DNA of 64,000 nt from Promethearchaeia archaeon (GTDB lineage Archaea; Asgardarchaeota; Lokiarchaeia; Sigyniarchaeales; SOKP01): positions 1 to 64,000 of the forward strand of contig JAHQWL010000102.1 of the NCBI GenBank assembly GCA_029856155.1, read 5' to 3'. Both the position numbers and the translations under genes were made by a program. Below the pieces are notes generated by a model. The model was given only the letters and a program-made list of their open reading frames with translations. It searched no databases and was not told the DNA's origin. Positions 1 through 64,000 of the stretch are shown here, piece by piece (within the stretch, counting starts at the first letter, position 1; the number at the start of each line of letters is the position of its first letter).

Positions 1-108
1 CTATTCCAAATATACTTTTTGCACATGGTTACAAAAATACAAAAACTACTTTGATCCTTGTTGTTGGTGAGGAGGTTTTTCTTTTAAATCTAATTTTTTC
101 TCATTTGA

Positions 109-1629
109 TTACTTTTTTCCCTTAATGTCAACATTTAAATCTTCTAATTCTTCCTTATACGGTTTCACAGGCTTTAAGTAATCAATTGGAGTATCACACA
201 CCCAACATACATTTTCTAAATTGGTTAACGCTCTCGCACAGTTTTCACAATAAATCGCACCACACTCACAAATATATGTGAATCTTAACACTGCACCCCG
301 ACAGATTAAGCAAATTTTAGTTTCTTTGGAAATTGCCACTTTTTCTTCAGTCATAAAAGCAGGCAACATAGTCCGTTTCTCAAGAATTTCCTCAATATGT
401 TCGTTTAAATGAGCCAATTTTATACGCTCATCCATTGGTGCCCCCATCTCCTTTAATTTTTCCCATAAATCTGATTGCTTAATTAATTTAGATTGTTCAT
501 TTGCAATCCTCTCTATTAATTCTTTATACCCAAATCTTTCAGATATTTTTTGAGCTTGAGTTAAAAATCTTCTAGCTTTCTTTAGATCAGAAGTTAATAA
601 AGAAAGTTTTGCCTGTAAAAGGTAAGTTTCGGCTAAAATTGCATACAAATGCTGACGTTCAGCAAGATTCAATAATTCTTGAATATATGGCTGGATCTCA
701 TCTAATATTTCTGGATCATTAGTTATCCGAAGTTCAATTAAAAATAAATCGCACAAATTTATAATGGATTCATACCGTTGTTCATAAGCTATGGTATTGT
801 CCATAGCCAATTCTTTAAAAATATCTTCCGATTTAATACGATCTCTTGCTCGCAGACTTGATTTTAATAATAAAGCATTGGTATACTGATACAACATGTA
901 TGTCCTTTTATTATCAGATTTCTCTTTAAGTTCGCACAACTGATCAAGGTAAACTTTTGCTTCTTTAATATTTCCCTTTTTAATCAAGATATGAATTAAG
1001 GTACCTAATGGATATGACAACAGAGGTCCATGATTAACCTTAACAGCTTCCTTAGCATACATTATTGCTTTATCATATTCTTTCATCCGAATATATTTGT
1101 CAGCAATATTATTAAGACTAGCAGAAATCAATTCTTTATTACTTGTATCTTTAGCAAGTTCATAAGCTTTTTTATTTAGTTCTAGGGAAGGTTGAATTTC
1201 TCCTTTAAAATAATGATTATTAGCTTTTATCCTTACCAAAAAAGATTCTCTTTCTCTTAAATCTATTCTAAATCTTTCTTTAATTATTTTAAATAGATCT
1301 TCTGCTTGTTTAACTATATTTTCACTCTGACTTATATTTCCCATCATAGAATGTGCATATGCTTTAATAGTTAAAGCATCAAAGGATGTAAGTAAATCTC
1401 CTTGTTTTTGACTTTCTTGAAAAATATCATCAGCGCTCTTAATGGCATCCAAAAAGTTTCCTGATTTATATAATAGATAAGCTTTAAGAAGTTTACATGA
1501 GAGCAGTTCCTGAGCTTTTAAGTTATCCCTTTTCTCTAATTCCAAAACGATTTGGAAAGCCTTCTTAATTTCACCTTGATCCATTAGTTGTTTTGCTTGC
1601 TTTAATTCTATAAGTTCAGAACGAGACAT
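109..1629 (-). CDS. TPR-repeat protein with C-terminal Cys8 RING-like zinc finger
   Basis: Helical TPR-like repeats (e.g. ASLNNIADKYIRMKEYDKAIMYAKEA); C-terminus CLIC-x9-CEC-x4-CENC-x10-CWVC. Confidence 0.75.
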   Translation of the reverse strand: MSRSELIELKQAKQLMDQGEIKKAFQIVLELEKRDNLKAQELLSCKLLKAYLLYKSGNFLDAIKSADDIFQESQKQGDLLTSFDALTIKAYAHSMMGNISQSENIVKQAEDLFKIIKERFRIDLRERESFLVRIKANNHYFKGEIQPSLELNKKAYELAKDTSNKELISASLNNIADKYIRMKEYDKAIMYAKEAVKVNHGPLLSYPLGTLIHILIKKGNIKEAKVYLDQLCELKEKSDNKRTYMLYQYTNALLLKSSLRARDRIKSEDIFKELAMDNTIAYEQRYESIINLCDLFLIELRITNDPEILDEIQPYIQELLNLAERQHLYAILAETYLLQAKLSLLTSDLKKARRFLTQAQKISERFGYKELIERIANEQSKLIKQSDLWEKLKEMGAPMDERIKLAHLNEHIEEILEKRTMLPAFMTEEKVAISKETKICLICRGAVLRFTYICECGAIYCENCARALTNLENVCWVCDTPIDYLKPVKPYKEELEDLNVDIKGKK

Positions 1630-1800
1630 CTTTTTGATAAATTTGATAGTTTTATTCTATTTTGGATCTATTTACTATTATAAGCTAATAGCTATTTTAA
1701 ATATAATGCAAAAATCCAAATTTCTATGTGTCTTTAAAATAAGATAATTATATGTTAGTAAAATAAAATTAAAAAAAGAATAAGAAAAAAAATTGATTAA

Positions 1801-1887
1801 TTATAGGTCTTTCAATCCAAATCTGTATCTTTTTGGATGAGAAACAAAATCTCCGAGTGTTGCATCCATACCTTTTTTATTTGACAT
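1801..1887 (-). CDS. 28-aa micro-peptide A (MSNKKGMDATLGDFVSHPKRYRFGLKDL)
   Basis: Manual translation; GAGGT Shine-Dalgarno-like site upstream; same-length paralog at 2175-2261; TATA/operator upstream and T-rich tract downstream. Confidence 0.75.
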   Translation of the reverse strand: MSNKKGMDATLGDFVSHPKRYRFGLKDL

Positions 1888-1937
1888 TTTTTTTTACCTC
1901 TGTGTTTTCTTATACTTATAATATAGATTTGATTCAA

Positions 1938-1973
1938 TATATAGTTTTTATTGCGGAACTTTGAGTGAAGTTC
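1938..1973 (-). promoter_or_regulatory. TATA/BRE promoter with upstream palindromic operator GAACTT-N6-AAGTTC (copy 1)
   Basis: TATATA 1938-1943, A-rich BRE-like stretch, palindrome 1956-1973; same layout and spacing at 2434-2469. Confidence 0.65.
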
Positions 1974-2174
1974 GAATTTAAAGGAATGTTATGAAACAAA
2001 ATTAGATAGTTTTTTTTTCTGAATAGATTCAGGGCTAATGACAAATTTTATTCAATAATTAAATCAATTATTAAAGATTTAAGAGAAACTATGTTTGTTT
2101 CTATTTTTAATATAAGTAAAATGAATAAAAATCATAAATAAAAAGAAGAAAAAATAAGAAAAAAAACTAATTAA

Positions 2175-2261
2175 TTATAGGTCTTTCCATCCAAAGGAGT
2201 ATTTCTTTGGATTTGAAAGATAATCCGAAAGGGTTGCTTTCATACCTTTTTTATTTGACAT
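2175..2261 (-). CDS. 28-aa micro-peptide B (MSNKKGMKATLSDYLSNPKKYSFGWKDL)
   Basis: Paralog of 1801-1887, no indels, same GAGGT leader. Confidence 0.75.
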   Translation of the reverse strand: MSNKKGMKATLSDYLSNPKKYSFGWKDL

Positions 2262-2305
2262 TTTTTTTACCTCTTTGTTTTCTTAATATTATAAAAATTA
2301 TTTGA

Positions 2306-2383
2306 TTAATCTCGAATGATGTCTTGAGAAACAATGACATCATTCCTTATCTTGATAATTCGAGTCTGATTTATTTTTTTCAT
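2306..2383 (-). CDS. 25-aa micro-peptide C (MKKINQTRIIKIRNDVIVSQDIIRD)
   Basis: Same AAGAAAACAAAGAGGT leader as peptide B; first gene behind operator copy 2. Confidence 0.5.
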   Translation of the reverse strand: MKKINQTRIIKIRNDVIVSQDIIRD

Positions 2384-2433
2384 TTTTTTTTTAACCTCTT
2401 TGTTTTCTTAATTATAATACAGATAAACATTAT

Positions 2434-2469
2434 TATATAGTTTTTATTACGGAACTTCGTGCGAAGTTC
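2434..2469 (-). promoter_or_regulatory. TATA/BRE promoter with palindromic operator GAACTTCG-TG-CGAAGTTC (copy 2)
   Basis: TATATA 2434-2439; perfect 8-2-8 palindrome 2452-2469; lies between the peptide genes and the divergent regulator. Confidence 0.65.
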
Positions 2470-2549
2470 GAATATTTAAGAAATAATTTAAATAGTAAAA
2501 AAACATATCTATAAATAATTAAAGAATTTAATTAAGGATCTCTTAAGCT

Positions 2550-4445
2550 ATGAGTGTAATTAATTATCCTCCAGAGGAGATATATAAAACTCCAAAATTT
2601 GGAAAAAGAAATTTTGAACATATTATTCTCTGGATGTTATCTAATAATGATGAATGTCAGTGGTCAGATTTCACTGAAAAACCACTTGAGCTTAGTTTAT
2701 CTACCTTATCTAAGTATCTGTCAATGTTAAAAGGTAGGGGTTATGTTGATAATTATGCTCGAGGGCATTATAAGATAACTCCAGAAGGTCAAAAGAGATT
2801 TCATGAAGTCTCTGGAGTTCTTAGGAAGAAGAGGAAATTAAATTATCCTCCTGATGTTATTAAAAGAAGAAGAAATTACGATCATTGGATTCTTTGGATG
2901 GTATATAACAATGATTATTTGAAATGGTCCAATTTTCTTGAAGAACCACTTTCTATAAATCAATCATCCTTATCAAAAAATATGAATTTGTTAATGGATA
3001 AGAGATTTGTAATAAAAGAGAATAAGAGGTATAGAATCACTCAATCAGGTAAAATGGAATATTCAAGAATGTTACAAAACTACGATTTAGATAGACAATC
3101 AATTTTAGACGATGAAACCAAACGAATTGAGGAGATTACTAAAAAAACTGTCAACTTTTTTGAAAATTATGATATTAAAAATGAAGATATTCAATTTAGG
3201 TTTCTCAACAATGTTTTAAGATTAGATTATACAAGAGTGAAAGCTATGTTAAGAGATGAGGAAGAATTTAACAAGATTTTACTTTTTCTTTCAATTAATC
3301 ATCCAGATCAATATCCTAATAGTATTTCTATGGAGGATTTTTCAAATACATACGGAATTAAGAAGTCAAAATTAGAGTATTATATAGATGAAATTGTCGA
3401 AAATCAGATATATCCAATAAAATTTTTCAAATTAGTTATGTCTCCAGATGAATATTATTATTTCCAGGAAAACGAAAGATTAGAGATTATGCTTCGGGCT
3501 ATAACAGAAGATTATATAACAAAATATACGTATTTAGGTAAGTTATTTTCAAGGACACTAGATTTACGAGCAATACTTAATAATATCTTAGATGATATAT
3601 GTGGACTATTATTTAATGAATATTTTAGAGAAACATTAACTGAATTTTTACATCAATATATTAATTACTTAGCTTATAAAATTGAAGCGAAAGTTGAATT
3701 GAGAGAACGATATGAAAAATTAGAAGGAATAATCTGGCGGGATATGATTGATTTATTTCAATCTCAGAGTTCTGGAGGTTTAAAAAACCAATATAATGAA
3801 AAAATTAGAGAGATTGATAAAGATCTTGAGTCTAATCCGGATAATATCGATTTATACAACACTAAAATATCAATTTTGCTCTATTATGCTCAATTTGATG
3901 ATGCACTGAAATTATTAGAAGAGATGTTAGAGATATTCCAAGAAAATGAGATTGACATTAAGATGAAAAAAGCATCAGTTTTTAGAAGAATGCGAGAAAT
4001 AGAGAGTGGTTTAGATATAATTAATGAATTACTTGAAAAATATCCGGAAAATAATGATCTTCTAAATTATAAAGTCTATTGGCTGCAATTTTTAAATAGA
4101 AAAGAAGAAGCATTACAATTAATCCAAGATTTAGTTGATAAAGTTCCTGATAACGGAACATACCATGATACGTATGGAGAAATTTTAATGTATTACGAAG
4201 AGTATGAACAAGCTATAGAAAAATTCTTGAAAGCAATTGAAGTGGCTAAAGATGAGTGGTATATAAATCAAACTTACATAAAGTTAGGAATTTGTTATAA
4301 AATGCTTGAAAATTATGATTTAGCACTTAAAAATCTTAAAAAAGGGAGAGAATTAACAAGAAAAAGCTCCACTGACGATGATACTAAGGAAAAATGGCTT
4401 ACAATTGTCGATCTTTTTATTAATGAAATAAATGAATTTCTCTAA
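2550..4445 (+). CDS. Putative transcription regulator: tandem winged-helix domains plus C-terminal TPR domain
   Basis: Two homologous wHTH units (ILWM...STLSKYLSMLKGRGYV...YKITPEG; ILWM...SSLSKNMNLLMDKRFV...YRITQSG), a possible third; TPR motifs (YHDTYGEILMYYEEYEQAIEKFLKAI). Confidence 0.75.
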   Translation: MSVINYPPEEIYKTPKFGKRNFEHIILWMLSNNDECQWSDFTEKPLELSLSTLSKYLSMLKGRGYVDNYARGHYKITPEGQKRFHEVSGVLRKKRKLNYPPDVIKRRRNYDHWILWMVYNNDYLKWSNFLEEPLSINQSSLSKNMNLLMDKRFVIKENKRYRITQSGKMEYSRMLQNYDLDRQSILDDETKRIEEITKKTVNFFENYDIKNEDIQFRFLNNVLRLDYTRVKAMLRDEEEFNKILLFLSINHPDQYPNSISMEDFSNTYGIKKSKLEYYIDEIVENQIYPIKFFKLVMSPDEYYYFQENERLEIMLRAITEDYITKYTYLGKLFSRTLDLRAILNNILDDICGLLFNEYFRETLTEFLHQYINYLAYKIEAKVELRERYEKLEGIIWRDMIDLFQSQSSGGLKNQYNEKIREIDKDLESNPDNIDLYNTKISILLYYAQFDDALKLLEEMLEIFQENEIDIKMKKASVFRRMREIESGLDIINELLEKYPENNDLLNYKVYWLQFLNRKEEALQLIQDLVDKVPDNGTYHDTYGEILMYYEEYEQAIEKFLKAIEVAKDEWYINQTYIKLGICYKMLENYDLALKNLKKGRELTRKSSTDDDTKEKWLTIVDLFINEINEFL

Positions 4446-4583
4446 ATTTAAGGATAAATAAGTAAGTCTTAACATTATGATCTTTAATGTATAAACCTTT
4501 TTAGACTAAAATATAAATAATGTAATATAGATTGTATTATTAAAAATATACGTATTAAATGAATAATTTAGATAAGAATTCTA

Positions 4584-4988
4584 ATGGATGAATTGAGAAG
4601 TAAGCGATATCAGGATAAGATCCAGCATATATTTGATTATATGCAAGAGCTTCCATTAAAACCGAAAAATGAACTTGAAAAACGTGGAATTTTTTATTCT
4701 CTTCAAACGTCCATTGAAGCTATGGTAGATTTAATAGCAATGCTTGTAAAAGATTTAGGGATTCAAGTAAAAGATGATAACAGAAATATTTCTGAAATAG
4801 TACAAAAAAGAAACTTAAAACACGAATTGGGAGAGAAATTAAAAAAAGCCAATGGTTTAAGAAATATAATTGTTCACCGCTATAATGAAATTGATGAAAA
4901 ATTAATATTAGATTCTGTAAAAGACGTTAAAGATCTCTTAGTACGTTGGATTGAAATTATTGAGGAATGCATAAATGAAATTAAATGA
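4584..4988 (+). CDS. HEPN/DUF86 (HepT-like) ribonuclease toxin
   Basis: RX4HXY motif RNIIVHRY; overlaps the downstream MNT gene. Confidence 0.85.
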   Translation: MDELRSKRYQDKIQHIFDYMQELPLKPKNELEKRGIFYSLQTSIEAMVDLIAMLVKDLGIQVKDDNRNISEIVQKRNLKHELGEKLKKANGLRNIIVHRYNEIDEKLILDSVKDVKDLLVRWIEIIEECINEIK

Positions 4989-5373
4989 ACTTAGACAAAT
5001 AAGAGAAGATTTAAATTTTTTAGAGGAGAAATATGACGTAATAGTTTATGGATCCTATGTGGAGGGATCAATGCGCCCAAATTCAGATATTGATATATCT
5101 ATACTTTCATACGAGACAAAGAATGGTGAAAATATTGAAATACTAAAAAAATTTTTAGGAAAGTTTCCTCTGAAGTATGATATCAGAATTTTTGAATTGT
5201 TTCCTATATATATTCAAATTTCGATTATTGAAAATTATCAAGTTATTTTTGGAGATCCTCTTGAAATATCAGAATATTTTTATTCATTTAGAAAAATGTG
5301 GGATGATTGTAAATACCGTATCTTTTCTAACCAATTTTCAAGCTACAGCGAACGTCTATCTTTAATAAAATAA
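4975..5373 (+). CDS. Minimal nucleotidyltransferase (MntA-like antitoxin)
   Basis: GS-x10-DxD motif GSYVEGSMRPNSDID. Confidence 0.85.
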   Translation: MKLNELRQIREDLNFLEEKYDVIVYGSYVEGSMRPNSDIDISILSYETKNGENIEILKKFLGKFPLKYDIRIFELFPIYIQISIIENYQVIFGDPLEISEYFYSFRKMWDDCKYRIFSNQFSSYSERLSLIK

Positions 5374-5524
5374 AGAATTGAACTATTTCTAGAAGTTAAA
5401 CTTTAAAATTTCTATTTAGTTCTTCTTTTAAAAACTCTATTTCACTATCTTTTTCAATCAATATTGATATGATATGTTTCCAAAATAGAAAAAATTCTTT
5501 TAAAATCGAATTTTTATCTTTGTA

Positions 5525-6190
5525 ATGATTAAAGAAATTGAGCTGCAATATCAAAATATAATAGAACATTTTCCTAACACAGTAACTATTGAAAATGAAA
5601 TTACTCACATTAAAATTGAATTAATTAAGGGAATTATTTTAGAAATTGATTATTCTAAATATCCTAAAAAACCAAAAGTTAAGCTTATTAACCAAACAGG
5701 GAAAGTATATAAAAAATTAAGTAATGACATCACTTCTTTAAAAAATTGGAAAATAGATAAGACTAAGTCTATTTTAAAGGTTATTAATGAAATTATTTTT
5801 ATTTTAAAGGATCTTCAATCAAATATAGTAAAAATAAAAAGGGAGTTACTAATTGGATTTTTAGCGTTATGTCGGGCGCATCATCCAAAAGAATTTTTAG
5901 GAATCCTTAAAATGGATAAAAATGTATTTACTGAATTTATTTTACCACCAGGTGCAATCACTTCGAAACATTCAGGAGTATTCTTTCCAAGTAGACTCCC
6001 AACAAATCGATATTATCAAGGAACTATTCATTCACATCCATCTGGAAATTTACATCCTTCTCTACAAGATTTAAATAGTATATTTAAAGGGAATAGATTT
6101 CACTTTATTGTAGGTTTTCCATATAATTTATACAATATTAAATGTTACGATAAAAATGGTACAGAACTTCAATTTAAAGTGATTAGCTAA
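5525..6190 (+). CDS. JAB/MPN+ (JAMM) metalloprotease with N-terminal RWD/UBC-like domain
   Basis: JAMM motif E...HSHPSGNLHPSLQD; N-terminal YPKKP resembles the YPxxP turn of RWD/UBC folds. Confidence 0.75.
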   Translation: MIKEIELQYQNIIEHFPNTVTIENEITHIKIELIKGIILEIDYSKYPKKPKVKLINQTGKVYKKLSNDITSLKNWKIDKTKSILKVINEIIFILKDLQSNIVKIKRELLIGFLALCRAHHPKEFLGILKMDKNVFTEFILPPGAITSKHSGVFFPSRLPTNRYYQGTIHSHPSGNLHPSLQDLNSIFKGNRFHFIVGFPYNLYNIKCYDKNGTELQFKVIS

Positions 6191-6288
6191 TATTCAATTA
6201 CTTCTTCAAAATTAAATTTATATTAAATTCATAAATTTTAACTTAACCACTTAGGATTTATAATAATTTGCATTTTTAAATATACCTC

Positions 6289-6363
6289 CTACATTCTATC
6301 TGCAAGTATTGAAATTATGTTATTCCCAAATCCGCCAAAATTACATGTTATCCCTGTTTCTGA
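6289..6363 (-). pseudogene. C-terminal remnant of a thiolase paralog (SETGITCNFGGFGNNIISILADRM*)
   Basis: Closely matches the end of 8608-9831 (AETGITCNFGGFGNNILSIIVEKM*); in-frame stop a few codons upstream. Confidence 0.75.
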
Positions 6364-6625
6364 TCTTATTTTTTAAACCTTTACATTTTGTTTTTTTCTC
6401 TTTTCTTGTCAGTTTTATCTGCGGGAAAGATATCTCAAAATATCGTAAGAATAGAATAAAATAAATGATCCAAAAATTTATTTTTATTGAATATAAAATT
6501 AAACATTTTAATTTATTCTCGTTATTTTTAGGGTATATTTATTTAAAATCGATCAATATCAAGCTATTCAAAAAAAGTAAAAGTTAATATGATCTTATTT
6601 TGAATATTTTTTTGGAGATTAAATT

Positions 6626-8503
6626 ATGAATGATACAAAATTTGATTTAAATATAACAAAAACAGATTATAAATCTATATTCAAGAAATTCCCTACGCCT
6701 ACTTATCTGTGGCAAAAAATTGGTGATGAATTAATATTGATTGATTTTAATAATGCTGCAAAAGAAATCACAGAGGAGAAAATAATAAATTTTTTGGGGA
6801 TTAAAGCTTCAGAGTTATATAAAGAACAGCCTCAAATTTTAGAAGAACTATGCAGGTGCATGAATGAACAAAATTGTATTTCTCGAGAAATGATATATCA
6901 TTATCAATCTACAGGACAAGAAAAAATTCTCTTTGTAATTTATGATTATGTTTCACCAAATCTAGTATTAGTTCATACAAAAAATATTACCGAGCAAAAA
7001 AAAGCAGAAGAAAAATTGCGAGAAAGTGAAATACATTTTCGTTCCATTGTAGAAAATTCTCATGATGGAATTCTTATTGTAAACGATAGCTTTCAATTCA
7101 CCTATGTAAATAATGTTTTATGTCAAATTTTAGATTATTCTTATGATGAGATTGTTGGTCAAGATTTTCGAAATTTCTTAGATGAAGCAGGTAAAAAACT
7201 TGTAGGAGATCGTTATGTTCGCAGACAAAGAGGAGAAAAAGTACCTCCCAGATATGAATTTAATGTTGTTAGGAAAAATGGTGAAAAACGGCACGTAGAA
7301 ATCATTTCTACAGTAAGTACAGAGTTAAGGGGAGGAATAACGACCATTGCTCAAATCTTGGATATAACAGAGCGGAAAAAAATTGAACAAAAACTGAAAG
7401 AATCGGAAAAAAAATTTAGGAGAATATTTGAAGATTCACCCTTTTCTATAGTTTTGATTAATCTGAACGGAAAATTAGTTGACTGTAATCCTGCAACAGA
7501 AAAATACAGCGGATATAAAAAAGAGGAATTAATTGGTAAGGATTTTAGAGATCTTTCTTTAATTCATCCAAAATTTTTACTTTCACTTGAACAAACCTTT
7601 AATCGCCTTTTAAAAGAAGAGAAAATTTATAATGCAGATATTCAAATGTATAAAAAAAAGGGAGACTTGATTTGGATAAATTTACAATCTTCTCGGGTTA
7701 AATTAAACGGTGAAACATTTTTCCAAGTTATAATACACGATATTAACAAACAAAAAAATGCAGATCTTCTTATAAGAGAACAGATTAGAAAATTAAAAGA
7801 ATTGAATAAAATTCAAAAAGAATTTATTACTAGAGCTTCCCACGAATTAAAAACCCCATTAATGTCTATTAGTGGAGCTAGTGAACTTCTAAGAGACGTT
7901 TATAATGATAAATTAGATAAGAATGCTTTAGAAATGCTTGAAATTATTCAAAGAAATAAGCAACGATTAGAATTTCTTATCAATAACTTACTTGACATTG
8001 TACATATAGATTATAAGAAACTCAAATTGAAGAAACAATCATGTAATCTCTCTAACATAATTCAAGAAATAATTAAAGAATGGGACTATTTTTTAAAAAA
8101 AAGTGAAATTAATTTAATTTTAGAACTTCCTACGAGTGTAATATTAAATATCGATAAAATAAGATTTGAACAAGTGTTTGCAAATATCCTTTTAAATGCT
8201 GTTAAAAATTCACCTCCTAATAGTAATGTTAAAATTATTGTTAAATATAAAGGAAAAAGCGTAAAAATATCGATAAGCGACACTGGAATAGGGTTAACTG
8301 AAGATGAAATCAATAAATTATTTACCAAATTTGGTAAGATTGAAAGATATGGTAAAGGAATGGAATTTCTTGATATTCAAGGTTCTGGTCTTGGACTATA
8401 TATCTCAAAAGAAATTATTGAATTACATGGCGGAAAAATTAGTGTAGAATCTGCGGGAAGAAACATGGGAGCGAAATTTACAATTGAATTACCAAAAGAA
8501 TAA
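6626..8503 (+). CDS. Multi-PAS sensor histidine kinase
   Basis: Three PAS-like modules; H-box SHELKTPL; N, G1 (DTGIG) and G2 (GSGLGL) boxes. Confidence 0.9.
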   Translation: MNDTKFDLNITKTDYKSIFKKFPTPTYLWQKIGDELILIDFNNAAKEITEEKIINFLGIKASELYKEQPQILEELCRCMNEQNCISREMIYHYQSTGQEKILFVIYDYVSPNLVLVHTKNITEQKKAEEKLRESEIHFRSIVENSHDGILIVNDSFQFTYVNNVLCQILDYSYDEIVGQDFRNFLDEAGKKLVGDRYVRRQRGEKVPPRYEFNVVRKNGEKRHVEIISTVSTELRGGITTIAQILDITERKKIEQKLKESEKKFRRIFEDSPFSIVLINLNGKLVDCNPATEKYSGYKKEELIGKDFRDLSLIHPKFLLSLEQTFNRLLKEEKIYNADIQMYKKKGDLIWINLQSSRVKLNGETFFQVIIHDINKQKNADLLIREQIRKLKELNKIQKEFITRASHELKTPLMSISGASELLRDVYNDKLDKNALEMLEIIQRNKQRLEFLINNLLDIVHIDYKKLKLKKQSCNLSNIIQEIIKEWDYFLKKSEINLILELPTSVILNIDKIRFEQVFANILLNAVKNSPPNSNVKIIVKYKGKSVKISISDTGIGLTEDEINKLFTKFGKIERYGKGMEFLDIQGSGLGLYISKEIIELHGGKISVESAGRNMGAKFTIELPKE

Positions 8504-8607
8504 GTTCTTCTCTTAATAAATTTATAGAATCTCCCAATTTTAATAGTTTTAGAATACATACTGCTCAATAATTGAAAAGTTAAACTTGAGTTTTTGTAAC
8601 AGATTAC

Positions 8608-9831
8608 TTACATTTTTTCAACTATTATTGAAAGAATATTATTTCCAAATCCACCAAAATTGCAGGTTATCCCAGTTTCTGCACCATCAATTTGCCTTTT
8701 TCCAGCATCTCCTCTTAATTGCCAAACTAGTTCTACAACTTGAGCAACACCAGTAGCTCCAAGTGGATGACCTCTGGCTTTCAATCCTCCTGAAGGATTA
8801 ATTGGAATTTTTCCACCAATTTCAGTTAAACCTTCATGAGCTGCTTTAGCACCTTCTCCTTTGTCAAAAAACCCAATATCTTCCGATTGAACAGCTTCAA
8901 GAATCTCAAAAGCATCGTGTAATTCAGCTACATCTATATCATCTGGTGTTTTATTAGCCATTTTATATGCTTGACCTGAACAGATTCTCAAAGCTTTAAG
9001 AGTGGTAAAATCTTCACGTTCATATACTATGTGAGTGTCTGTAGCTTGACCAATACCAGAAATTAGAATTGATGTATCATTAAATTCCTTAGCTTTTTCA
9101 GCATTACATAACACTAGAGCTGCCGCTCCATCTGAAATAGGACAAATATGAAATAGTCTTAGAGGGTCTGCTATTATTGGATTGTTTTTATCATCATTAA
9201 GGAAATCATGAACGTTATCCCAACTCCCCTTTCCTTTCTGAATTGCACTTGCCATGAGATCATCAATAGTCCTCTGAAAATGTGCATAGGGATTTAATGC
9301 TCCATTCTTATGATTTTTAATGGCAATATCCGAAATCCAATCAAGCTCAGCATCATATTTATCGAGATATGTTCGTGTTAACATACCTGCAAATGAAGGA
9401 AGAGAGACTCCATGGCATCTTTCTGCTTCTGGATGTGTCAAAGTAGCTACATTTGAAGTTACATAACCAGGAGTTGTGATATGCGTCATTTTTTCACCAC
9501 CAACCACCAAAACAAAATCACTCATTCCAGAAGCAATTGCTTGAAAACCAACTTTAACCGCTGATCCCCCACTTGCAGGACCATTTTTAATATGATCAGC
9601 AGCAGCAGGTAATAAACTTAATTTGTCAACAAGGGCACTTGCAACCCCAGATAAATTATTGAAAACGGAAGGACTCATGGCACCAACATACACAGAATCA
9701 AAGTCTTTATCATTAGTATTTGAATCTTCGATTGCCTCTAAGGAAGCTTCAGACATTAAATCAAGGAGTCCTTTATCCGGTAATTGTCCAAATTTTGTAT
9801 GTCCAACTCCAATTATCGCCACTTTTTCCAT
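8608..9831 (-). CDS. Thiolase-superfamily protein (archaeal/SCP2-type) lacking the N-terminal catalytic Cys
   Basis: ELHDAF and GHPLGATG motifs; NGPASG where CASG is expected. Confidence 0.85.
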   Translation of the reverse strand: MEKVAIIGVGHTKFGQLPDKGLLDLMSEASLEAIEDSNTNDKDFDSVYVGAMSPSVFNNLSGVASALVDKLSLLPAAADHIKNGPASGGSAVKVGFQAIASGMSDFVLVVGGEKMTHITTPGYVTSNVATLTHPEAERCHGVSLPSFAGMLTRTYLDKYDAELDWISDIAIKNHKNGALNPYAHFQRTIDDLMASAIQKGKGSWDNVHDFLNDDKNNPIIADPLRLFHICPISDGAAALVLCNAEKAKEFNDTSILISGIGQATDTHIVYEREDFTTLKALRICSGQAYKMANKTPDDIDVAELHDAFEILEAVQSEDIGFFDKGEGAKAAHEGLTEIGGKIPINPSGGLKARGHPLGATGVAQVVELVWQLRGDAGKRQIDGAETGITCNFGGFGNNILSIIVEKM

Positions 9832-9987
9832 AAATTTTCACCATATTATAATATATTCTTATGTCATTCTGAATAATAAATATTTAAATTAAGTTATAAG
9901 TACTAATTGTTTAGCCTAGATCTGAAACAATTAATATCTTATGACCTAAATTAATTCTTGAGGATTAGAGGAAAAAAATTTTGGAAT

Positions 9988-11160
9988 TTATTTATTTCTT
10001 GTATAACTTTTTTCTATCAAATTAGAGATTTCTTCAAAATTAGCTATTTTTGGATGAAGTGTGTAATTACGGAGATTAAGTGTATCATTAGCTATCGCTC
10101 TAATATTGTCTTTAGATACTGCTTTATCTTCTAAACTTATCCATAATCCAATTTTTTTCAAGAATGATTCAATTTCATCACAACAATTTTCAGCAGCCGA
10201 TTCATCAGAACTTTTTTCTAGAGCGGGGTTAAATAAACGTCCAACAACAGCATATTTCTCAATTGCATGTCTCCAGGTCCAACGATTAACTTCAGGGTAA
10301 AATATCGCGAGGCCTTCACCATGACTGATACCAGATGCATGTCCTCCAAGAGCCATTGCTATTCCGTGAGCGAGTGTGGTTCCTATATTCGAAATGCATA
10401 GACCGCCAAGTGTAGCGGCGAATGAAAGAGCTTCTCTTGCTTCTTTATTGGTGCCATCTTTAATAGCAATTGGTAGATATTTTATTACATTTCTTAATGC
10501 ATGTAGAGCGTATAGATCTATAAATTCTGATGAGTTCTTGTTTATAAATGTTTCAAATGAATGAGTAAATGCATCGAAACCAGTAGAAGCTGTAATTTGT
10601 GGTGGAACAGTCAATGTAAGTTCAGGATCGACCAGTGCAACACTAGGAGTAAGATCCCAACTAGCTAATGCCGATTTAGTTTTATCTTTAGAACTTTTTA
10701 TCACTGACATATTAGTGACTTCTGCCCCTGTACCGCCTGTAGTTGGTACAGCAATGATTGGAAGGATTTTTTTACTGTCAATTCGTTTTTGACCTAACCT
10801 ATAATCCCAAACATTCCCTTCATGCCTAGCACCTACAGCAATAGCTTTTGCGGTGTCAATACTTGAGCCTCCTCCCACTCCTAGGATTACTTCTACTTTA
10901 TTTTCTGCTGCAATCTCAGAGCCTATGTCTACGCATTCATCGGTTGGTTCAGGAATAGCTCCATCATAGTGAATTATTTCTACTCCTTCTTCTTGGCACA
11001 GCTTGCTCACTTTTGTAAATAATTCTTCCATTGCTGGAAAAGGTTTAACAGTAACTAATAAACATTTTTTACCATTTCTTTTCACTACTTTTCCAATCTC
11101 ATTTACACGACCCCAACCAAAATTAATTCGTGTTGGATGATAATAATTAAAATTTCTCAT
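9988..11160 (-). CDS. Iron-containing alcohol dehydrogenase
   Basis: GGGSSIDTAK, PTTGGTGAE, DAFTH and later His ligands. Confidence 0.9.
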   Translation of the reverse strand: MRNFNYYHPTRINFGWGRVNEIGKVVKRNGKKCLLVTVKPFPAMEELFTKVSKLCQEEGVEIIHYDGAIPEPTDECVDIGSEIAAENKVEVILGVGGGSSIDTAKAIAVGARHEGNVWDYRLGQKRIDSKKILPIIAVPTTGGTGAEVTNMSVIKSSKDKTKSALASWDLTPSVALVDPELTLTVPPQITASTGFDAFTHSFETFINKNSSEFIDLYALHALRNVIKYLPIAIKDGTNKEAREALSFAATLGGLCISNIGTTLAHGIAMALGGHASGISHGEGLAIFYPEVNRWTWRHAIEKYAVVGRLFNPALEKSSDESAAENCCDEIESFLKKIGLWISLEDKAVSKDNIRAIANDTLNLRNYTLHPKIANFEEISNLIEKSYTRNK

Positions 11161-11311
11161 AATTCATCAATTTTAGTTTTATTTGCTAGTTTATTTAAAT
11201 AATTATTGATTAAAAGGTTTTGAATCTTTAATTTTGTGTTATAATTAAAAACTATATAGAAATGTAAATAATAATCTTCAAAAAATTAAAATATTTTCGG
11301 AGGAATAAATC

Positions 11312-12214
11312 GTGTTGAAAGGAATCCATTTTTTATTAACCTATACCTGTAATTATACATGTGAACACTGCTTTTTATATTGTAGCCCAAATTCTCAAGG
11401 GACCTTTACAATTAAGCAAATTAGAGAAGTTTTAAGAGAAGCAATAAAAATTGGGACTGTAGAATGGATCTATTTTGAAGGAGGTGAACCATTTTTATAT
11501 TACCCAATAATGCTTCAGGGCCTTAGAGAAGCAAAGGAATCAGGATTCAAAACGGGAGTAGTGACGAATTCATATTGGGCAACAAGTGTTGAGGATGCAG
11601 AACTATGGCTTAAACCTATTTCTGAAATTGGAATTTCAGAATTAAGTATTAGTAATGATGCTTTTCATTATGGAACTGAAGAATTAAATTTATCAAAAAT
11701 GGCTGAAAAAGCGGTAAAAAGTCTGAATCTACCTTCCTCTTCAATTTGTATTGATAAACCTACTAAAGAAGAAGGAATTGATAAAGATCAAGAAAAGGGA
11801 GAACCTGTAATCAAAGGCGGGGCAATGTTTAGAGGTAGAGCTGTTGAAACTTTAACTGAAAACTTACCTCGAAGGTCATGGGAGGAAATGAATAAGTGTC
11901 CGTATGAAGATCTTGAAGGTCTTGGACGTGTACATGTAGATTCATTTGGGAACGTACATATCTGTCAAGGTTTGAGTATTGGAAATATGTGGCAGACACC
12001 CCTTTCAGAAATTATTAATAAATATGATGCCAAAACTCATCCTATCTGTAGACTTTTAATTAATGGGGGTCCGTCTCAACTTATACGAGAATATGAAATA
12101 GAGCATGAGGATAACTATGTTGACGAATGCCATCTTTGCTATCTTGCAAGAATGAAGCTTATAGATAAATTTCCACAATATCTTGCTCCTAAGCAAGTAT
12201 ATGGATTAGAGTAA
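11312..12214 (+). CDS. Radical SAM protein with C-terminal Cys-rich (SPASM/twitch-like) extension
   Basis: CNYTCEHC; EGGEP; later Cys residues (KCPY, HICQ, ECHLC). Confidence 0.85.
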   Translation: MLKGIHFLLTYTCNYTCEHCFLYCSPNSQGTFTIKQIREVLREAIKIGTVEWIYFEGGEPFLYYPIMLQGLREAKESGFKTGVVTNSYWATSVEDAELWLKPISEIGISELSISNDAFHYGTEELNLSKMAEKAVKSLNLPSSSICIDKPTKEEGIDKDQEKGEPVIKGGAMFRGRAVETLTENLPRRSWEEMNKCPYEDLEGLGRVHVDSFGNVHICQGLSIGNMWQTPLSEIINKYDAKTHPICRLLINGGPSQLIREYEIEHEDNYVDECHLCYLARMKLIDKFPQYLAPKQVYGLE

Positions 12215-12459
12215 TTTTATAATTCTAATAAGTTCTTACTTCAAGTAAGGTTCTACTTTTTATTTCTCGTTACCGATAATTACAAAATAATTAAAGGGGT
12301 TATATTAGATAGAAATTCTTATTTAAAAGTATTTCTATGAATTTTTTTTATGATTTTAACCATTTACTATTAAAAGAATTCAAATATCAAAAATCTATTA
12401 TTGTTGCATAGGTAATAAATATTCATTCTAATTTTAAAATGATAAAAAACTGAATCACA

Positions 12460-13653
12460 ATGACTTATATTGATAAAGATAAGTTACGAGCATTATTCAA
12501 ATGGTATATGCAAGAAGTAGGAGATATTTTAGTTTCTGTTCTTTTAGTTGACCGAGACGGATTAATAGTTAATATTTTAACGAGAGATTCTGATAAATTA
12601 GATGAAAAAAAATTTGTTGGGGCATTTAGTTCTTTAGTTGAATTAGTACTAAAAAAATTAACACAAGATTTTGATCTTGGAACCTTTGGTGCGGGCACAT
12701 TTGATACAAATAAATACAGATTTATTTTTTGTGAATCTGGATCGGAACATGTTCTAGTCTCAATACTCAATCATACTGCCTTAGTTGATGATATATTTCC
12801 ATATACTTATTTAACTGCTGATAAAGTAGCAAGGATTATCGATGGAGAACTACCAGTCAGCCCTGTGATTCCAAAAGTAAAAAGAGATACTGAACTTGAA
12901 AAAATTAAGCGAAAAATGGAATATTATCAAAGTAAGCCTCACTCACCTGAGTATGTCTATAAACTTTCTTTGATCGGAGATGGTGGAGTGGGAAAAACTA
13001 GTATGGCTCAAAGATATGTTCATGGAATATTTAATGCAGATTATAAAGCAACCATTGGTACTTATATCTCTAAGAAAGAATGTGAATTTAAAGAATTGGG
13101 AACGTCTATCAGATTTATGATATGGGATTTAGCGGGACAAAGTCAATTCGAAAGATTATGGCCAGATTATTTAACAGATTCTCGTGTGGGAATCATAATT
13201 TTTGATATAACAAACCTCGAATCATTTAAGCATATAAAGAAATGGCATGATATAATTAAAAGAGTTGCATTGCCTCATATTGTTTTAATTCTTGTTGGAA
13301 ATAAAGTTGATTTAAAAGATTCTAGAGTAGTATCAACGGAAAAAGGTATGAATTTAGCCAAAGAATTAGGCATTTATTATATGGAAACCTCTGCAAAGAC
13401 TAATCAAAATATTGAAGAAGTTTTTGAATGGATTGCACTCCAAATTATCAACCAAAATATTGAAGATGTAAAAGACAATTTATTTGATAAACAAATTGAA
13501 GAAGGAATTAAATATGTAATTTCAAGTCCGCAATTAAAGATATTAAATCAATATTTTACTAAACAACTTGATTATTGTATTGGAAAGAGTGGTACTACAG
13601 AAATTATTAAGTATTTAGATATATTAAAAGCAATTGAAAAAAATAAGTTATAG
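12460..13653 (+). CDS. Roadblock/LC7-like domain fused to Rab-like small GTPase
   Basis: N-terminal LLVDRDGLIV roadblock pattern; GDGGVGKT, WDLAGQ, GNKVD, ETSAK. Confidence 0.85.
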   Translation: MTYIDKDKLRALFKWYMQEVGDILVSVLLVDRDGLIVNILTRDSDKLDEKKFVGAFSSLVELVLKKLTQDFDLGTFGAGTFDTNKYRFIFCESGSEHVLVSILNHTALVDDIFPYTYLTADKVARIIDGELPVSPVIPKVKRDTELEKIKRKMEYYQSKPHSPEYVYKLSLIGDGGVGKTSMAQRYVHGIFNADYKATIGTYISKKECEFKELGTSIRFMIWDLAGQSQFERLWPDYLTDSRVGIIIFDITNLESFKHIKKWHDIIKRVALPHIVLILVGNKVDLKDSRVVSTEKGMNLAKELGIYYMETSAKTNQNIEEVFEWIALQIINQNIEDVKDNLFDKQIEEGIKYVISSPQLKILNQYFTKQLDYCIGKSGTTEIIKYLDILKAIEKNKL

Positions 13654-13670
13654 AGCAATTTAGTAACATA

Positions 13671-16559
13671 TTAATCATTTATATAAAGAGCGGGCTTGAA
13701 CGGTTTTGCTCTTGTAGATCTTTGTTTTGGATCAAAATCAGAATTAATTACAATCAAGGAATTTACTCGTTTTTCTATATAAGATTTATAATGATTAAGT
13801 AATTCAACTTCTTCTACTTGTAGCCATTGTTTTTCCCATATTCGGTCTCTTAATTGACTATTTATAAAAGGTACGAGTTCTTTATTACTAATCAACTTAC
13901 TATCTTTTTTTATCTCAGACATTATATCATTAAAATTCCCTTTTTTTGATATTATTAAGTCTGAAGTTTTATACTTCCACCTAGGAGCCGTATATAGATT
14001 TATTTCACCAGATTTCAGTGATTTTATGATTTTTTTTATACTGAAAATATCCTCAATAACATTTGAGATATAATCGAATTCAAGTTCAAGGTTGTTATTA
14101 ATATAGTGTTTATTAAAGTCTCCCCAAATTACTTTTGATATTAATCCAATGTTTCCGGAAAATTCCCACAATTCCTCGCATATATGAGGTAGTGTTAAGG
14201 AAAGCATTTTTAACCAATCCTCATAAACTAATTTAAATACTATTAGAAAATCATCTATATTGTCAGTATCTCTATAAAATTCCTGTACTAGATTAAAAAT
14301 CTCATAAAATGAAGTTTGAAGATATCTCCTTATATTGTATTCTTCTAAAGCTTTTTGAGCTTCAATAAATCTTTTAATAATTTTAGAAAGTATCACTCTT
14401 GAATATTTAGATTTAATAGTTCCAAATTTAGCGTCAATTTTTTTTGATTGCTCGATTTTATCAGAAATAAAAGTATAAAATTTGAATATGTGATTTTTAA
14501 CCGTCTCTATTTCTTTTTGTCGAAAATCCATATAAACACCAAAATCCGCACCATGAGATATATAGAATCTAAATAAATCAGCAGAATATTTTTTTTTAAT
14601 ATCTGCAAGAGGAACCACGTTTCCTTTTGATTTACCCATTTTCTGGCCTTCTACATTGACTGGTTCGATTAAACTAATAATTTTTGGCCAATGTTTTTCT
14701 GGAAAAATAGCAACATGATGAAATATGTAAAAACTCAAATGATTGGAAATGTGCATTATTGCAGTATGGCGATGGTCAACTGGATACCAATATTGGAACT
14801 CTTCCTGCATTTCTTTAAGGATTTTCTCTTCAATATTGATTTTTTTTGATAGTGTAGTCACATCTCTTTTCTTTAAGAGTACAAAATCAAAGAAATCTGG
14901 AATTAACTGTTCTGGTTTAATTTGATATTCTATTATTTTATGTGATATTGTATAGAATGCCATGTATATTGTCGAATCGCTTAGAGATTCTATTATCCAC
15001 TCGTTATTGAAAGGCAATTGTGTCCCTAGACCCCTCTTTCTTGCGCAGGGTCTTTTTTCAAGCCATTTAAAAATATTTTCAAAATTTAATCGATACTTAT
15101 TAGGTATAATTTTCATGTTATTAAGACATTCAAATGCATTCTTTTTCCAATCTCCCGCATTAAAATTAAGAAACCACTGATCCTTTAGAATGGAAACTAT
15201 AATGTTAGCACCACATTTGCATCTAAGGTTTTTAGTAACCGGAATAAATAATTTATCTGCTCTATTCTCTTTGATTAAATCTTCTGAAACCTGTTTGGCC
15301 GCATCACTAACTTTCATTCCTTGGTATTTACCACATTTATCATTAAGAAATCCATTATAAAATTCATTTTTATAATTCTCACTTGTTGCTAAATCTAGTT
15401 CTTCTTTGTCTTTTTGAGAATCGACATTATATTTCTCACAGTAAATTTTTGCAGGAAAATCTTTGAAGCCTTTTAATTCGATAATCTGAATTGGATAAAT
15501 TAATTCGGTTTCTCTTTTATCTAAATTAAATTCTTCAGTTAGTTCTGTATCTTTTTGCAAATCAATTAGTGCTATGTAATCATAAGGAGCATGAGCTGGA
15601 ACTGAATAAACCACACCAGTAGCTGTAGCTGTATCAACAAAATCTCCGGGTAAAATCGGAATTTCTTTAATTCCATAGACATCTCTAGCCTTTTTACCAA
15701 CAATTTTACTTCCTTTAAAATTATCTAATACTTTAATCTCTTTATTTTGATTTTCTAACAAGTGGGTTGCTTCCTCGGAGATAAACCATATTTCTCCATT
15801 TATATTAGCCTTAATATAATCTCCATTTGGTTTTATCCATATATTTGTGATTCCATATATTGTTTCTGGTCTTAATGTTGAAGCTATAAGAAAACCATCC
15901 TCAAAAGGGAATTTTATACAAATAAATTCATTAATATTAAGGTCTAATTCATCCCCACTAACAATATCGTCCTCACCTACGGCATTATCATCTCGTGGGC
16001 AATATAAAATTGGATATTCACCTTTTTCAATATATCCCTTTTCATTTAAATGATAATATTGCCATTCGATGAATTTATTATAGATTTTGTCTCCAGTCGT
16101 AAATTCTCTTCTCCAGTCCAAACTCATACCAATTGATTTAAAATCCATTTTAATAGTGTTAGAAAAGTATTTTACAATATTCCAAGGATCTACAAAACTA
16201 TCAACAATTTCATCTACTCTTTTCTGATCTTTAGTATGTAATAATACGTATTCTTTCATCCTAGTTATTTGTATTTGATCCCCTCTTTCTATAGATGAAG
16301 AAATTGCTAAAACTGGAGTTCCTGTTATATGAAATGCCATAGGATATAACACATTATATCCTTTCGCCCGATAATATCGAGCAAATATATCTCCGTTAAC
16401 AAAACTCCTCCCATGACCTATATGAGTAGGACCTGAAGCATATGGATAAGGAGAGGTAATAAATATTTTCTCTATTTTCTTATCTGGATTTGCTTCGAAT
16501 ATTTTCGTTTCTTCCCACTTATCCTGCCATTTCTTTTCAATTTCTTGTGGATTATACAT
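13671..16559 (-). CDS. leuS: Leucyl-tRNA synthetase (archaeal type)
   Basis: HIGH and KMGKS signatures; TLRPET editing domain; C-terminal AKPFKPALYI. Confidence 0.95.
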   Translation of the reverse strand: MYNPQEIEKKWQDKWEETKIFEANPDKKIEKIFITSPYPYASGPTHIGHGRSFVNGDIFARYYRAKGYNVLYPMAFHITGTPVLAISSSIERGDQIQITRMKEYVLLHTKDQKRVDEIVDSFVDPWNIVKYFSNTIKMDFKSIGMSLDWRREFTTGDKIYNKFIEWQYYHLNEKGYIEKGEYPILYCPRDDNAVGEDDIVSGDELDLNINEFICIKFPFEDGFLIASTLRPETIYGITNIWIKPNGDYIKANINGEIWFISEEATHLLENQNKEIKVLDNFKGSKIVGKKARDVYGIKEIPILPGDFVDTATATGVVYSVPAHAPYDYIALIDLQKDTELTEEFNLDKRETELIYPIQIIELKGFKDFPAKIYCEKYNVDSQKDKEELDLATSENYKNEFYNGFLNDKCGKYQGMKVSDAAKQVSEDLIKENRADKLFIPVTKNLRCKCGANIIVSILKDQWFLNFNAGDWKKNAFECLNNMKIIPNKYRLNFENIFKWLEKRPCARKRGLGTQLPFNNEWIIESLSDSTIYMAFYTISHKIIEYQIKPEQLIPDFFDFVLLKKRDVTTLSKKINIEEKILKEMQEEFQYWYPVDHRHTAIMHISNHLSFYIFHHVAIFPEKHWPKIISLIEPVNVEGQKMGKSKGNVVPLADIKKKYSADLFRFYISHGADFGVYMDFRQKEIETVKNHIFKFYTFISDKIEQSKKIDAKFGTIKSKYSRVILSKIIKRFIEAQKALEEYNIRRYLQTSFYEIFNLVQEFYRDTDNIDDFLIVFKLVYEDWLKMLSLTLPHICEELWEFSGNIGLISKVIWGDFNKHYINNNLELEFDYISNVIEDIFSIKKIIKSLKSGEINLYTAPRWKYKTSDLIISKKGNFNDIMSEIKKDSKLISNKELVPFINSQLRDRIWEKQWLQVEEVELLNHYKSYIEKRVNSLIVINSDFDPKQRSTRAKPFKPALYIND

Positions 16560-16629
16560 TTTTTTTTAACACAATCTTGACTTTTCTGTTCTTTATTTCA
16601 ACTCGAATCCTTTTTTGAGTTATCAACCG

Positions 16630-16725
16630 CCTATATTCTTTTTCAATTAAATTTACCAGCCAAGCAAACAAATCCATGGAAAAGGTAAAAGAAAAAGAGT
16701 ATAGGGATTTGTTTCGCTCAAGATA
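16630..16725 (-). promoter_or_regulatory. Structured leuS 5' leader with two interleaved inverted repeats
   Basis: A 16705-16719 pairs with A' 16661-16675; B 16691-16705 pairs with B' 16630-16644 (14/15 bp); B is a pyrimidine/U-rich tract in the mRNA. Confidence 0.65.
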
Positions 16726-16777
16726 ATAATAAAACTGCGAGTAAATACACTAAAGATATTTTTTCCTTTAGGTTCAT
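16718..16777 (-). CDS. Putative Leu-rich leader peptide MNLKEKISLVYLLAVLLLS
   Basis: 7 Leu in 19 codons, including TTA-TTA-TTA just before the last codon; upstream of leuS and downstream of a TATATATA box (~16817-16824); alternative in-frame ATG at 16804. Confidence 0.6.
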   Translation of the reverse strand: MNLKEKISLVYLLAVLLLS

Positions 16778-17003
16778 CTTTAAAGCAGTCTTATTTGAAT
16801 TCATTCTTATAAAGATTATATATATTTTTATATTAAAATATTTCTAGGATCTTGAGTCATATTTTATTAATCCAATAGAATATAGAAGATAAGGCTAAGA
16901 TTTAATTCTTTTGCGATAACTCGTTTTTAGAAAATAGTACAAATTGTTAAATATATCCTTTTATTTCATTTTTTAGTGCTTCATTTAAAATAATACTAAT
17001 TAT

Positions 17004-20000
17004 TTGAAAGAAATTGGGGTTAAGTATATCGTGAAAAATATTACTACACGTAATAAACTTAAAGTTGATTTTGAAAATAACGATAAACTATGGCAAATAA
17101 CTCTTGATGCAATGAGTGAATCTGTTTTTCTCATTGATTTAGAGCATAAAATCCTCCAATGTAATAAAGCAACTTTAGATATTTTGGGAAAGTCTAATTT
17201 CAATGAAATTATAGGCCATTCTTGTTGGGAACTAGTGCATTGTACTACAGCACCAATTAATTGGTGCCCCGTTAACCGTATGAGGCAAACGGGCCAAAGA
17301 GAGTCTACAGTTCAGATTTTAAACGGTAGATGGGTTGAAATTTCTGTAGAACCCGTTTTCAGTGATGAGGGAGAGATCACTGGAGCTGTTCATATCATTA
17401 CTGACATTAGTGCCCGAAAAAAAGCAGAAGATGATCTAAGTGAATCAGAACAGCAATATCTCACAATTCTTAATTCTTTAAGTGATGCTATGCATGTGGT
17501 GGATAGAGATTTAAAAATCATATTCCAAAATCCCGCTATGATTCAATGGCTCGAACAGTTGAATTTAAGTTCTGATCTTATAAGTAAGACCATTTTCGAG
17601 GCATTTCCTTTCTTAGATTATAATAAAGTCTATAATGAATATGATAAAGTCTTCAATGATAGGGAACTTCTAATCACTACAGAAGCTGTCAAACTATTTG
17701 ATCGAAATGTATTTACTGAGACTATAAAAATTCCAATGATTAGGGAGGGTGAAGTTAGCCATATTATTACTATTTTAAGGGATATTACTGATCAAAAGGA
17801 AGCTGAACAAAAACTAAGAGCTTCTGAAGAAAAATATCGATATTTAATTGAAAATGCATTTGAAGGAGTATGGGTTATAGATTCAAATGCTGATACAGTT
17901 TTAGTTAATCCTAGTATGGCACATATTTTAGGTTATTCTGCAGAGGAAATGATTGGAGAATCTTTATTTTCTTTTATGGATGAAAAAGCAGTTAAAATTA
18001 CTAAAAACCATTTAGAAAAACGAAAACAAGGTATCTCTGAGGAACGAGATGCTGAAATGATTCATAAAAATGATAAAAAAGTCTTTCTAAGAATAAGACC
18101 AACTCCTATATTTAACCATCTCGGGAAGTATGAAGGAACCTACGCTTTTCTAGCAAATATTATACAGAGAAAATCGGCTGAGCAAAAGTTGAAAGAATCT
18201 GAAAAGAAATTTAGAAATCTATTCGAAAATTCTCCTAATATAATAATACTTTTAGATCAAAAAGGTGTCATCCTGGATTTTAATCAATTATTTCTAAATA
18301 AATTTAATTTTGAAAAGAAAGAATTAGTAGGGAAGGATTTTCGTGATATTCTTAGGATTAATTCAGGGAATACCTTAACTGCCGTTGAACAATATAAAAA
18401 ATTAATACAGAATGGAAAAGTAGAACCTTTTGAATTAGGAATAACAAATGTAGAAGGAAAGCAGGTATGGATCAATCTTCAGGCTTCCGAAATTGAAATA
18501 GGTAATCAACATATTATACAAGTAATATTACAAGACATTACGGAAAAAAAGTTTGCTGAAACTGAATTAAAAGAATCTGAAGAAAAGTTCAGGATTATTG
18601 CTGAACAGTCATTTATGGGCATAATAATATTACAAAATGGAGTTTTTAAATATTTTAATGAACAAGCAGCTAAAATGAATGGATATTCAATGGAAGAAAT
18701 ACGAAATTGGGAACCGTATGAATTTCAAAAACTTATTTATCCAGATGATAGAGATTTTGTTATGGCACAAGTACGAAAAAAACAAGCTGGTGAACCAGAT
18801 GTTTTTTCTCATTATCAATATAGGGTTATAAAGAAAAATGGAGAAGTAATTTGGGTTGAAAATTTTTCAAAGACAATAAACTACGGAGGAAGACCTGCTG
18901 ATTTTGTGATGACAATTGATATTGATGACAAAATAAAATCAGATCAGAAATTAAAGGAATCTGAAGAAAATTTCAGAACTATTGCGGAGCAAGCTTTTAT
19001 TGGAACCTTAATAATTCAAGATGACAAAGTGGAGTATGTGAATAATGCTTTGCTGCAAATTTTTGAATATTCTCATGAGGTAATAGATAATTGGAGAAAA
19101 AATGACCTAATCAAACTTATTTACCCTGAAGATTTACAATATTTGAGAGAATATCGCAAAAAATTACGTGCTGGTGAATCTGACATAAAAGAATATTATT
19201 CTTATAGAGTGTTCACTAAATATGGTAAGATAAAATGGATTGATCAATTCTCAAGACCTATTATTTATCGAGGACAACAAGCAGAAATAGTTACCATCAT
19301 GGATATAACTGAAAAAAAGAAAGCTGAAGAAGAATTAAGAAAACTTAACACATTAAAGTCCGAACTTTTAAGAAGAACTTCTCATGAGTTGAAAACACCG
19401 CTTGTTTCAATTAAGGGTTTTTCTGATCTCTTGTTAACAGTACATAAAGACAAATTGGATGATTATGTACTAGCTACTATTCATGAAATAAAGCTTGGAT
19501 GTGAGAGGTTAGAAAATCTTATTCAAGATATTTTAAAAACAGCTGAATTAGAATCTGAATCCGTTGAACTAAAAAAATCTGAAGAAGATATATCATTTTT
19601 AATAAAATTATGCGTTAAAGAATTACAGGGCTTAATAAGGTTAAGAAATCATAATATAAACTTAGAAATTCATGATAAGTTGATAACTAGATTTGAACCA
19701 GACCAAATCCATCTTGTTTTGAGTAATTTACTCAATAATGCAATAAAATATACTCCTCCTAATGGAAAAATTAAAATTAAAACTGATCAAACTAATGATA
19801 CTATTTTAATTTCAATACAAGATAATGGAATCGGAATAACCAATGAAGAAAAAAAGAGATTATTTTCCCAATTTGGTAAAATTGAAAGATATGGACAAGG
19901 ACTTGATATTATATCTGATGGTTCTGGATTAGGATTATTTATAACTAAAAAAATAATAGAATTACATGGTGGAAAGATATGGGTTAGATCTAAAGGGAGG

Positions 20001-20057
20001 AACAAAGGTTCCACTTTTTATTTTACTCTCCCATTAATTACACAAAATAAAGAGTAA
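17004..20057 (+). CDS. Large multi-PAS (about 6) sensor histidine kinase
   Basis: Repeated PAS/PAC units joined by LKESEEKFR linkers; SHELKTPL; DNGIG; GSGLGL. Confidence 0.9.
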   Translation: MKEIGVKYIVKNITTRNKLKVDFENNDKLWQITLDAMSESVFLIDLEHKILQCNKATLDILGKSNFNEIIGHSCWELVHCTTAPINWCPVNRMRQTGQRESTVQILNGRWVEISVEPVFSDEGEITGAVHIITDISARKKAEDDLSESEQQYLTILNSLSDAMHVVDRDLKIIFQNPAMIQWLEQLNLSSDLISKTIFEAFPFLDYNKVYNEYDKVFNDRELLITTEAVKLFDRNVFTETIKIPMIREGEVSHIITILRDITDQKEAEQKLRASEEKYRYLIENAFEGVWVIDSNADTVLVNPSMAHILGYSAEEMIGESLFSFMDEKAVKITKNHLEKRKQGISEERDAEMIHKNDKKVFLRIRPTPIFNHLGKYEGTYAFLANIIQRKSAEQKLKESEKKFRNLFENSPNIIILLDQKGVILDFNQLFLNKFNFEKKELVGKDFRDILRINSGNTLTAVEQYKKLIQNGKVEPFELGITNVEGKQVWINLQASEIEIGNQHIIQVILQDITEKKFAETELKESEEKFRIIAEQSFMGIIILQNGVFKYFNEQAAKMNGYSMEEIRNWEPYEFQKLIYPDDRDFVMAQVRKKQAGEPDVFSHYQYRVIKKNGEVIWVENFSKTINYGGRPADFVMTIDIDDKIKSDQKLKESEENFRTIAEQAFIGTLIIQDDKVEYVNNALLQIFEYSHEVIDNWRKNDLIKLIYPEDLQYLREYRKKLRAGESDIKEYYSYRVFTKYGKIKWIDQFSRPIIYRGQQAEIVTIMDITEKKKAEEELRKLNTLKSELLRRTSHELKTPLVSIKGFSDLLLTVHKDKLDDYVLATIHEIKLGCERLENLIQDILKTAELESESVELKKSEEDISFLIKLCVKELQGLIRLRNHNINLEIHDKLITRFEPDQIHLVLSNLLNNAIKYTPPNGKIKIKTDQTNDTILISIQDNGIGITNEEKKRLFSQFGKIERYGQGLDIISDGSGLGLFITKKIIELHGGKIWVRSKGRNKGSTFYFTLPLITQNKE

Positions 20058-20140
20058 ATAGGCTTTCTATAAAAAAATAATAAGAATCTAAAATTCATAA
20101 CTATGTAATCCTTTTTAATAAAATTCAAATATCTTTATTT

Positions 20141-20761
20141 ATGTCAATAACGAAAAAAAATGCTGAAATCCAAGCAGAAAATATAGTAAGAAGAATATTA
20201 GAAGAAAAAAATTATCTTTCTAAAGTTTTAAAAGGAGTTATGGCTAAAGAAGATTCAGTGAGATATCCAAATGCGATCGCTTTAGAAATTCTAAGTAAGG
20301 AGAATCCTAATATAATTTATCCTGAATGGAATTTTTTTGTTGATTTAATAAAAAGCAAAAATGCTTATCATAAATCGATTGCAATCTCTACAATTTCAAA
20401 TTTAACCGCAGTAGATGAAAAAAATAAATTTGAAGAAATTTTTGAAGAATTTTTTAAGCTTATTGATGATAAAAGTGTTATTGTTTCTAGAAAGCTAGCA
20501 ATTTGTGCAGGGAGAATTGCTACTGCTAAACTATCATTAAAAAGTAAAATCACAGCAGTTTTGCTAAGTATCAATGATACTCAACATAGCCCAAGTCGCA
20601 AAGATTTAATAAAAGGAGACATTATTGAAAGTTTCAGTGAATATTTTAAAGATATTAAGGATAAAAAGACAATTATTGAATTTGTTAAAAAACAATTAGA
20701 TAGTAGTAGTCCAAGTACAATGAAAAAAGCTAAAGAATTTCTCTCAAAATGGGAAAAGTAA
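20141..20761 (+). CDS. HEAT/ARM-like helical repeat hypothetical protein
   Basis: 206-aa ORF with amphipathic helices and D-x-x-V-R-like spacing. Confidence 0.55.
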   Translation: MSITKKNAEIQAENIVRRILEEKNYLSKVLKGVMAKEDSVRYPNAIALEILSKENPNIIYPEWNFFVDLIKSKNAYHKSIAISTISNLTAVDEKNKFEEIFEEFFKLIDDKSVIVSRKLAICAGRIATAKLSLKSKITAVLLSINDTQHSPSRKDLIKGDIIESFSEYFKDIKDKKTIIEFVKKQLDSSSPSTMKKAKEFLSKWEK

Positions 20762-20866
20762 ATTAACTATTAGGTTAGTTAAAATTTCTATTTATAATTA
20801 TTAAAACTTTTAATCTTTCTGTTTATTATATAGAATTAAATTAAAATAAAATAATTGTGAAATTAT

Positions 20867-22321
20867 ATGGTTGAATTTAATCCAAAAGTTTTAAGTAAAG
20901 AGGAATTAAGTGCAATCTCAGCTGGAGTAAATGAAGAAGAATTATTATTATTTGATAAACATTTATTAGACAACTATTATGATAGTAATGTGTTCCTTGA
21001 AGCTAAAGAACCAGGGTCCCCTTGGGTTGTTGTAAAGGACTTTAAAACGGGAAAACAATCTGAAAAGCTTGATTGCACTTCTCAGTATTGGTCATTAGCA
21101 TTAGGATTTGCGCATCCTGATGTAAATTATGCTGTGGCAGAACAAATGAAAAGATTTACTCATATTAAATCGGAAGGTGTATTTCCTTCTCGTGCTAAGT
21201 TTATCAATAAATTATCTGAATTATGTCCTGGTAGATTAAAAGGAGGAAGAGTTAAGATAAATAATGAAGGCGGGAGTTTAGCACTTGAATCAGCTGTAAA
21301 ATTCGCTTTAGTTGCATCTAAAGGTGGAGATCATTTCCTAACCTTCCGAGGTGGCTACCATGGAAATACTTTAGCTATGATATCCGCATCTCAACCTTTC
21401 CATTCAATAACCAGATTTAGACCTTTTGGAATAGATTTCTTTACAAGGGTCCCACAACCTTATTGTTATCGATGTTTGTGGAATTATAAAAATGGATTAT
21501 ATGGGAAACAGGATCCCGAATGTAATTTAGAGTGCTTTAATTTGGTTAAAGAATATTTAATGGGTCTAACTTCTAGAAAATTAGCAGGAGTTATTTTAGA
21601 ACCTTGGCAGGCAGCAGGAGGACATGTACCTTTCCCGCCAGATTTTCTTGTCAAATTAAGAGAAGTTTGTGATGAAGAGAGGATCTTCATAATATACGAT
21701 GAGTCTCAAACAGGTGTGTGGAGAACAGGTAAATATTTTACTTTAACTGAAAAATATGAAAAAGAACTCGGAATTGATGTATCTCCCGATATGATGTGTT
21801 TTACAAAAGCTATTGGTGGAGGTTTTGCATTAGGAGCTATGATTGTATCAAGTAAAATAAAAAAGAGATTTGGGCCATCTGAAGATCATACAACTTTCTG
21901 TAATACACCTATAGGGTGTACAGCAGGGCTTGCTTCAATGATGGTAATAGAAAGATCAAAAATTGGAGAAAATTGTGAAGAAAGAGGTAAACAGATCACT
22001 AAGCGATTAAAAGAACTTCAGGAAAAATATAATGTAATAGGAGATATACGTGGCCCAGGTTTATTCATAGGAATTGAATTGGTTAAAAACCAAAAATCGA
22101 GAGAACCTTTTACTGAACTCATGGAGGAAATGCTCCATGAGGGTGTAAAACAAAATATACTTTTTGGACCAAGTATGCCCTATTTTAGTGGAACAGGAAA
22201 GTTGTTAAAGAGAAATTTAATAAAAGTAAAACCTCCACTCAATATTACTGAAGAAGATGCTGATTTTATCTGTGATAAATTTGAAAGTGTATTAAAATCA
22301 TCAATTAGCAATCTAAAGTAG
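20867..22321 (+). CDS. Class III PLP aminotransferase
   Basis: GYHGNT, EPWQAAGG, DESQTGVWRTG, PLP-Lys FTKAIGGG. Confidence 0.9.
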   Translation: MVEFNPKVLSKEELSAISAGVNEEELLLFDKHLLDNYYDSNVFLEAKEPGSPWVVVKDFKTGKQSEKLDCTSQYWSLALGFAHPDVNYAVAEQMKRFTHIKSEGVFPSRAKFINKLSELCPGRLKGGRVKINNEGGSLALESAVKFALVASKGGDHFLTFRGGYHGNTLAMISASQPFHSITRFRPFGIDFFTRVPQPYCYRCLWNYKNGLYGKQDPECNLECFNLVKEYLMGLTSRKLAGVILEPWQAAGGHVPFPPDFLVKLREVCDEERIFIIYDESQTGVWRTGKYFTLTEKYEKELGIDVSPDMMCFTKAIGGGFALGAMIVSSKIKKRFGPSEDHTTFCNTPIGCTAGLASMMVIERSKIGENCEERGKQITKRLKELQEKYNVIGDIRGPGLFIGIELVKNQKSREPFTELMEEMLHEGVKQNILFGPSMPYFSGTGKLLKRNLIKVKPPLNITEEDADFICDKFESVLKSSISNLK

Positions 22322-22328
22322 ATTTAAT

Positions 22329-23573
22329 ATGAATTCTCGAGAACGTGTACTCGCAAGTATTAACCATAAAGAACCTGACAGAGTACCTATTGATCTTGGT
22401 GGTTTTCCAGTTACAGGAATTTCGGCAATAGCATATCATAACTTAAAGAAATATTTAGGATTTAATTCGGGTCAAATTAGGGTCTATGATCTGATGCAAC
22501 AACTGGCTGTTCCGGAAAAAAATATACTCGATTTATTTAAAGTAGATATATTAGATGTCGGAAGCACTTTTAACACTGAAGACGAAGATTGGTATGACAT
22601 ACATCTAAATGGATATGATCTACAGTTCCCAAATTGGTTTCAACCAAGGCATAATCCTGACGATTCATATGATGTTCTCCATCGTGATGGTACAATAATT
22701 GCTAGGATGACAAAGGATGCTTTAGTTTTTGACCAAACGTATTATCCGTGCTTAGAAAATTACCCTGAAACATACGTAGACTTTCAAAAAATGGCTAGTA
22801 AAAATCCTTGGGTAGCACAAGTAACTCCTCCATTTAGTAATATTGGTCAAAAGAGATTTTGGAAAACTTTAAGAAAAAACGCTATTACATTAAAAGAACA
22901 GTCCAAAAAAGCAATAGCACTCAATTTAGGAAGTACATCTTTTGAATTAGCAAGTTCATTTAAAAGATTAGATAAATTTTTAATTGATTTAGTAAGAAAC
23001 ACTTCAAAGGTTGAAAAGTTTCTTGATTTTATGATGGAGTTCTTTTTTAATTCACTCAGTGTAATATGTAGTTATGTGGGAGATGTAATTGATATAATAA
23101 AAATAGGTGATGACCTTGGCGAAAATAAAGGTCCTTTCATTAGCCCCAGAATTTTTCGAGAAATTTTTAAACCAAGAATTACCGAGATATGCGATTTTAT
23201 CAAGAAAAAAAGCTCAATGAAAATATTTTATCATTCCTGTGGGTCTATTGTACCTTTATTGCCAGATCTGATAGATACTGGTATAGATATTCTCAATCCC
23301 GTACAAATAAACGCAAGAGATATGGATCCTAAATTTCTGAAGGATAATTTTGGGGATGAAATTACATTTTGGGGTGGTGGTGCCGATACACGTAATGTTA
23401 TTAATAGAAAAAATCCCGAAGAGGTTAAAAAGCATGTATTAGAATTGCTTGAAATTTTCTTTCCAGGAGGAGGATATGTTTGGAATACAGTTCATAATAT
23501 TTTACCAGATGTCCCCCCTCAAAACATAGTCGCTATGTTTGAAGCTATCGAGGAATTCAATAATAATCTTTAA
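22329..23573 (+). CDS. Uroporphyrinogen decarboxylase/MtaA-CmuA family protein
   Basis: MNSRERV...EPDRVPID start; GDDLG, HSCG, LNPVQ, FWGG, HNI motifs. Confidence 0.85.
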   Translation: MNSRERVLASINHKEPDRVPIDLGGFPVTGISAIAYHNLKKYLGFNSGQIRVYDLMQQLAVPEKNILDLFKVDILDVGSTFNTEDEDWYDIHLNGYDLQFPNWFQPRHNPDDSYDVLHRDGTIIARMTKDALVFDQTYYPCLENYPETYVDFQKMASKNPWVAQVTPPFSNIGQKRFWKTLRKNAITLKEQSKKAIALNLGSTSFELASSFKRLDKFLIDLVRNTSKVEKFLDFMMEFFFNSLSVICSYVGDVIDIIKIGDDLGENKGPFISPRIFREIFKPRITEICDFIKKKSSMKIFYHSCGSIVPLLPDLIDTGIDILNPVQINARDMDPKFLKDNFGDEITFWGGGADTRNVINRKNPEEVKKHVLELLEIFFPGGGYVWNTVHNILPDVPPQNIVAMFEAIEEFNNNL

Positions 23574-23579
23574 TCATTT

Positions 23580-24539
23580 CTAGGAGAAATCTTTTGCAAC
23601 AAGCCTTAAATTTTGAATAGATTTTGGTTTAAAGAAGAATTCATTTTTATTATATAGAACTATCTTCATTAACGGTAAGAAATTCGCTAAATAAAGAGAG
23701 ATTCCTCTAATTTCTTTATCATTAAGTAAAAATTTGATATTTTCAAATTTGAAAAACCCCAACTGTCCACTTATTTCATGCAAATTTCCAATTTTTTGAG
23801 AGCCTATATATACTGGAGATAAATTGTTAGATATATTTTTTTGCTGGAAAATTACTGTACCAATTTTATAGTGAGGAATTCCCCCATCCAAAAGACATTC
23901 TAAATTGTTGACTATTATCTTAACTCCATAGAAGGGAAAGAGATTATGATAAAAATGTTTTGGTAAAGATGCTAGAATCATCTCTGGATATGTGGAATGA
24001 ATTTCGATAGGAATTTGATTCGTATTTATTTCTTCAGAAAATTCATTTAACGTATTTTTCTTTTCAATTGCCAAAGAAAAACTTTTTCCTCCTCTAGCAC
24101 GAATAGCATCGTTGATTGGTCTTATTTCCAGATGCAAATGAGGACTCGACCAGTATGCAAAATATCCATTACGAATAGTTTTTCCTAAATGATCACCTAC
24201 TTCAATTTGATCTCCTACTTTAACATTTGGATTAACATGCATGATTTTCCAAAGAATCTCAGAATTTAGAGGATTACTAAGTAAAATCAAATAATCGACA
24301 TCAACCCCATCAGAAAATTTAGCCTTAGGTGCTCTTAATTTTTTGATTTGCTGGATTTTTCCTGAAACTGGGCTTAGAATTTCAATGTTTTCCAATGTTA
24401 GATTAGGATAGATATCAATTGCGAGTCCGTGCTGATGGGCGTAATAAGGGGATGTTCCTATACTAAAATGACTTGCTTGTGGTATTGATACTCTTATTCC
24501 ATCCATTTTGACTATATCATAAAATTTAGAGTTAGTCAT
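23580..24539 (-). CDS. M23-like metallopeptidase domain protein
   Basis: HQHGLAID and PHLHLE motifs; SPVSGKI. Confidence 0.65.
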   Translation of the reverse strand: MTNSKFYDIVKMDGIRVSIPQASHFSIGTSPYYAHQHGLAIDIYPNLTLENIEILSPVSGKIQQIKKLRAPKAKFSDGVDVDYLILLSNPLNSEILWKIMHVNPNVKVGDQIEVGDHLGKTIRNGYFAYWSSPHLHLEIRPINDAIRARGGKSFSLAIEKKNTLNEFSEEINTNQIPIEIHSTYPEMILASLPKHFYHNLFPFYGVKIIVNNLECLLDGGIPHYKIGTVIFQQKNISNNLSPVYIGSQKIGNLHEISGQLGFFKFENIKFLLNDKEIRGISLYLANFLPLMKIVLYNKNEFFFKPKSIQNLRLVAKDFS

Positions 24540-24839
24540 GAAAAACTTTTGGTGTTCTTGAGTAATAGTTATAATTAATGAGTTATGCCAAAATAAATTA
24601 TTTAATTAGTTTACAAAGAATATAGAATAGAATGGTTAACATATTCTTGGTCCTATATTCCAATTTTTACTTTTTTCAATTTTAAATTCATTTTTATAAT
24701 CTTTGTCTTAAAAGACCTCAAAAAAGTCAAAGTTTATTATTCTTGGTCTCCTATTCTTTATTGATTCTTTAGAATTTAAAGAATTTTTAAAAAAGTAAAA
24801 TAATTTGGTTTTTCCAAGTTTCGAAATTTGTGACATAAT

Positions 24840-25100
24840 ATGGTAAAAGGAACTGTAAAATGGTTTAACAGCCGTAAAGGCTTCGGATTTATAAATTCGG
24901 AAGAAGGAAGCGATGTTTTTGTTCATTACACTGCATTATCTGGTAGAGATGACGAATACAAGACTTTGAACGAGAACGATAAGGTTGAGTTTGATGTTGT
25001 CGAAGGTCAAAAAGGACCGCAAGCCAGCAACGTTGTAGTAACTGAAAAGGCTCCTCCTAATCCATATAATAGGGGCGGCAGAAGAAATCTCCGTTTTTAA
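24840..25100 (+). CDS. csp: Cold-shock domain protein
   Basis: [15 protein letters not shown] (RNP1), VFVHY (RNP2), KGPQASNV. Confidence 0.95.
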
Positions 25101-25251
25101 ACAAAAAGACTTTGTAAATCTACAAAAAGGAAAATATAATATAAGAAATAAATAATAATTAGTAAAAAACTGTTTTTGCGATTGTTATCGAATCTTATCT
25201 TTTTTTTTATTTTTAATCTAAAAAAATACTTAATTTAATATTCATTTGAAT

Positions 25252-26700
25252 TTATTTCCAAATATTAATACCTTTGGCTACTAAATCTTTAAGGATTAAT
25301 TCTACTTCTAAATCTTTTCTTGTAGCTATTGGAGTATTTGCAATATATAAATCAGTAAGAGATTGAAGATCCAATAAAAATTCTGGGATTTTACTTATAG
25401 GATTATTATTTAACCATAAAACTTTTATAGATTTTAAATTACAGATATTTTCGGGAAACCTTTTTATGATATTATTACTCAAATCTAGAATTTCAAGATT
25501 CTTAAATCCAAATTTAATATCGACAAAATCTTCCAATTGATTGAAACTTAACCCTAAAACTTTTAATGAATTCATTTGATTCATATTTTTAGGTAAATTT
25601 CTAAGCTGATTACCCCATATAGAAAAAATTTCTAACTTTTTTAATTCGCAAATCGTTTCAGGTAAAAATTGAAGAACATTATGATTTAAATGCAATTCTT
25701 TAAGATTAATTAGTTTGCCAATCTTGTTTGGGAGTTTAATCAAGTGATTATCACTCAAATTTAATAATTTTAAACTCGTTAAATTACCTATTGAATCCGG
25801 AAGATATTTTAATCTGTTTTCTGTCATATATAACTCTTCTAAGGACTCAAACTTTCCTATCGAAGAAGGTAATACTCTCAACCCACATCGATTAAGACCT
25901 AGAGCATTAACTCTACCTTTTGCGTAGGAGAACCCCATATGAGTTTCTTTATTAATAACATCAACTGGTTTTAAGCGATTAATTAAAAATATCCTAGAAT
26001 TTTTTAAATTAATCTTAATAATGTCTAATAATACTTCAATTTCAGCTTCTTCAAGATTAGAACCTTGTTTCTTTTTAAATCTCTTTTTTAATTGCTCAAA
26101 GAGTAATTCCATCAATAGTTCTATTTCCTGATTATTAAAATATTCAAGATAATTTTCTTGAATTAAATATTGAGCAACATTTGTATAAAGATTCATGAGT
26201 CTCTCAATAATCTCATCTTTAAAAACTCGTCTTGCTACAGGATCTCCCTTATCAGTCAATTTTTTGAGAAGTGGAAAAGCTAAATTACTATGTAGCAAAT
26301 TAGTATCATAAAAGTTTTCAGACCATGCTTGTAGGTTGGAACAATGCCCCCAGAATTCAACTTCAGGGTTTAATTTGCGATATTTAGTGTCATATTCTAA
26401 AGAATGATCAAGCTTTTCACTAACATCATCTATTGACCTGAAATCATCGAATTCATTAATTCTATCTTCTGGAATTTCAATTAATAAATATTTACATTGA
26501 AGAAATTTTTCATCCTTAACATAAATTACAGATTTACCCTTTTCAAATTTTAATGTGATAAAATCATTTATCTTATAATCAGTTACTTCCTTTTTTGCTA
26601 GTTTAATATCTTCGATTGAGAACTTTATTCTCGTACCACATTTCCGACAGAAATTATAAGTTGTTTTATTCCTCGTACCACATTTGGGACAAAAAAGCAT
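25252..26700 (-). CDS. Zinc-ribbon plus leucine-rich repeat protein
   Basis: CPKC..CRKC N-terminus; many LxxLxLxxNxL repeats. Confidence 0.9.
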   Translation of the reverse strand: MLFCPKCGTRNKTTYNFCRKCGTRIKFSIEDIKLAKKEVTDYKINDFITLKFEKGKSVIYVKDEKFLQCKYLLIEIPEDRINEFDDFRSIDDVSEKLDHSLEYDTKYRKLNPEVEFWGHCSNLQAWSENFYDTNLLHSNLAFPLLKKLTDKGDPVARRVFKDEIIERLMNLYTNVAQYLIQENYLEYFNNQEIELLMELLFEQLKKRFKKKQGSNLEEAEIEVLLDIIKINLKNSRIFLINRLKPVDVINKETHMGFSYAKGRVNALGLNRCGLRVLPSSIGKFESLEELYMTENRLKYLPDSIGNLTSLKLLNLSDNHLIKLPNKIGKLINLKELHLNHNVLQFLPETICELKKLEIFSIWGNQLRNLPKNMNQMNSLKVLGLSFNQLEDFVDIKFGFKNLEILDLSNNIIKRFPENICNLKSIKVLWLNNNPISKIPEFLLDLQSLTDLYIANTPIATRKDLEVELILKDLVAKGINIWK

Positions 26701-26969
26701 ATTATCTTGTTAGAAGCTTTAATTAAGCGAGATATCTTTTATTTTATAATAGGTTTAGCTTTTTTATACTTATTTGCTTTCCAAAATAATCATATTTCTC
26801 TTAATTTTTTGATTTAATTAGGATTATATTTTCGGCATAGGAATTGTCATAAATTATTGGAATCTTATGACAGAAAATTTAGAATATGATAGTAAGCAGG
26901 AGAGTTCAAAGCACGCTAATCTGTTTGAAGAATGCCATATAAAATTCCAATGATGGAATTTTTAATCCT

Positions 26970-27965
26970 TTAGTAAAAACTCAATGATGCTAATGGAGTA
27001 ATAAATTCATCAATTACTCTTAATACATTTAAAATAATTATGTATGTAGTTAAACTAAGGAAATAAATACTTAGAAATTTTTTTTTGCTCTTTAAACTAG
27101 TTTTGTAAAATCTAAACAACAACTTTAGCGTTAGTGCGAATGTCAAGATTAAGAATGGAAAGAAAATGAAAAAAAGAGTCCAAGGATTATATCCTATATT
27201 CACAAGTGATAACACATCACTCCTTATGTTGAGAAATTGAGGAAACGTGAAATAAAGAGCGACTCGATTTAAAAAAAGCATTGAAATTACAATCGATAAA
27301 AGCCATGTGAAGCTATTCTTTTCTTTTTTCCGTAAAATAATAGTTAGCGAAATTGACGCAAACACACATTCTAAAATTAACCCCCCGAGTGAAATTATCG
27401 TAGCTTTAAGAAGAAGAAATGGATCATCCCCCATCAGATTTCCAGACGCCCAACCTTGGAGAAAGATATTAATTCTTATTTCTCCATAATAGGTTCCAAC
27501 AAGAATATCTGCCATTGCGTGACCAAACTCGTGAATGTACAAATTCAAAAAACCTACTATATAAAAAAGGCAAAAAAGTAAGAAAATTGATATAAATTTA
27601 TCAGTAGTCTTATCGAGTTTAAATATATCTTCTTTTATTTTGGAGAGAAAAGATTGTACATCAATTATAGATTGATCTTCTTTAAATAAATCTAATCTCC
27701 TTATAAGTAAAAAGGAAATTGATAGAAGTACTACATTTACGAATATTACGTACGTTAGACAACTATTTAATGGAAATATGGAAAAATCTCCATTATAATC
27801 TCTTCGAAATATATTAATAATGTTTAAAGAAATATATATGTTAAAAACACACAGTACTCCTAAAAATAATAATCCAACTCTTTTCTTCTCTTTAATTAGA
27901 ACTGCACTTAAAAATATTGTTAAAGCTGGTAAAATTGGAGCAACAATCGCCCAATAAAAATTCAT
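26970..27965 (-). CDS. Multi-pass membrane protein with HExxH motif (M50-like metalloprotease)
   Basis: IHEFGH next to a TM helix; several hydrophobic segments. Confidence 0.6.
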   Translation of the reverse strand: MNFYWAIVAPILPALTIFLSAVLIKEKKRVGLLFLGVLCVFNIYISLNIINIFRRDYNGDFSIFPLNSCLTYVIFVNVVLLSISFLLIRRLDLFKEDQSIIDVQSFLSKIKEDIFKLDKTTDKFISIFLLFCLFYIVGFLNLYIHEFGHAMADILVGTYYGEIRINIFLQGWASGNLMGDDPFLLLKATIISLGGLILECVFASISLTIILRKKEKNSFTWLLSIVISMLFLNRVALYFTFPQFLNIRSDVLSLVNIGYNPWTLFFIFFPFLILTFALTLKLLFRFYKTSLKSKKKFLSIYFLSLTTYIIILNVLRVIDEFITPLASLSFY

Positions 27966-28154
27966 TTTTATATTCCTCTGAAAATGAATGATTCAATAAT
28001 AGGATAATAGGATAATTATATTTATTAAATTATTATTTTTACCTAAATATCATTCCCACCCCTCGATATTGGAATTTTCATCTTGTCTTTGGGATTTTAT
28101 TGTTGTTGTTTTTATGTATAGAGTTTTTTAATAAAAATTACTGTTTAATATTTT

Positions 28155-28180
28155 TTCCTAATTAGGAATAATTCTTAATT
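28155..28180. promoter_or_regulatory. Overlapping palindromes upstream of catalase (candidate operator)
   Basis: TTCCTAATTAGGAA (28155-28168, perfect) overlapping AATTAGGAAT-A-ATTCTTAATT (28160-28180, one mismatch). Confidence 0.4.
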
Positions 28181-28276
28181 CGCTGTTTTTTATATATGTT
28201 ATAAGAAAAAGGCTTAAATATTATCAAAAAACGAATAAAATTAGATCTACACAAAAGAAAAAAAAGGCAAATAAAT

Positions 28277-29746
28277 ATGGTAGATAAAAAAAAAGAAAAT
28301 AAAACCCTTACCACTGCTGGTGGAGCACCCGTCTCTGATAATCAAAACTCTGAAACCGCGGGCGAGAGAGGTCCTGTTCTCATGCAAGATGTTCACTTAC
28401 TTGAGAAATTAGCTACATTTGCTAGAGAACGAATACCTGAGCGGGTAGTGCACGCGAAAGGAGCTGGCGCCTACGGTACTTTTACGGTTACACATGATAT
28501 AACAAAATATACAAAAGCTAAAATTTTCTCTGAAATTGGTAAAAAAACCGATATGTTCGCCCGTTTTTCAACAGTTGCAGGTGAAAGAGGTTCAGCTGAT
28601 ACAGTTAGAGATGTCAGAGGTTTTGCATTAAAGTTTTATACCGAAGAAGGAAATTGGGATTTAGTAGGTAATAATACACCAGTATTTTTCGTCAGAGATC
28701 CCTTAAAGTTTAGTGATTTCATCCACACACAGAAACGTATGCCGAAATCAAACCTTCGATCTCAAACAATGTGGTGGGATTTCTGGTCTCTAGTTCCTGA
28801 AGCATTGCATCAAATAACCGTCCTATTTTCAGATCGTGGTATCCCTAAAGGTTTTCCCCATATGAATGGCTATAGTAGCCATACTTATAGTTTTTTAAAT
28901 GCAGATGATGAACGCTTTTGGGTTAAATTTCATTTTAAAACTATGCAAGGAATAAAGTGTTTCACACAAACCGAAGCTGATGAGATTGCTGGTAAAGATC
29001 CAGATTGGGCAACTCGCGATCTTTTTGAAAGAATTGAAAAAGGAGACTATCCTAAATGGGAACTATCAGTACAAATCATGCCAGAGCTCGAAGCTGAAAC
29101 GTATGAGTGGAACCCCTTCGATCTCACTAAAGTATGGCCCCATAAGGATTATCCATTGATTAAAGTGGGAATTATGGAGCTAAATAGAAACCCAGATAAC
29201 TATTTTGCAGAAACCGAACAAAGTGCTTTTGATCCTTCCAATAGAGTACCAGGTATTTCCTTTTCACCTGATAAAATGCTTCAAGGGAGATTATTCTCAT
29301 ATGCTGATGCACATAGATACAGATTAGGTGTCAATTATCAAAGTTTACCGATCAATCGTCCAAAAGCAGCACAAGTTAATACATATCATAGGGATGGTTC
29401 CATGAGATTTGATGGTAATGCAGGAGACGCAGTAGTCTATGAACCAAATAGTTTTGGAGGACCCAAAGAAGACCCTGCTTTTAAGGAACCCCCCCTAAAG
29501 ATTTCGGGTGATGCAGATAGATATAATCAACCAAGAGTTGATGCAGATTTCATTCAACCCGGTAATCTCTATAGATTGATGCCCCCTGATGAACAGGAAC
29601 GTCTAATCCAAAACCTTGTTAATAGCTTAAAAACTGTGCCAAAGTCCATTCAGGAACGAATGCTTCAATATTTTTATAAAGCTGATTCGACCTGGGGCGA
29701 TAGAATCGCAAAGGGATTAGGAATTAAAGCCTTAGCTGCAGTCTAA
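28277..29746 (+). CDS. katA: Monofunctional heme catalase (small-subunit)
   Basis: [31 protein letters not shown] proximal heme motif. Confidence 0.95.
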
Positions 29747-29998
29747 TAAAAATATATTTAAAAATAACTCTTTCTTTTTTTTATTTTATTATTATAATTT
29801 TAATGTCATTTAAGCAAAATAGTATTGAATAAATAAGATTAAAAGAAAAAATTAATGGGTGAATTAATATGTTCAATTTCTTCATAATGAACATACTCTT
29901 ATTAGAAAGCCCAATCTTTGTTAAAAATTAAATAAAAATTTATGAAAAATAGTCATAAAATTAAATAAAACTCTATTAATATCAAAATAAAATAAAAA

Positions 29999-30820
29999 AT
30001 GGTGTTTAAAATTACGCAATATAAATATGAAAATAAAAATACTGAAGATATCATTGATAATTCAAACTCCATTGAAGTAAAAGATTTAAAGAAATATTTC
30101 ATAGGGAAAAAAAGTTTTAACGACGTTAAAGCTGTTGATGGAATATCGTTTGAGGTAAAAAGAGGTGAGCTATTTGGACTTTTGGGACCTAATGGAGCTG
30201 GCAAGACAACTACAATAAATATGTTATGTGGTTTATTAAAACCTACAGAAGGGACTGCTATAGTTGGAGGTTATGATGTAAAGGAGAATCTTAATAAGGT
30301 TAAGGAATTAATTAGTGTATGCCCACAAGAAGCGGCAGTATTTCCATTTCTTACAGGCAGAGAGAATATTGAGTATTTCGGAAACATGCACCTGATGTCG
30401 AAAGAAAAAATAAATGAGCGAGCAGAAAAACTATTAAATTTATTAGGTTTATTTGAAGCCAGTACGCGGAAAGCAAAAGCATATAGTGGAGGAATGAAAA
30501 GACAACTAAATTTAATAGTTGCGTTAATAAACGAGCCTAACATTCTATTCTTAGATGAACCGACAGTAGGAATGGACCCTCGAGTTCGACGAACTACATG
30601 GGAGTTTATTAATTCTTTAAAAAATGAAAATAGAACCATCATCTTAACAACCCATTATATCGAAGAAGCAGAAGCTCTCTGCGATAGAGTTGCGATTATT
30701 GATTATGGGAAGTTAGTAGCACTAGACTCCCCTAAAAAATTGATGGAAGAACATGAATCTAAAAATTTAGAGGAGGTTTTTTTGAAAATTACTGGAAGGA
30801 GAATTTTGGAGGGGGTCTAA
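29999..30820 (+). CDS. ABC transporter ATP-binding subunit (drug-export type)
   Basis: GPNGAGKT, YSGGM, FLDEPT. Confidence 0.9.
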   Translation: MVFKITQYKYENKNTEDIIDNSNSIEVKDLKKYFIGKKSFNDVKAVDGISFEVKRGELFGLLGPNGAGKTTTINMLCGLLKPTEGTAIVGGYDVKENLNKVKELISVCPQEAAVFPFLTGRENIEYFGNMHLMSKEKINERAEKLLNLLGLFEASTRKAKAYSGGMKRQLNLIVALINEPNILFLDEPTVGMDPRVRRTTWEFINSLKNENRTIILTTHYIEEAEALCDRVAIIDYGKLVALDSPKKLMEEHESKNLEEVFLKITGRRILEGV

Positions 30821-30822
30821 CA

Positions 30823-31578
30823 ATGAAAAGACAAAGAATTCTAACAGTTTTTAGGATGGAAATGAAGAAGCTGATAAGAACACCGATGTATCTATTTTTC
30901 TCGCTATTTTTTGTCGCGATGCTTGTTATAATATTAGGACTAGCGCTAGGTAATGTTTATGAATGGGGGCCTGATGCATATGGAAATCCAAGAAGTATTT
31001 TTGAACATATGGTACCGGGATTATTTGCTTACTCAGGTATTATGATAATATTTACTTTCGCGTCATCTGTTACGGGAGACCGTGATAATGGAGTGCAAAG
31101 AAGAATGAAAACAACTCCGATAACCTCTGGAGAAGTAATAGTCGGTCAAATGTTATCATATACAATTATACCACTCATTCAAACCGCTATAATTTTAATA
31201 ACTGCGCTTATCATGGGTTTTAATCCAAAACTTACTATTGAGGGGGTAGTAATGGTATTTGTTTTTATGATTTTTCTGAGCTTTTGCTCGGTAGGGCTTG
31301 GATTGATTACCGCTACTATTGCAAAAGATGCTAGAGCTGCAGGTAGTTTAGCTTTCATCTTTATCGTGCCACAACAGTTGTTTGGGTCGTTCATATACAT
31401 GGGTGAGTCAATGAGAGTAATCGGAGTAGTTATGCCAAGTCAATATGTTACTGAGGGCATATACCGAATCTTCTATGGAGGTACTTTAACCGATGTATTT
31501 ATTTGGCTTGACCTATTAGTAATTGTAATTATAAGCTTTATAATATACGTTATTGGGTTAAAATTGTTTGATAGATAA
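30823..31578 (+). CDS. ABC-2 type permease
   Basis: About 6 TM segments; follows the ATPase gene. Confidence 0.85.
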   Translation: MKRQRILTVFRMEMKKLIRTPMYLFFSLFFVAMLVIILGLALGNVYEWGPDAYGNPRSIFEHMVPGLFAYSGIMIIFTFASSVTGDRDNGVQRRMKTTPITSGEVIVGQMLSYTIIPLIQTAIILITALIMGFNPKLTIEGVVMVFVFMIFLSFCSVGLGLITATIAKDARAAGSLAFIFIVPQQLFGSFIYMGESMRVIGVVMPSQYVTEGIYRIFYGGTLTDVFIWLDLLVIVIISFIIYVIGLKLFDR

Positions 31579-31619
31579 ACACCAAAGGTGTTAATTAAAT
31601 ACACAAAAAAGAAAAAAAA

Positions 31620-32555
31620 ATGGAAAATAATAGTAAAAAAATGAAAGCGGTTGTATACAAAAAATACGGCCCTCCAGATGTTCTTCAGCTCAAAGAGGTA
31701 GAAAAACCTACTCCAAAGGAAAATGAAGTACTGGTAAAAATACATGCAACAACAGTACATGTAGGTGACACGATTCTTCGAAAAGGCAAACACCCTGATT
31801 CCAAATTATTTACCGTCATGTTGCATATGATGTTAGGAATTAGAAAACCAAGAAGAAACATACTAGGAATGGAGATATCTGGGGAAATTGAAGCGATAGG
31901 TGAAGATGTTAAATTATTCAAGAAAGGTGACCAGGTTTTTGCATCTACCTTTGGGGAGAAATTAGGTGGTTATGCTGAGTACAAATGTATGCCTGAAAAT
32001 GGGATAGTGGCAATAAAACCTAACAATATGTCCTATGAGGAAGCTACCGCTGTTCCTGCTGGAGCTCCAACCGCATTGAATAATCTTAGAAAAGCGAATA
32101 TCCAAAGCGGACAGAAAGTCCTAATTTATGGCGCTTCGGGAAGTGTAGGTACTTTTGCTTTACAGCTTGCCAAGTACTTTGGTGCAGAAGTTACTGGAGT
32201 TTGCAGTACTAAAAATTTAGAATGGGTGAAGGCCCTGGGAGCCGATAAAGTAATTGATTATACTAAAGAAGATTTTACTGAAAGTGGTGAGACCTATGAT
32301 ATCATTTTTGATGCAGTAGGTAAGAGTTCATCTTCACATAGTAAGAGAGCGCTGAAGGAAAATGGAGTTTTTCGTTCGGTTTTTAGTTCCACAGGAAAGG
32401 AAAAGATAGAAGATCTAATTTTCCTTAGAGAGCTTATCGAGGCGGGGAAACTAAAGTCGATCATTGATAAAACCTACCCCATGGAACAAATTGTTGAAGC
32501 TCATAGGTATGTTGATAAAGGGCACAAAAAGGGAAATGTAGTAATTACTATTTAA
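31620..32555 (+). CDS. MDR-family NAD(P)-dependent oxidoreductase (quinone reductase-like)
   Basis: [27 protein letters not shown]. Confidence 0.9.
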
Positions 32556-32563
32556 GAATCCTT

Positions 32564-33571
32564 ATGAAAGCGATTGTATGGACAAAATATGGACCACCAG
32601 ATGTTCTTCAGCTGAAAGAAGTAGAAAAACCTACTCCTAAGGACAATGAAGTACTGATAAGGATATATGCGACAACAATATCAGCAGGGGACTGTGAAAT
32701 GCGAAGCATGAAAGTCGCAATTTTGTACCGGCTCTTTATGCGATTATATATTGGTCTAAGAAAACCAAAGAGAATAACTATACTAGGGATGGAATTAGCC
32801 GGGGAAATTGAATCCGTAGGCAATGATGTAAAACGATTTAAGAAAGGAGACCAAGTTTTCGCAGCTACCGGTATTATTGGTACGGGTGCTTATGCTGAGT
32901 ACATATGTTTGCCTGAAAAACCTGAAGAAGGAGTAATGGAAATAAAACCAACCAATATGACCTATGAGGAAGCAACTGCCGTTCCTGTTGGAGGTCTTGA
33001 AGCACTGCATTTTATTAGACAAGGAAATATCCAGAGCGGAGAAAAGGTTCTGATTAATGGCGCGGGTGGAACTATAGGTACTTTTGCGGTACAACTTGCC
33101 AAGTACTTTGGGGCTGAAGTGACTGGCGTTGATAGCACGGAGAAATTGGACATGCTGCGCTCCATTGGTGCAGACCAAGTCATTGATTACACTCAAGAAG
33201 ATTTCACCAAAAGTGGTGAGACCTATGATTTTATTCTTGATGTAGTAAGCAAGAGTTCGTTTTCAGGTAGTATAAGATCCTTAAAGCAAAACGGACGCTA
33301 TCGTATAGCTAACCCTGGGCTGTCACAGATGGTTCGAGGGCGTTGGACTTCAATGACAAGCAGCAAGAAAGTGCTATTCGGGTCAGTAAAAGAAAAAACT
33401 GAAGATTTAATTTTCCTCAAAGAGCTTATTGAGGCGGGAAAGATAAAATCGGTAATAGATAGAAGCTATCCGTTAGAACAGACTGCCGAGGCCCACAGGT
33501 ATGTTGAAACAGGGCACAAAAAGGGACATGTAGTAATAACTGTGAAAAATGAATTGGAGGATTCCCTATGA
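32564..33571 (+). CDS. MDR-family NAD(P)-dependent oxidoreductase, tandem paralog
   Basis: Same motifs; visibly high DNA identity to 31620-32555. Confidence 0.9.
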
Positions 33572-34227
33572 ATGTCTTAGTGATGTTATGTGGTTTTCTC
33601 TTTCTGTTTATTATAATTACAAACCTTGCAAGTGGTATATTTGGTTATAAAACGTTCGGTGATGTGGACTCAGATGTTCAACTACAAAAGATTAACAATG
33701 ATCCAACAAAATTTAAAATTAGCGTCGTTTTAATCCTCATAGAGCACCTTAGCATAATTTCTCTTGCTGTAACGTTGTTTATTACTTTTAGTCCATATAA
33801 CATAATACTTGGAATTGTTTGGTGTATCTTTCGAATAGGAGAAGGCTTGATCCAAATTTATGATAAAAAAAACTACTGGGGACTTCTAAATATAGCAAAA
33901 CAATACCCAGATACTAATAGTGCTGAAAAAGATGCGTTAATTGATTTAGGTCGTAGCATTCTCAAAACAAAAGCCTCTAGATTCGCATTTGCACAAATCT
34001 TATTCTCCATTGGTACGCTCGCATATTCAATCCTTTTTGTTACCTATGGAGTTGTGCCAACAATTATCGGATGGTTTGGGATTGCTGCCAGCATTCTCTA
34101 TGGCTTCGGTAATGGAATATCCCGTATAAAGTCTAACTTTAAAGTCCTGTGGAACATCGGAGGTCTGTTAATTTTTATTTTTGAAGTAATCTTGGGAGGA
34201 TGGCTATTGTTTTTTCCACACATATAA
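33568..34227 (+). CDS. DUF4386-like membrane protein
   Basis: Multi-TM; VPTIIGWFG and [10 protein letters not shown] typical of DUF4386. Confidence 0.65.
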
Positions 34228-34289
34228 ATATACCCTTCAAAGAAAAAGAACGCATTTCAAAATATAAAAAAAAGAATTAGAATTTTGTT

Positions 34290-36287
34290 TTATTTAAGTT
34301 TATCTTTCATTTCCATGTAGAAATTCAGGGATTCTGGGTTTCTTAGAGCGCTACGATTGGTTATTTCTATACCATGTATAATTTTAGTCACTGCAATTTC
34401 AACTTTCTTGTTACTGAAAGTGTAAGGAATTCCATCAGAGGGTGCTGCATATATTAACTTTGGCACGTGTCGTGGACTAGTTTTTTCTCTGATTGTTTGT
34501 TGTATTTTTGTTTTTAATTCATCAGTTAATTCATAAGCTTCATTTAATAGAACGAACATGACAATGCGAATATCACCTTCCCATTGTTGGCCAATTACCA
34601 GTGAGTCTGAAATTTCAGGAAGTTGTTCTACTACGTTATAAATTTCAGCTGTGCCAATTCTTACACCTGAAGGTTTTAAAACAGCATCAGAGCGTCCCCA
34701 AAAAGTAATTCCGCCTGTGTCACTGTGAATTACTATATAATCGCCGTGCCTCCATACATTTTTTCCTGTACCTTTAAAGTGACCAAAATAAGCTGCTTTG
34801 TATTTAGTCATATTATCATCATCTCCCCAGAAATATATTGGCATTGAAGGAGCGGGTGCTTCACACACAAGCTCTGCTTGCTCATCTTCAACAGGTTCTG
34901 CATTATCATTATATGATTCTACTTTCATAGCTAACGCTCGACCTTGTAATTCACCAGAATATACAGGTAAGATGGGTATGGCTCCTGCAAAGCATCCATT
35001 TATATCAGTTCCTCCGCTAATTGAATTGAAGTAAAGATCTTTTTTGATTTCTCTATACACATATTCAAATCCTTCGGGAGAGAGTGTGGATGCTGTTTGT
35101 GAGATTTCTCTAAGTGCACTTAAGTCATATTTTTCAGCAGGTTTCACTCCAAGACCCATTAAATAATGAATATAAGCAGCACTAGTGCCAAAAATCGTAA
35201 CCTTATGCTTTTCGATTAATTCGAAGAATCTTAAGGGATTTGGGTACAGTGGATTACCATCATATATAAATATTGTACACCCTACTGCTAAGCCACTAAT
35301 TAACCAATTCCACATCATCCATGAAGGTGCGGTAATGTAATTAAGAACATCGCTCCTTTTACAATCTGTAGAGAGGATTAGTTCCTTTAAATGATTAATC
35401 AATACACCACCAGTGCTTTGAACCATACATTTAGGCTTTCCTGTTGTACCACTTGAGAACATTACATAAATAGGGTGATCAAAAGGCAATTGTTCAAACT
35501 CAAGTGGAGGATCCTCATCAGGGGAGATAAAGTCTTCCCAATTCACTGCTTTAGGGATTCCACTAACATCACACTTTCCTTGAGTTACATATGATACAAC
35601 CACCACTTTTTCTATGGAAGGAATGGCATCCACTACGGCCTTTGCATTTTCCCGGATATCAAATACTTGATCTCTGTAAAAGTATCCATCAACAGTAAAG
35701 AGCACTTTAGGCTCAATCTGACTAAATCTATCAATTACAGCATTTGGTTGGAGTTCAGCTCCACATGATGCCCAAGTAGCTCCTATTACCGCTCCGGCGA
35801 GCATGGCAACTGGTGTTTCAATTAAGTTAGGAATATAAGACACGACTCGATCTCCTAATTTAACACCTGCCTCCTTGAGAGACTTTGCTAAGCGAGCTAC
35901 AATTTTATTTAATTCCGCATATGTGATTTGTTTAGATATTTTGGTCTCTCCTTGAAAGACGAAGGCTAATTGATCATCCTTATACTTTAACAGATTTTCA
36001 GCAAAGTTTAACATCGCTCCAGGAAACCATTTAGTACCTGGAAAAACGCTTAAGTCTTCGACAACTTTATCATAAGGTTTAGAAGCAATTATCTCAGAAA
36101 ATTTCCACATCGCATCCCAGAAATCTTCTATCTTCTCAACAGAAAACTTATAAAGGTCTTTTCCTCCATTCAGGTCTTGTCCATAGTTTTGATTGACATA
36201 TTTGATGAAGCGAGTGGCTTCTGCGTTTTTAATCCATTCTTCAGAGGGTTCCCATAGTTTTTTTCGCACATCATTCATTATTTTCAC
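34290..36287 (-). CDS. Acetoacetate-CoA ligase (acetoacetyl-CoA synthetase)
   Basis: WFPGAMLNFAENLL, FSSGTTGKPK, SISGGTD, GRSDAVLKPSGVRIGTAEIY. Confidence 0.9.
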   Translation of the reverse strand: MKIMNDVRKKLWEPSEEWIKNAEATRFIKYVNQNYGQDLNGGKDLYKFSVEKIEDFWDAMWKFSEIIASKPYDKVVEDLSVFPGTKWFPGAMLNFAENLLKYKDDQLAFVFQGETKISKQITYAELNKIVARLAKSLKEAGVKLGDRVVSYIPNLIETPVAMLAGAVIGATWASCGAELQPNAVIDRFSQIEPKVLFTVDGYFYRDQVFDIRENAKAVVDAIPSIEKVVVVSYVTQGKCDVSGIPKAVNWEDFISPDEDPPLEFEQLPFDHPIYVMFSSGTTGKPKCMVQSTGGVLINHLKELILSTDCKRSDVLNYITAPSWMMWNWLISGLAVGCTIFIYDGNPLYPNPLRFFELIEKHKVTIFGTSAAYIHYLMGLGVKPAEKYDLSALREISQTASTLSPEGFEYVYREIKKDLYFNSISGGTDINGCFAGAIPILPVYSGELQGRALAMKVESYNDNAEPVEDEQAELVCEAPAPSMPIYFWGDDDNMTKYKAAYFGHFKGTGKNVWRHGDYIVIHSDTGGITFWGRSDAVLKPSGVRIGTAEIYNVVEQLPEISDSLVIGQQWEGDIRIVMFVLLNEAYELTDELKTKIQQTIREKTSPRHVPKLIYAAPSDGIPYTFSNKKVEIAVTKIIHGIEITNRSALRNPESLNFYMEMKDKLK

Positions 36288-36391
36288 GACTCATATCTAA
36301 AGAAATTTACTTAGTAATTGTTTTAAATTGATTTTAATTTTAAATTATATTAATGTTTTTACATAATAATCATTATAATAAGAATAATTAG

Positions 36392-36592
36392 GTGTTGCTT
36401 ATAGACGAAAAAGATAAAACTAAAAAAAAGAAAAAGGAACAAACTGCTGAAGAAATTGCCCAAATTATGGTTGAAAATATGAAAGCAAATATGGCTAATC
36501 CGAATTTTTGGGCTGAGAAAGAAGAAAGTCTACGAAAAGCTCGGGATAAGGTTTTAAAAGAAAGAAAAGAAAGACATAAAAACGAAGAATAA
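36392..36592 (+). CDS. Small charged hypothetical protein
   Basis: 66-aa ORF filling an intergenic gap. Confidence 0.5.
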   Translation: MLLIDEKDKTKKKKKEQTAEEIAQIMVENMKANMANPNFWAEKEESLRKARDKVLKERKERHKNEE

Positions 36593-36675
36593 ATTTTCTA
36601 GTAATTTACGTAAAGAAATAATAATTACTTAATTAGATTTAAGGAGCATTCTCTCTATTAAAAAAAATTATAAAG

Positions 36676-38157
36676 TTATTTTCGTTTTTGTTTGAAATCG
36701 ACGTATTCGCATACTTTGGCTAAGGCATTTACGGGGCGATCCCATAATTTAAATAGCATTGCCCCATTTTTTCTAAGTTTCTTCGACCAAGGTGCGTTAA
36801 AATTCATTGGATTGATATACAATATTGGTATTGAGTATTTATGAGAATTTTTCATAGTTGGTTGGAGTAATTTCTGGGCTAATCTATCTACAATCTCATC
36901 TGGTTGATGTTGAAATTCAGCATGTTTTGCTATTTGATCATACTTTAAGTATTCATCCAAAACTTCTTGAAAACCAACTACACCATATTGGATTATGGCA
37001 TCGATTTCTCCTGATTTCATCAAGATTTCAGGTAGAGTAATATAAAAATAAGGAAGATCCATATCAAATGTACAATCTACAGGATTTTTAAAACTCGCTG
37101 TCGCAGGTAAAGTGCTCTTTAATTCATTTTGGAGCGAATCTGAGAATTCAGGAATAAATAAACCATGATTTTCAGCATTATTTGCAGCCATTGCTCCCGG
37201 TCCGCCTGAATTGGTTATAATACCAAGGCGTTTTCCTTTAGGTAAAATTCCTTTCGATAGAATAAAAGCAATATCTAAAAATTCTTGAACATAATCAGTT
37301 TGTATAATACCTGTTTCTTTAAAGACAGCTTCATATATATTAGAATTACCTGCAAGAGATCCAGTATGACTTTGTAAAGCACGATTACCTGCATTAGAAC
37401 CTCCTACATAGATCGCAATAATTGGTTTTTTGGGGGTGATTTCCTTTGCTAATTCTAAGAATTTCTTTCCCCTTTTTATCTCTTCAATATATAAACCAAT
37501 TATTTCAGTATACTCATCATCCTTATAGTACTCTAAACAATCTACAATATCAATATTTGCTTCATTTCCAACAGATAAAGATCTACTTAAACCTAAATCT
37601 AAATTCTCTGGATCATACCAAATATGGCAAGAAAGGGTACCTGATTGAGAAGCGATTGAAAACTTACTTCTCTTGAGATTTTCCCAAATAAAGATATTAA
37701 AGGATTTATTTTCTTCTTCTGGTCCATACCAATTATTATAAACACCCAAACAATTAGGGCCAATAAATCTTATCCCATACTCATTTGAAATATCGTTGAT
37801 TTGATCTGTAAGAGAGTTTTCACGTTCTTCTACTAATTCACGGAAACCTCCAGAAATTAAGACTATCCTTTTCACACCTTTTTCTCCGCATTCCCTAAAA
37901 ATTTGAGATACCACTTTAGCTGGAAGAACAATCACTACAAGATCAGGAATTTCTGGAACCTCTGTAATTGATTTATAGGCTTTAAATCCCATGACTGATT
38001 CCAATTTTAAGTGTATTGGATACACTTTACCATCATAGGTAGACTTAATTAAATTCATTATCTGAAGACCAGCTAAAGAATTTCCTTTATTATTAGCACC
38101 ATAAATAGCGACGCTTTCTGGGTGTAAAAATCTATGTAAGAAATGAGATTCATTCAT
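36676..38157 (-). CDS. ADP-forming acyl-CoA synthetase alpha subunit (AcdA-like)
   Basis: CoA-binding N-terminus, GPNCLG, SQSG, phospho-His SHTGSLAG, TNSGGPG, NPVD. Confidence 0.9.
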   Translation of the reverse strand: MNESHFLHRFLHPESVAIYGANNKGNSLAGLQIMNLIKSTYDGKVYPIHLKLESVMGFKAYKSITEVPEIPDLVVIVLPAKVVSQIFRECGEKGVKRIVLISGGFRELVEERENSLTDQINDISNEYGIRFIGPNCLGVYNNWYGPEEENKSFNIFIWENLKRSKFSIASQSGTLSCHIWYDPENLDLGLSRSLSVGNEANIDIVDCLEYYKDDEYTEIIGLYIEEIKRGKKFLELAKEITPKKPIIAIYVGGSNAGNRALQSHTGSLAGNSNIYEAVFKETGIIQTDYVQEFLDIAFILSKGILPKGKRLGIITNSGGPGAMAANNAENHGLFIPEFSDSLQNELKSTLPATASFKNPVDCTFDMDLPYFYITLPEILMKSGEIDAIIQYGVVGFQEVLDEYLKYDQIAKHAEFQHQPDEIVDRLAQKLLQPTMKNSHKYSIPILYINPMNFNAPWSKKLRKNGAMLFKLWDRPVNALAKVCEYVDFKQKRK

Positions 38158-38459
38158 ATATTTTCCCTTATATCAAGAAATATTTCATGATTTTAAAACC
38201 TAAATTTTTAAAGCAAAAATCATAGATGACAAATTTAATTTAGAGATTTTGTTATTTATTTCATATAATTATCCAATAATCAATGTAGATCCAAAATACT
38301 ATTACATATCTTAGAGATTCTTTTAAATGACGATGGATCAAAAATATTGAGCTTAATTTTAGGTTTTTTGTTATAATAATTTAGGCATGGCTAAATTTAA
38401 ATATAATTTTGTATTTTAATAATTTAGATAAATAAATTCTATTTTGATGGTGAAAAGTT

Positions 38460-39386
38460 ATTAAAATATTAGTCTATGGAGCAGGAGTAATAGGTAGCAT
38501 TTTTGCTTATAAACTCAAAAGTGGTGGAAATGATGTTTCAATCCTAGCGAGAGGAAAGCGTCTTGAAGATTTAAAAAAGTATGGGCTTATTATTCGAGAT
38601 GATATTTTTCATAAAGTATACAAAACAGATATTAATGTTGTAGATCGATTGAATAAGGAAGATCTTTATGATGTTGTCTTAGTAATTATGCAACGACAAC
38701 AAGTTAGTCAAATTTTACCCATTCTAAAGGAGAACATTAGCCCCATCATAATTTTTGCGGGAAACAATCCCGCAGGGGCGACTGAATATTTAAATAGTAT
38801 TGAAAAAAGTAGAATTTTACTTGGGTTTGGAGGCCCAGGAGGATATAGAGAAGATTATAAAATTATTGCAGCTTATGTAGACAATGCGATTTTATATGTT
38901 GGGGAGCTTGATGGAAAAAAAAGTGATCGATTAAACAATATTGAACACGTTTTTACAAATTCAGGAATCAAAGTTGATATTAGTGAAGATATTGATGCCT
39001 GGTTAAAAACCCATATAGCATTTATAAGTCCATTAGCCATGGGGAGCGAAGCAGCAAAAAAGCAAAATAAAACACTCGGAGCAGATATTGAACTCGCTAA
39101 ATTAGCTCTCAAAGGATTTCGAGAAAATATTAAAGCATTAAAAGAGCTTGGTATCCCTATTCTTCCTAAAAAATTTAAGTTACTTACTTGGATTCCTTTA
39201 TCTATAATAAGAAAAAAGCTTCTTAAACTTATTAATTCTGAGTTTGGGAGAATTGCCTTATCAGGACATGCTAGTGCTGCGAAAAATGAAATGAAAAGGC
39301 TTTCAGAGGATTTTCTTGAAGTCGTAAAAGATGTCAAAACTGATATGAGTTCAAATCAAAAACTCTACAAATTGAGTTTCGCTTGA
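38460..39386 (+). CDS. Ketopantoate reductase family protein; true start about 63 codons upstream of the ORF call
   Basis: In-frame extension (I)KILVYGAGVIGS...ILARG supplies the Rossmann GxGxxG; begins at ATT 38460 after a GGTGA SD-like site; WLKTH motif. Confidence 0.8.
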   Translation: MKILVYGAGVIGSIFAYKLKSGGNDVSILARGKRLEDLKKYGLIIRDDIFHKVYKTDINVVDRLNKEDLYDVVLVIMQRQQVSQILPILKENISPIIIFAGNNPAGATEYLNSIEKSRILLGFGGPGGYREDYKIIAAYVDNAILYVGELDGKKSDRLNNIEHVFTNSGIKVDISEDIDAWLKTHIAFISPLAMGSEAAKKQNKTLGADIELAKLALKGFRENIKALKELGIPILPKKFKLLTWIPLSIIRKKLLKLINSEFGRIALSGHASAAKNEMKRLSEDFLEVVKDVKTDMSSNQKLYKLSFA

Positions 39387-39461
39387 GTTTAAAACAAAAG
39401 AAATCTTAAAAGATGAACCCACGCAAAAAAGTATTTTAAAAATTTTTAATTTTAAAATTTC

Positions 39462-40715
39462 ATGGTAAAAATATTTGAAGGATTAAGGATCCTTGATTGC
39501 TCACTCTTCAAAACAAGCATTTCGCATTAAGGGGTAAAATTTATCTCGGGTCCATGGACAAGTACATTTTTTGCTGACCAAGGGGCAGAAGTAATAAAGG
39601 TAGAAATTTGAATGCAATTCGCATCCTATACTATAACCCCCACCCTTTGGGGAAGCATTTCGTCTTTTTATTCTTTATGATAAGCCTACATTTCCGTTAT
39701 TTTCTATTTTAAATAGAGGTAAGAAATCTATTTCACTCGATTTAAGAAAAGAAAAAGCAACAGAGATATTTAAAAGGTTAGTAGAAAAATCTGATGTCCT
39801 CATAGAAAATTTTGTTCAGGGGACAATGGAAAAATGGGGATTTGGATACGATACATTAAAGAGATTAACCCTAGGTTGATATACGCAAAAATTTCTGGTT
39901 ATGGAAATGATGGATTGGAAAAATATACTCAGAAAACAGCTTTTGATATAATAATTCAAGCTGAAGCTGGAATTCTCGATGCATTGGGTTTTAAGGAAGG
40001 TCCACCAAAATTACCTATAGCAGATTATACTGCAGGACATATTGCTGCAATCGGGATTAGTCAAGCACTCTATTATAGAGAAAAAACAGGGAAAGGACAA
40101 TTTATCGATATCTCAATGCATGATATAATGTTTTCTATAAATATTAGAGCTCAAGCGAAAGAATTTATTCCAAGAGCTCAACATATCGATGTGGCATCAA
40201 AATATCTACCAGTTTATAATCAATATCATTGCAAAGATGGATTAATTGTATTAACTACTTTAACAGAAAAACAATGGATTCGTCTCTGTGAGAATGTGCT
40301 AAGAAAGCCAGAACTAATAAAAGACACTCGTTTCGATAATGTTATAAAAAGATTTGATTATGTTGAGGTATTGGATAAGATTATTGAAGATTGGAGCATA
40401 AGATTCACTCGTGATGAAGCAATTAAACAATTAGAAGCAGTGAGAATCCCATGTGGTAAAACTTATCGAATAGATGAGGTATATAACCATCCAAATCTTA
40501 AAGAAAGAGGAATGCTATGTGATCAATTTGATTTCTCTAAATGGGGTGTTGAAAAAGCTACGATCCCTAATCGTTTGATAAATTTTTCTGATACTAAGGG
40601 CTCGGTTGAGAGTTCAGGACCTGAATTTGGAGCAAATAATGAGGAAATTTATTGTGATTTACTCGGTTATAATAAAGAAGACCTTAAAAGTTGGAGGCAA
40701 CAAAAGTTAATATAA
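39462..40715 (+). CDS. Family III (CaiB/BaiF) CoA-transferase split by two BHB introns, with a 1-nt deletion near 39858-39860
   Basis: Exons 39462-39504, 39538-39605, 39637-40715 give MVKIFEGLRILDCSQFISGPW...ADQGAEVIKVEPPPFGE...NRGKKSISLDL...DVLIENF...; catalytic-region AFDIIIQAEAG; 396 aa once the missing A is restored. Confidence 0.8.
39505..39537 (+). other. 33-nt BHB intron 1 of the CoA-transferase
   Basis: Central helix GCUC/GGGU, bulges AC^U and AA^A, inner helix CUU/AAG; contains an in-frame TAA; splicing gives DCSQFISGP. Confidence 0.75.
39606..39636 (+). other. 31-nt BHB intron 2 of the CoA-transferase
   Basis: Central helix GUAG/CUAU, bulges AA^A and AA^C, internal AUGC/GCAU hairpin; splicing removes a stop and a frameshift and gives IKVEPP. 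Confidence 0.75.
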
Positions 40716-40785
40716 TATAGTATATGGATTTTAATATTTAAAAAAATTATTTAAAATAATTAAAATTAAAATGGTGTATTTGTAA

Positions 40786-41082
40786 ATGAGTAAAGAAGGA
40801 GAAAAAAAAGAAAATTTCATTGAAAATTTGAATAAACAATTTACTGATTTCGTTGGAAGTGTTTTTGGTGAATCTGGAAAAGATTTTATAGAAGAAACTT
40901 CTGAAAAAATAAAAGAATTCAGTTCTGGTGCTATCGAAAAATTTATGGAATTTAGTGATGATGTAATTGAGAAACTCAACTTAAATGAAAATGAACAAGT
41001 AATTAAAGCTCGAGATAGCGTAGAAGATTTGTTAAAACAAGCAGGAATCTTAAAAGAAAGCGATGAAGAAGAGGAGTTTTAA
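40786..41082 (+). CDS. Small acidic helical hypothetical protein
   Basis: 98-aa ORF with plausible start and composition. Confidence 0.65.
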   Translation: MSKEGEKKENFIENLNKQFTDFVGSVFGESGKDFIEETSEKIKEFSSGAIEKFMEFSDDVIEKLNLNENEQVIKARDSVEDLLKQAGILKESDEEEEF

Positions 41083-41158
41083 TTCGTAATTTAGAATTTA
41101 GGATTTAAATTTTTATTATTTCTTTATTTATTTTAATGGCGAATATTTAGAAAAAAAA

Positions 41159-41431
41159 TCATAATACCTTAGCATTCTTTAAAAAAGATTTAACTTCTTC
41201 TTGAGTTGCATTAAATAATTCTGAAATTACCATTAAAGATGTATTTTCATCCATACCCAAATTAGTATAATCTTGATATAATTTTATCCAAGTCTCTTTT
41301 TGGGTATATTTATCTGGATGTTCTGTTTGAATATGTTGCCAATATGGGTGTTGTTAAGCCGTGAAAAATAATTTTTTTCACGATAGCTCAATACCACAAA
41401 AAGGGCAAAACCTTGACTCATCTTCACTCAT
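41159..41431 (-). CDS. 80-aa C2H2-type zinc-finger protein, intron-containing (missed by the ORF track)
   Basis: Exon 1 41431-41384 MSEDESRFCPFCGIEL; exon 2 41353-41159 QHPYWQHIQTEHPDKY...FLKNAKVL*; CxxC...HxxxxH finger forms only after splicing. Confidence 0.8.
41354..41383 (-). other. 30-nt BHB intron in the zinc-finger gene
   Basis: Outer helix GGUAUU/AACACC, central helix GAGC/GCUU, bulges UA^U and AA^C, 9-bp inner stem CGUGAAAAA/UUUUUCACG; two in-frame stops. Confidence 0.85.
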
Positions 41432-41562
41432 ATAACTTATCCCTTAAGTTTTTAATCAATTATTTTTTATTTGAATAATTGTAATAAACCAATATTAGTA
41501 TAAAAAACTTATAATTTCAAAAAGATAAAAATTTCGGATTTAGAGATTTTTTTTAAAATAAT

Positions 41563-42075
41563 TTATTCCCAGTATTCTTTTAATTCACTGCGTGTAATCT
41601 TTCTTACTTGATCTACAGCCCACACTACATAATGATAACATTTCTTTGTCCAAGTTCCATTTTTCCGATATTCTGTCATACCTTCAGCTTGACTGAAATC
41701 ATACCCACAGAGTTCTGGGCATACTACAGATCCAAATTCCTTCTCAAAATCAGACGCGAACTTAGCTGCTTTTAAATAGACCTCCAACATAATTTCATTA
41801 TCCATTCTTTTATGCCCTCCCATTATTATCCCTATTGCTGCACATCCCCCACAAACGGCACCACAGGCTCCTTGCCATCCGTTCTTTGATTTATAGCCAC
41901 CAAAACTACCCGCTAAAGGAATTGCTAGATTATGAAATATATAATTATCAATTTCTAGAATATCCAGAACACTTGTTAATGTCAGTTCTGCACAACTAAC
42001 TCCCTCTTTTAGTTTGGGTAACAATTCGTTTAATTCTTTAAGTTTTTCATCGAATCGAATATCGATATTTTGCAT
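41563..42075 (-). CDS. C_GCAxxG_C_C family putative redox protein
   Basis: SCAE, GACGAVCGG, FGSVVCPEL, KC motifs. Confidence 0.85.
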   Translation of the reverse strand: MQNIDIRFDEKLKELNELLPKLKEGVSCAELTLTSVLDILEIDNYIFHNLAIPLAGSFGGYKSKNGWQGACGAVCGGCAAIGIIMGGHKRMDNEIMLEVYLKAAKFASDFEKEFGSVVCPELCGYDFSQAEGMTEYRKNGTWTKKCYHYVVWAVDQVRKITRSELKEYWE

Positions 42076-42206
42076 TTTTTTATAAACTCGTTCTTTTTAA
42101 TAGTATATAAGCATTTAGTTTAAAATTAAATATGAAAATAACTATTAAATTCTTAACAAATATATTTAGTATTGCAATAAAAAATTTATAATTTTCTGGT
42201 TCGAAA

Positions 42207-42653
42207 TTGAAGGAACTTTTCGAGATAGGTTTTGTATTCCGGGGTTTTGTACTTGTAAATCATATCTTTAAAGAGTTACCCGTGCAAAAAGAAAGCGGAG
42301 TAAATAAAGATCTGAGAGGCGCATTTATTTCTGCTATTAATACTTTTGCAGATACTGCATTTAATAAAAGTTCTTTAGAATACTTAGAATCAGGGAATAT
42401 CTTATTTATCTTTAAATTATCTGAAGTTCAATCAGAAGATAATCGTGATAAAGAACCAATAATATTATATGGTTTAGTTGATAAGAGTAAAAAGAAATCT
42501 GATAAACTCGTCAGGAAATTTTTCGAAAAAGTTGATCCCGTGCTTCAATTGTTTATTCAAAAATATAATGGAGTTGATTTCACACAATTAAACCAATTTG
42601 AGTATTTTAATGAAACATTACTAGATTTTTTTATAAAAAAAACTCAGGAATAA
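42207..42653 (+). CDS. Stand-alone longin-like domain protein
   Basis: Beta-beta-alpha (LRGAFISAINTFA)-beta-beta-beta-alpha pattern typical of Asgard longin-like proteins. Confidence 0.55.
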   Translation: MKELFEIGFVFRGFVLVNHIFKELPVQKESGVNKDLRGAFISAINTFADTAFNKSSLEYLESGNILFIFKLSEVQSEDNRDKEPIILYGLVDKSKKKSDKLVRKFFEKVDPVLQLFIQKYNGVDFTQLNQFEYFNETLLDFFIKKTQE

Positions 42654-44324
42654 CTATTCAACTAAACACCAACCCTTCGGTTTAGCACGAGAGTATTGAA
42701 TTTTACCTTGGTCTTTTAATAAAGCAATTTCTTTATCAATTTGAGTATTAGAGAATCCTTTTTCTTGGATATCATTAACAAATTGAGCTTTTGTTTCAAC
42801 AACTTTTTGTTCCTTTAGATAAGCTATAATTGTATCTTCTAATGAACCAACAACACTAACTATTTCTTTAGACACTGGCTTTTTAGTTTTGTTTTCAAGA
42901 GCAGCGCGTAATTTTTCCTTTATAGGTTCTACTGGTTTTTCAATAACTAATGGTTGTACTTTAGGTTTTGGTTGTTCCTTAACTACAATATCTGCTTTAA
43001 CTTCTTCAGGAATTTCTTTTTGCATTTCTTCTTTAGGTAAACTCCCTACAGGATAAGTAACCTTTTCATAAGTAACTGATTTTTGTGTTTTTAGCAATGT
43101 GAATTCTTCTAATATTTCATCCTCTGAATACCCTAATTCTGTTAGTTCTTTCATTAAATTCTTTAAATGACCCTTCTCCTGCAAACTATTAAAAATAAAT
43201 TCTCTAATATTTGTTGGAACATCTTTTATTTGAGCTAATTGCTCAATAAAGTCTTCTTTTCTGATAATTGGAGTTTCTGGGATTTGAATATTTTGAGGAA
43301 TCTCAAGAGCTTGTTTTTGACCCCATTCAAAATCAGTCACGTTTCTAATTCTACGATCATATCCTCCAAATACAATTTGTTTTAATTTTTGTCCATTTAC
43401 TGAAATATAGCATACATTTTTAATCGATGATGCAACTTTTGTTTTCCATTTTAACTCAAAATCGTGGGAATTTAATGATTGATTATGAAAAACTTTTAAG
43501 GACCCATCAGCACATCCCGCAACAATTTCCTTTGCATTATCACCATCTATATCTTCAATTAATAATGAAACTGGACGACCATCATCAATTTCAATCTCTT
43601 TAATAAGTTCACCTTTACTATCTAAAATCCTAATAAATGAATCATCAGTAGCTAATACTATCTCATTAAATCCATCATTAGTAACATCTCCAACTTGAAT
43701 ATCATTAATCTGAGTATTAAAATTATTCTGCCAAATAATATCAGGCATATTTTCTGTGAATTGAATTAGCTGGATGATTCCATTTTTAGTTCCAACTAAT
43801 AATGCATAAATGGGTAAATCATTATCTGGTAGTTTCAAAAATCCTAATGTACAAGCGGTAACCCATGAATCATAATAAAAAATATATTTTGGTTCTTTAG
43901 CTTTAATATCATCGAATATTTTAAGGGTTTTATCTTCACTTCCAAAAATCATCTCAATGTTCCCATCTTGAGTAAAATCTCCTGCGATACAACAATCTAT
44001 CTTCTTGGAGGTTTTGTAGCGCATTAGTCCAGCAAGTTTCTTTTTTTCTATATTTAATTTCATAACCATAAAATTTCCATCTCCAGCTCCCACCAAGATT
44101 TCATCACATCCATCTCCATCTATATCAATTGGATAAGTGCAGCGACACCATCCATCAAAAATTCGTTCATCAAGTATATTCTTCTCTTCATCCATTAGAT
44201 AAAGAGTTTTATCATGTCCACCAAATACAAGAAAGTTTTCATCTTTACATTTCAAAATAGAACACGTTAATACGGCATCTGGACACTCAAACATCCAATT
44301 TAGCTGATAACGTTTTCTTAACAT
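42654..44324 (-). CDS. FG-GAP-like beta-propeller protein with C-terminal winged-helix-like domain
   Basis: Repeats DIDGDGCDEILVG, GDFTQDGNIEMIFGSED, GDVTNDGFNEIVL, DIDGDNAKEIVAG. Confidence 0.7.
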   Translation of the reverse strand: MLRKRYQLNWMFECPDAVLTCSILKCKDENFLVFGGHDKTLYLMDEEKNILDERIFDGWCRCTYPIDIDGDGCDEILVGAGDGNFMVMKLNIEKKKLAGLMRYKTSKKIDCCIAGDFTQDGNIEMIFGSEDKTLKIFDDIKAKEPKYIFYYDSWVTACTLGFLKLPDNDLPIYALLVGTKNGIIQLIQFTENMPDIIWQNNFNTQINDIQVGDVTNDGFNEIVLATDDSFIRILDSKGELIKEIEIDDGRPVSLLIEDIDGDNAKEIVAGCADGSLKVFHNQSLNSHDFELKWKTKVASSIKNVCYISVNGQKLKQIVFGGYDRRIRNVTDFEWGQKQALEIPQNIQIPETPIIRKEDFIEQLAQIKDVPTNIREFIFNSLQEKGHLKNLMKELTELGYSEDEILEEFTLLKTQKSVTYEKVTYPVGSLPKEEMQKEIPEEVKADIVVKEQPKPKVQPLVIEKPVEPIKEKLRAALENKTKKPVSKEIVSVVGSLEDTIIAYLKEQKVVETKAQFVNDIQEKGFSNTQIDKEIALLKDQGKIQYSRAKPKGWCLVE

Positions 44325-44471
44325 GGTTTCTTTAAGTTATTTATGATTATAGAAAGTGATAGTAATTAAATTAAATTTGATTGTTTATTCATTTAATACT
44401 TATCTCAAATGTTTATTAAACTATTATGGTAAATAAAAAAAAATAAAAAAATAAAAAATATTTATTTTGCG

Positions 44472-46637
44472 TTAGAGCGCTAATTGGGCATCAGATGGGC
44501 TGTATTTACCTGTACCCGTTATTTCATATGTGATTTCTAATTTTTCGCCAACTTCCAAAACTTCAATATCCCATTTTAACGTGTCTTGTCCTACTTCATC
44601 AGTAATTTCTGGAGTCAAGGAATAGGTACCATATTCAAAAGAGTCTGGAACCTTATCAAGTAAGATAAGGTGACTTAACTTAGATTCACCAATATTTTCG
44701 AGAGTTAATATAATTCTATAATTTCCAAGATCTCCAATAGGTACAACTTCCTTTCCAATTCTGAATTTGCGCCTAATATGCATGGCTTCGATTACAGGAA
44801 CTTCTGGTTTAAATTCTAGCTCTTGACTTATTGGAAAAGTGTTAGCGAGATATATAATTTCAGATTCAAAAGTGGATTCACGTACAGGATTCATACAATG
44901 AATAGGATATTCAAACTCCATTGTTGATTCTGGTTTAAACATACCAGTGCTACTATCCTTTAGATCTTTAAGATCAATTTTAAATTCCTTGTCCTCAAAA
45001 GATACAGCAGCCGCAGCTATTTCAACCTCTTCCCCATCCCATACTAATTTTATCTCATTTGCTTTTGGTGGTTGATATTCTTCTGAGAAAGAATGGTGTA
45101 CAACAGTTATTTCATCTAGAGGAGCTGAACCATTATTAACTACTTTAAGTGTAGCGATAACATCTTTAGGACGATAAGTTGGAACTTCGGTTAAGTTATA
45201 TGACATTACTCCAGTGATACTTCCAATTTCTAATATAACATCTGAAAGAGAAGCGGTTCCATTTACGATTGTTTGAAAATCCGGCATTACTCGAAATTCT
45301 AATTTCTTCCTAAAAGTAGGATATTCCTCACTCTCATATTGCCATTTTATTGAGTGCCATTGGGCTCCACTTGGTAAGAGATTAACCTCATTTGGATCTA
45401 TGTCTACAAATTTCTTTGATTCATCTTCAGGAGCATATACATCTGCATTAAAAAGTTGAATTATAAACTCTGAAGCGTTATCAAATACAAGTTTACAATC
45501 AAAAATACCTGGTTCTTCATCTCTTTCAACCGTATCAATATAGAACTTATTTCTAGTATAAGCATCAAATTTACCTATATCTAAACCTTCAGCAAAAGAA
45601 GAAGCACTTTGATATGTAACCTCGATTGTTCCTGTTCGTCTTTTAATAATATCAGTCACCATAATGTTGCATGTAAATTTCAACATTACAGTGTACTCTG
45701 GGGCTAATTTATCAAATGTCCAGACTATTTGGTTTCCTTCAATATTAGCTCTTCCTTCAGTAGTATCTACAATCACAGGATTTGTAAAATCATCGGGAAT
45801 ATTTTTTACAACTTTAATGTTTGATACAGGTTTATCAAACAAGCTTCTAAGAGCAATTGCAAAGTGAACAACATTTTCTCTATCAATCGAGATTCCGAAA
45901 GACTCTAAACCTGTCTCAGCTAGAGTTCCTCCATCACCCCAAGTTTCACCTAATTCATCTTCCTCTTCTTCTTCCTCCTTTTTGATTTCAGGTTCTTTTT
46001 TAGAGGGTTTAGGGGGTTTAGAGGCATTTCCGCTTTTTTTATCCTTTAATTTTGTTAACTCTTTCTCAATGTCGTTAATATTCAATACCTCATCCGCATT
46101 GGGAAGGGTGCAAATAAACTCTTTAACAAGCAATAAATTTTTTATATCTTTTGTTATTCGAAATTCTCTTGAGTCAATATTATCTGGTGTTTCTGTGCCT
46201 AATTCTTGTATTGAAATATCCTTTGATTTCAAATCAGTGCTACCAATATTTTCAAGTGAGATATCAATATCCCATAATCTATCAACAGTACTAGGATTTT
46301 CAATATTTAATTTTCCTTTATGGGTAAATGACTTAATGTTAGCATCATGATCTTGTTTTACGTCCACTTCTTCAATAATTTTAACTAATGCTAATAAACC
46401 TTCTCTATTTCCTTTTTTCAATACGATGCTTCCTTCAAGTTTACCTGTGTCTTCATCGTAAGTCTCAATAACAGGAGTCGCAGTATCTCGATCGATTAAT
46501 TCAACAAGACCAGTGTCCATATCTTTTCTTTTCAATCCCTCAGCAACGAGTTCTTCTTCAATTTCTTCCTTACCCCAGCCCATTCGCGCCGTTGGTTTTG
46601 ATTCTTTCTTTTTCTTATCTTTATCTTTTTTAGCCAT
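44472..46637 (-). CDS. Large acidic beta-sandwich protein, mu-homology-domain-like
   Basis: Beta-rich segments resembling adaptin-mu/delta-COP C-terminal domains (VKIIEEVDV...HKGKL; IVWTFDKL); recognition by eye only. Confidence 0.55.
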   Translation of the reverse strand: MAKKDKDKKKKESKPTARMGWGKEEIEEELVAEGLKRKDMDTGLVELIDRDTATPVIETYDEDTGKLEGSIVLKKGNREGLLALVKIIEEVDVKQDHDANIKSFTHKGKLNIENPSTVDRLWDIDISLENIGSTDLKSKDISIQELGTETPDNIDSREFRITKDIKNLLLVKEFICTLPNADEVLNINDIEKELTKLKDKKSGNASKPPKPSKKEPEIKKEEEEEEDELGETWGDGGTLAETGLESFGISIDRENVVHFAIALRSLFDKPVSNIKVVKNIPDDFTNPVIVDTTEGRANIEGNQIVWTFDKLAPEYTVMLKFTCNIMVTDIIKRRTGTIEVTYQSASSFAEGLDIGKFDAYTRNKFYIDTVERDEEPGIFDCKLVFDNASEFIIQLFNADVYAPEDESKKFVDIDPNEVNLLPSGAQWHSIKWQYESEEYPTFRKKLEFRVMPDFQTIVNGTASLSDVILEIGSITGVMSYNLTEVPTYRPKDVIATLKVVNNGSAPLDEITVVHHSFSEEYQPPKANEIKLVWDGEEVEIAAAAVSFEDKEFKIDLKDLKDSSTGMFKPESTMEFEYPIHCMNPVRESTFESEIIYLANTFPISQELEFKPEVPVIEAMHIRRKFRIGKEVVPIGDLGNYRIILTLENIGESKLSHLILLDKVPDSFEYGTYSLTPEITDEVGQDTLKWDIEVLEVGEKLEITYEITGTGKYSPSDAQLAL

Positions 46638-46792
46638 TGTTTTTTACCAAGAATTTGTTTTTATCAAGTTGAAAACTATTTACCAATTAATATAAATTAA
46701 TCGATAAAATAATTTCATCGCCATTCCTATAAAAAATTTATCAATATAAAGTAAGAGAGTTTTATGTAACAGAAATGAAGCTTTATCTTATA

Positions 46793-46960
46793 TTACACAA
46801 ATTTTTTGCCATCTTCTTTTAGAGGAAAGGGTAAGATATCAGGATCGCTAATTTCATGACCGCACATAGGACACACAGTCCTATCATTTTCATTTTTTGT
46901 ACTTAAAGATCTGAAGCTAAAGCCACAAGCGGGACAAATTATCACTTCACTCATTTTCAT
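46793..46960 (-). CDS. 55-aa zinc-ribbon protein (below the ORF-track cut-off)
   Basis: MKMSEVIICPACGFSFRS...RTVCPMCGHEI...KKFV*; two CPxCG motifs. Confidence 0.7.
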   Translation of the reverse strand: MKMSEVIICPACGFSFRSLSTKNENDRTVCPMCGHEISDPDILPFPLKEDGKKFV

Positions 46961-46990
46961 TACTTTTATTAAATCCTTTAATATTTAAAT

Positions 46991-48412
46991 TTAATTTGAA
47001 AAAAGAATCAAGATTATATCATTTACATTACAACCAGTTGGTCCTGTTATCAATTCCGTTCCTAACTCCTTGAAGAAGCTATTTGAATCATTATTTTCTA
47101 AAAACACCTCGGGATCAATATTTTTTATAATCATTTGTTCCAACACATAATTATCAACTAAAGCCCCCATTGCTTTACTATTTCCTTCAATGCCATCAAG
47201 ATTTACTCCAATGATTACAAAATTATAATTTAGTTTTTTAGTTTTTATATTATTTAGGAAACTTAAAAGCATTTCTTGGTTCCTACCTCCAATACCATTC
47301 CCTTTAATTGAAACCGTTAATTCTCCTGTTCCAATTAAAGCACTCTTTTCTAATTTTTCTTGGTTTGAGTAATTTTCTAAATGTTGTAACATTAAGGCAT
47401 AGAGTGATTTTCCAAATTCTCTAACCTCTCCGATTACATTGTTAGAGAAATAAATGACAGTATATCCTTTACTTTTTAAGAAAAATTTTATTTCTTCAAC
47501 CGCAGAAGTCACACTTCCAATTAAATAATTATGAACATTTGTAAAACATGGATCATAGGGTTTTGGATTTTCTAATCTATGATTTGATAACCCTTTTTCT
47601 AAATATTCTTTTATGGAGTTAGGAATTTTATTTAAAAGATCATATTTTTTTAAAAATTCAAGGGCATCTTTAAATGTAGTATTATCGGGTACTGTAGGTC
47701 CAGAAGCAATCGCATCTAAATTATCTCCAACGACATCTGAAATGATTAAAGAAATTAAGGTGGCTCCACTTGATTTATATAATTTCTTTGCAAGGTTACC
47801 ACCTTTAAAATCTGATAAATGTTTTCTAATAGTGTTAATCTCGTGAATTGACACTGCAGAAGATAAGAGTAGGGAATTAATTTTTTGTAAATCCTCAAGG
47901 TTTATACTTTGTCTTGGTAAAGGAAGTAAAGCAGAGCCTCCTCCAGAAATTAAACAAAAGATAAGATCATTATCAGTTGAATTCTCAACAATTTCCATCA
48001 TAGATTTAGTTCCTTTAAATCCACTTTCATTTGGAATAGGATGGGAAGCAATATTGATGGAAATTTTACTCTCTATAAACAATTCTTGGTTTTCCGTATT
48101 TTTTGGTATGTTAATAATCCCCTCATAATCAATATCTATAAAACTTTTCAAGTATCTTTCAAGAGACAATGCCATCTCAGCAGCTGCTTTACCACCACCA
48201 ATTATGTAAATTTTTTTAAATTTTAATAAATCAAACTCATCGTTTTGAATTAATAATTTGCCATTTTGTATTTTAAGTGATTTTTCCATCATGTTTTTAG
48301 GTTTTACAGCATTAATGGATTTCTCAATTGCTTGAAGTCCAGTTTCTCTTAAAGATAATTGATTTTTATCCAAATCATCAAAAAGCAGTTGAGAAGTATT
48401 TTTAAGGTACAA
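46991..48412 (-). CDS. Glycerate 2-kinase (GckA/TtuD, MOFRL family)
   Basis: GGGKAA, HPIP, LISGGGSAL, SDVVGD, IASGPT, GGRNQE, TGPTGCNVND. Confidence 0.9.
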   Translation of the reverse strand: MYLKNTSQLLFDDLDKNQLSLRETGLQAIEKSINAVKPKNMMEKSLKIQNGKLLIQNDEFDLLKFKKIYIIGGGKAAAEMALSLERYLKSFIDIDYEGIINIPKNTENQELFIESKISINIASHPIPNESGFKGTKSMMEIVENSTDNDLIFCLISGGGSALLPLPRQSINLEDLQKINSLLLSSAVSIHEINTIRKHLSDFKGGNLAKKLYKSSGATLISLIISDVVGDNLDAIASGPTVPDNTTFKDALEFLKKYDLLNKIPNSIKEYLEKGLSNHRLENPKPYDPCFTNVHNYLIGSVTSAVEEIKFFLKSKGYTVIYFSNNVIGEVREFGKSLYALMLQHLENYSNQEKLEKSALIGTGELTVSIKGNGIGGRNQEMLLSFLNNIKTKKLNYNFVIIGVNLDGIEGNSKAMGALVDNYVLEQMIIKNIDPEVFLENNDSNSFFKELGTELITGPTGCNVNDIILILFSN

Positions 48413-48753
48413 TTACAACACGTCGGTATTCGGATATTTTTTGTAATATATGGAGGATTTATTAAATACATATGAGAATTTCTGATAAATAATCCTTTCC
48501 AATTTAATAATTTATTTGTATAAAATTTATCTTAGGTACAGTTATTCCTAAAGAAGGTAGCTAAATTCATGAATAGTATTTGATCTTATTTAATTTATCT
48601 GCAAATTTTTATGTGTGTTTTTAGTTCGATGCGTTATTAAAAAATTCTTGCTTTTAATGAACTTTAAATAGATCTAGTTTTACTAAGTATTTGTTCTTGA
48701 TATTAATTTTAGGTAATCTATTTAATATTGATGAGTAGAATTTAATATAAGAT

Positions 48754-50109
48754 ATGCTGAGACAAGTAGTTGTACTCCAAGGAAATGATATTATTTATAG
48801 AAGAGTTTATGGAAATGCTTTGAATAATTCTGAGATTGAGGATATCAGTATTAAGATTATAAGGGAGTCAAAAAGAACCCTTGGTAAAACAACAGGATAT
48901 TTTGATTTTATAAAATTTAGAGTGTCTTATGATGTTGAGCTTGAAAATAATTTAATTTTTCTTTTTATAACAGGATTAATGGACGATTTTTATAGAGCAA
49001 TAAAAACTCAGTTGATGAATTTTAAAAATCTATTCCTACACCGTTTTATTATTAACTTAAAGGATATAAAATCAACGGATTTAGAATTTAAAGGAATTAA
49101 TGTAGCTCTTGATGAAATGCATAGAAATTTAAAGCCTAAAATTGCTGTGGTAGGTTTTGCGGGAGTTGGTAAAACAACGATAAAAAAACTAATAAAAATG
49201 GATGAGATTCCACTTCAACACATTCCGACTATTACAGGGGAAATTGCTACTATTAAAATAGGAAAACTTTTTTTTCGATTGTTTGATTTTGCTGGTCAAG
49301 AACAATTTAAATTTCTTTGGAAAGGATTTATAAAAGAAAGCGACGCAGTGCTTATTGTAACGGATTCTACACTAAAAAATGTCGAGAAAAGTAAATTCTT
49401 TTTAGATTTAAAAGTTAAAGAAGTTCCTCATGCTCGACCAGCAATTATTGGAAATAAGCAAGATCTACCCAATGCATTGAGTGTACAAGAGATTGAAACT
49501 CTCACGGGGTTAAAAACTTATCCAATGGTAGCGAATAGGAAGGAAAATCGCAATAAAATGATTCGAATTATCGCAGATATATTAGATATGAGTACAGAAG
49601 ACTCTCCGTTATTGAATGAATTGTTTAAGAATACTGACTTAAGTTATGAAACATTATTCGGGTTAGAAGAAGAAACCGGTCAGGAAGATTCCTTGATAAG
49701 AACTGAAGAACTGGTTCCTATGAAAACTACTTATATTGAGAATAATATCAATATTATTGATACTAGTCAACGGATAGATCAAATTATTTCGGAAAATGTT
49801 GTAGTAGAACCAACATTCTTTAAAGGAGCTAAAGTAATTGAAGAAAATCTAAAAATTCCCATTGAGAATGCTTTAATTTCTTCTGATTTATATATCGATT
49901 TTATGAAGACTAACTCATTTACAATAAAAGAGAAATTAGGGATTTTATTTACAGCAATTAATTGTTTCTTTCTTACAAAAACCATGCCAAAAATATATCC
50001 AAAATTCAGTTCCTTTTTAAAAATTTTCAAAATGGATGTTTTTAACTCTAAAGAAATTAATACAATTAGGAAATATTATACAAAGATTTTAAGAAACGTA
50101 AAGAATTGA
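48754..50109 (+). CDS. Longin-like domain fused to Arf-like small GTPase, with C-terminal extension
   Basis: GFAGVGKTT, PTI, FDFAGQ, GNKQD. Confidence 0.8.
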   Translation: MLRQVVVLQGNDIIYRRVYGNALNNSEIEDISIKIIRESKRTLGKTTGYFDFIKFRVSYDVELENNLIFLFITGLMDDFYRAIKTQLMNFKNLFLHRFIINLKDIKSTDLEFKGINVALDEMHRNLKPKIAVVGFAGVGKTTIKKLIKMDEIPLQHIPTITGEIATIKIGKLFFRLFDFAGQEQFKFLWKGFIKESDAVLIVTDSTLKNVEKSKFFLDLKVKEVPHARPAIIGNKQDLPNALSVQEIETLTGLKTYPMVANRKENRNKMIRIIADILDMSTEDSPLLNELFKNTDLSYETLFGLEEETGQEDSLIRTEELVPMKTTYIENNINIIDTSQRIDQIISENVVVEPTFFKGAKVIEENLKIPIENALISSDLYIDFMKTNSFTIKEKLGILFTAINCFFLTKTMPKIYPKFSSFLKIFKMDVFNSKEINTIRKYYTKILRNVKN

Positions 50110-50143
50110 AATTTTAAAAAAATTAAGAGTAAAGAACTTCAAT

Positions 50144-52195
50144 TTAACGTTTGATATATTTTATTTTAAAAGAATTTAATTTGCCATCTTTAACGATTAT
50201 TTCTCTATATCCCCCTGCAGTATCGGGGTTTCTATAGCTACCTAATCCTAAAGCGGGGGTTTGCACTACAAAAGGTCCATTCTCCTTTATACTTTTTGCT
50301 TCGGAATATATTTCAGAATAATTATCATAATATATTGCTGCTGGGTTTTCAATTTTTTTTAACCTGAATGGAGGAGCATCATACACACTAGTTTTTTTCT
50401 CGGGATTTTCTAACCTAAATTCCAATGAATCATGAGTATGACCAGCAAGAGTCAAAATACAATAATTTTTACAGAAATCAACAATTTTTTCCCAATTTGA
50501 TGAAATTGATCCATATTTCATATTAAATACACCATCAATTCGCGCTGCTGAAATAGGCTTTCCTAATTTTTTAATCAATGATTCTTTAAACTCATTTAAC
50601 TTTTGTGTAATAAATCGACTCCCTTTTTTTTCAAATATATTAATAGTATACTTTTTACCTCCAGAATTTAACGGTGGTCCATGCAAAAAAAGAAAAGTGT
50701 TAGTATCGTTTTTAATTACGTTATTAATCAAATTTTCTAAATATTTTATTTGCTTATATGAAACTCCGGTTACGGACGGATGACCAGTAATTAGATCTCT
50801 TACATTTTTAAAAGAATCAGAACCCGTATTTAAGATAATAAACAAGTTATTTCCAAGCTTAATAGAAAAGTCAAAAGAAGAATTAATTTCTGTTAAATAC
50901 CCTTTTAAAGCTAAGGAGGTTTTTGTTAAGGCGGTAATAGGAGAGGCAGAAAATAATTCATTCAATGCAATTGCTTCAGAAGCATTTAGACCAATCTTCT
51001 TGTACATCTCAGCCCATGTGAGATCATAATGAAAAGGACGATAATCATGATTCCCTAAGGTTGTAAAAATTGGACAATTTAATTCTTCACCACGAACTAC
51101 TCCTTTAAATTTCTCTTTAGATGGTATATTCAAGATTGTATTTTTGAAAGTTAACCAATTACTATCGTCATAGTTAAATTCGTTCGATTTACGAAGTTTC
51201 TTAGATAATCTACTCAAAACTGTATAATCAACAATATCTCCGGTTATTACAATGAAATCTAATTCATTCTTAAGCACTTTCCTATTCATCAGTTTTATAA
51301 ATCTTCTAAATTGATTATTTGGATTAATTAAACGCTTTCTTAAGGGAATTTTCATTTCTGAGAGTATGCTTTCTTCTTTCTTTATTTTCTTTTTGATTTT
51401 CAACTTTTTTCTTACAGTTTCAAAAAAATCATCTACATTCTCTTTAATTGAGGATTCTGTCCATTTTTTAACAATTCCATAAATTTTGTCATTTCTTTCT
51501 GCTAAGTGTAGATCTGTAGCATGAACAAATGTAAAATCTTCCCATTTTTGCTTGGAAATTACAAGGGAATGATAGTTTATTTGGTGATTAGCGCTATATA
51601 CATCAAACATAACAAAATTTCGTTCCTTTAGAAATTTCAGGACTTCCTTATTTAGAGTAAATTCGATAGTCACCTTATAAAATTTATTTAATTCGCCAAA
51701 TACATGATTTTTTATTAAAAATTCTTGTGGATTCAAATTATTTGTTGTAGAGACATTTTGAATTGGGATTATAGAAGAATTTTCAACATTTATTACTTTA
51801 GGAAAAATAGGATCCCCTCTATGTAGTCGTGATTTTAATTCTTTCAGTCGTTTTAAATTTATATCTAAATCTTTTCCAGTTTTTAATATACCTTCAAAAA
51901 ACTTTCTTCTTTTTTTTTTAGCTCTTTTCTCCCTCCACTTTGAGAATAATCCTTTTGGCTTTTTCACGAAGATTAGTTTATAGGACCATTTATAATCATA
52001 TAAGGGAACTAAAGATATCTGGTTTTGAATGGATTTGGTAAAAGTCTCTAAATCATAATGATCAGAAATAAATAAGAAATGAACTTGAAAATCTTTATTT
52101 TTTAATTTATTATTTATTTTTAAAATTGATGGATGTCCCAAGTTTGGATTTATTAAAATTGATTTGCTTATTTTTTCTAGTGCTGGTGTAGTCAA
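50144..52195 (-). CDS. Calcineurin-like metallophosphoesterase
   Basis: TDLH, TGDIVD, LGNHD, HGP, AGHTH. Confidence 0.85.
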   Translation of the reverse strand: MTTPALEKISKSILINPNLGHPSILKINNKLKNKDFQVHFLFISDHYDLETFTKSIQNQISLVPLYDYKWSYKLIFVKKPKGLFSKWREKRAKKKRRKFFEGILKTGKDLDINLKRLKELKSRLHRGDPIFPKVINVENSSIIPIQNVSTTNNLNPQEFLIKNHVFGELNKFYKVTIEFTLNKEVLKFLKERNFVMFDVYSANHQINYHSLVISKQKWEDFTFVHATDLHLAERNDKIYGIVKKWTESSIKENVDDFFETVRKKLKIKKKIKKEESILSEMKIPLRKRLINPNNQFRRFIKLMNRKVLKNELDFIVITGDIVDYTVLSRLSKKLRKSNEFNYDDSNWLTFKNTILNIPSKEKFKGVVRGEELNCPIFTTLGNHDYRPFHYDLTWAEMYKKIGLNASEAIALNELFSASPITALTKTSLALKGYLTEINSSFDFSIKLGNNLFIILNTGSDSFKNVRDLITGHPSVTGVSYKQIKYLENLINNVIKNDTNTFLFLHGPPLNSGGKKYTINIFEKKGSRFITQKLNEFKESLIKKLGKPISAARIDGVFNMKYGSISSNWEKIVDFCKNYCILTLAGHTHDSLEFRLENPEKKTSVYDAPPFRLKKIENPAAIYYDNYSEIYSEAKSIKENGPFVVQTPALGLGSYRNPDTAGGYREIIVKDGKLNSFKIKYIKR

Positions 52196-52310
52196 TTTTC
52201 AAGGATTATTATATTAAAAAGCTAATTAATGCAGGTATTTCAAATTTTTATACTAATATATACTAAATAATTTCGCGTTAAAAATATAATTAAGTCTCTA
52301 CTATTGAATT

Positions 52311-52346
52311 TTAGGACCCCTCTATGTTAGGACCCCTCTATGTTAG
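52311..52346. repeat. 16-bp tandem duplication (TTAGGACCCCTCTATG x2.25) over the Sm gene stop codon
   Basis: Exact copies at 52311-52326 and 52327-52342. Confidence 0.85.
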
Positions 52347-52608
52347 CGAGATTTACAAAGATGACATTATCTCCTCTAATTACACAATTTCCTATGTTTT
52401 CGTGTTCTTCTCTAATGTTGCCTTCATCATCTTGATATTCAAAAATCTGACTGGTTTCTTCAAGATAGAGATTTAAGTGTTCGTCGAATCCACCTAAACG
52501 CCCCCTAAACAATCGATTACGCTTTACTTTAATAAGAATTATTTCATTAATAGAGGACTTCAAATAATCAATTGGACGATTTGATCTTGAATAACTTTCA
52601 CGTGACAT
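52327..52608 (-). CDS. Sm-like (Lsm/SmAP) RNA-binding protein
   Basis: Sm1 GRLGGFDEHLNLYL; Sm2 IRGDNVIFV. Confidence 0.92.
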   Translation of the reverse strand: MSRESYSRSNRPIDYLKSSINEIILIKVKRNRLFRGRLGGFDEHLNLYLEETSQIFEYQDDEGNIREEHENIGNCVIRGDNVIFVNLANIEGS

Positions 52609-52777
52609 TATTAATTAAACTCTGAAAAAACAATTATTCATAAAAAAATATTTATAATTACTTTATGAATAAATTAAAATTAAAACCTTTTGATTATTTT
52701 TATAGTTTTATACTTAAATACTCACATAAAAACCGACGATTAAATTGTCTAATGAAGAAAAAGAGAAAGACTGATTA

Positions 52778-52897
52778 ATGACTTATTGTGCTATGAATTG
52801 TCAAGCAGAAATATCAATTGAAAGAGCAATAATAATCGAGGGTCAATGCTTCTGTTTTATTTTTTGTGTAGCATATTATATAAGCACTCTCAGTTAA
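52778..52897 (+). CDS. Possible 39-aa Cys-rich TRASH/YHS-like peptide
   Basis: MTYCAMNCQAEISIERAIIIEGQCFCFIFCVAYYISTLS*. Confidence 0.3.
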   Translation: MTYCAMNCQAEISIERAIIIEGQCFCFIFCVAYYISTLS

Positions 52898-52984
52898 TAC
52901 CTTAATTTTATTTCAGTAGAGATATTCATTTAACTTTTTATTATATTATACTTTTATAAAATTATACTAAAACTAAATAATTTT

Positions 52985-53090
52985 AGGCCCGTGGCCCAGT
53001 CTGGATAAGATTGCTAGCATTTTGCGACCAATGAAAAGCAGCGCCCTCCTAAGGCGAAGATCGGGGGTTCAAATCCCCTCGGGCCTGCCA
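52985..53090 (+). tRNA. tRNA-Arg(CCU) with a 28-nt intron in the D-arm and encoded CCA
   Basis: Acceptor AGGCCCG/CGGGCCT, anticodon arm CGCC-CTCCTAA-GGCG, T-arm GGGGG-TTCAAAT-CCCCT, 3' GCCA; 78 nt after removing 53010-53037. Confidence 0.85.
53010..53037 (+). other. Non-canonical-position tRNA intron (about 23/24), relaxed BHB
   Basis: Flanking helices CUG/CAG and UUG/CAA; bulges AG^A and AA^G; weak central helix GAUA/UGAA. Confidence 0.65.
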
Positions 53091-53131
53091 TTTTTCATTT
53101 TTGAAACTTTTTAAATTATCAATTTTTCTTT

Positions 53132-55084
53132 ATGGTAATGAACGAAAAATATGTTACTGACCTATCTTATTTAAAAATAGTAGTGAAGCCAAGCCTGCCA
53201 AAATTCGTACGATCATTAAATAAAATTATAATGAGACATGGAACTGTTCCCTTAGTGAAAATTTTGGGAATTTTTTTAGGGTTAGGGTATGCTAAGAATG
53301 GTGTCAAAAGGTATCCTGAATGTATTGTAAAATTAAAAGATGGAACAAGATTAGCAACAGATGTATATATTCCAAAAAAGGTCTATAAGAAAAAAAGCAA
53401 ATGTCCAACAATATTAGTACGATTACCATATTGGAAGGATACTATGAGTATTTTAGGCTATGCATATGCCACTTTTGGATTCGTAACAATAATTCAAGAT
53501 ATACGAGGAACCGGACACTCAAGTGGATTCAATTATTATTTATTCACAGAAAGAGAAGACGGATTGGATACTTTGAAATGGATCTCTAAACAATATTGGT
53601 ACAATGGGAAAATAGGCATGGCAGGAGCAAGTTATTTTGGTATAACTCAACTGGCAGTATCTTGGGATAATGACTATTTAACTTGTATCGCTCCAGCAAT
53701 TACATCAACGCTAAATTTATGGCAAAATAATGGAGGACTCGAAATTCATGCCTTAACGACTTCTATTTACAGAATAATGGTCAATATTGCATCATATAGA
53801 GAAGCCCCTGATGTAGATACGTTAACAGATTTAATGTATGAGAGATATATAAATCCTAGATATGGTTTATTTAATGACCCAATTAAAAAAAAGAGTCGGA
53901 TTAAATTATCTGAATTAAAAGGGAAATCTATTAAAAAAGTTCAAGATCTTCTAGTAGCTTTTTATAATATAGATAACTTTAATCCCTCTAAACGTAGCCT
54001 CGAAATTTATTATAAATTTTTAAATGATTTCTTAATTACACGAGGTTTAGATAAGGACTCATACAAAATGTCTGGATTCTTAGAGATGGATAATAAAAAG
54101 TTTTCACAACCTGCTTTTATGCTAGCTGGATGGCAGGATATGTTTTTTGAAAAACAATTAGAAGATTTTATCGAAATTAAAAATAACGCTATTGGTGATG
54201 CTAGAAAATATTCAAAATTGCTTATAGGGTCGTGGGCTCATGGTGCGAGTGGTCATCCTGAAAGTCGCATTAGAAATGCCGGAATGTTAAGATTTTATAA
54301 AGAATTTTTAAATCTTGCCTGGAACCGTCATTGGTTGATGGGAGATATGAATGCTTTCCCTGATATAAATAAACCTTCTATAAAGTATTGGGTTATGGGG
54401 AAAAATATTTGGAGATACACAGAGAAGTGGCCACCTGAAAATAGTGATTATAAAAAATTATATATTCATTCTGTAAGAGGAGCAAATAGTCTAAAAGGAG
54501 ATGGTGTATTAGATTTCAAAGAACCAATTAATGAATCAGAGGATACATATACTTTTGATCCTATGGATCCAGTTATTACAAAAGGAGGAAGGAACTTAGG
54601 GATTTTAAAAGGAGCTCAAAATCAAAAAGATGCCGAAAAACGAAGAGATGTCTTAATCTACTCTACTAAGCCTTTAAAAGAAGGATTAGAAATAACTGGT
54701 GCTGTAAGGATGATACTTTTTGCTTCCTCATCAGCGAAAGATACTGATTTCACGATCAAATTAATAGACGTTTATCCTCGAGGAAAAGCGATAAATATTT
54801 TAGATGCGGGAATCAGGGCAAGATTTAGAAATAATGAAGATATTCCTTCCCTTATTGAGCCAAGGAAAATCTATAAGTATGAGATAGAATTGGGAAATAC
54901 ATCTAATTATTTTAGGAAAGGACATCGAATACGAATAGAAATAACCTCAAGTAATTTTCCACGATTTGATATAAATTCAAATTTAGGAGGAGAAGGTCAA
55001 CCAGGAGATTACATCATAGCTAAACAGAAAATCTATCATACAGGAGAATTTCCAAGTCATCTTCTAATTCCTATTTTAAAATAG
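53132..55084 (+). CDS. CocE/NonD family serine hydrolase
   Basis: DGTRLATDVY, RLPY, DIRGTG, GASY nucleophile, GWQD, WAH, PepX-like C-terminal domain. Confidence 0.9.
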   Translation: MVMNEKYVTDLSYLKIVVKPSLPKFVRSLNKIIMRHGTVPLVKILGIFLGLGYAKNGVKRYPECIVKLKDGTRLATDVYIPKKVYKKKSKCPTILVRLPYWKDTMSILGYAYATFGFVTIIQDIRGTGHSSGFNYYLFTEREDGLDTLKWISKQYWYNGKIGMAGASYFGITQLAVSWDNDYLTCIAPAITSTLNLWQNNGGLEIHALTTSIYRIMVNIASYREAPDVDTLTDLMYERYINPRYGLFNDPIKKKSRIKLSELKGKSIKKVQDLLVAFYNIDNFNPSKRSLEIYYKFLNDFLITRGLDKDSYKMSGFLEMDNKKFSQPAFMLAGWQDMFFEKQLEDFIEIKNNAIGDARKYSKLLIGSWAHGASGHPESRIRNAGMLRFYKEFLNLAWNRHWLMGDMNAFPDINKPSIKYWVMGKNIWRYTEKWPPENSDYKKLYIHSVRGANSLKGDGVLDFKEPINESEDTYTFDPMDPVITKGGRNLGILKGAQNQKDAEKRRDVLIYSTKPLKEGLEITGAVRMILFASSSAKDTDFTIKLIDVYPRGKAINILDAGIRARFRNNEDIPSLIEPRKIYKYEIELGNTSNYFRKGHRIRIEITSSNFPRFDINSNLGGEGQPGDYIIAKQKIYHTGEFPSHLLIPILK

Positions 55085-55105
55085 CAGATTATGGAATAAG
55101 GGCAT

Positions 55106-55393
55106 CTAAAATACTTTTTCATAATATACCTTTAACTTATTACCAAATATCTTTATAATCTCTTGTAAAGACAATTCTAAATCAAGATCTCCTACCATCT
55201 TTCCGTTCTCATTACTTAGATAAGTATCTTTTTGTTTAAGTTTTAATTCTTTTAATAATAAACCATATATCTCATTAAATTTTTTTCCCAAATTCGATCT
55301 AGATAATGAAACCTTTTTTATTTCCCCACTCTGAATTATCTTAAATGATATAAACTCATTAATATGATTATTTATATCATCCATATCTCTCAA
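55106..55393 (-). CDS. Small hypothetical protein, possibly beta-grasp fold
   Basis: 95-aa ORF with a beta-beta-alpha-beta pattern; no C-terminal GG. Confidence 0.5.
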   Translation of the reverse strand: MRDMDDINNHINEFISFKIIQSGEIKKVSLSRSNLGKKFNEIYGLLLKELKLKQKDTYLSNENGKMVGDLDLELSLQEIIKIFGNKLKVYYEKVF

Positions 55394-55571
55394 AAAGTAA
55401 TAAACTTAGATTTGTATTAAATTTACTATTTATCTTATATTTAATTAATTTAAAAATTCGACTTAATTGTTAAGAAGGAAAAGAAGTCAAATTTATCGTT
55501 ATTACAGTTTGTACATAACGAACCGTTTAAATAAAACTGAAATACTATTATTATTTGCCTAAAAAAAAGAG

Positions 55572-57311
55572 GTGAAAAATTTGCCAAAAAAAATATTAAG
55601 AGTGAATATGAATAATCTAGAAGCTAAATTTGAAGATCTACCCGGAGATTATGCCGCTTTAGGAGGTCGTGGTATGACTTCAACGATAGTTGCTAAAGAA
55701 GTTCCACCAACTTGTAATCCATTAGGAATTCATAATAAATTAGTGTTTGCTCCTGGGATAGTCACAGGTACTGCTGCACCCTCAAGTGGAAGACTTTCTG
55801 TAGGAGGAAAATCTCCATTAACAGGAGGTATAAAGGAAGCTAATGCAGGGACCCCATTTTCCCAAATGTTAGCGAGGATGCGTATAGGAGCTATAATAAT
55901 AGAAGGTAAACATGAAGGACATGATTATTATCTCCTAAAAGTAACTATGGATGGTGGAGAATTCATAAATGCAAATAAATGGTCTGGTAAAGGACTATAT
56001 GGTGTTTATAAGGATCTCCGTAAAGAATTTGGTGAAAAAGCAGGGATATGTGGTGTAGGAATAGCAGCTGAGCTTCTTGGAGGTAATTCAGGGGTTTGTT
56101 TTGCTGATCCTGAAGGATTACCTAGTAGATATGCTGGAAGAGGTGGCTTAGGTGCTGTTATGGCATCTAAAGGCTTAAAATTTATAATAGTTGATGAAGC
56201 AGGTGCTCCAGGAGTAGAAATTGCGAACCAAGAAGTATTTAAAGAAGGTATTAAAAAATTAAGAGATGCCTTAACATCCCATGATGTTACAAAACCAGGT
56301 GGAGCTCTCAATTCATACGGTACAGCTGTATTAGTTAATATTATTAATGAAGCAGGAGGCCTACCTCAACGAAATTTCTCTAGTGGTCAAGATGAGCGAG
56401 CTGAGAAAGTCTCTGGTGAAGCGAAAGCCGAAGAAATAAAGAAAAGAGGGGGAACACGTCCTCATTTCTGTAATCCTGGTTGTATTATTCAATGTTCAGA
56501 AGTGTGGGTAAAACCAAATGGAAAAGATCCAGTCGGTGTTCTTGAATATGAAAGTGTCTGGGCTCTTGGACCTAATAGTGGTATCTACAATCTAGATGAT
56601 ATCGGTGAACTAATTCGAGCTTGTAATGATTTAGGGTGTGATACAATTGAAGCTGGAGGTACATTAGGAGTGGCAATGGAAGGTGGTTTAGTTAAATTTG
56701 GAGATGGCAAAGGAGCTTTGAAGCTCATGGAAGAGATTCGTAATAAAACCCCTACAGGAAGAATATTAGCTCAAGGTACTGAAATTACGGGAAAGGTTCT
56801 AGGAATAACAAGGATACCTACTGTAAAAGGTCAATCATTGCCTGCATATGATCCTCGGGCAATAAAAGGTATTGGAGTCACCTATGCCACGACTCCTATG
56901 GGTGCTGACCACACAGCGGGTTATGCAATTGCTCCAGAAATTCTAGGAGTTGGAGGAACGCTAGACCCATTGGATCCAAAGAAAGCTGAAGTTTCACGTA
57001 ATTTACAATTAGCTACCGCAGCTGTTGATGCATCAGGATACTGTCTCTTCATTGCATTTGCGATACTGGATATTCCTGAAGGATTACAAGGTGTTGTTGA
57101 GTCATTAAATGGTGTATTAGGAGCAAATCTAACTGTTGCTGATGTTGCACCAATTGGGAAGTCAATTATTGACACAGAACTTGAGTTCAACAAAAAAGCA
57201 GGATTTACATCTCTGGATGATAGACTTCCAGAGTTTTTTCTTGAAGAAAAACTACCCCCACATAATACTGTTTTCGATGTAACAGATGCAGATTTAGATA
57301 GTGTGTTTTAA
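55572..57311 (+). CDS. aor: Tungsten-dependent aldehyde:ferredoxin oxidoreductase
   Basis: KSPLTGGIKEAN, GRGGLGAVMASKGLK, CNPGCIIQC, EYE, YDPRA, GADHT. Confidence 0.92.
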   Translation: MKNLPKKILRVNMNNLEAKFEDLPGDYAALGGRGMTSTIVAKEVPPTCNPLGIHNKLVFAPGIVTGTAAPSSGRLSVGGKSPLTGGIKEANAGTPFSQMLARMRIGAIIIEGKHEGHDYYLLKVTMDGGEFINANKWSGKGLYGVYKDLRKEFGEKAGICGVGIAAELLGGNSGVCFADPEGLPSRYAGRGGLGAVMASKGLKFIIVDEAGAPGVEIANQEVFKEGIKKLRDALTSHDVTKPGGALNSYGTAVLVNIINEAGGLPQRNFSSGQDERAEKVSGEAKAEEIKKRGGTRPHFCNPGCIIQCSEVWVKPNGKDPVGVLEYESVWALGPNSGIYNLDDIGELIRACNDLGCDTIEAGGTLGVAMEGGLVKFGDGKGALKLMEEIRNKTPTGRILAQGTEITGKVLGITRIPTVKGQSLPAYDPRAIKGIGVTYATTPMGADHTAGYAIAPEILGVGGTLDPLDPKKAEVSRNLQLATAAVDASGYCLFIAFAILDIPEGLQGVVESLNGVLGANLTVADVAPIGKSIIDTELEFNKKAGFTSLDDRLPEFFLEEKLPPHNTVFDVTDADLDSVF

Positions 57312-57330
57312 TTCGCAAGATGGATAAAAA

Positions 57331-57615
57331 ATGCCAATTGATTTAAAATTATTCGGAGACTTAAGAAAAAAAGCAGATCCAACGGTATCAGGAACCTTAC
57401 CATTACGAATAAAGATAAATGATTCAGATATAACTTGGATAACAGATGTCTTAAGGAAGTTAAATATTGAAGATAATGAAGTGAGCCATATTTTCGTAAA
57501 TGGAAGATACGCTGGACTTAAAAAAAAAGTCATGAGTGGAGATAAAGTCTCGTTATTTCCTCGAAACATGGGATTATTATATAAATGGTATTTTAAACGA
57601 GAAGAAGATGAGTAA
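57331..57615 (+). CDS. MoaD/ThiS-like protein without C-terminal Gly-Gly
   Basis: LKLFGDLR, IFVNG, GDKVSLFP followed by an extra tail RNMGLLYKWYFKREEDE. Confidence 0.75.
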   Translation: MPIDLKLFGDLRKKADPTVSGTLPLRIKINDSDITWITDVLRKLNIEDNEVSHIFVNGRYAGLKKKVMSGDKVSLFPRNMGLLYKWYFKREEDE

Positions 57616-57853
57616 TAATACAATTTCAATTACAGTAAAATTTTTTGCTACATTAAGGCAATACGGACCCGCAAAAGAAATTTTATCAATTCCAAAAGAA
57701 AGTAGAGTAAAACTATTATTTGACGCATATAATATTCCAAAGGATGAGAGAAGAACTATAATTTTGATTAATGGACGACCTCATAAAAACCAAAATACAA
57801 TTCTCGAAGATGGAGATATAATTTCAATTTTTCCACCCATTGGTGGTGGTTAA
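57608..57853 (+). CDS. MoaD/ThiS/SAMP sulfur-carrier protein
   Basis: Likely start ATG 57608 (MSNNTISITVKFFATLR); LINGR; DGDIISIFPPIGGG*. Confidence 0.85.
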   Translation: MSNNTISITVKFFATLRQYGPAKEILSIPKESRVKLLFDAYNIPKDERRTIILINGRPHKNQNTILEDGDIISIFPPIGGG

Positions 57854-58149
57854 TTCTCCACAAAATCTAATTCTCTTTTTTTTTATATTTTTTATTTCTA
57901 AATTATAAGAAATTCTGATTTTTTTTTTCTTTTACAATTATGTCTATATTATATGAAGAATCACAATAAAGCTATATGGGTTTAAAGAAATGGAAAGTAT
58001 AATTTTTGTACGGGTTATCATAACGTAAATTCTCAATACCTTATAGAATATTAAATGAAACCTAAAATAATGTTAGTGATATAACTAATTAAATTAGATA
58101 TTTTTGCGAATTTTCTTGACATATAAGAATTTAGAGGGAATCGTTAATT

Positions 58150-60027
58150 ATGACATTAACAGAAAAGAAACTTAAAGAATCTGAAGAACGATTTAAAGCA
58201 CTATTTAAATCCAGTCCCATTCCTACATATGCCTGGCAAAAAGTAGCAGATACTTTTGAATTAATTGATTACAATAATGCTGCTGAAGATATTACCCAAG
58301 GTAATGTAAAAATGTACTTAGGGGCAAAAGCTTCTGAAATGTATAGAGATCGCCCAGGTATATTAGAAAATTTACGCCGATGTCTGAAAGAAAAAAAAAA
58401 TATTACTCATGAAACGAAGTACAAGATGCAGAGTTCAAAAGATGAAAAAGATCTTATTGTGAAATACGTTTATGTACCTCCAGATCTAGTATTGGTTCAT
58501 ACCGAGGATATTACTGACAGGAAAAATGCCCAACAGGAATTAAAAGTATCTGAGGAAAAATATCGTAAGTTATTTAGTAATGCTCCATTTGCGATTGTTC
58601 TTTTCAACATTGAAGGAACCATTCTTGATTGTAATGATGCGACCAAATTGATTACAGGATATTCTAAAGAAGAACTTATAGGTAAGAATTATAGGAGTTT
58701 TAATTTCTATATTGATACAAATTCTGCAAATATCGAAGAGAGGCAAAGTCAGACTTATTCAGGTAAAACTCCTAAAGCAAGAGAAATTTTACTGTACCAA
58801 AAAGATGGAAGTCAATTTTGGGCTAGAAGTCAAATTGAATTTATCCACATGAAAGATAGTAATTATATTCAAGCAATTATCTATGATATAACTGAAAAAA
58901 AAAAAGCGGAGCAAAAGTTAAAAGAATCGGAGGAAAAGTTTAGAAATATTGCTGAACAGTCATTAATGGGTATAAATGTAATCCAAGATGGAGTATTTAA
59001 ATACCTTAACGCTAGAACTGCGGAGGTTAATGGATATCCTTTAGATGAGCTTAAAAATTGGAACTCTAATGAGTTTGCTAAGATCATTCATCCTGAAGAT
59101 AGGGAATTTGTTATGGAACAGGCACGTAAAAAACAAGCAGGCGATCCAGATATCGTAAATCAATATTCATTTAGAATAATTAGGAAAGATGGAGAAATTA
59201 GATGGCTTGAGATCTTTTCAAAAACCATAAATTTTGAAGGCAGACCAGCGGATTTAGTAATGACAGTTGACACTACCGATAAAAAAGAAGCTGAATTAAA
59301 ATTAAAAGAATCCGAAAAAAAATATCATGAAGCTTATGATCGCGGCAATTTCTATAAAGATCTTTTTGCTCATGATATAAATAACATACTTCAAGTTATT
59401 AGCTCTTCCGCAGAACTAATTTCACTTCAACTTGATGATTCGGAAAAGAGTAAAGATATTGAAGGTATAGCTAAAATTATTAGAAAACACGTTCAAAAAG
59501 GAGCAAAATTAGTGAATAATGTACACACTCTCACGGAGTTGGAGAATGGTGATCAGATAATTGAACCTATCGAAGTAATTAGTGTATTAAAAAATTCGAT
59601 CAAATTTTTACAGAGCGCTTATTCAGAGAAAAATATTGAAATAAAAATTGATGCATTCGCTAATATAATCAGTGTTCAAGCAAATGAATTATTACAACAA
59701 ATTTTTGATAACCTCTTAATAAATGCGGTAAAATATAATGAGAATTCTAACGTAGATATTCAAATTAAAATTACAAAAGAACAAAGTGAAACTCAAAATC
59801 TAATTAAAATGGAGTTTCTTGATAATGGCATTGGAATAAGAGATGATAAAAAGAAAATTTTATTTAAAGAAGGATTTAGAACATTAAAAGGTTCCAAGGG
59901 TATGGGACTAGGGCTTTCGTTAGTTAATAAAATTATTAATAACTACAACGGTAAAATTTGGGTTGAAGATAAAGTAAAAGGAGATTATACTAAAGGAAGT
60001 AATTTTGTACTCTTATTACCAGAATAG
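58150..60027 (+). CDS. Multi-PAS sensor histidine kinase (HDINN H-box type)
   Basis: Three PAS modules; AHDINNILQ; NAVKY; DNGIG; GMGLGL. Confidence 0.9.
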   Translation: MTLTEKKLKESEERFKALFKSSPIPTYAWQKVADTFELIDYNNAAEDITQGNVKMYLGAKASEMYRDRPGILENLRRCLKEKKNITHETKYKMQSSKDEKDLIVKYVYVPPDLVLVHTEDITDRKNAQQELKVSEEKYRKLFSNAPFAIVLFNIEGTILDCNDATKLITGYSKEELIGKNYRSFNFYIDTNSANIEERQSQTYSGKTPKAREILLYQKDGSQFWARSQIEFIHMKDSNYIQAIIYDITEKKKAEQKLKESEEKFRNIAEQSLMGINVIQDGVFKYLNARTAEVNGYPLDELKNWNSNEFAKIIHPEDREFVMEQARKKQAGDPDIVNQYSFRIIRKDGEIRWLEIFSKTINFEGRPADLVMTVDTTDKKEAELKLKESEKKYHEAYDRGNFYKDLFAHDINNILQVISSSAELISLQLDDSEKSKDIEGIAKIIRKHVQKGAKLVNNVHTLTELENGDQIIEPIEVISVLKNSIKFLQSAYSEKNIEIKIDAFANIISVQANELLQQIFDNLLINAVKYNENSNVDIQIKITKEQSETQNLIKMEFLDNGIGIRDDKKKILFKEGFRTLKGSKGMGLGLSLVNKIINNYNGKIWVEDKVKGDYTKGSNFVLLLPE

Positions 60028-60072
60028 AATTTGGAATGAATTTAAAAAGAAAAAAAAGAATAATTAATATTG

Positions 60073-61464
60073 TTAAAGATTCATTTCCTCTAATTTTATC
60101 TTGTTTTCTATCGCATCTTCTTTGGATAATTTATACATAAGTGCAAAAGCGATTGTACCTATTATAAATATAATCATCGGAATTATAGACATTTGAAAGA
60201 TTAAGCCAAACTTAGCAGTATCACTATTTCCTGTTCCAAGAGCAGCATCATAGCGAGTTATCCCAGAAACTATGGCAAATATGAGGGTCTGGAAAAAGTA
60301 TGAAAAAGCAGTGAAAAATTTCCATACACTAGTATAACTTCCTTCTTCTCGTTTTCCTGAGGCAACTGTTGCGTTATCAATTCCTTCTGCTCTTAATAAA
60401 CCATAAATTGCTCCCGAAGTTGCACTAAATCCAATCCCTAGAAAACCAAATACAAGGGTAAGACCTGTTAAGCTAGTAACAAAGAACAAAAGAAAAAATC
60501 CAATTATATTTAAAACCATTCCAGCGATAAATGCTTTCTTATTGCCTATTTTTTTAGATATCCAAACCCATAATGGAGCTAAAAGAAAGCCAACAAAATT
60601 CACCGCAACTAGAGGTCCTGCTGTCTTTCCAATATCCTCTCCTAAACTATCCAACACGAAAAAATTAAGTCCATATAAGAAGCAAGCTCCACCAACAGCC
60701 CAAGCAAACCCTGCAATAACAATTCCCATCCAATTTCTATCCTTGAAAACACGAATTACGATCTCTTTTACAGAAGAAGTTGCTCTATTAGTAGCATCTA
60801 ATTCAGCGCGAAATTTTTTCATTTCATCTGGCTCTCGTATCCCAAAATTATAAGGAATAACAAAAATATATGCTATAATTACTACAATAATAACTGCTCC
60901 TAAATATCCGATCCCTTCAATTAAAGGAGGGATTAAACCACTGGCTACAATAGCAATTGTACCACCAATAATAGCTCCAATCCATATAACTTTCCCCCTA
61001 TGAGAAGATCCCCTAAATAAATCTGGAAATAAAGCATTATGATTGATCTCAACGCTAGTCATAAATGTATCATGTAAAATCATAGTAAAAATTAACCATA
61101 TCACTAAAATTGTTATATTTAATGAAATTTGAACAAAACTCATTAATAATATGATTGGACCAAAAATCAGACCAATCATAATCCAAGGGTATCTTTTTCC
61201 AAATCGAGATGTCAATCTTTTTGATCTATCCGCTAAATAACCTATAATTGGATCATTTATTCCTTCTACAATAGAATACACTAGATAAATCAATGCAATC
61301 GTTAATTGAGGAATTAAAAGAATGTCAGCTGCGTAATATTGAAGTTGCCCCCACATGGCGAATAAAAATGCAGTGCTAACTCCTGATAAATTGAAGAGTA
61401 TCATTCTTTTCGTTGTTAATGTTTCAGAATATTTGATTTTTTGAGGTTCTGACATATTTATCAC
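60073..61464 (-). CDS. MFS transporter, GPH/MelB-like family
   Basis: NDPIIGYLADR...RFGKRYPW; RREG-like KREEG motif; about 12 TM segments. Confidence 0.88.
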   Translation of the reverse strand: MINMSEPQKIKYSETLTTKRMILFNLSGVSTAFLFAMWGQLQYYAADILLIPQLTIALIYLVYSIVEGINDPIIGYLADRSKRLTSRFGKRYPWIMIGLIFGPIILLMSFVQISLNITILVIWLIFTMILHDTFMTSVEINHNALFPDLFRGSSHRGKVIWIGAIIGGTIAIVASGLIPPLIEGIGYLGAVIIVVIIAYIFVIPYNFGIREPDEMKKFRAELDATNRATSSVKEIVIRVFKDRNWMGIVIAGFAWAVGGACFLYGLNFFVLDSLGEDIGKTAGPLVAVNFVGFLLAPLWVWISKKIGNKKAFIAGMVLNIIGFFLLFFVTSLTGLTLVFGFLGIGFSATSGAIYGLLRAEGIDNATVASGKREEGSYTSVWKFFTAFSYFFQTLIFAIVSGITRYDAALGTGNSDTAKFGLIFQMSIIPMIIFIIGTIAFALMYKLSKEDAIENKIKLEEMNL

Positions 61465-61637
61465 TTTTTTATATTACATTTTTAATTAAATTGATTCGAA
61501 TGCAGATTCTAGTTATATGTAATTTTAGATATGAAACTATTTATAGATTTATTTGTATATTGAAAAAAAGTTGAAAATGCTAATGTGACAAATTTAATAG
61601 ATTATTTAGATTAAAAAAAATGGATGATAATTCAAGT

Positions 61638-62216
61638 TTATATGTCTTTTTTTACCCAATCTCTTTTGAATAACCCAAATTGGTGAAAATCAACATAGTT
61701 TCCATCGACATACATATCTTCTTTTAGCACCCCTTCTTTTTCAAAACCTAACTTTTCAGCTGCTCTAAGTGATCTTTTATTTGGGTTAATAATACTCGCA
61801 TAAATCTTATGGAAATTTAATTCTGTAAATCCATAATTGATTAATAGTTTCGCAGCTTCACCTATTAAACCTTTGCCCCAATATTCTGGTTCTCCAATTA
61901 CTGCTCCGATGAATGCATTACGATTTACCCAATTAATACGATCAAACCCAATACTACCTATAGGGCACTTATCATTCTTATGGTAGATCGTAAAAAATAT
62001 TCCTTCTTTTGCACCATGTCCCGATGGAGGTTCGAACCATCTTTTGAACTCTTCAGGAGTTCTCGGCATAACGTGGCGAGCAAAATGACGCACGTCTGGA
62101 TTATTATGCCATTTACTATATAAAGTAATCCATTTAGAATTTGGGGCTAATAAATCTATTCTTTCTCCTTCAATAAAAGGAAAAATTTGGATCTCTTCTT
62201 TCTTTTCTTCCGTCAT
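61638..62216 (-). CDS. GNAT N-acetyltransferase, RimJ/RimL family
   Basis: YWGKG, N-x-x-S-x-R-x-x-EKLGF. Confidence 0.9.
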   Translation of the reverse strand: MTEEKKEEIQIFPFIEGERIDLLAPNSKWITLYSKWHNNPDVRHFARHVMPRTPEEFKRWFEPPSGHGAKEGIFFTIYHKNDKCPIGSIGFDRINWVNRNAFIGAVIGEPEYWGKGLIGEAAKLLINYGFTELNFHKIYASIINPNKRSLRAAEKLGFEKEGVLKEDMYVDGNYVDFHQFGLFKRDWVKKDI

Positions 62217-62321
62217 TTAAAACTACCAGAATATTTTTAGAAATTATTATAATCAATATATCTATTCAAGAGATTGAAAAAATTAAAACTTTATTATTCA
62301 TATCTGATGAATTTTAGTCAT

Positions 62322-62885
62322 TTATTTCATTCTTTTTTTCATCCAATCTTCCTTTAAAATACCATATGTTTTAACATTACGATATTTTCCATCAACATAC
62401 ATAACATCTTTTTGGATTCCATTAAATTTAAATCCAATCTTCTCAGCGACACTCCATGATCCAATATTTTCTACAGCAGCTCCGCCTTGCAATTTATGAA
62501 GATTTAATTCATTAAATGCATACTCTACAAGCATTTCAGTAGCTTCAGTGGCGATATTCTTGTTCCAATATTCAGGATCCCCAATATAAAGGAAAGCATT
62601 TGCCCAACCATTAATCCAATCTATCATTGCTAATCCACATTGGCCTATTGGTTTTTTATCTTTCTTATGCCAAATTTCAAAACCAATAAATCTTTGAACT
62701 CTCCCTTCACGTGGTTCAAACCATCTTTTAATATCTTCAACGGTTCTAGGCATTTCCCATCGGGCATATCGACGAACTTTTGGATCATTCATCCACTTTG
62801 AATATAATTCGATGTGTTCTGAACATTGTGGTGTAAAACTAATGATATTCCCATCAATAAAAACTGGAAATTTTTTATCTTCCAT
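62322..62885 (-). CDS. GNAT N-acetyltransferase, RimJ/RimL family
   Basis: YWNKNIATEA, NIGSWSVAEKIGF. Confidence 0.9.
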   Translation of the reverse strand: MEDKKFPVFIDGNIISFTPQCSEHIELYSKWMNDPKVRRYARWEMPRTVEDIKRWFEPREGRVQRFIGFEIWHKKDKKPIGQCGLAMIDWINGWANAFLYIGDPEYWNKNIATEATEMLVEYAFNELNLHKLQGGAAVENIGSWSVAEKIGFKFNGIQKDVMYVDGKYRNVKTYGILKEDWMKKRMK

Positions 62886-62934
62886 TTTCTACCTTACTTT
62901 TAATAAATTTTACATTAAATACAATTGAGTTATT

Positions 62935-63516
62935 TCAATTTTTTTTTAACCAATCTTCTTTTAATAAGCAATGCACTTTCGCATCAACATACTTTCCATC
63001 AACATACATGCCATGTTTTTGTATTCCTTCAACTTTAAATCCTACTTTTTTCGCCACAGTCCAAGAACCTATGTTTTCTACAGCAACACCACCATGTAAT
63101 TTATTAAGATTCAACTCATTGAAAGCATAATTAACAAGCAATTCAGTAGCTTCAGTTGCGATATTCTTATTCCAATATTCGGGTTCTCCAATAAATAGGT
63201 ATGCATTTGCCCAACCATTTATCCAATCTATATGACCTAAACCCAAATTACCAATTGGTTTTTTATCTTTTTTGTGCCATATATCTAATGATATATGATC
63301 TGTCCACCGTTCAGTTTTACGTTCAAACTTATTTTTCTCTGCTTCAAGAGTCCTTGGTACAACTGTTCGAGCATACTTTCTTACGCGAGGATCGTTTTTC
63401 CAACGAAGGTATTGTTTTGCAAATTTTGAATTTCTAGGACAAAGATCAATGTTTTTCCCTCTAATGAATGGGATATAGTCTATTTTTTCTTCTTCATTTA
63501 CCTCTTTTGGCTCCAT
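62935..63516 (-). CDS. GNAT N-acetyltransferase, RimJ/RimL family
   Basis: Close paralog of 62322-62885. Confidence 0.9.
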   Translation of the reverse strand: MEPKEVNEEEKIDYIPFIRGKNIDLCPRNSKFAKQYLRWKNDPRVRKYARTVVPRTLEAEKNKFERKTERWTDHISLDIWHKKDKKPIGNLGLGHIDWINGWANAYLFIGEPEYWNKNIATEATELLVNYAFNELNLNKLHGGVAVENIGSWTVAKKVGFKVEGIQKHGMYVDGKYVDAKVHCLLKEDWLKKN

Positions 63517-63549
63517 TCTTTTAAACCTGTTTAATGTAAATTCTACTTT

Positions 63550-64000
63550 TCATTGAGATTTCACAAAATCTTCCTTAAAAATTGAATATTCAAGAGCATC
63601 AATATGTTTCCCATCAATATAAACTTCCTTTTGAAGTGTTATTTCATGTGTAAGCCCAATCTTTTCTGCAACTCGCAATGAAGCTTTATTTGGTGCATAT
63701 AATCGCGTAGTAATTTTATGTAGGTTAAGTTCTTTGAAACCATATTCAATAATTAATTTCCCTGCCTCTGTTCCAATGTATTGACCCCAATAATCGGGAT
63801 CAATAAGATAAAACATATAAGCATTACGAGTAAACCATTCTATCCATAGAAATCCCCCATAACCTATTGGTTTTTTATCTTCTTTTTGCCATATTTCAAA
63901 GAAAATCTCCTCCTTAACAGCTTCTTTCTTCGGTTCAAATTTTTTTTTCACATCTTCAATAGTTTGAGGCATATTGTATCCCGCATATTTCCTAATTTTG
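63550..64000 (-). CDS. GNAT N-acetyltransferase, RimJ/RimL family (5' end outside the window)
   Basis: Frame stays open upstream of the called Met (KIRKYAGYNMP), matching the paralogs' VRKYAR segment. Confidence 0.85.
   Translation of the reverse strand, partial: KIRKYAGYNMPQTIEDVKKKFEPKKEAVKEEIFFEIWQKEDKKPIGYGGFLWIEWFTRNAYMFYLIDPDYWGQYIGTEAGKLIIEYGFKELNLHKITTRLYAPNKASLRVAEKIGLTHEITLQKEVYIDGKHIDALEYSIFKEDFVKSQ

What the first reader, a model, noticed from the sequence alone, without database searches (positions are those of the whole stretch)
41159..41431. Hidden C2H2 zinc-finger gene split by a near-perfect 30-nt BHB intron
Absent from the ORF track. The intron UCGUGAAAAAAAUUAUUUUUCACGGCUUAA has a 9-bp inner stem, a GAGC/GCUU central helix, UA^U and AA^C bulges and an exon-exon outer helix. 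It separates the CxxC pair from the His pair and contains TGA and TAA in frame. The rest of the 80-aa ORF is intact, which argues for a live gene that depends on splicing. This is the cleanest test case.
Basis: seen in the sequence. Interest (0 to 1): 0.92.

Follow-up and report, generated by a model that had tools for sequence, protein, structure and literature searches.

The report
tRNA-type intron splits zinc-finger gene
A small zinc-finger gene of a Lokiarchaeia-type (Asgard) archaeon is interrupted by a 30-base insert shaped like the introns archaea cut out of tRNAs, and comparison with about 60 relatives indicates it is a live gene that needs mRNA splicing, known so far in archaea for one gene (cbf5).

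Summary
On the minus strand, 41431-41159 reads as an 80-codon frame broken only by a 30-nt insert (41354-41383) that carries in-frame TGA and TAA. [quoted passage not shown]

What is new here is comparative:
- 47 of 52 distinct orthologs in related Promethearchaeota genomes are continuous proteins of 79-83 aa that lack exactly these 30 nt.
- 12 other alleles carry unrelated inserts of 24-48 nt at four positions in the same small gene.
- All 13 alleles share the geometry: a 4-bp central helix (49 of 52 positions paired), two 3-nt bulges, and cuts after the second bulge base that restore the frame. Several changes are compensatory.
- The exons are intact and under purifying selection.
- The genome encodes two EndA paralogs and RtcB.
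- Single-copy rpoN and uL11, and TFS, carry similar inserts with stops.

No RNA evidence could be obtained, so splicing itself is inferred. In this 30% GC genome the BHB shape alone is no commoner than a mirrored control.

First-stage readers flagged similar candidates on other pieces of this genome. I found no paper reporting mRNA BHB introns in Asgard archaea.

Verdict: most likely a real EndA-type mRNA intron (about 0.78). It is a new member of a known but very rare kind.

The parts
41472..41510 (-). Conserved upstream block with a TATA-like TTTTTATA (about 41499-41506); the likely archaeal promoter
   Evidence: The block is conserved in nearly all orthologs in the alignment. Promoter function is inferred.
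41440..41444 (-). AGGGA Shine-Dalgarno-like motif 9-13 nt upstream of the ATG
   Evidence: conserved AAGGGA. Function is inferred.
41384..41431 (-). Exon 1: 16 codons, MSEDESRFCPFCGIEL, carrying the CxxC pair
   Evidence: It aligns to the N-terminus of continuous orthologs.
41390..41395 (-). 5' strand of the outer exon-exon helix (GGUAUU); pairs with 41347-41352
   Evidence: 5 of 6 pairs.
41386..41389 (-). Central helix 5' strand (GAGC, exon sequence); pairs with 41356-41359
   Evidence: 4 of 4 pairs, one of them G-U.
41383..41385 (-). 5' bulge UA^U; predicted cut between 41384 and 41383
   Evidence: The cut coincides with the indel boundary in the ortholog alignment.
41354..41383 (-). 30-nt intron with in-frame TGA and TAA
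   Evidence: It is absent from 47 continuous orthologs and is not repeated elsewhere in the genome.
41360..41382 (-). Inner hairpin: 9-bp stem with a 5-nt loop
41356..41359 (-). Central helix 3' strand (GCUU, intron sequence)
41353..41355 (-). 3' bulge AA^C; predicted cut between 41354 and 41353
41347..41352 (-). 3' strand of the outer helix (AACACC, exon 2)
41162..41353 (-). Exon 2: 64 codons, with the His ligands (HPYWQHIQTEHP) and a three-helix C-terminal domain
41151..41161 (-). TGA stop followed by a run of 8 T; the likely archaeal terminator
   Evidence: Terminator function is inferred.

Best explanation
The locus is a live gene for an 80-aa protein: a C2H2-like zinc finger followed by a small three-helix domain. 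Its pre-mRNA carries a 30-nt archaeal bulge-helix-bulge intron between codons 16 and 17. After transcription, exon 1, the intron and exon 2 fold into an outer helix, a 3-nt bulge, a 4-bp helix, a second 3-nt bulge and an inner hairpin. The splicing endonuclease EndA (two paralogs are encoded, consistent with a broad-specificity two-subunit enzyme) cuts after the second base of each bulge. RtcB then joins the exons (...GAGCUA|CAACAC...) and probably circularises the intron. Only spliced mRNA gives the full protein; unspliced mRNA would stop after 17 codons. Shown here by computation: the insert boundaries, the BHB geometry, its conservation and covariation in other alleles, intact and constrained exons, and the presence of the enzymes. 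Inferred: cleavage, ligation, and the protein's role (a possible DNA-binding role is a weak guess).
For: (1) Orthologs. In 48 of 54 genomes of the genus, and in other families of the order, the gene is found. It is continuous (about 240 nt, no stops) except in G000, G022 and G069. In the DNA alignment G000 differs by one 30-nt block at the predicted place.
(2) Other alleles. G022 and G069 carry 30-nt inserts of unrelated sequence at the same site. Further alleles from GTDB genomes and metagenome contigs have inserts of 24, 25, 31, 31, 30, 30, 29, 48, 30 and 30 nt at four sites.
(3) Shared geometry. All 13 distinct alleles fit one geometry. The central helix is 4/4 in ten and 3/4 in three. The BHB-consistent excision restores the frame and scores far above the next frame-restoring alternative.
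(4) Register. Central-helix positions are paired in 49 of 52 cases in register, against 17-31 of 52 when the 3' strand is slid, with several pair types per position.
(5) Compensatory changes. Central helix: GAGC/GCUU, GCGU/GCGU, GCAU/GUGU, CCAU/GUGG. Inner stem: A-U to G-C (L059 vs L077) and C-G to G-U (L086 vs L088).
(6) Constraint. No other stop or frameshift occurs in any intron-bearing allele. dN/dS of G000 against relatives is 0.03-0.11 in both exons. C9, C12, H23 and H28 are invariant.
(7) Enzymes and copy number. G000 has two intact EndA-domain genes and RtcB, and only one copy of this gene.
(8) Other genes. The only rpoN copy carries a 30-nt insert with TAG and TAA. It is continuous in most relatives and also interrupted in 5 other genus members. 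The only uL11 N-domain match, and TFS, are interrupted too. Essential genes cannot all be dead, so the cell must remove such inserts.
(9) Independent assemblies. The G022-type and L077-type alleles each recur identically in three independent assemblies.
Against: The unconstrained fold prefers a 6-bp helix that absorbs the 3' bulge. The central helix has a G-U pair and the outer helix an A-C mismatch. In this AT-rich genome BHB-shaped hairpins, even frame-restoring ones, are as frequent in a mirrored control topology, so the shape alone is weak evidence. G000's nearest relatives (L010, L038) lack the intron. The insert may therefore be young, and pairwise dN/dS cannot exclude very recent inactivation in G000 alone. 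Only one assembly of G000 itself was available.
Confidence: 0.78

Rival explanations
1. The gene in G000 was recently inactivated. A 30-nt palindromic insertion killed it, and the BHB-like fit is incidental.
For: The nearest relatives lack the insert. BHB-like hairpins are common by chance in this genome. There is no RNA evidence.
Against: 0 of 20,000 shuffles match the in-register pairing. Twelve other alleles at four sites share the geometry, with covariation and otherwise intact frames. Single-copy rpoN and uL11 carry the same kind of insert. Both exons and the upstream block are conserved.
Confidence: 0.1
2. The insert stays in the mRNA and the ribosome hops over it. This is programmed translational bypassing, as in T4 gene 60 or the byp elements of Magnusiomyces mitochondria (comparison from my own knowledge).
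For: The size, the hairpin and an early stop resemble bypass elements. Site-B alleles (CAA, then a stop... CAA) and the G022 allele (GCG ... GCG) happen to have matching take-off and landing triplets.
Against: G000 itself, L084 and L086 have no matching take-off/landing pair in a usable frame. Bypassing does not predict a 4-bp exon-intron helix with 3-nt bulges in fixed register, nor compensatory changes in it. EndA and RtcB are present, and tRNA genes of this genome are intron-rich.
Confidence: 0.07
3. The insert is an assembly or sequencing artefact in the G000 contig.
For: Only one assembly of G000 was available to me.
Against: The insert is a clean 30-nt block with a specific structure. 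The same site carries inserts in G022 and G069. Other alleles recur identically in three independent assemblies.
Confidence: 0.02
4. The insert is some other kind of removable element, such as a self-splicing intron or a DNA-level excision.
For: None specific.
Against: At 24-48 nt it is far too small for a group I or II intron. There was no Rfam match in the window. The sequence is not repeated in the genome.
Confidence: 0.03

Closest known systems
cbf5 pre-mRNA intron of Crenarchaeota (Desulfurococcales and Sulfolobales; PMC2738675)
   Same: It is a short BHB-type intron inside an archaeal protein-coding gene, presumed to be cut by the tRNA splicing endonuclease. It shows lineage-specific presence and absence, and it causes gene-prediction errors.
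   Different: The host gene differs (a small zinc-finger protein, not a pseudouridine synthase) and so does the phylum (Promethearchaeota/Lokiarchaeia). Here there are at least four intron positions within an 80-codon gene, and other genes of the same genome (rpoN, TFS, uL11) appear interrupted too. Splicing of cbf5 was shown experimentally; here it was not.
[quoted passage not shown]
   Same: The hBHBh' geometry, the size range (median 22-23 nt for Asgard tRNA introns), two EndA paralogs consistent with an (alpha-beta)2 enzyme, and repeated gains at sites where the exon can build half of the motif.
   Different: The substrate is an mRNA, so excision must also keep the reading frame. Neither paper reports protein-coding hosts.
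IRE1/RtcB splicing of XBP1 (26 nt) and HAC1 mRNA in eukaryotes (mentioned in PMC13149111; details from my own knowledge)
   Same: A tiny non-spliceosomal intron in an mRNA, cut by a protein endonuclease at structured sites and sealed by an RtcB-type ligase. Splicing decides which protein is made.
   Different: The endonuclease (IRE1, not EndA) and the recognition motif (twin stem-loops, not BHB) are different, and that system is stress-regulated. No regulation is shown here.
Translational bypass elements (T4 gene 60; byps of Magnusiomyces mitochondria; from my own knowledge)
   Same: Short hairpin-forming inserts with stops inside otherwise intact genes.
   Different: Those need matched take-off and landing codons and stay in the mRNA. 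The G000 insert lacks such codons and has BHB geometry.

Membership tests
Archaeal BHB (EndA-type) intron | [quoted passage not shown] | tested here: met
   GAGC/GCUU with bulges UAU and AAC. The unconstrained fold prefers a competing 6-bp helix.
Archaeal BHB (EndA-type) intron | Flanking helices h (exon-exon) and h' (intron) | tested here: met
   The inner stem is 9 of 9 pairs. The outer helix is 5 of 6 pairs with an A-C mismatch.
Archaeal BHB (EndA-type) intron | Cuts in the bulges give a functional, continuous product | tested here: met
   The predicted cuts equal the indel boundaries against 47 continuous orthologs and restore an 80-aa frame.
Archaeal BHB (EndA-type) intron | Structure kept across homologous or parallel introns through compensatory change | tested here: met
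   Across 13 alleles, 49 of 52 central-helix positions are paired in register, against 17-31 when slid. Several double changes occur. The alleles are related, so the counts overstate independence.
Archaeal BHB (EndA-type) intron | Host encodes the splicing endonuclease and the RtcB ligase | tested here: met
   Two PF01974 genes (C13, C52) and one PF01139 gene (C83), all without stops.
Archaeal BHB (EndA-type) intron | Spliced RNA or a circular intron is observed; EndA cleaves in vitro | not testable with these tools
No spliced-form protein was found in the collection.
C2H2 zinc finger | Cys-X2-4-Cys ... His-X3-5-His ligand set | tested here: met
   C9, C12, H23 and H28 are invariant in 34 orthologs. 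The spacing is C-x2-C-x10-H-x4-H, that is 10 rather than the classical 12 between the second Cys and the first His.
C2H2 zinc finger | Beta-beta-alpha fold | tested here: met
   AlphaFold model of the 93%-identical continuous ortholog: short strands at residues 7-8 and 15-16, helix 22-32, mean pLDDT 87.5. This is a prediction only.
C2H2 zinc finger | Match to a curated C2H2 profile above its cut-off | tested here: not met
   Only sub-threshold hits: zf-Di19 in 34 of 34 members (best E 0.0024, below the cut-off) and zinc-ribbon models.
Helix-turn-helix DNA-binding domain (C-terminal three helices) | Structural match to solved HTH domains | tested here: inconclusive
   Foldseek best E is 1.5. 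VIA-align Z is at most 5.3, with transposase, resolvase and repressor HTH domains among many weak rows.
Programmed translational bypass element | Matching take-off and landing codons in the right frame | tested here: not met
   None for the G000 allele. Present by coincidence or otherwise in site-B and G022 alleles.

The most novel reading that the evidence does not exclude
This gene is one visible case of a general habit. In this Lokiarchaeia genus, EndA-type mini-introns (about 24-48 nt) would be gained repeatedly and tolerated in many protein-coding genes, including essential ones (rpoN, TFS, uL11). If so, protein-enzyme mRNA splicing is a routine step of gene expression in close archaeal relatives of eukaryotes, and current Asgard gene catalogues systematically miss or truncate such genes.
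Probability: 0.6. Interest if true: 0.92.

Novelty: new member of a known kind. Interest (0 to 1): 0.8.

Why it matters
Splicing of archaeal mRNA by the tRNA endonuclease is documented for one gene family (cbf5) in Crenarchaeota. Five full-text searches found no report of it in Asgard archaea.

This locus offers a compact, well-controlled test case in the archaeal group closest to eukaryotes. It is an 80-codon gene with a 30-nt intron, dozens of intron-free orthologs as natural controls, and parallel introns at four sites.

If spliced, three things follow:
- Interrupted protein genes and a protein-only mRNA splicing pathway exist in Asgard archaea. This bears on how intron tolerance could arise before the spliceosome.
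- Gene callers mis-handle such genes. Public records show truncated N-termini and contigs read with TAG as Gln. This affects completeness estimates and protein catalogues.
- It gives a natural system for studying how BHB introns are gained at sites where exon sequence can supply half of the motif.

Tried and rejected
- Spliced form in the protein collection: the exon-2 search gave no hit above 92% identity, and no hit equalled any spliced allele.
- Genome-wide structural scan for BHB hairpins (central helix 4/4, inner stem of at least 7-10 bp): counts equal a mirrored-topology control (for example 1243 against 1193 at 9 bp). Adding an open-frame-restoration filter gave no excess either (for example 41 against 41 and 93 against 93). 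I could therefore not estimate how many mRNA introns the genome has, and the motif alone is not evidence.
- Mobile-repeat idea: the intron sequence has no other copy in the genome beyond short A/T-rich words. It shows no similarity to the rpoN or TFS inserts.
- Rfam and ARAGORN on the window: nothing.
- Function: Pfam gave only sub-threshold hits. Foldseek on PDB and VIA-align wide gave only weak matches. The Atlas gave only the protein's own unnamed cluster.
- Picking splice sites by best protein alignment alone mis-set the junction residue in four alleles. I redid it allowing equal-length alternatives.
A 93%-identical continuous ortholog (L002) was used for the fold instead.
- Tree of the local gene block: G022 and G069 are poorly placed because few columns are filled. 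The number of independent gains at site A is therefore not settled.

Full report
**1. Observation**

The minus strand from ATG 41431 to the stop at 41159-41161 is one frame of 90 codons. Only codons 17-26 (41354-41383) break it, with TGA and TAA. The ORF listing sees only fragments.

With their flanks they can form:
- an outer helix GGUAUU/AACACC (5 of 6 pairs);
- a central helix GAGC/GCUU;
- bulges UA^U and AA^C;
- a perfect 9-bp inner stem with a 5-nt loop.

No shuffle of the insert (0 of 20,000) reaches this pairing in register. The free minimum-energy fold prefers a 6-bp UUGAGC/GCUUAA helix by about 2 kcal/mol.

**2. Organism**

The window lies in a 4.1-Mb, 30% GC, 97%-complete genome. Related records are titled Promethearchaeota or Promethearchaeia, that is Lokiarchaeia-type Asgard archaea.

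**3. Orthologs**

A six-frame search found the gene in 48 of 54 genomes of the genus and in other families of the order. Matches are about 240 nt without stops, except in G000, G022 and G069. The DNA alignment shows that G000 differs from the continuous genes by a single 30-nt block at the predicted place.

Among 52 distinct sequences from species genomes, five carry an insert:
- site A, after codon 16: G000, G022 and G069, 30 nt each, with unrelated sequences;
- site B, after HVQ: L059, 30 nt;
- site C, after DYT: L070, 29 nt.

A protein search with exon 2 found no hit above 92% identity. It did reveal odd gene calls: 63-70-aa N-terminally truncated forms and 91-aa forms read with TAG as Gln. 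Their contigs add more alleles:
- site A: 25, 24, 31 and 31 nt;
- site B: one more allele;
- site D, inside HPY|W: 48, 30 and 30 nt.

The G022-type and L077-type alleles each occur identically in three independent assemblies.

**4. Structure across alleles**

For each of the 13 distinct alleles I listed all excisions that give a full-length protein of the right length, then scored BHB geometry. In every case one excision has a 4-bp central helix (4/4 in ten alleles, 3/4 in three), two 3-nt bulges and cuts after the second bulge base. It scores well above the next alternative.

- The inner hairpin varies from 17 to 41 nt, while the motif around the cuts stays fixed.
- Central-helix positions pair in 49 of 52 cases in register, against 17-31 of 52 when slid.
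- Exon codon 15 co-varies with the intron strand: GAGC/GCUU, GCGU/GCGU, GCAU/GUGU, CCAU/GUGG.
- Inner-stem double changes occur between L059 and L077 and between L086 and L088.

The alleles are related, so these counts are descriptive and not a probability.

**5. Is the gene alive?**

- Outside the insert no allele has a stop or frameshift.
- dN/dS between G000 and eight relatives is 0.03-0.11, with synonymous changes dominating in both exons.
- The upstream block with a TATA-like element and an AAGGGA motif is conserved. A run of T follows the stop.
- G000 has one copy only.

On a tree of the local gene block, G000 sits beside intron-free L010 and L038 with moderate support. The site-A intron of G000 is therefore either young or was lost repeatedly elsewhere.

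**6. Machinery and context**

G000 encodes two intact EndA-domain genes and RtcB. A 2026 preprint reports two EndA paralogs in most Asgard genomes and a median tRNA intron of 22-23 nt. ARAGORN finds only 28 tRNAs in G000, half with introns.

I followed earlier notes of this scan and checked other genes:
- The only rpoN match stops at a 30-nt insert with TAG and TAA. Its BHB-consistent removal gives ...CCKRMIVSHVDLIDELL....
- In relatives rpoN is a continuous 189 nt in most genomes. It is interrupted in five other genus members.
- TFS, and the only uL11 N-domain match, are interrupted as well.

Essential single-copy genes with stops imply that the cell removes such inserts.

**7. Limits**

- No RNA data could be obtained.
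- A structure-only genome scan shows no excess of BHB hairpins over a mirrored control, with or without a frame-restoration filter. The case therefore rests on comparison, not on the motif.
- Translational bypassing fits some alleles by matching triplets, but not G000, L084 or L086. It also does not predict the exon-intron helix.

**8. Protein**

C9, C12, H23 and H28 are invariant. The AlphaFold model of a 93%-identical continuous ortholog (mean pLDDT 87.5) shows a beta-hairpin and helix, then three helices.

Only sub-threshold Pfam hits (zf-Di19 in 34 of 34 members) and weak structural matches to HTH-type domains were found. A small zinc-finger nucleic-acid-binding protein is a reasonable but weak guess.

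**9. Literature**

Full-text searches found the cbf5 pre-mRNA intron of Crenarchaeota as the only mRNA precedent (PMC2738675). They also found work on Asgard tRNA introns. They found no report of BHB introns in Asgard protein genes. The library is incomplete, so this is not proof of novelty.

**10. Verdict**

This is most likely an EndA/RtcB-spliced mRNA intron (0.78). It is a new member of a known but very rare kind, in a lineage where it matters.

Noticed in passing
These could be two more mRNA introns 1.5 kb away.
   Followed up: partly
G000:C14:57457-57675 (-) (L089): The only rpoN (Rpo10) gene has a 30-nt insert with TAG and TAA. Relatives mostly have a continuous 189-nt gene, but five other genus members (G001, G008, G016, G018, G024) are also interrupted near the same place.
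   Followed up: yes
G000:C25 about 12731-12820 (+) (L090); G000:C44 about 135950-136050 (+): TFS (…QTRRADEGMT / HFITCLKCG…) and uL11 (two inserts around ASGGPPI) are interrupted by short stop-bearing inserts. uL11_N has a single, N-terminally cut match in the genome.
   Followed up: partly
L021 (G069:C21:17532-17618): About 85 nt downstream of the intron-bearing gene in G069 lies a partial second copy of its C-terminal helices (…SLMVISELFYATKEEIK…). It is an orphan duplicated fragment.
   Followed up: no
L074-L079 and L080-L088 (public metagenome contigs): Public gene calls handle intron-bearing alleles wrongly. Either the contig is read with TAG as Gln, giving a 91-aa protein with 10 spurious residues, or the gene starts inside or after the intron, giving 63-70 aa without the CxxC pair.
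   Followed up: yes
whole genome G000: ARAGORN finds only 28 tRNA genes in a 97%-complete genome, 14 of them with introns. One call has a 529-nt 'intron', and there is a tRNA-SeC. Many tRNA genes are probably hidden by non-canonical introns.
   Followed up: no
window 41563-42075 (-) and 40786-41082 (+): The zinc-finger gene keeps the same neighbours in most relatives: an upstream C_GCAxxG_C_C-family gene on the same strand and a convergent 98-aa acidic protein.
   Followed up: partly
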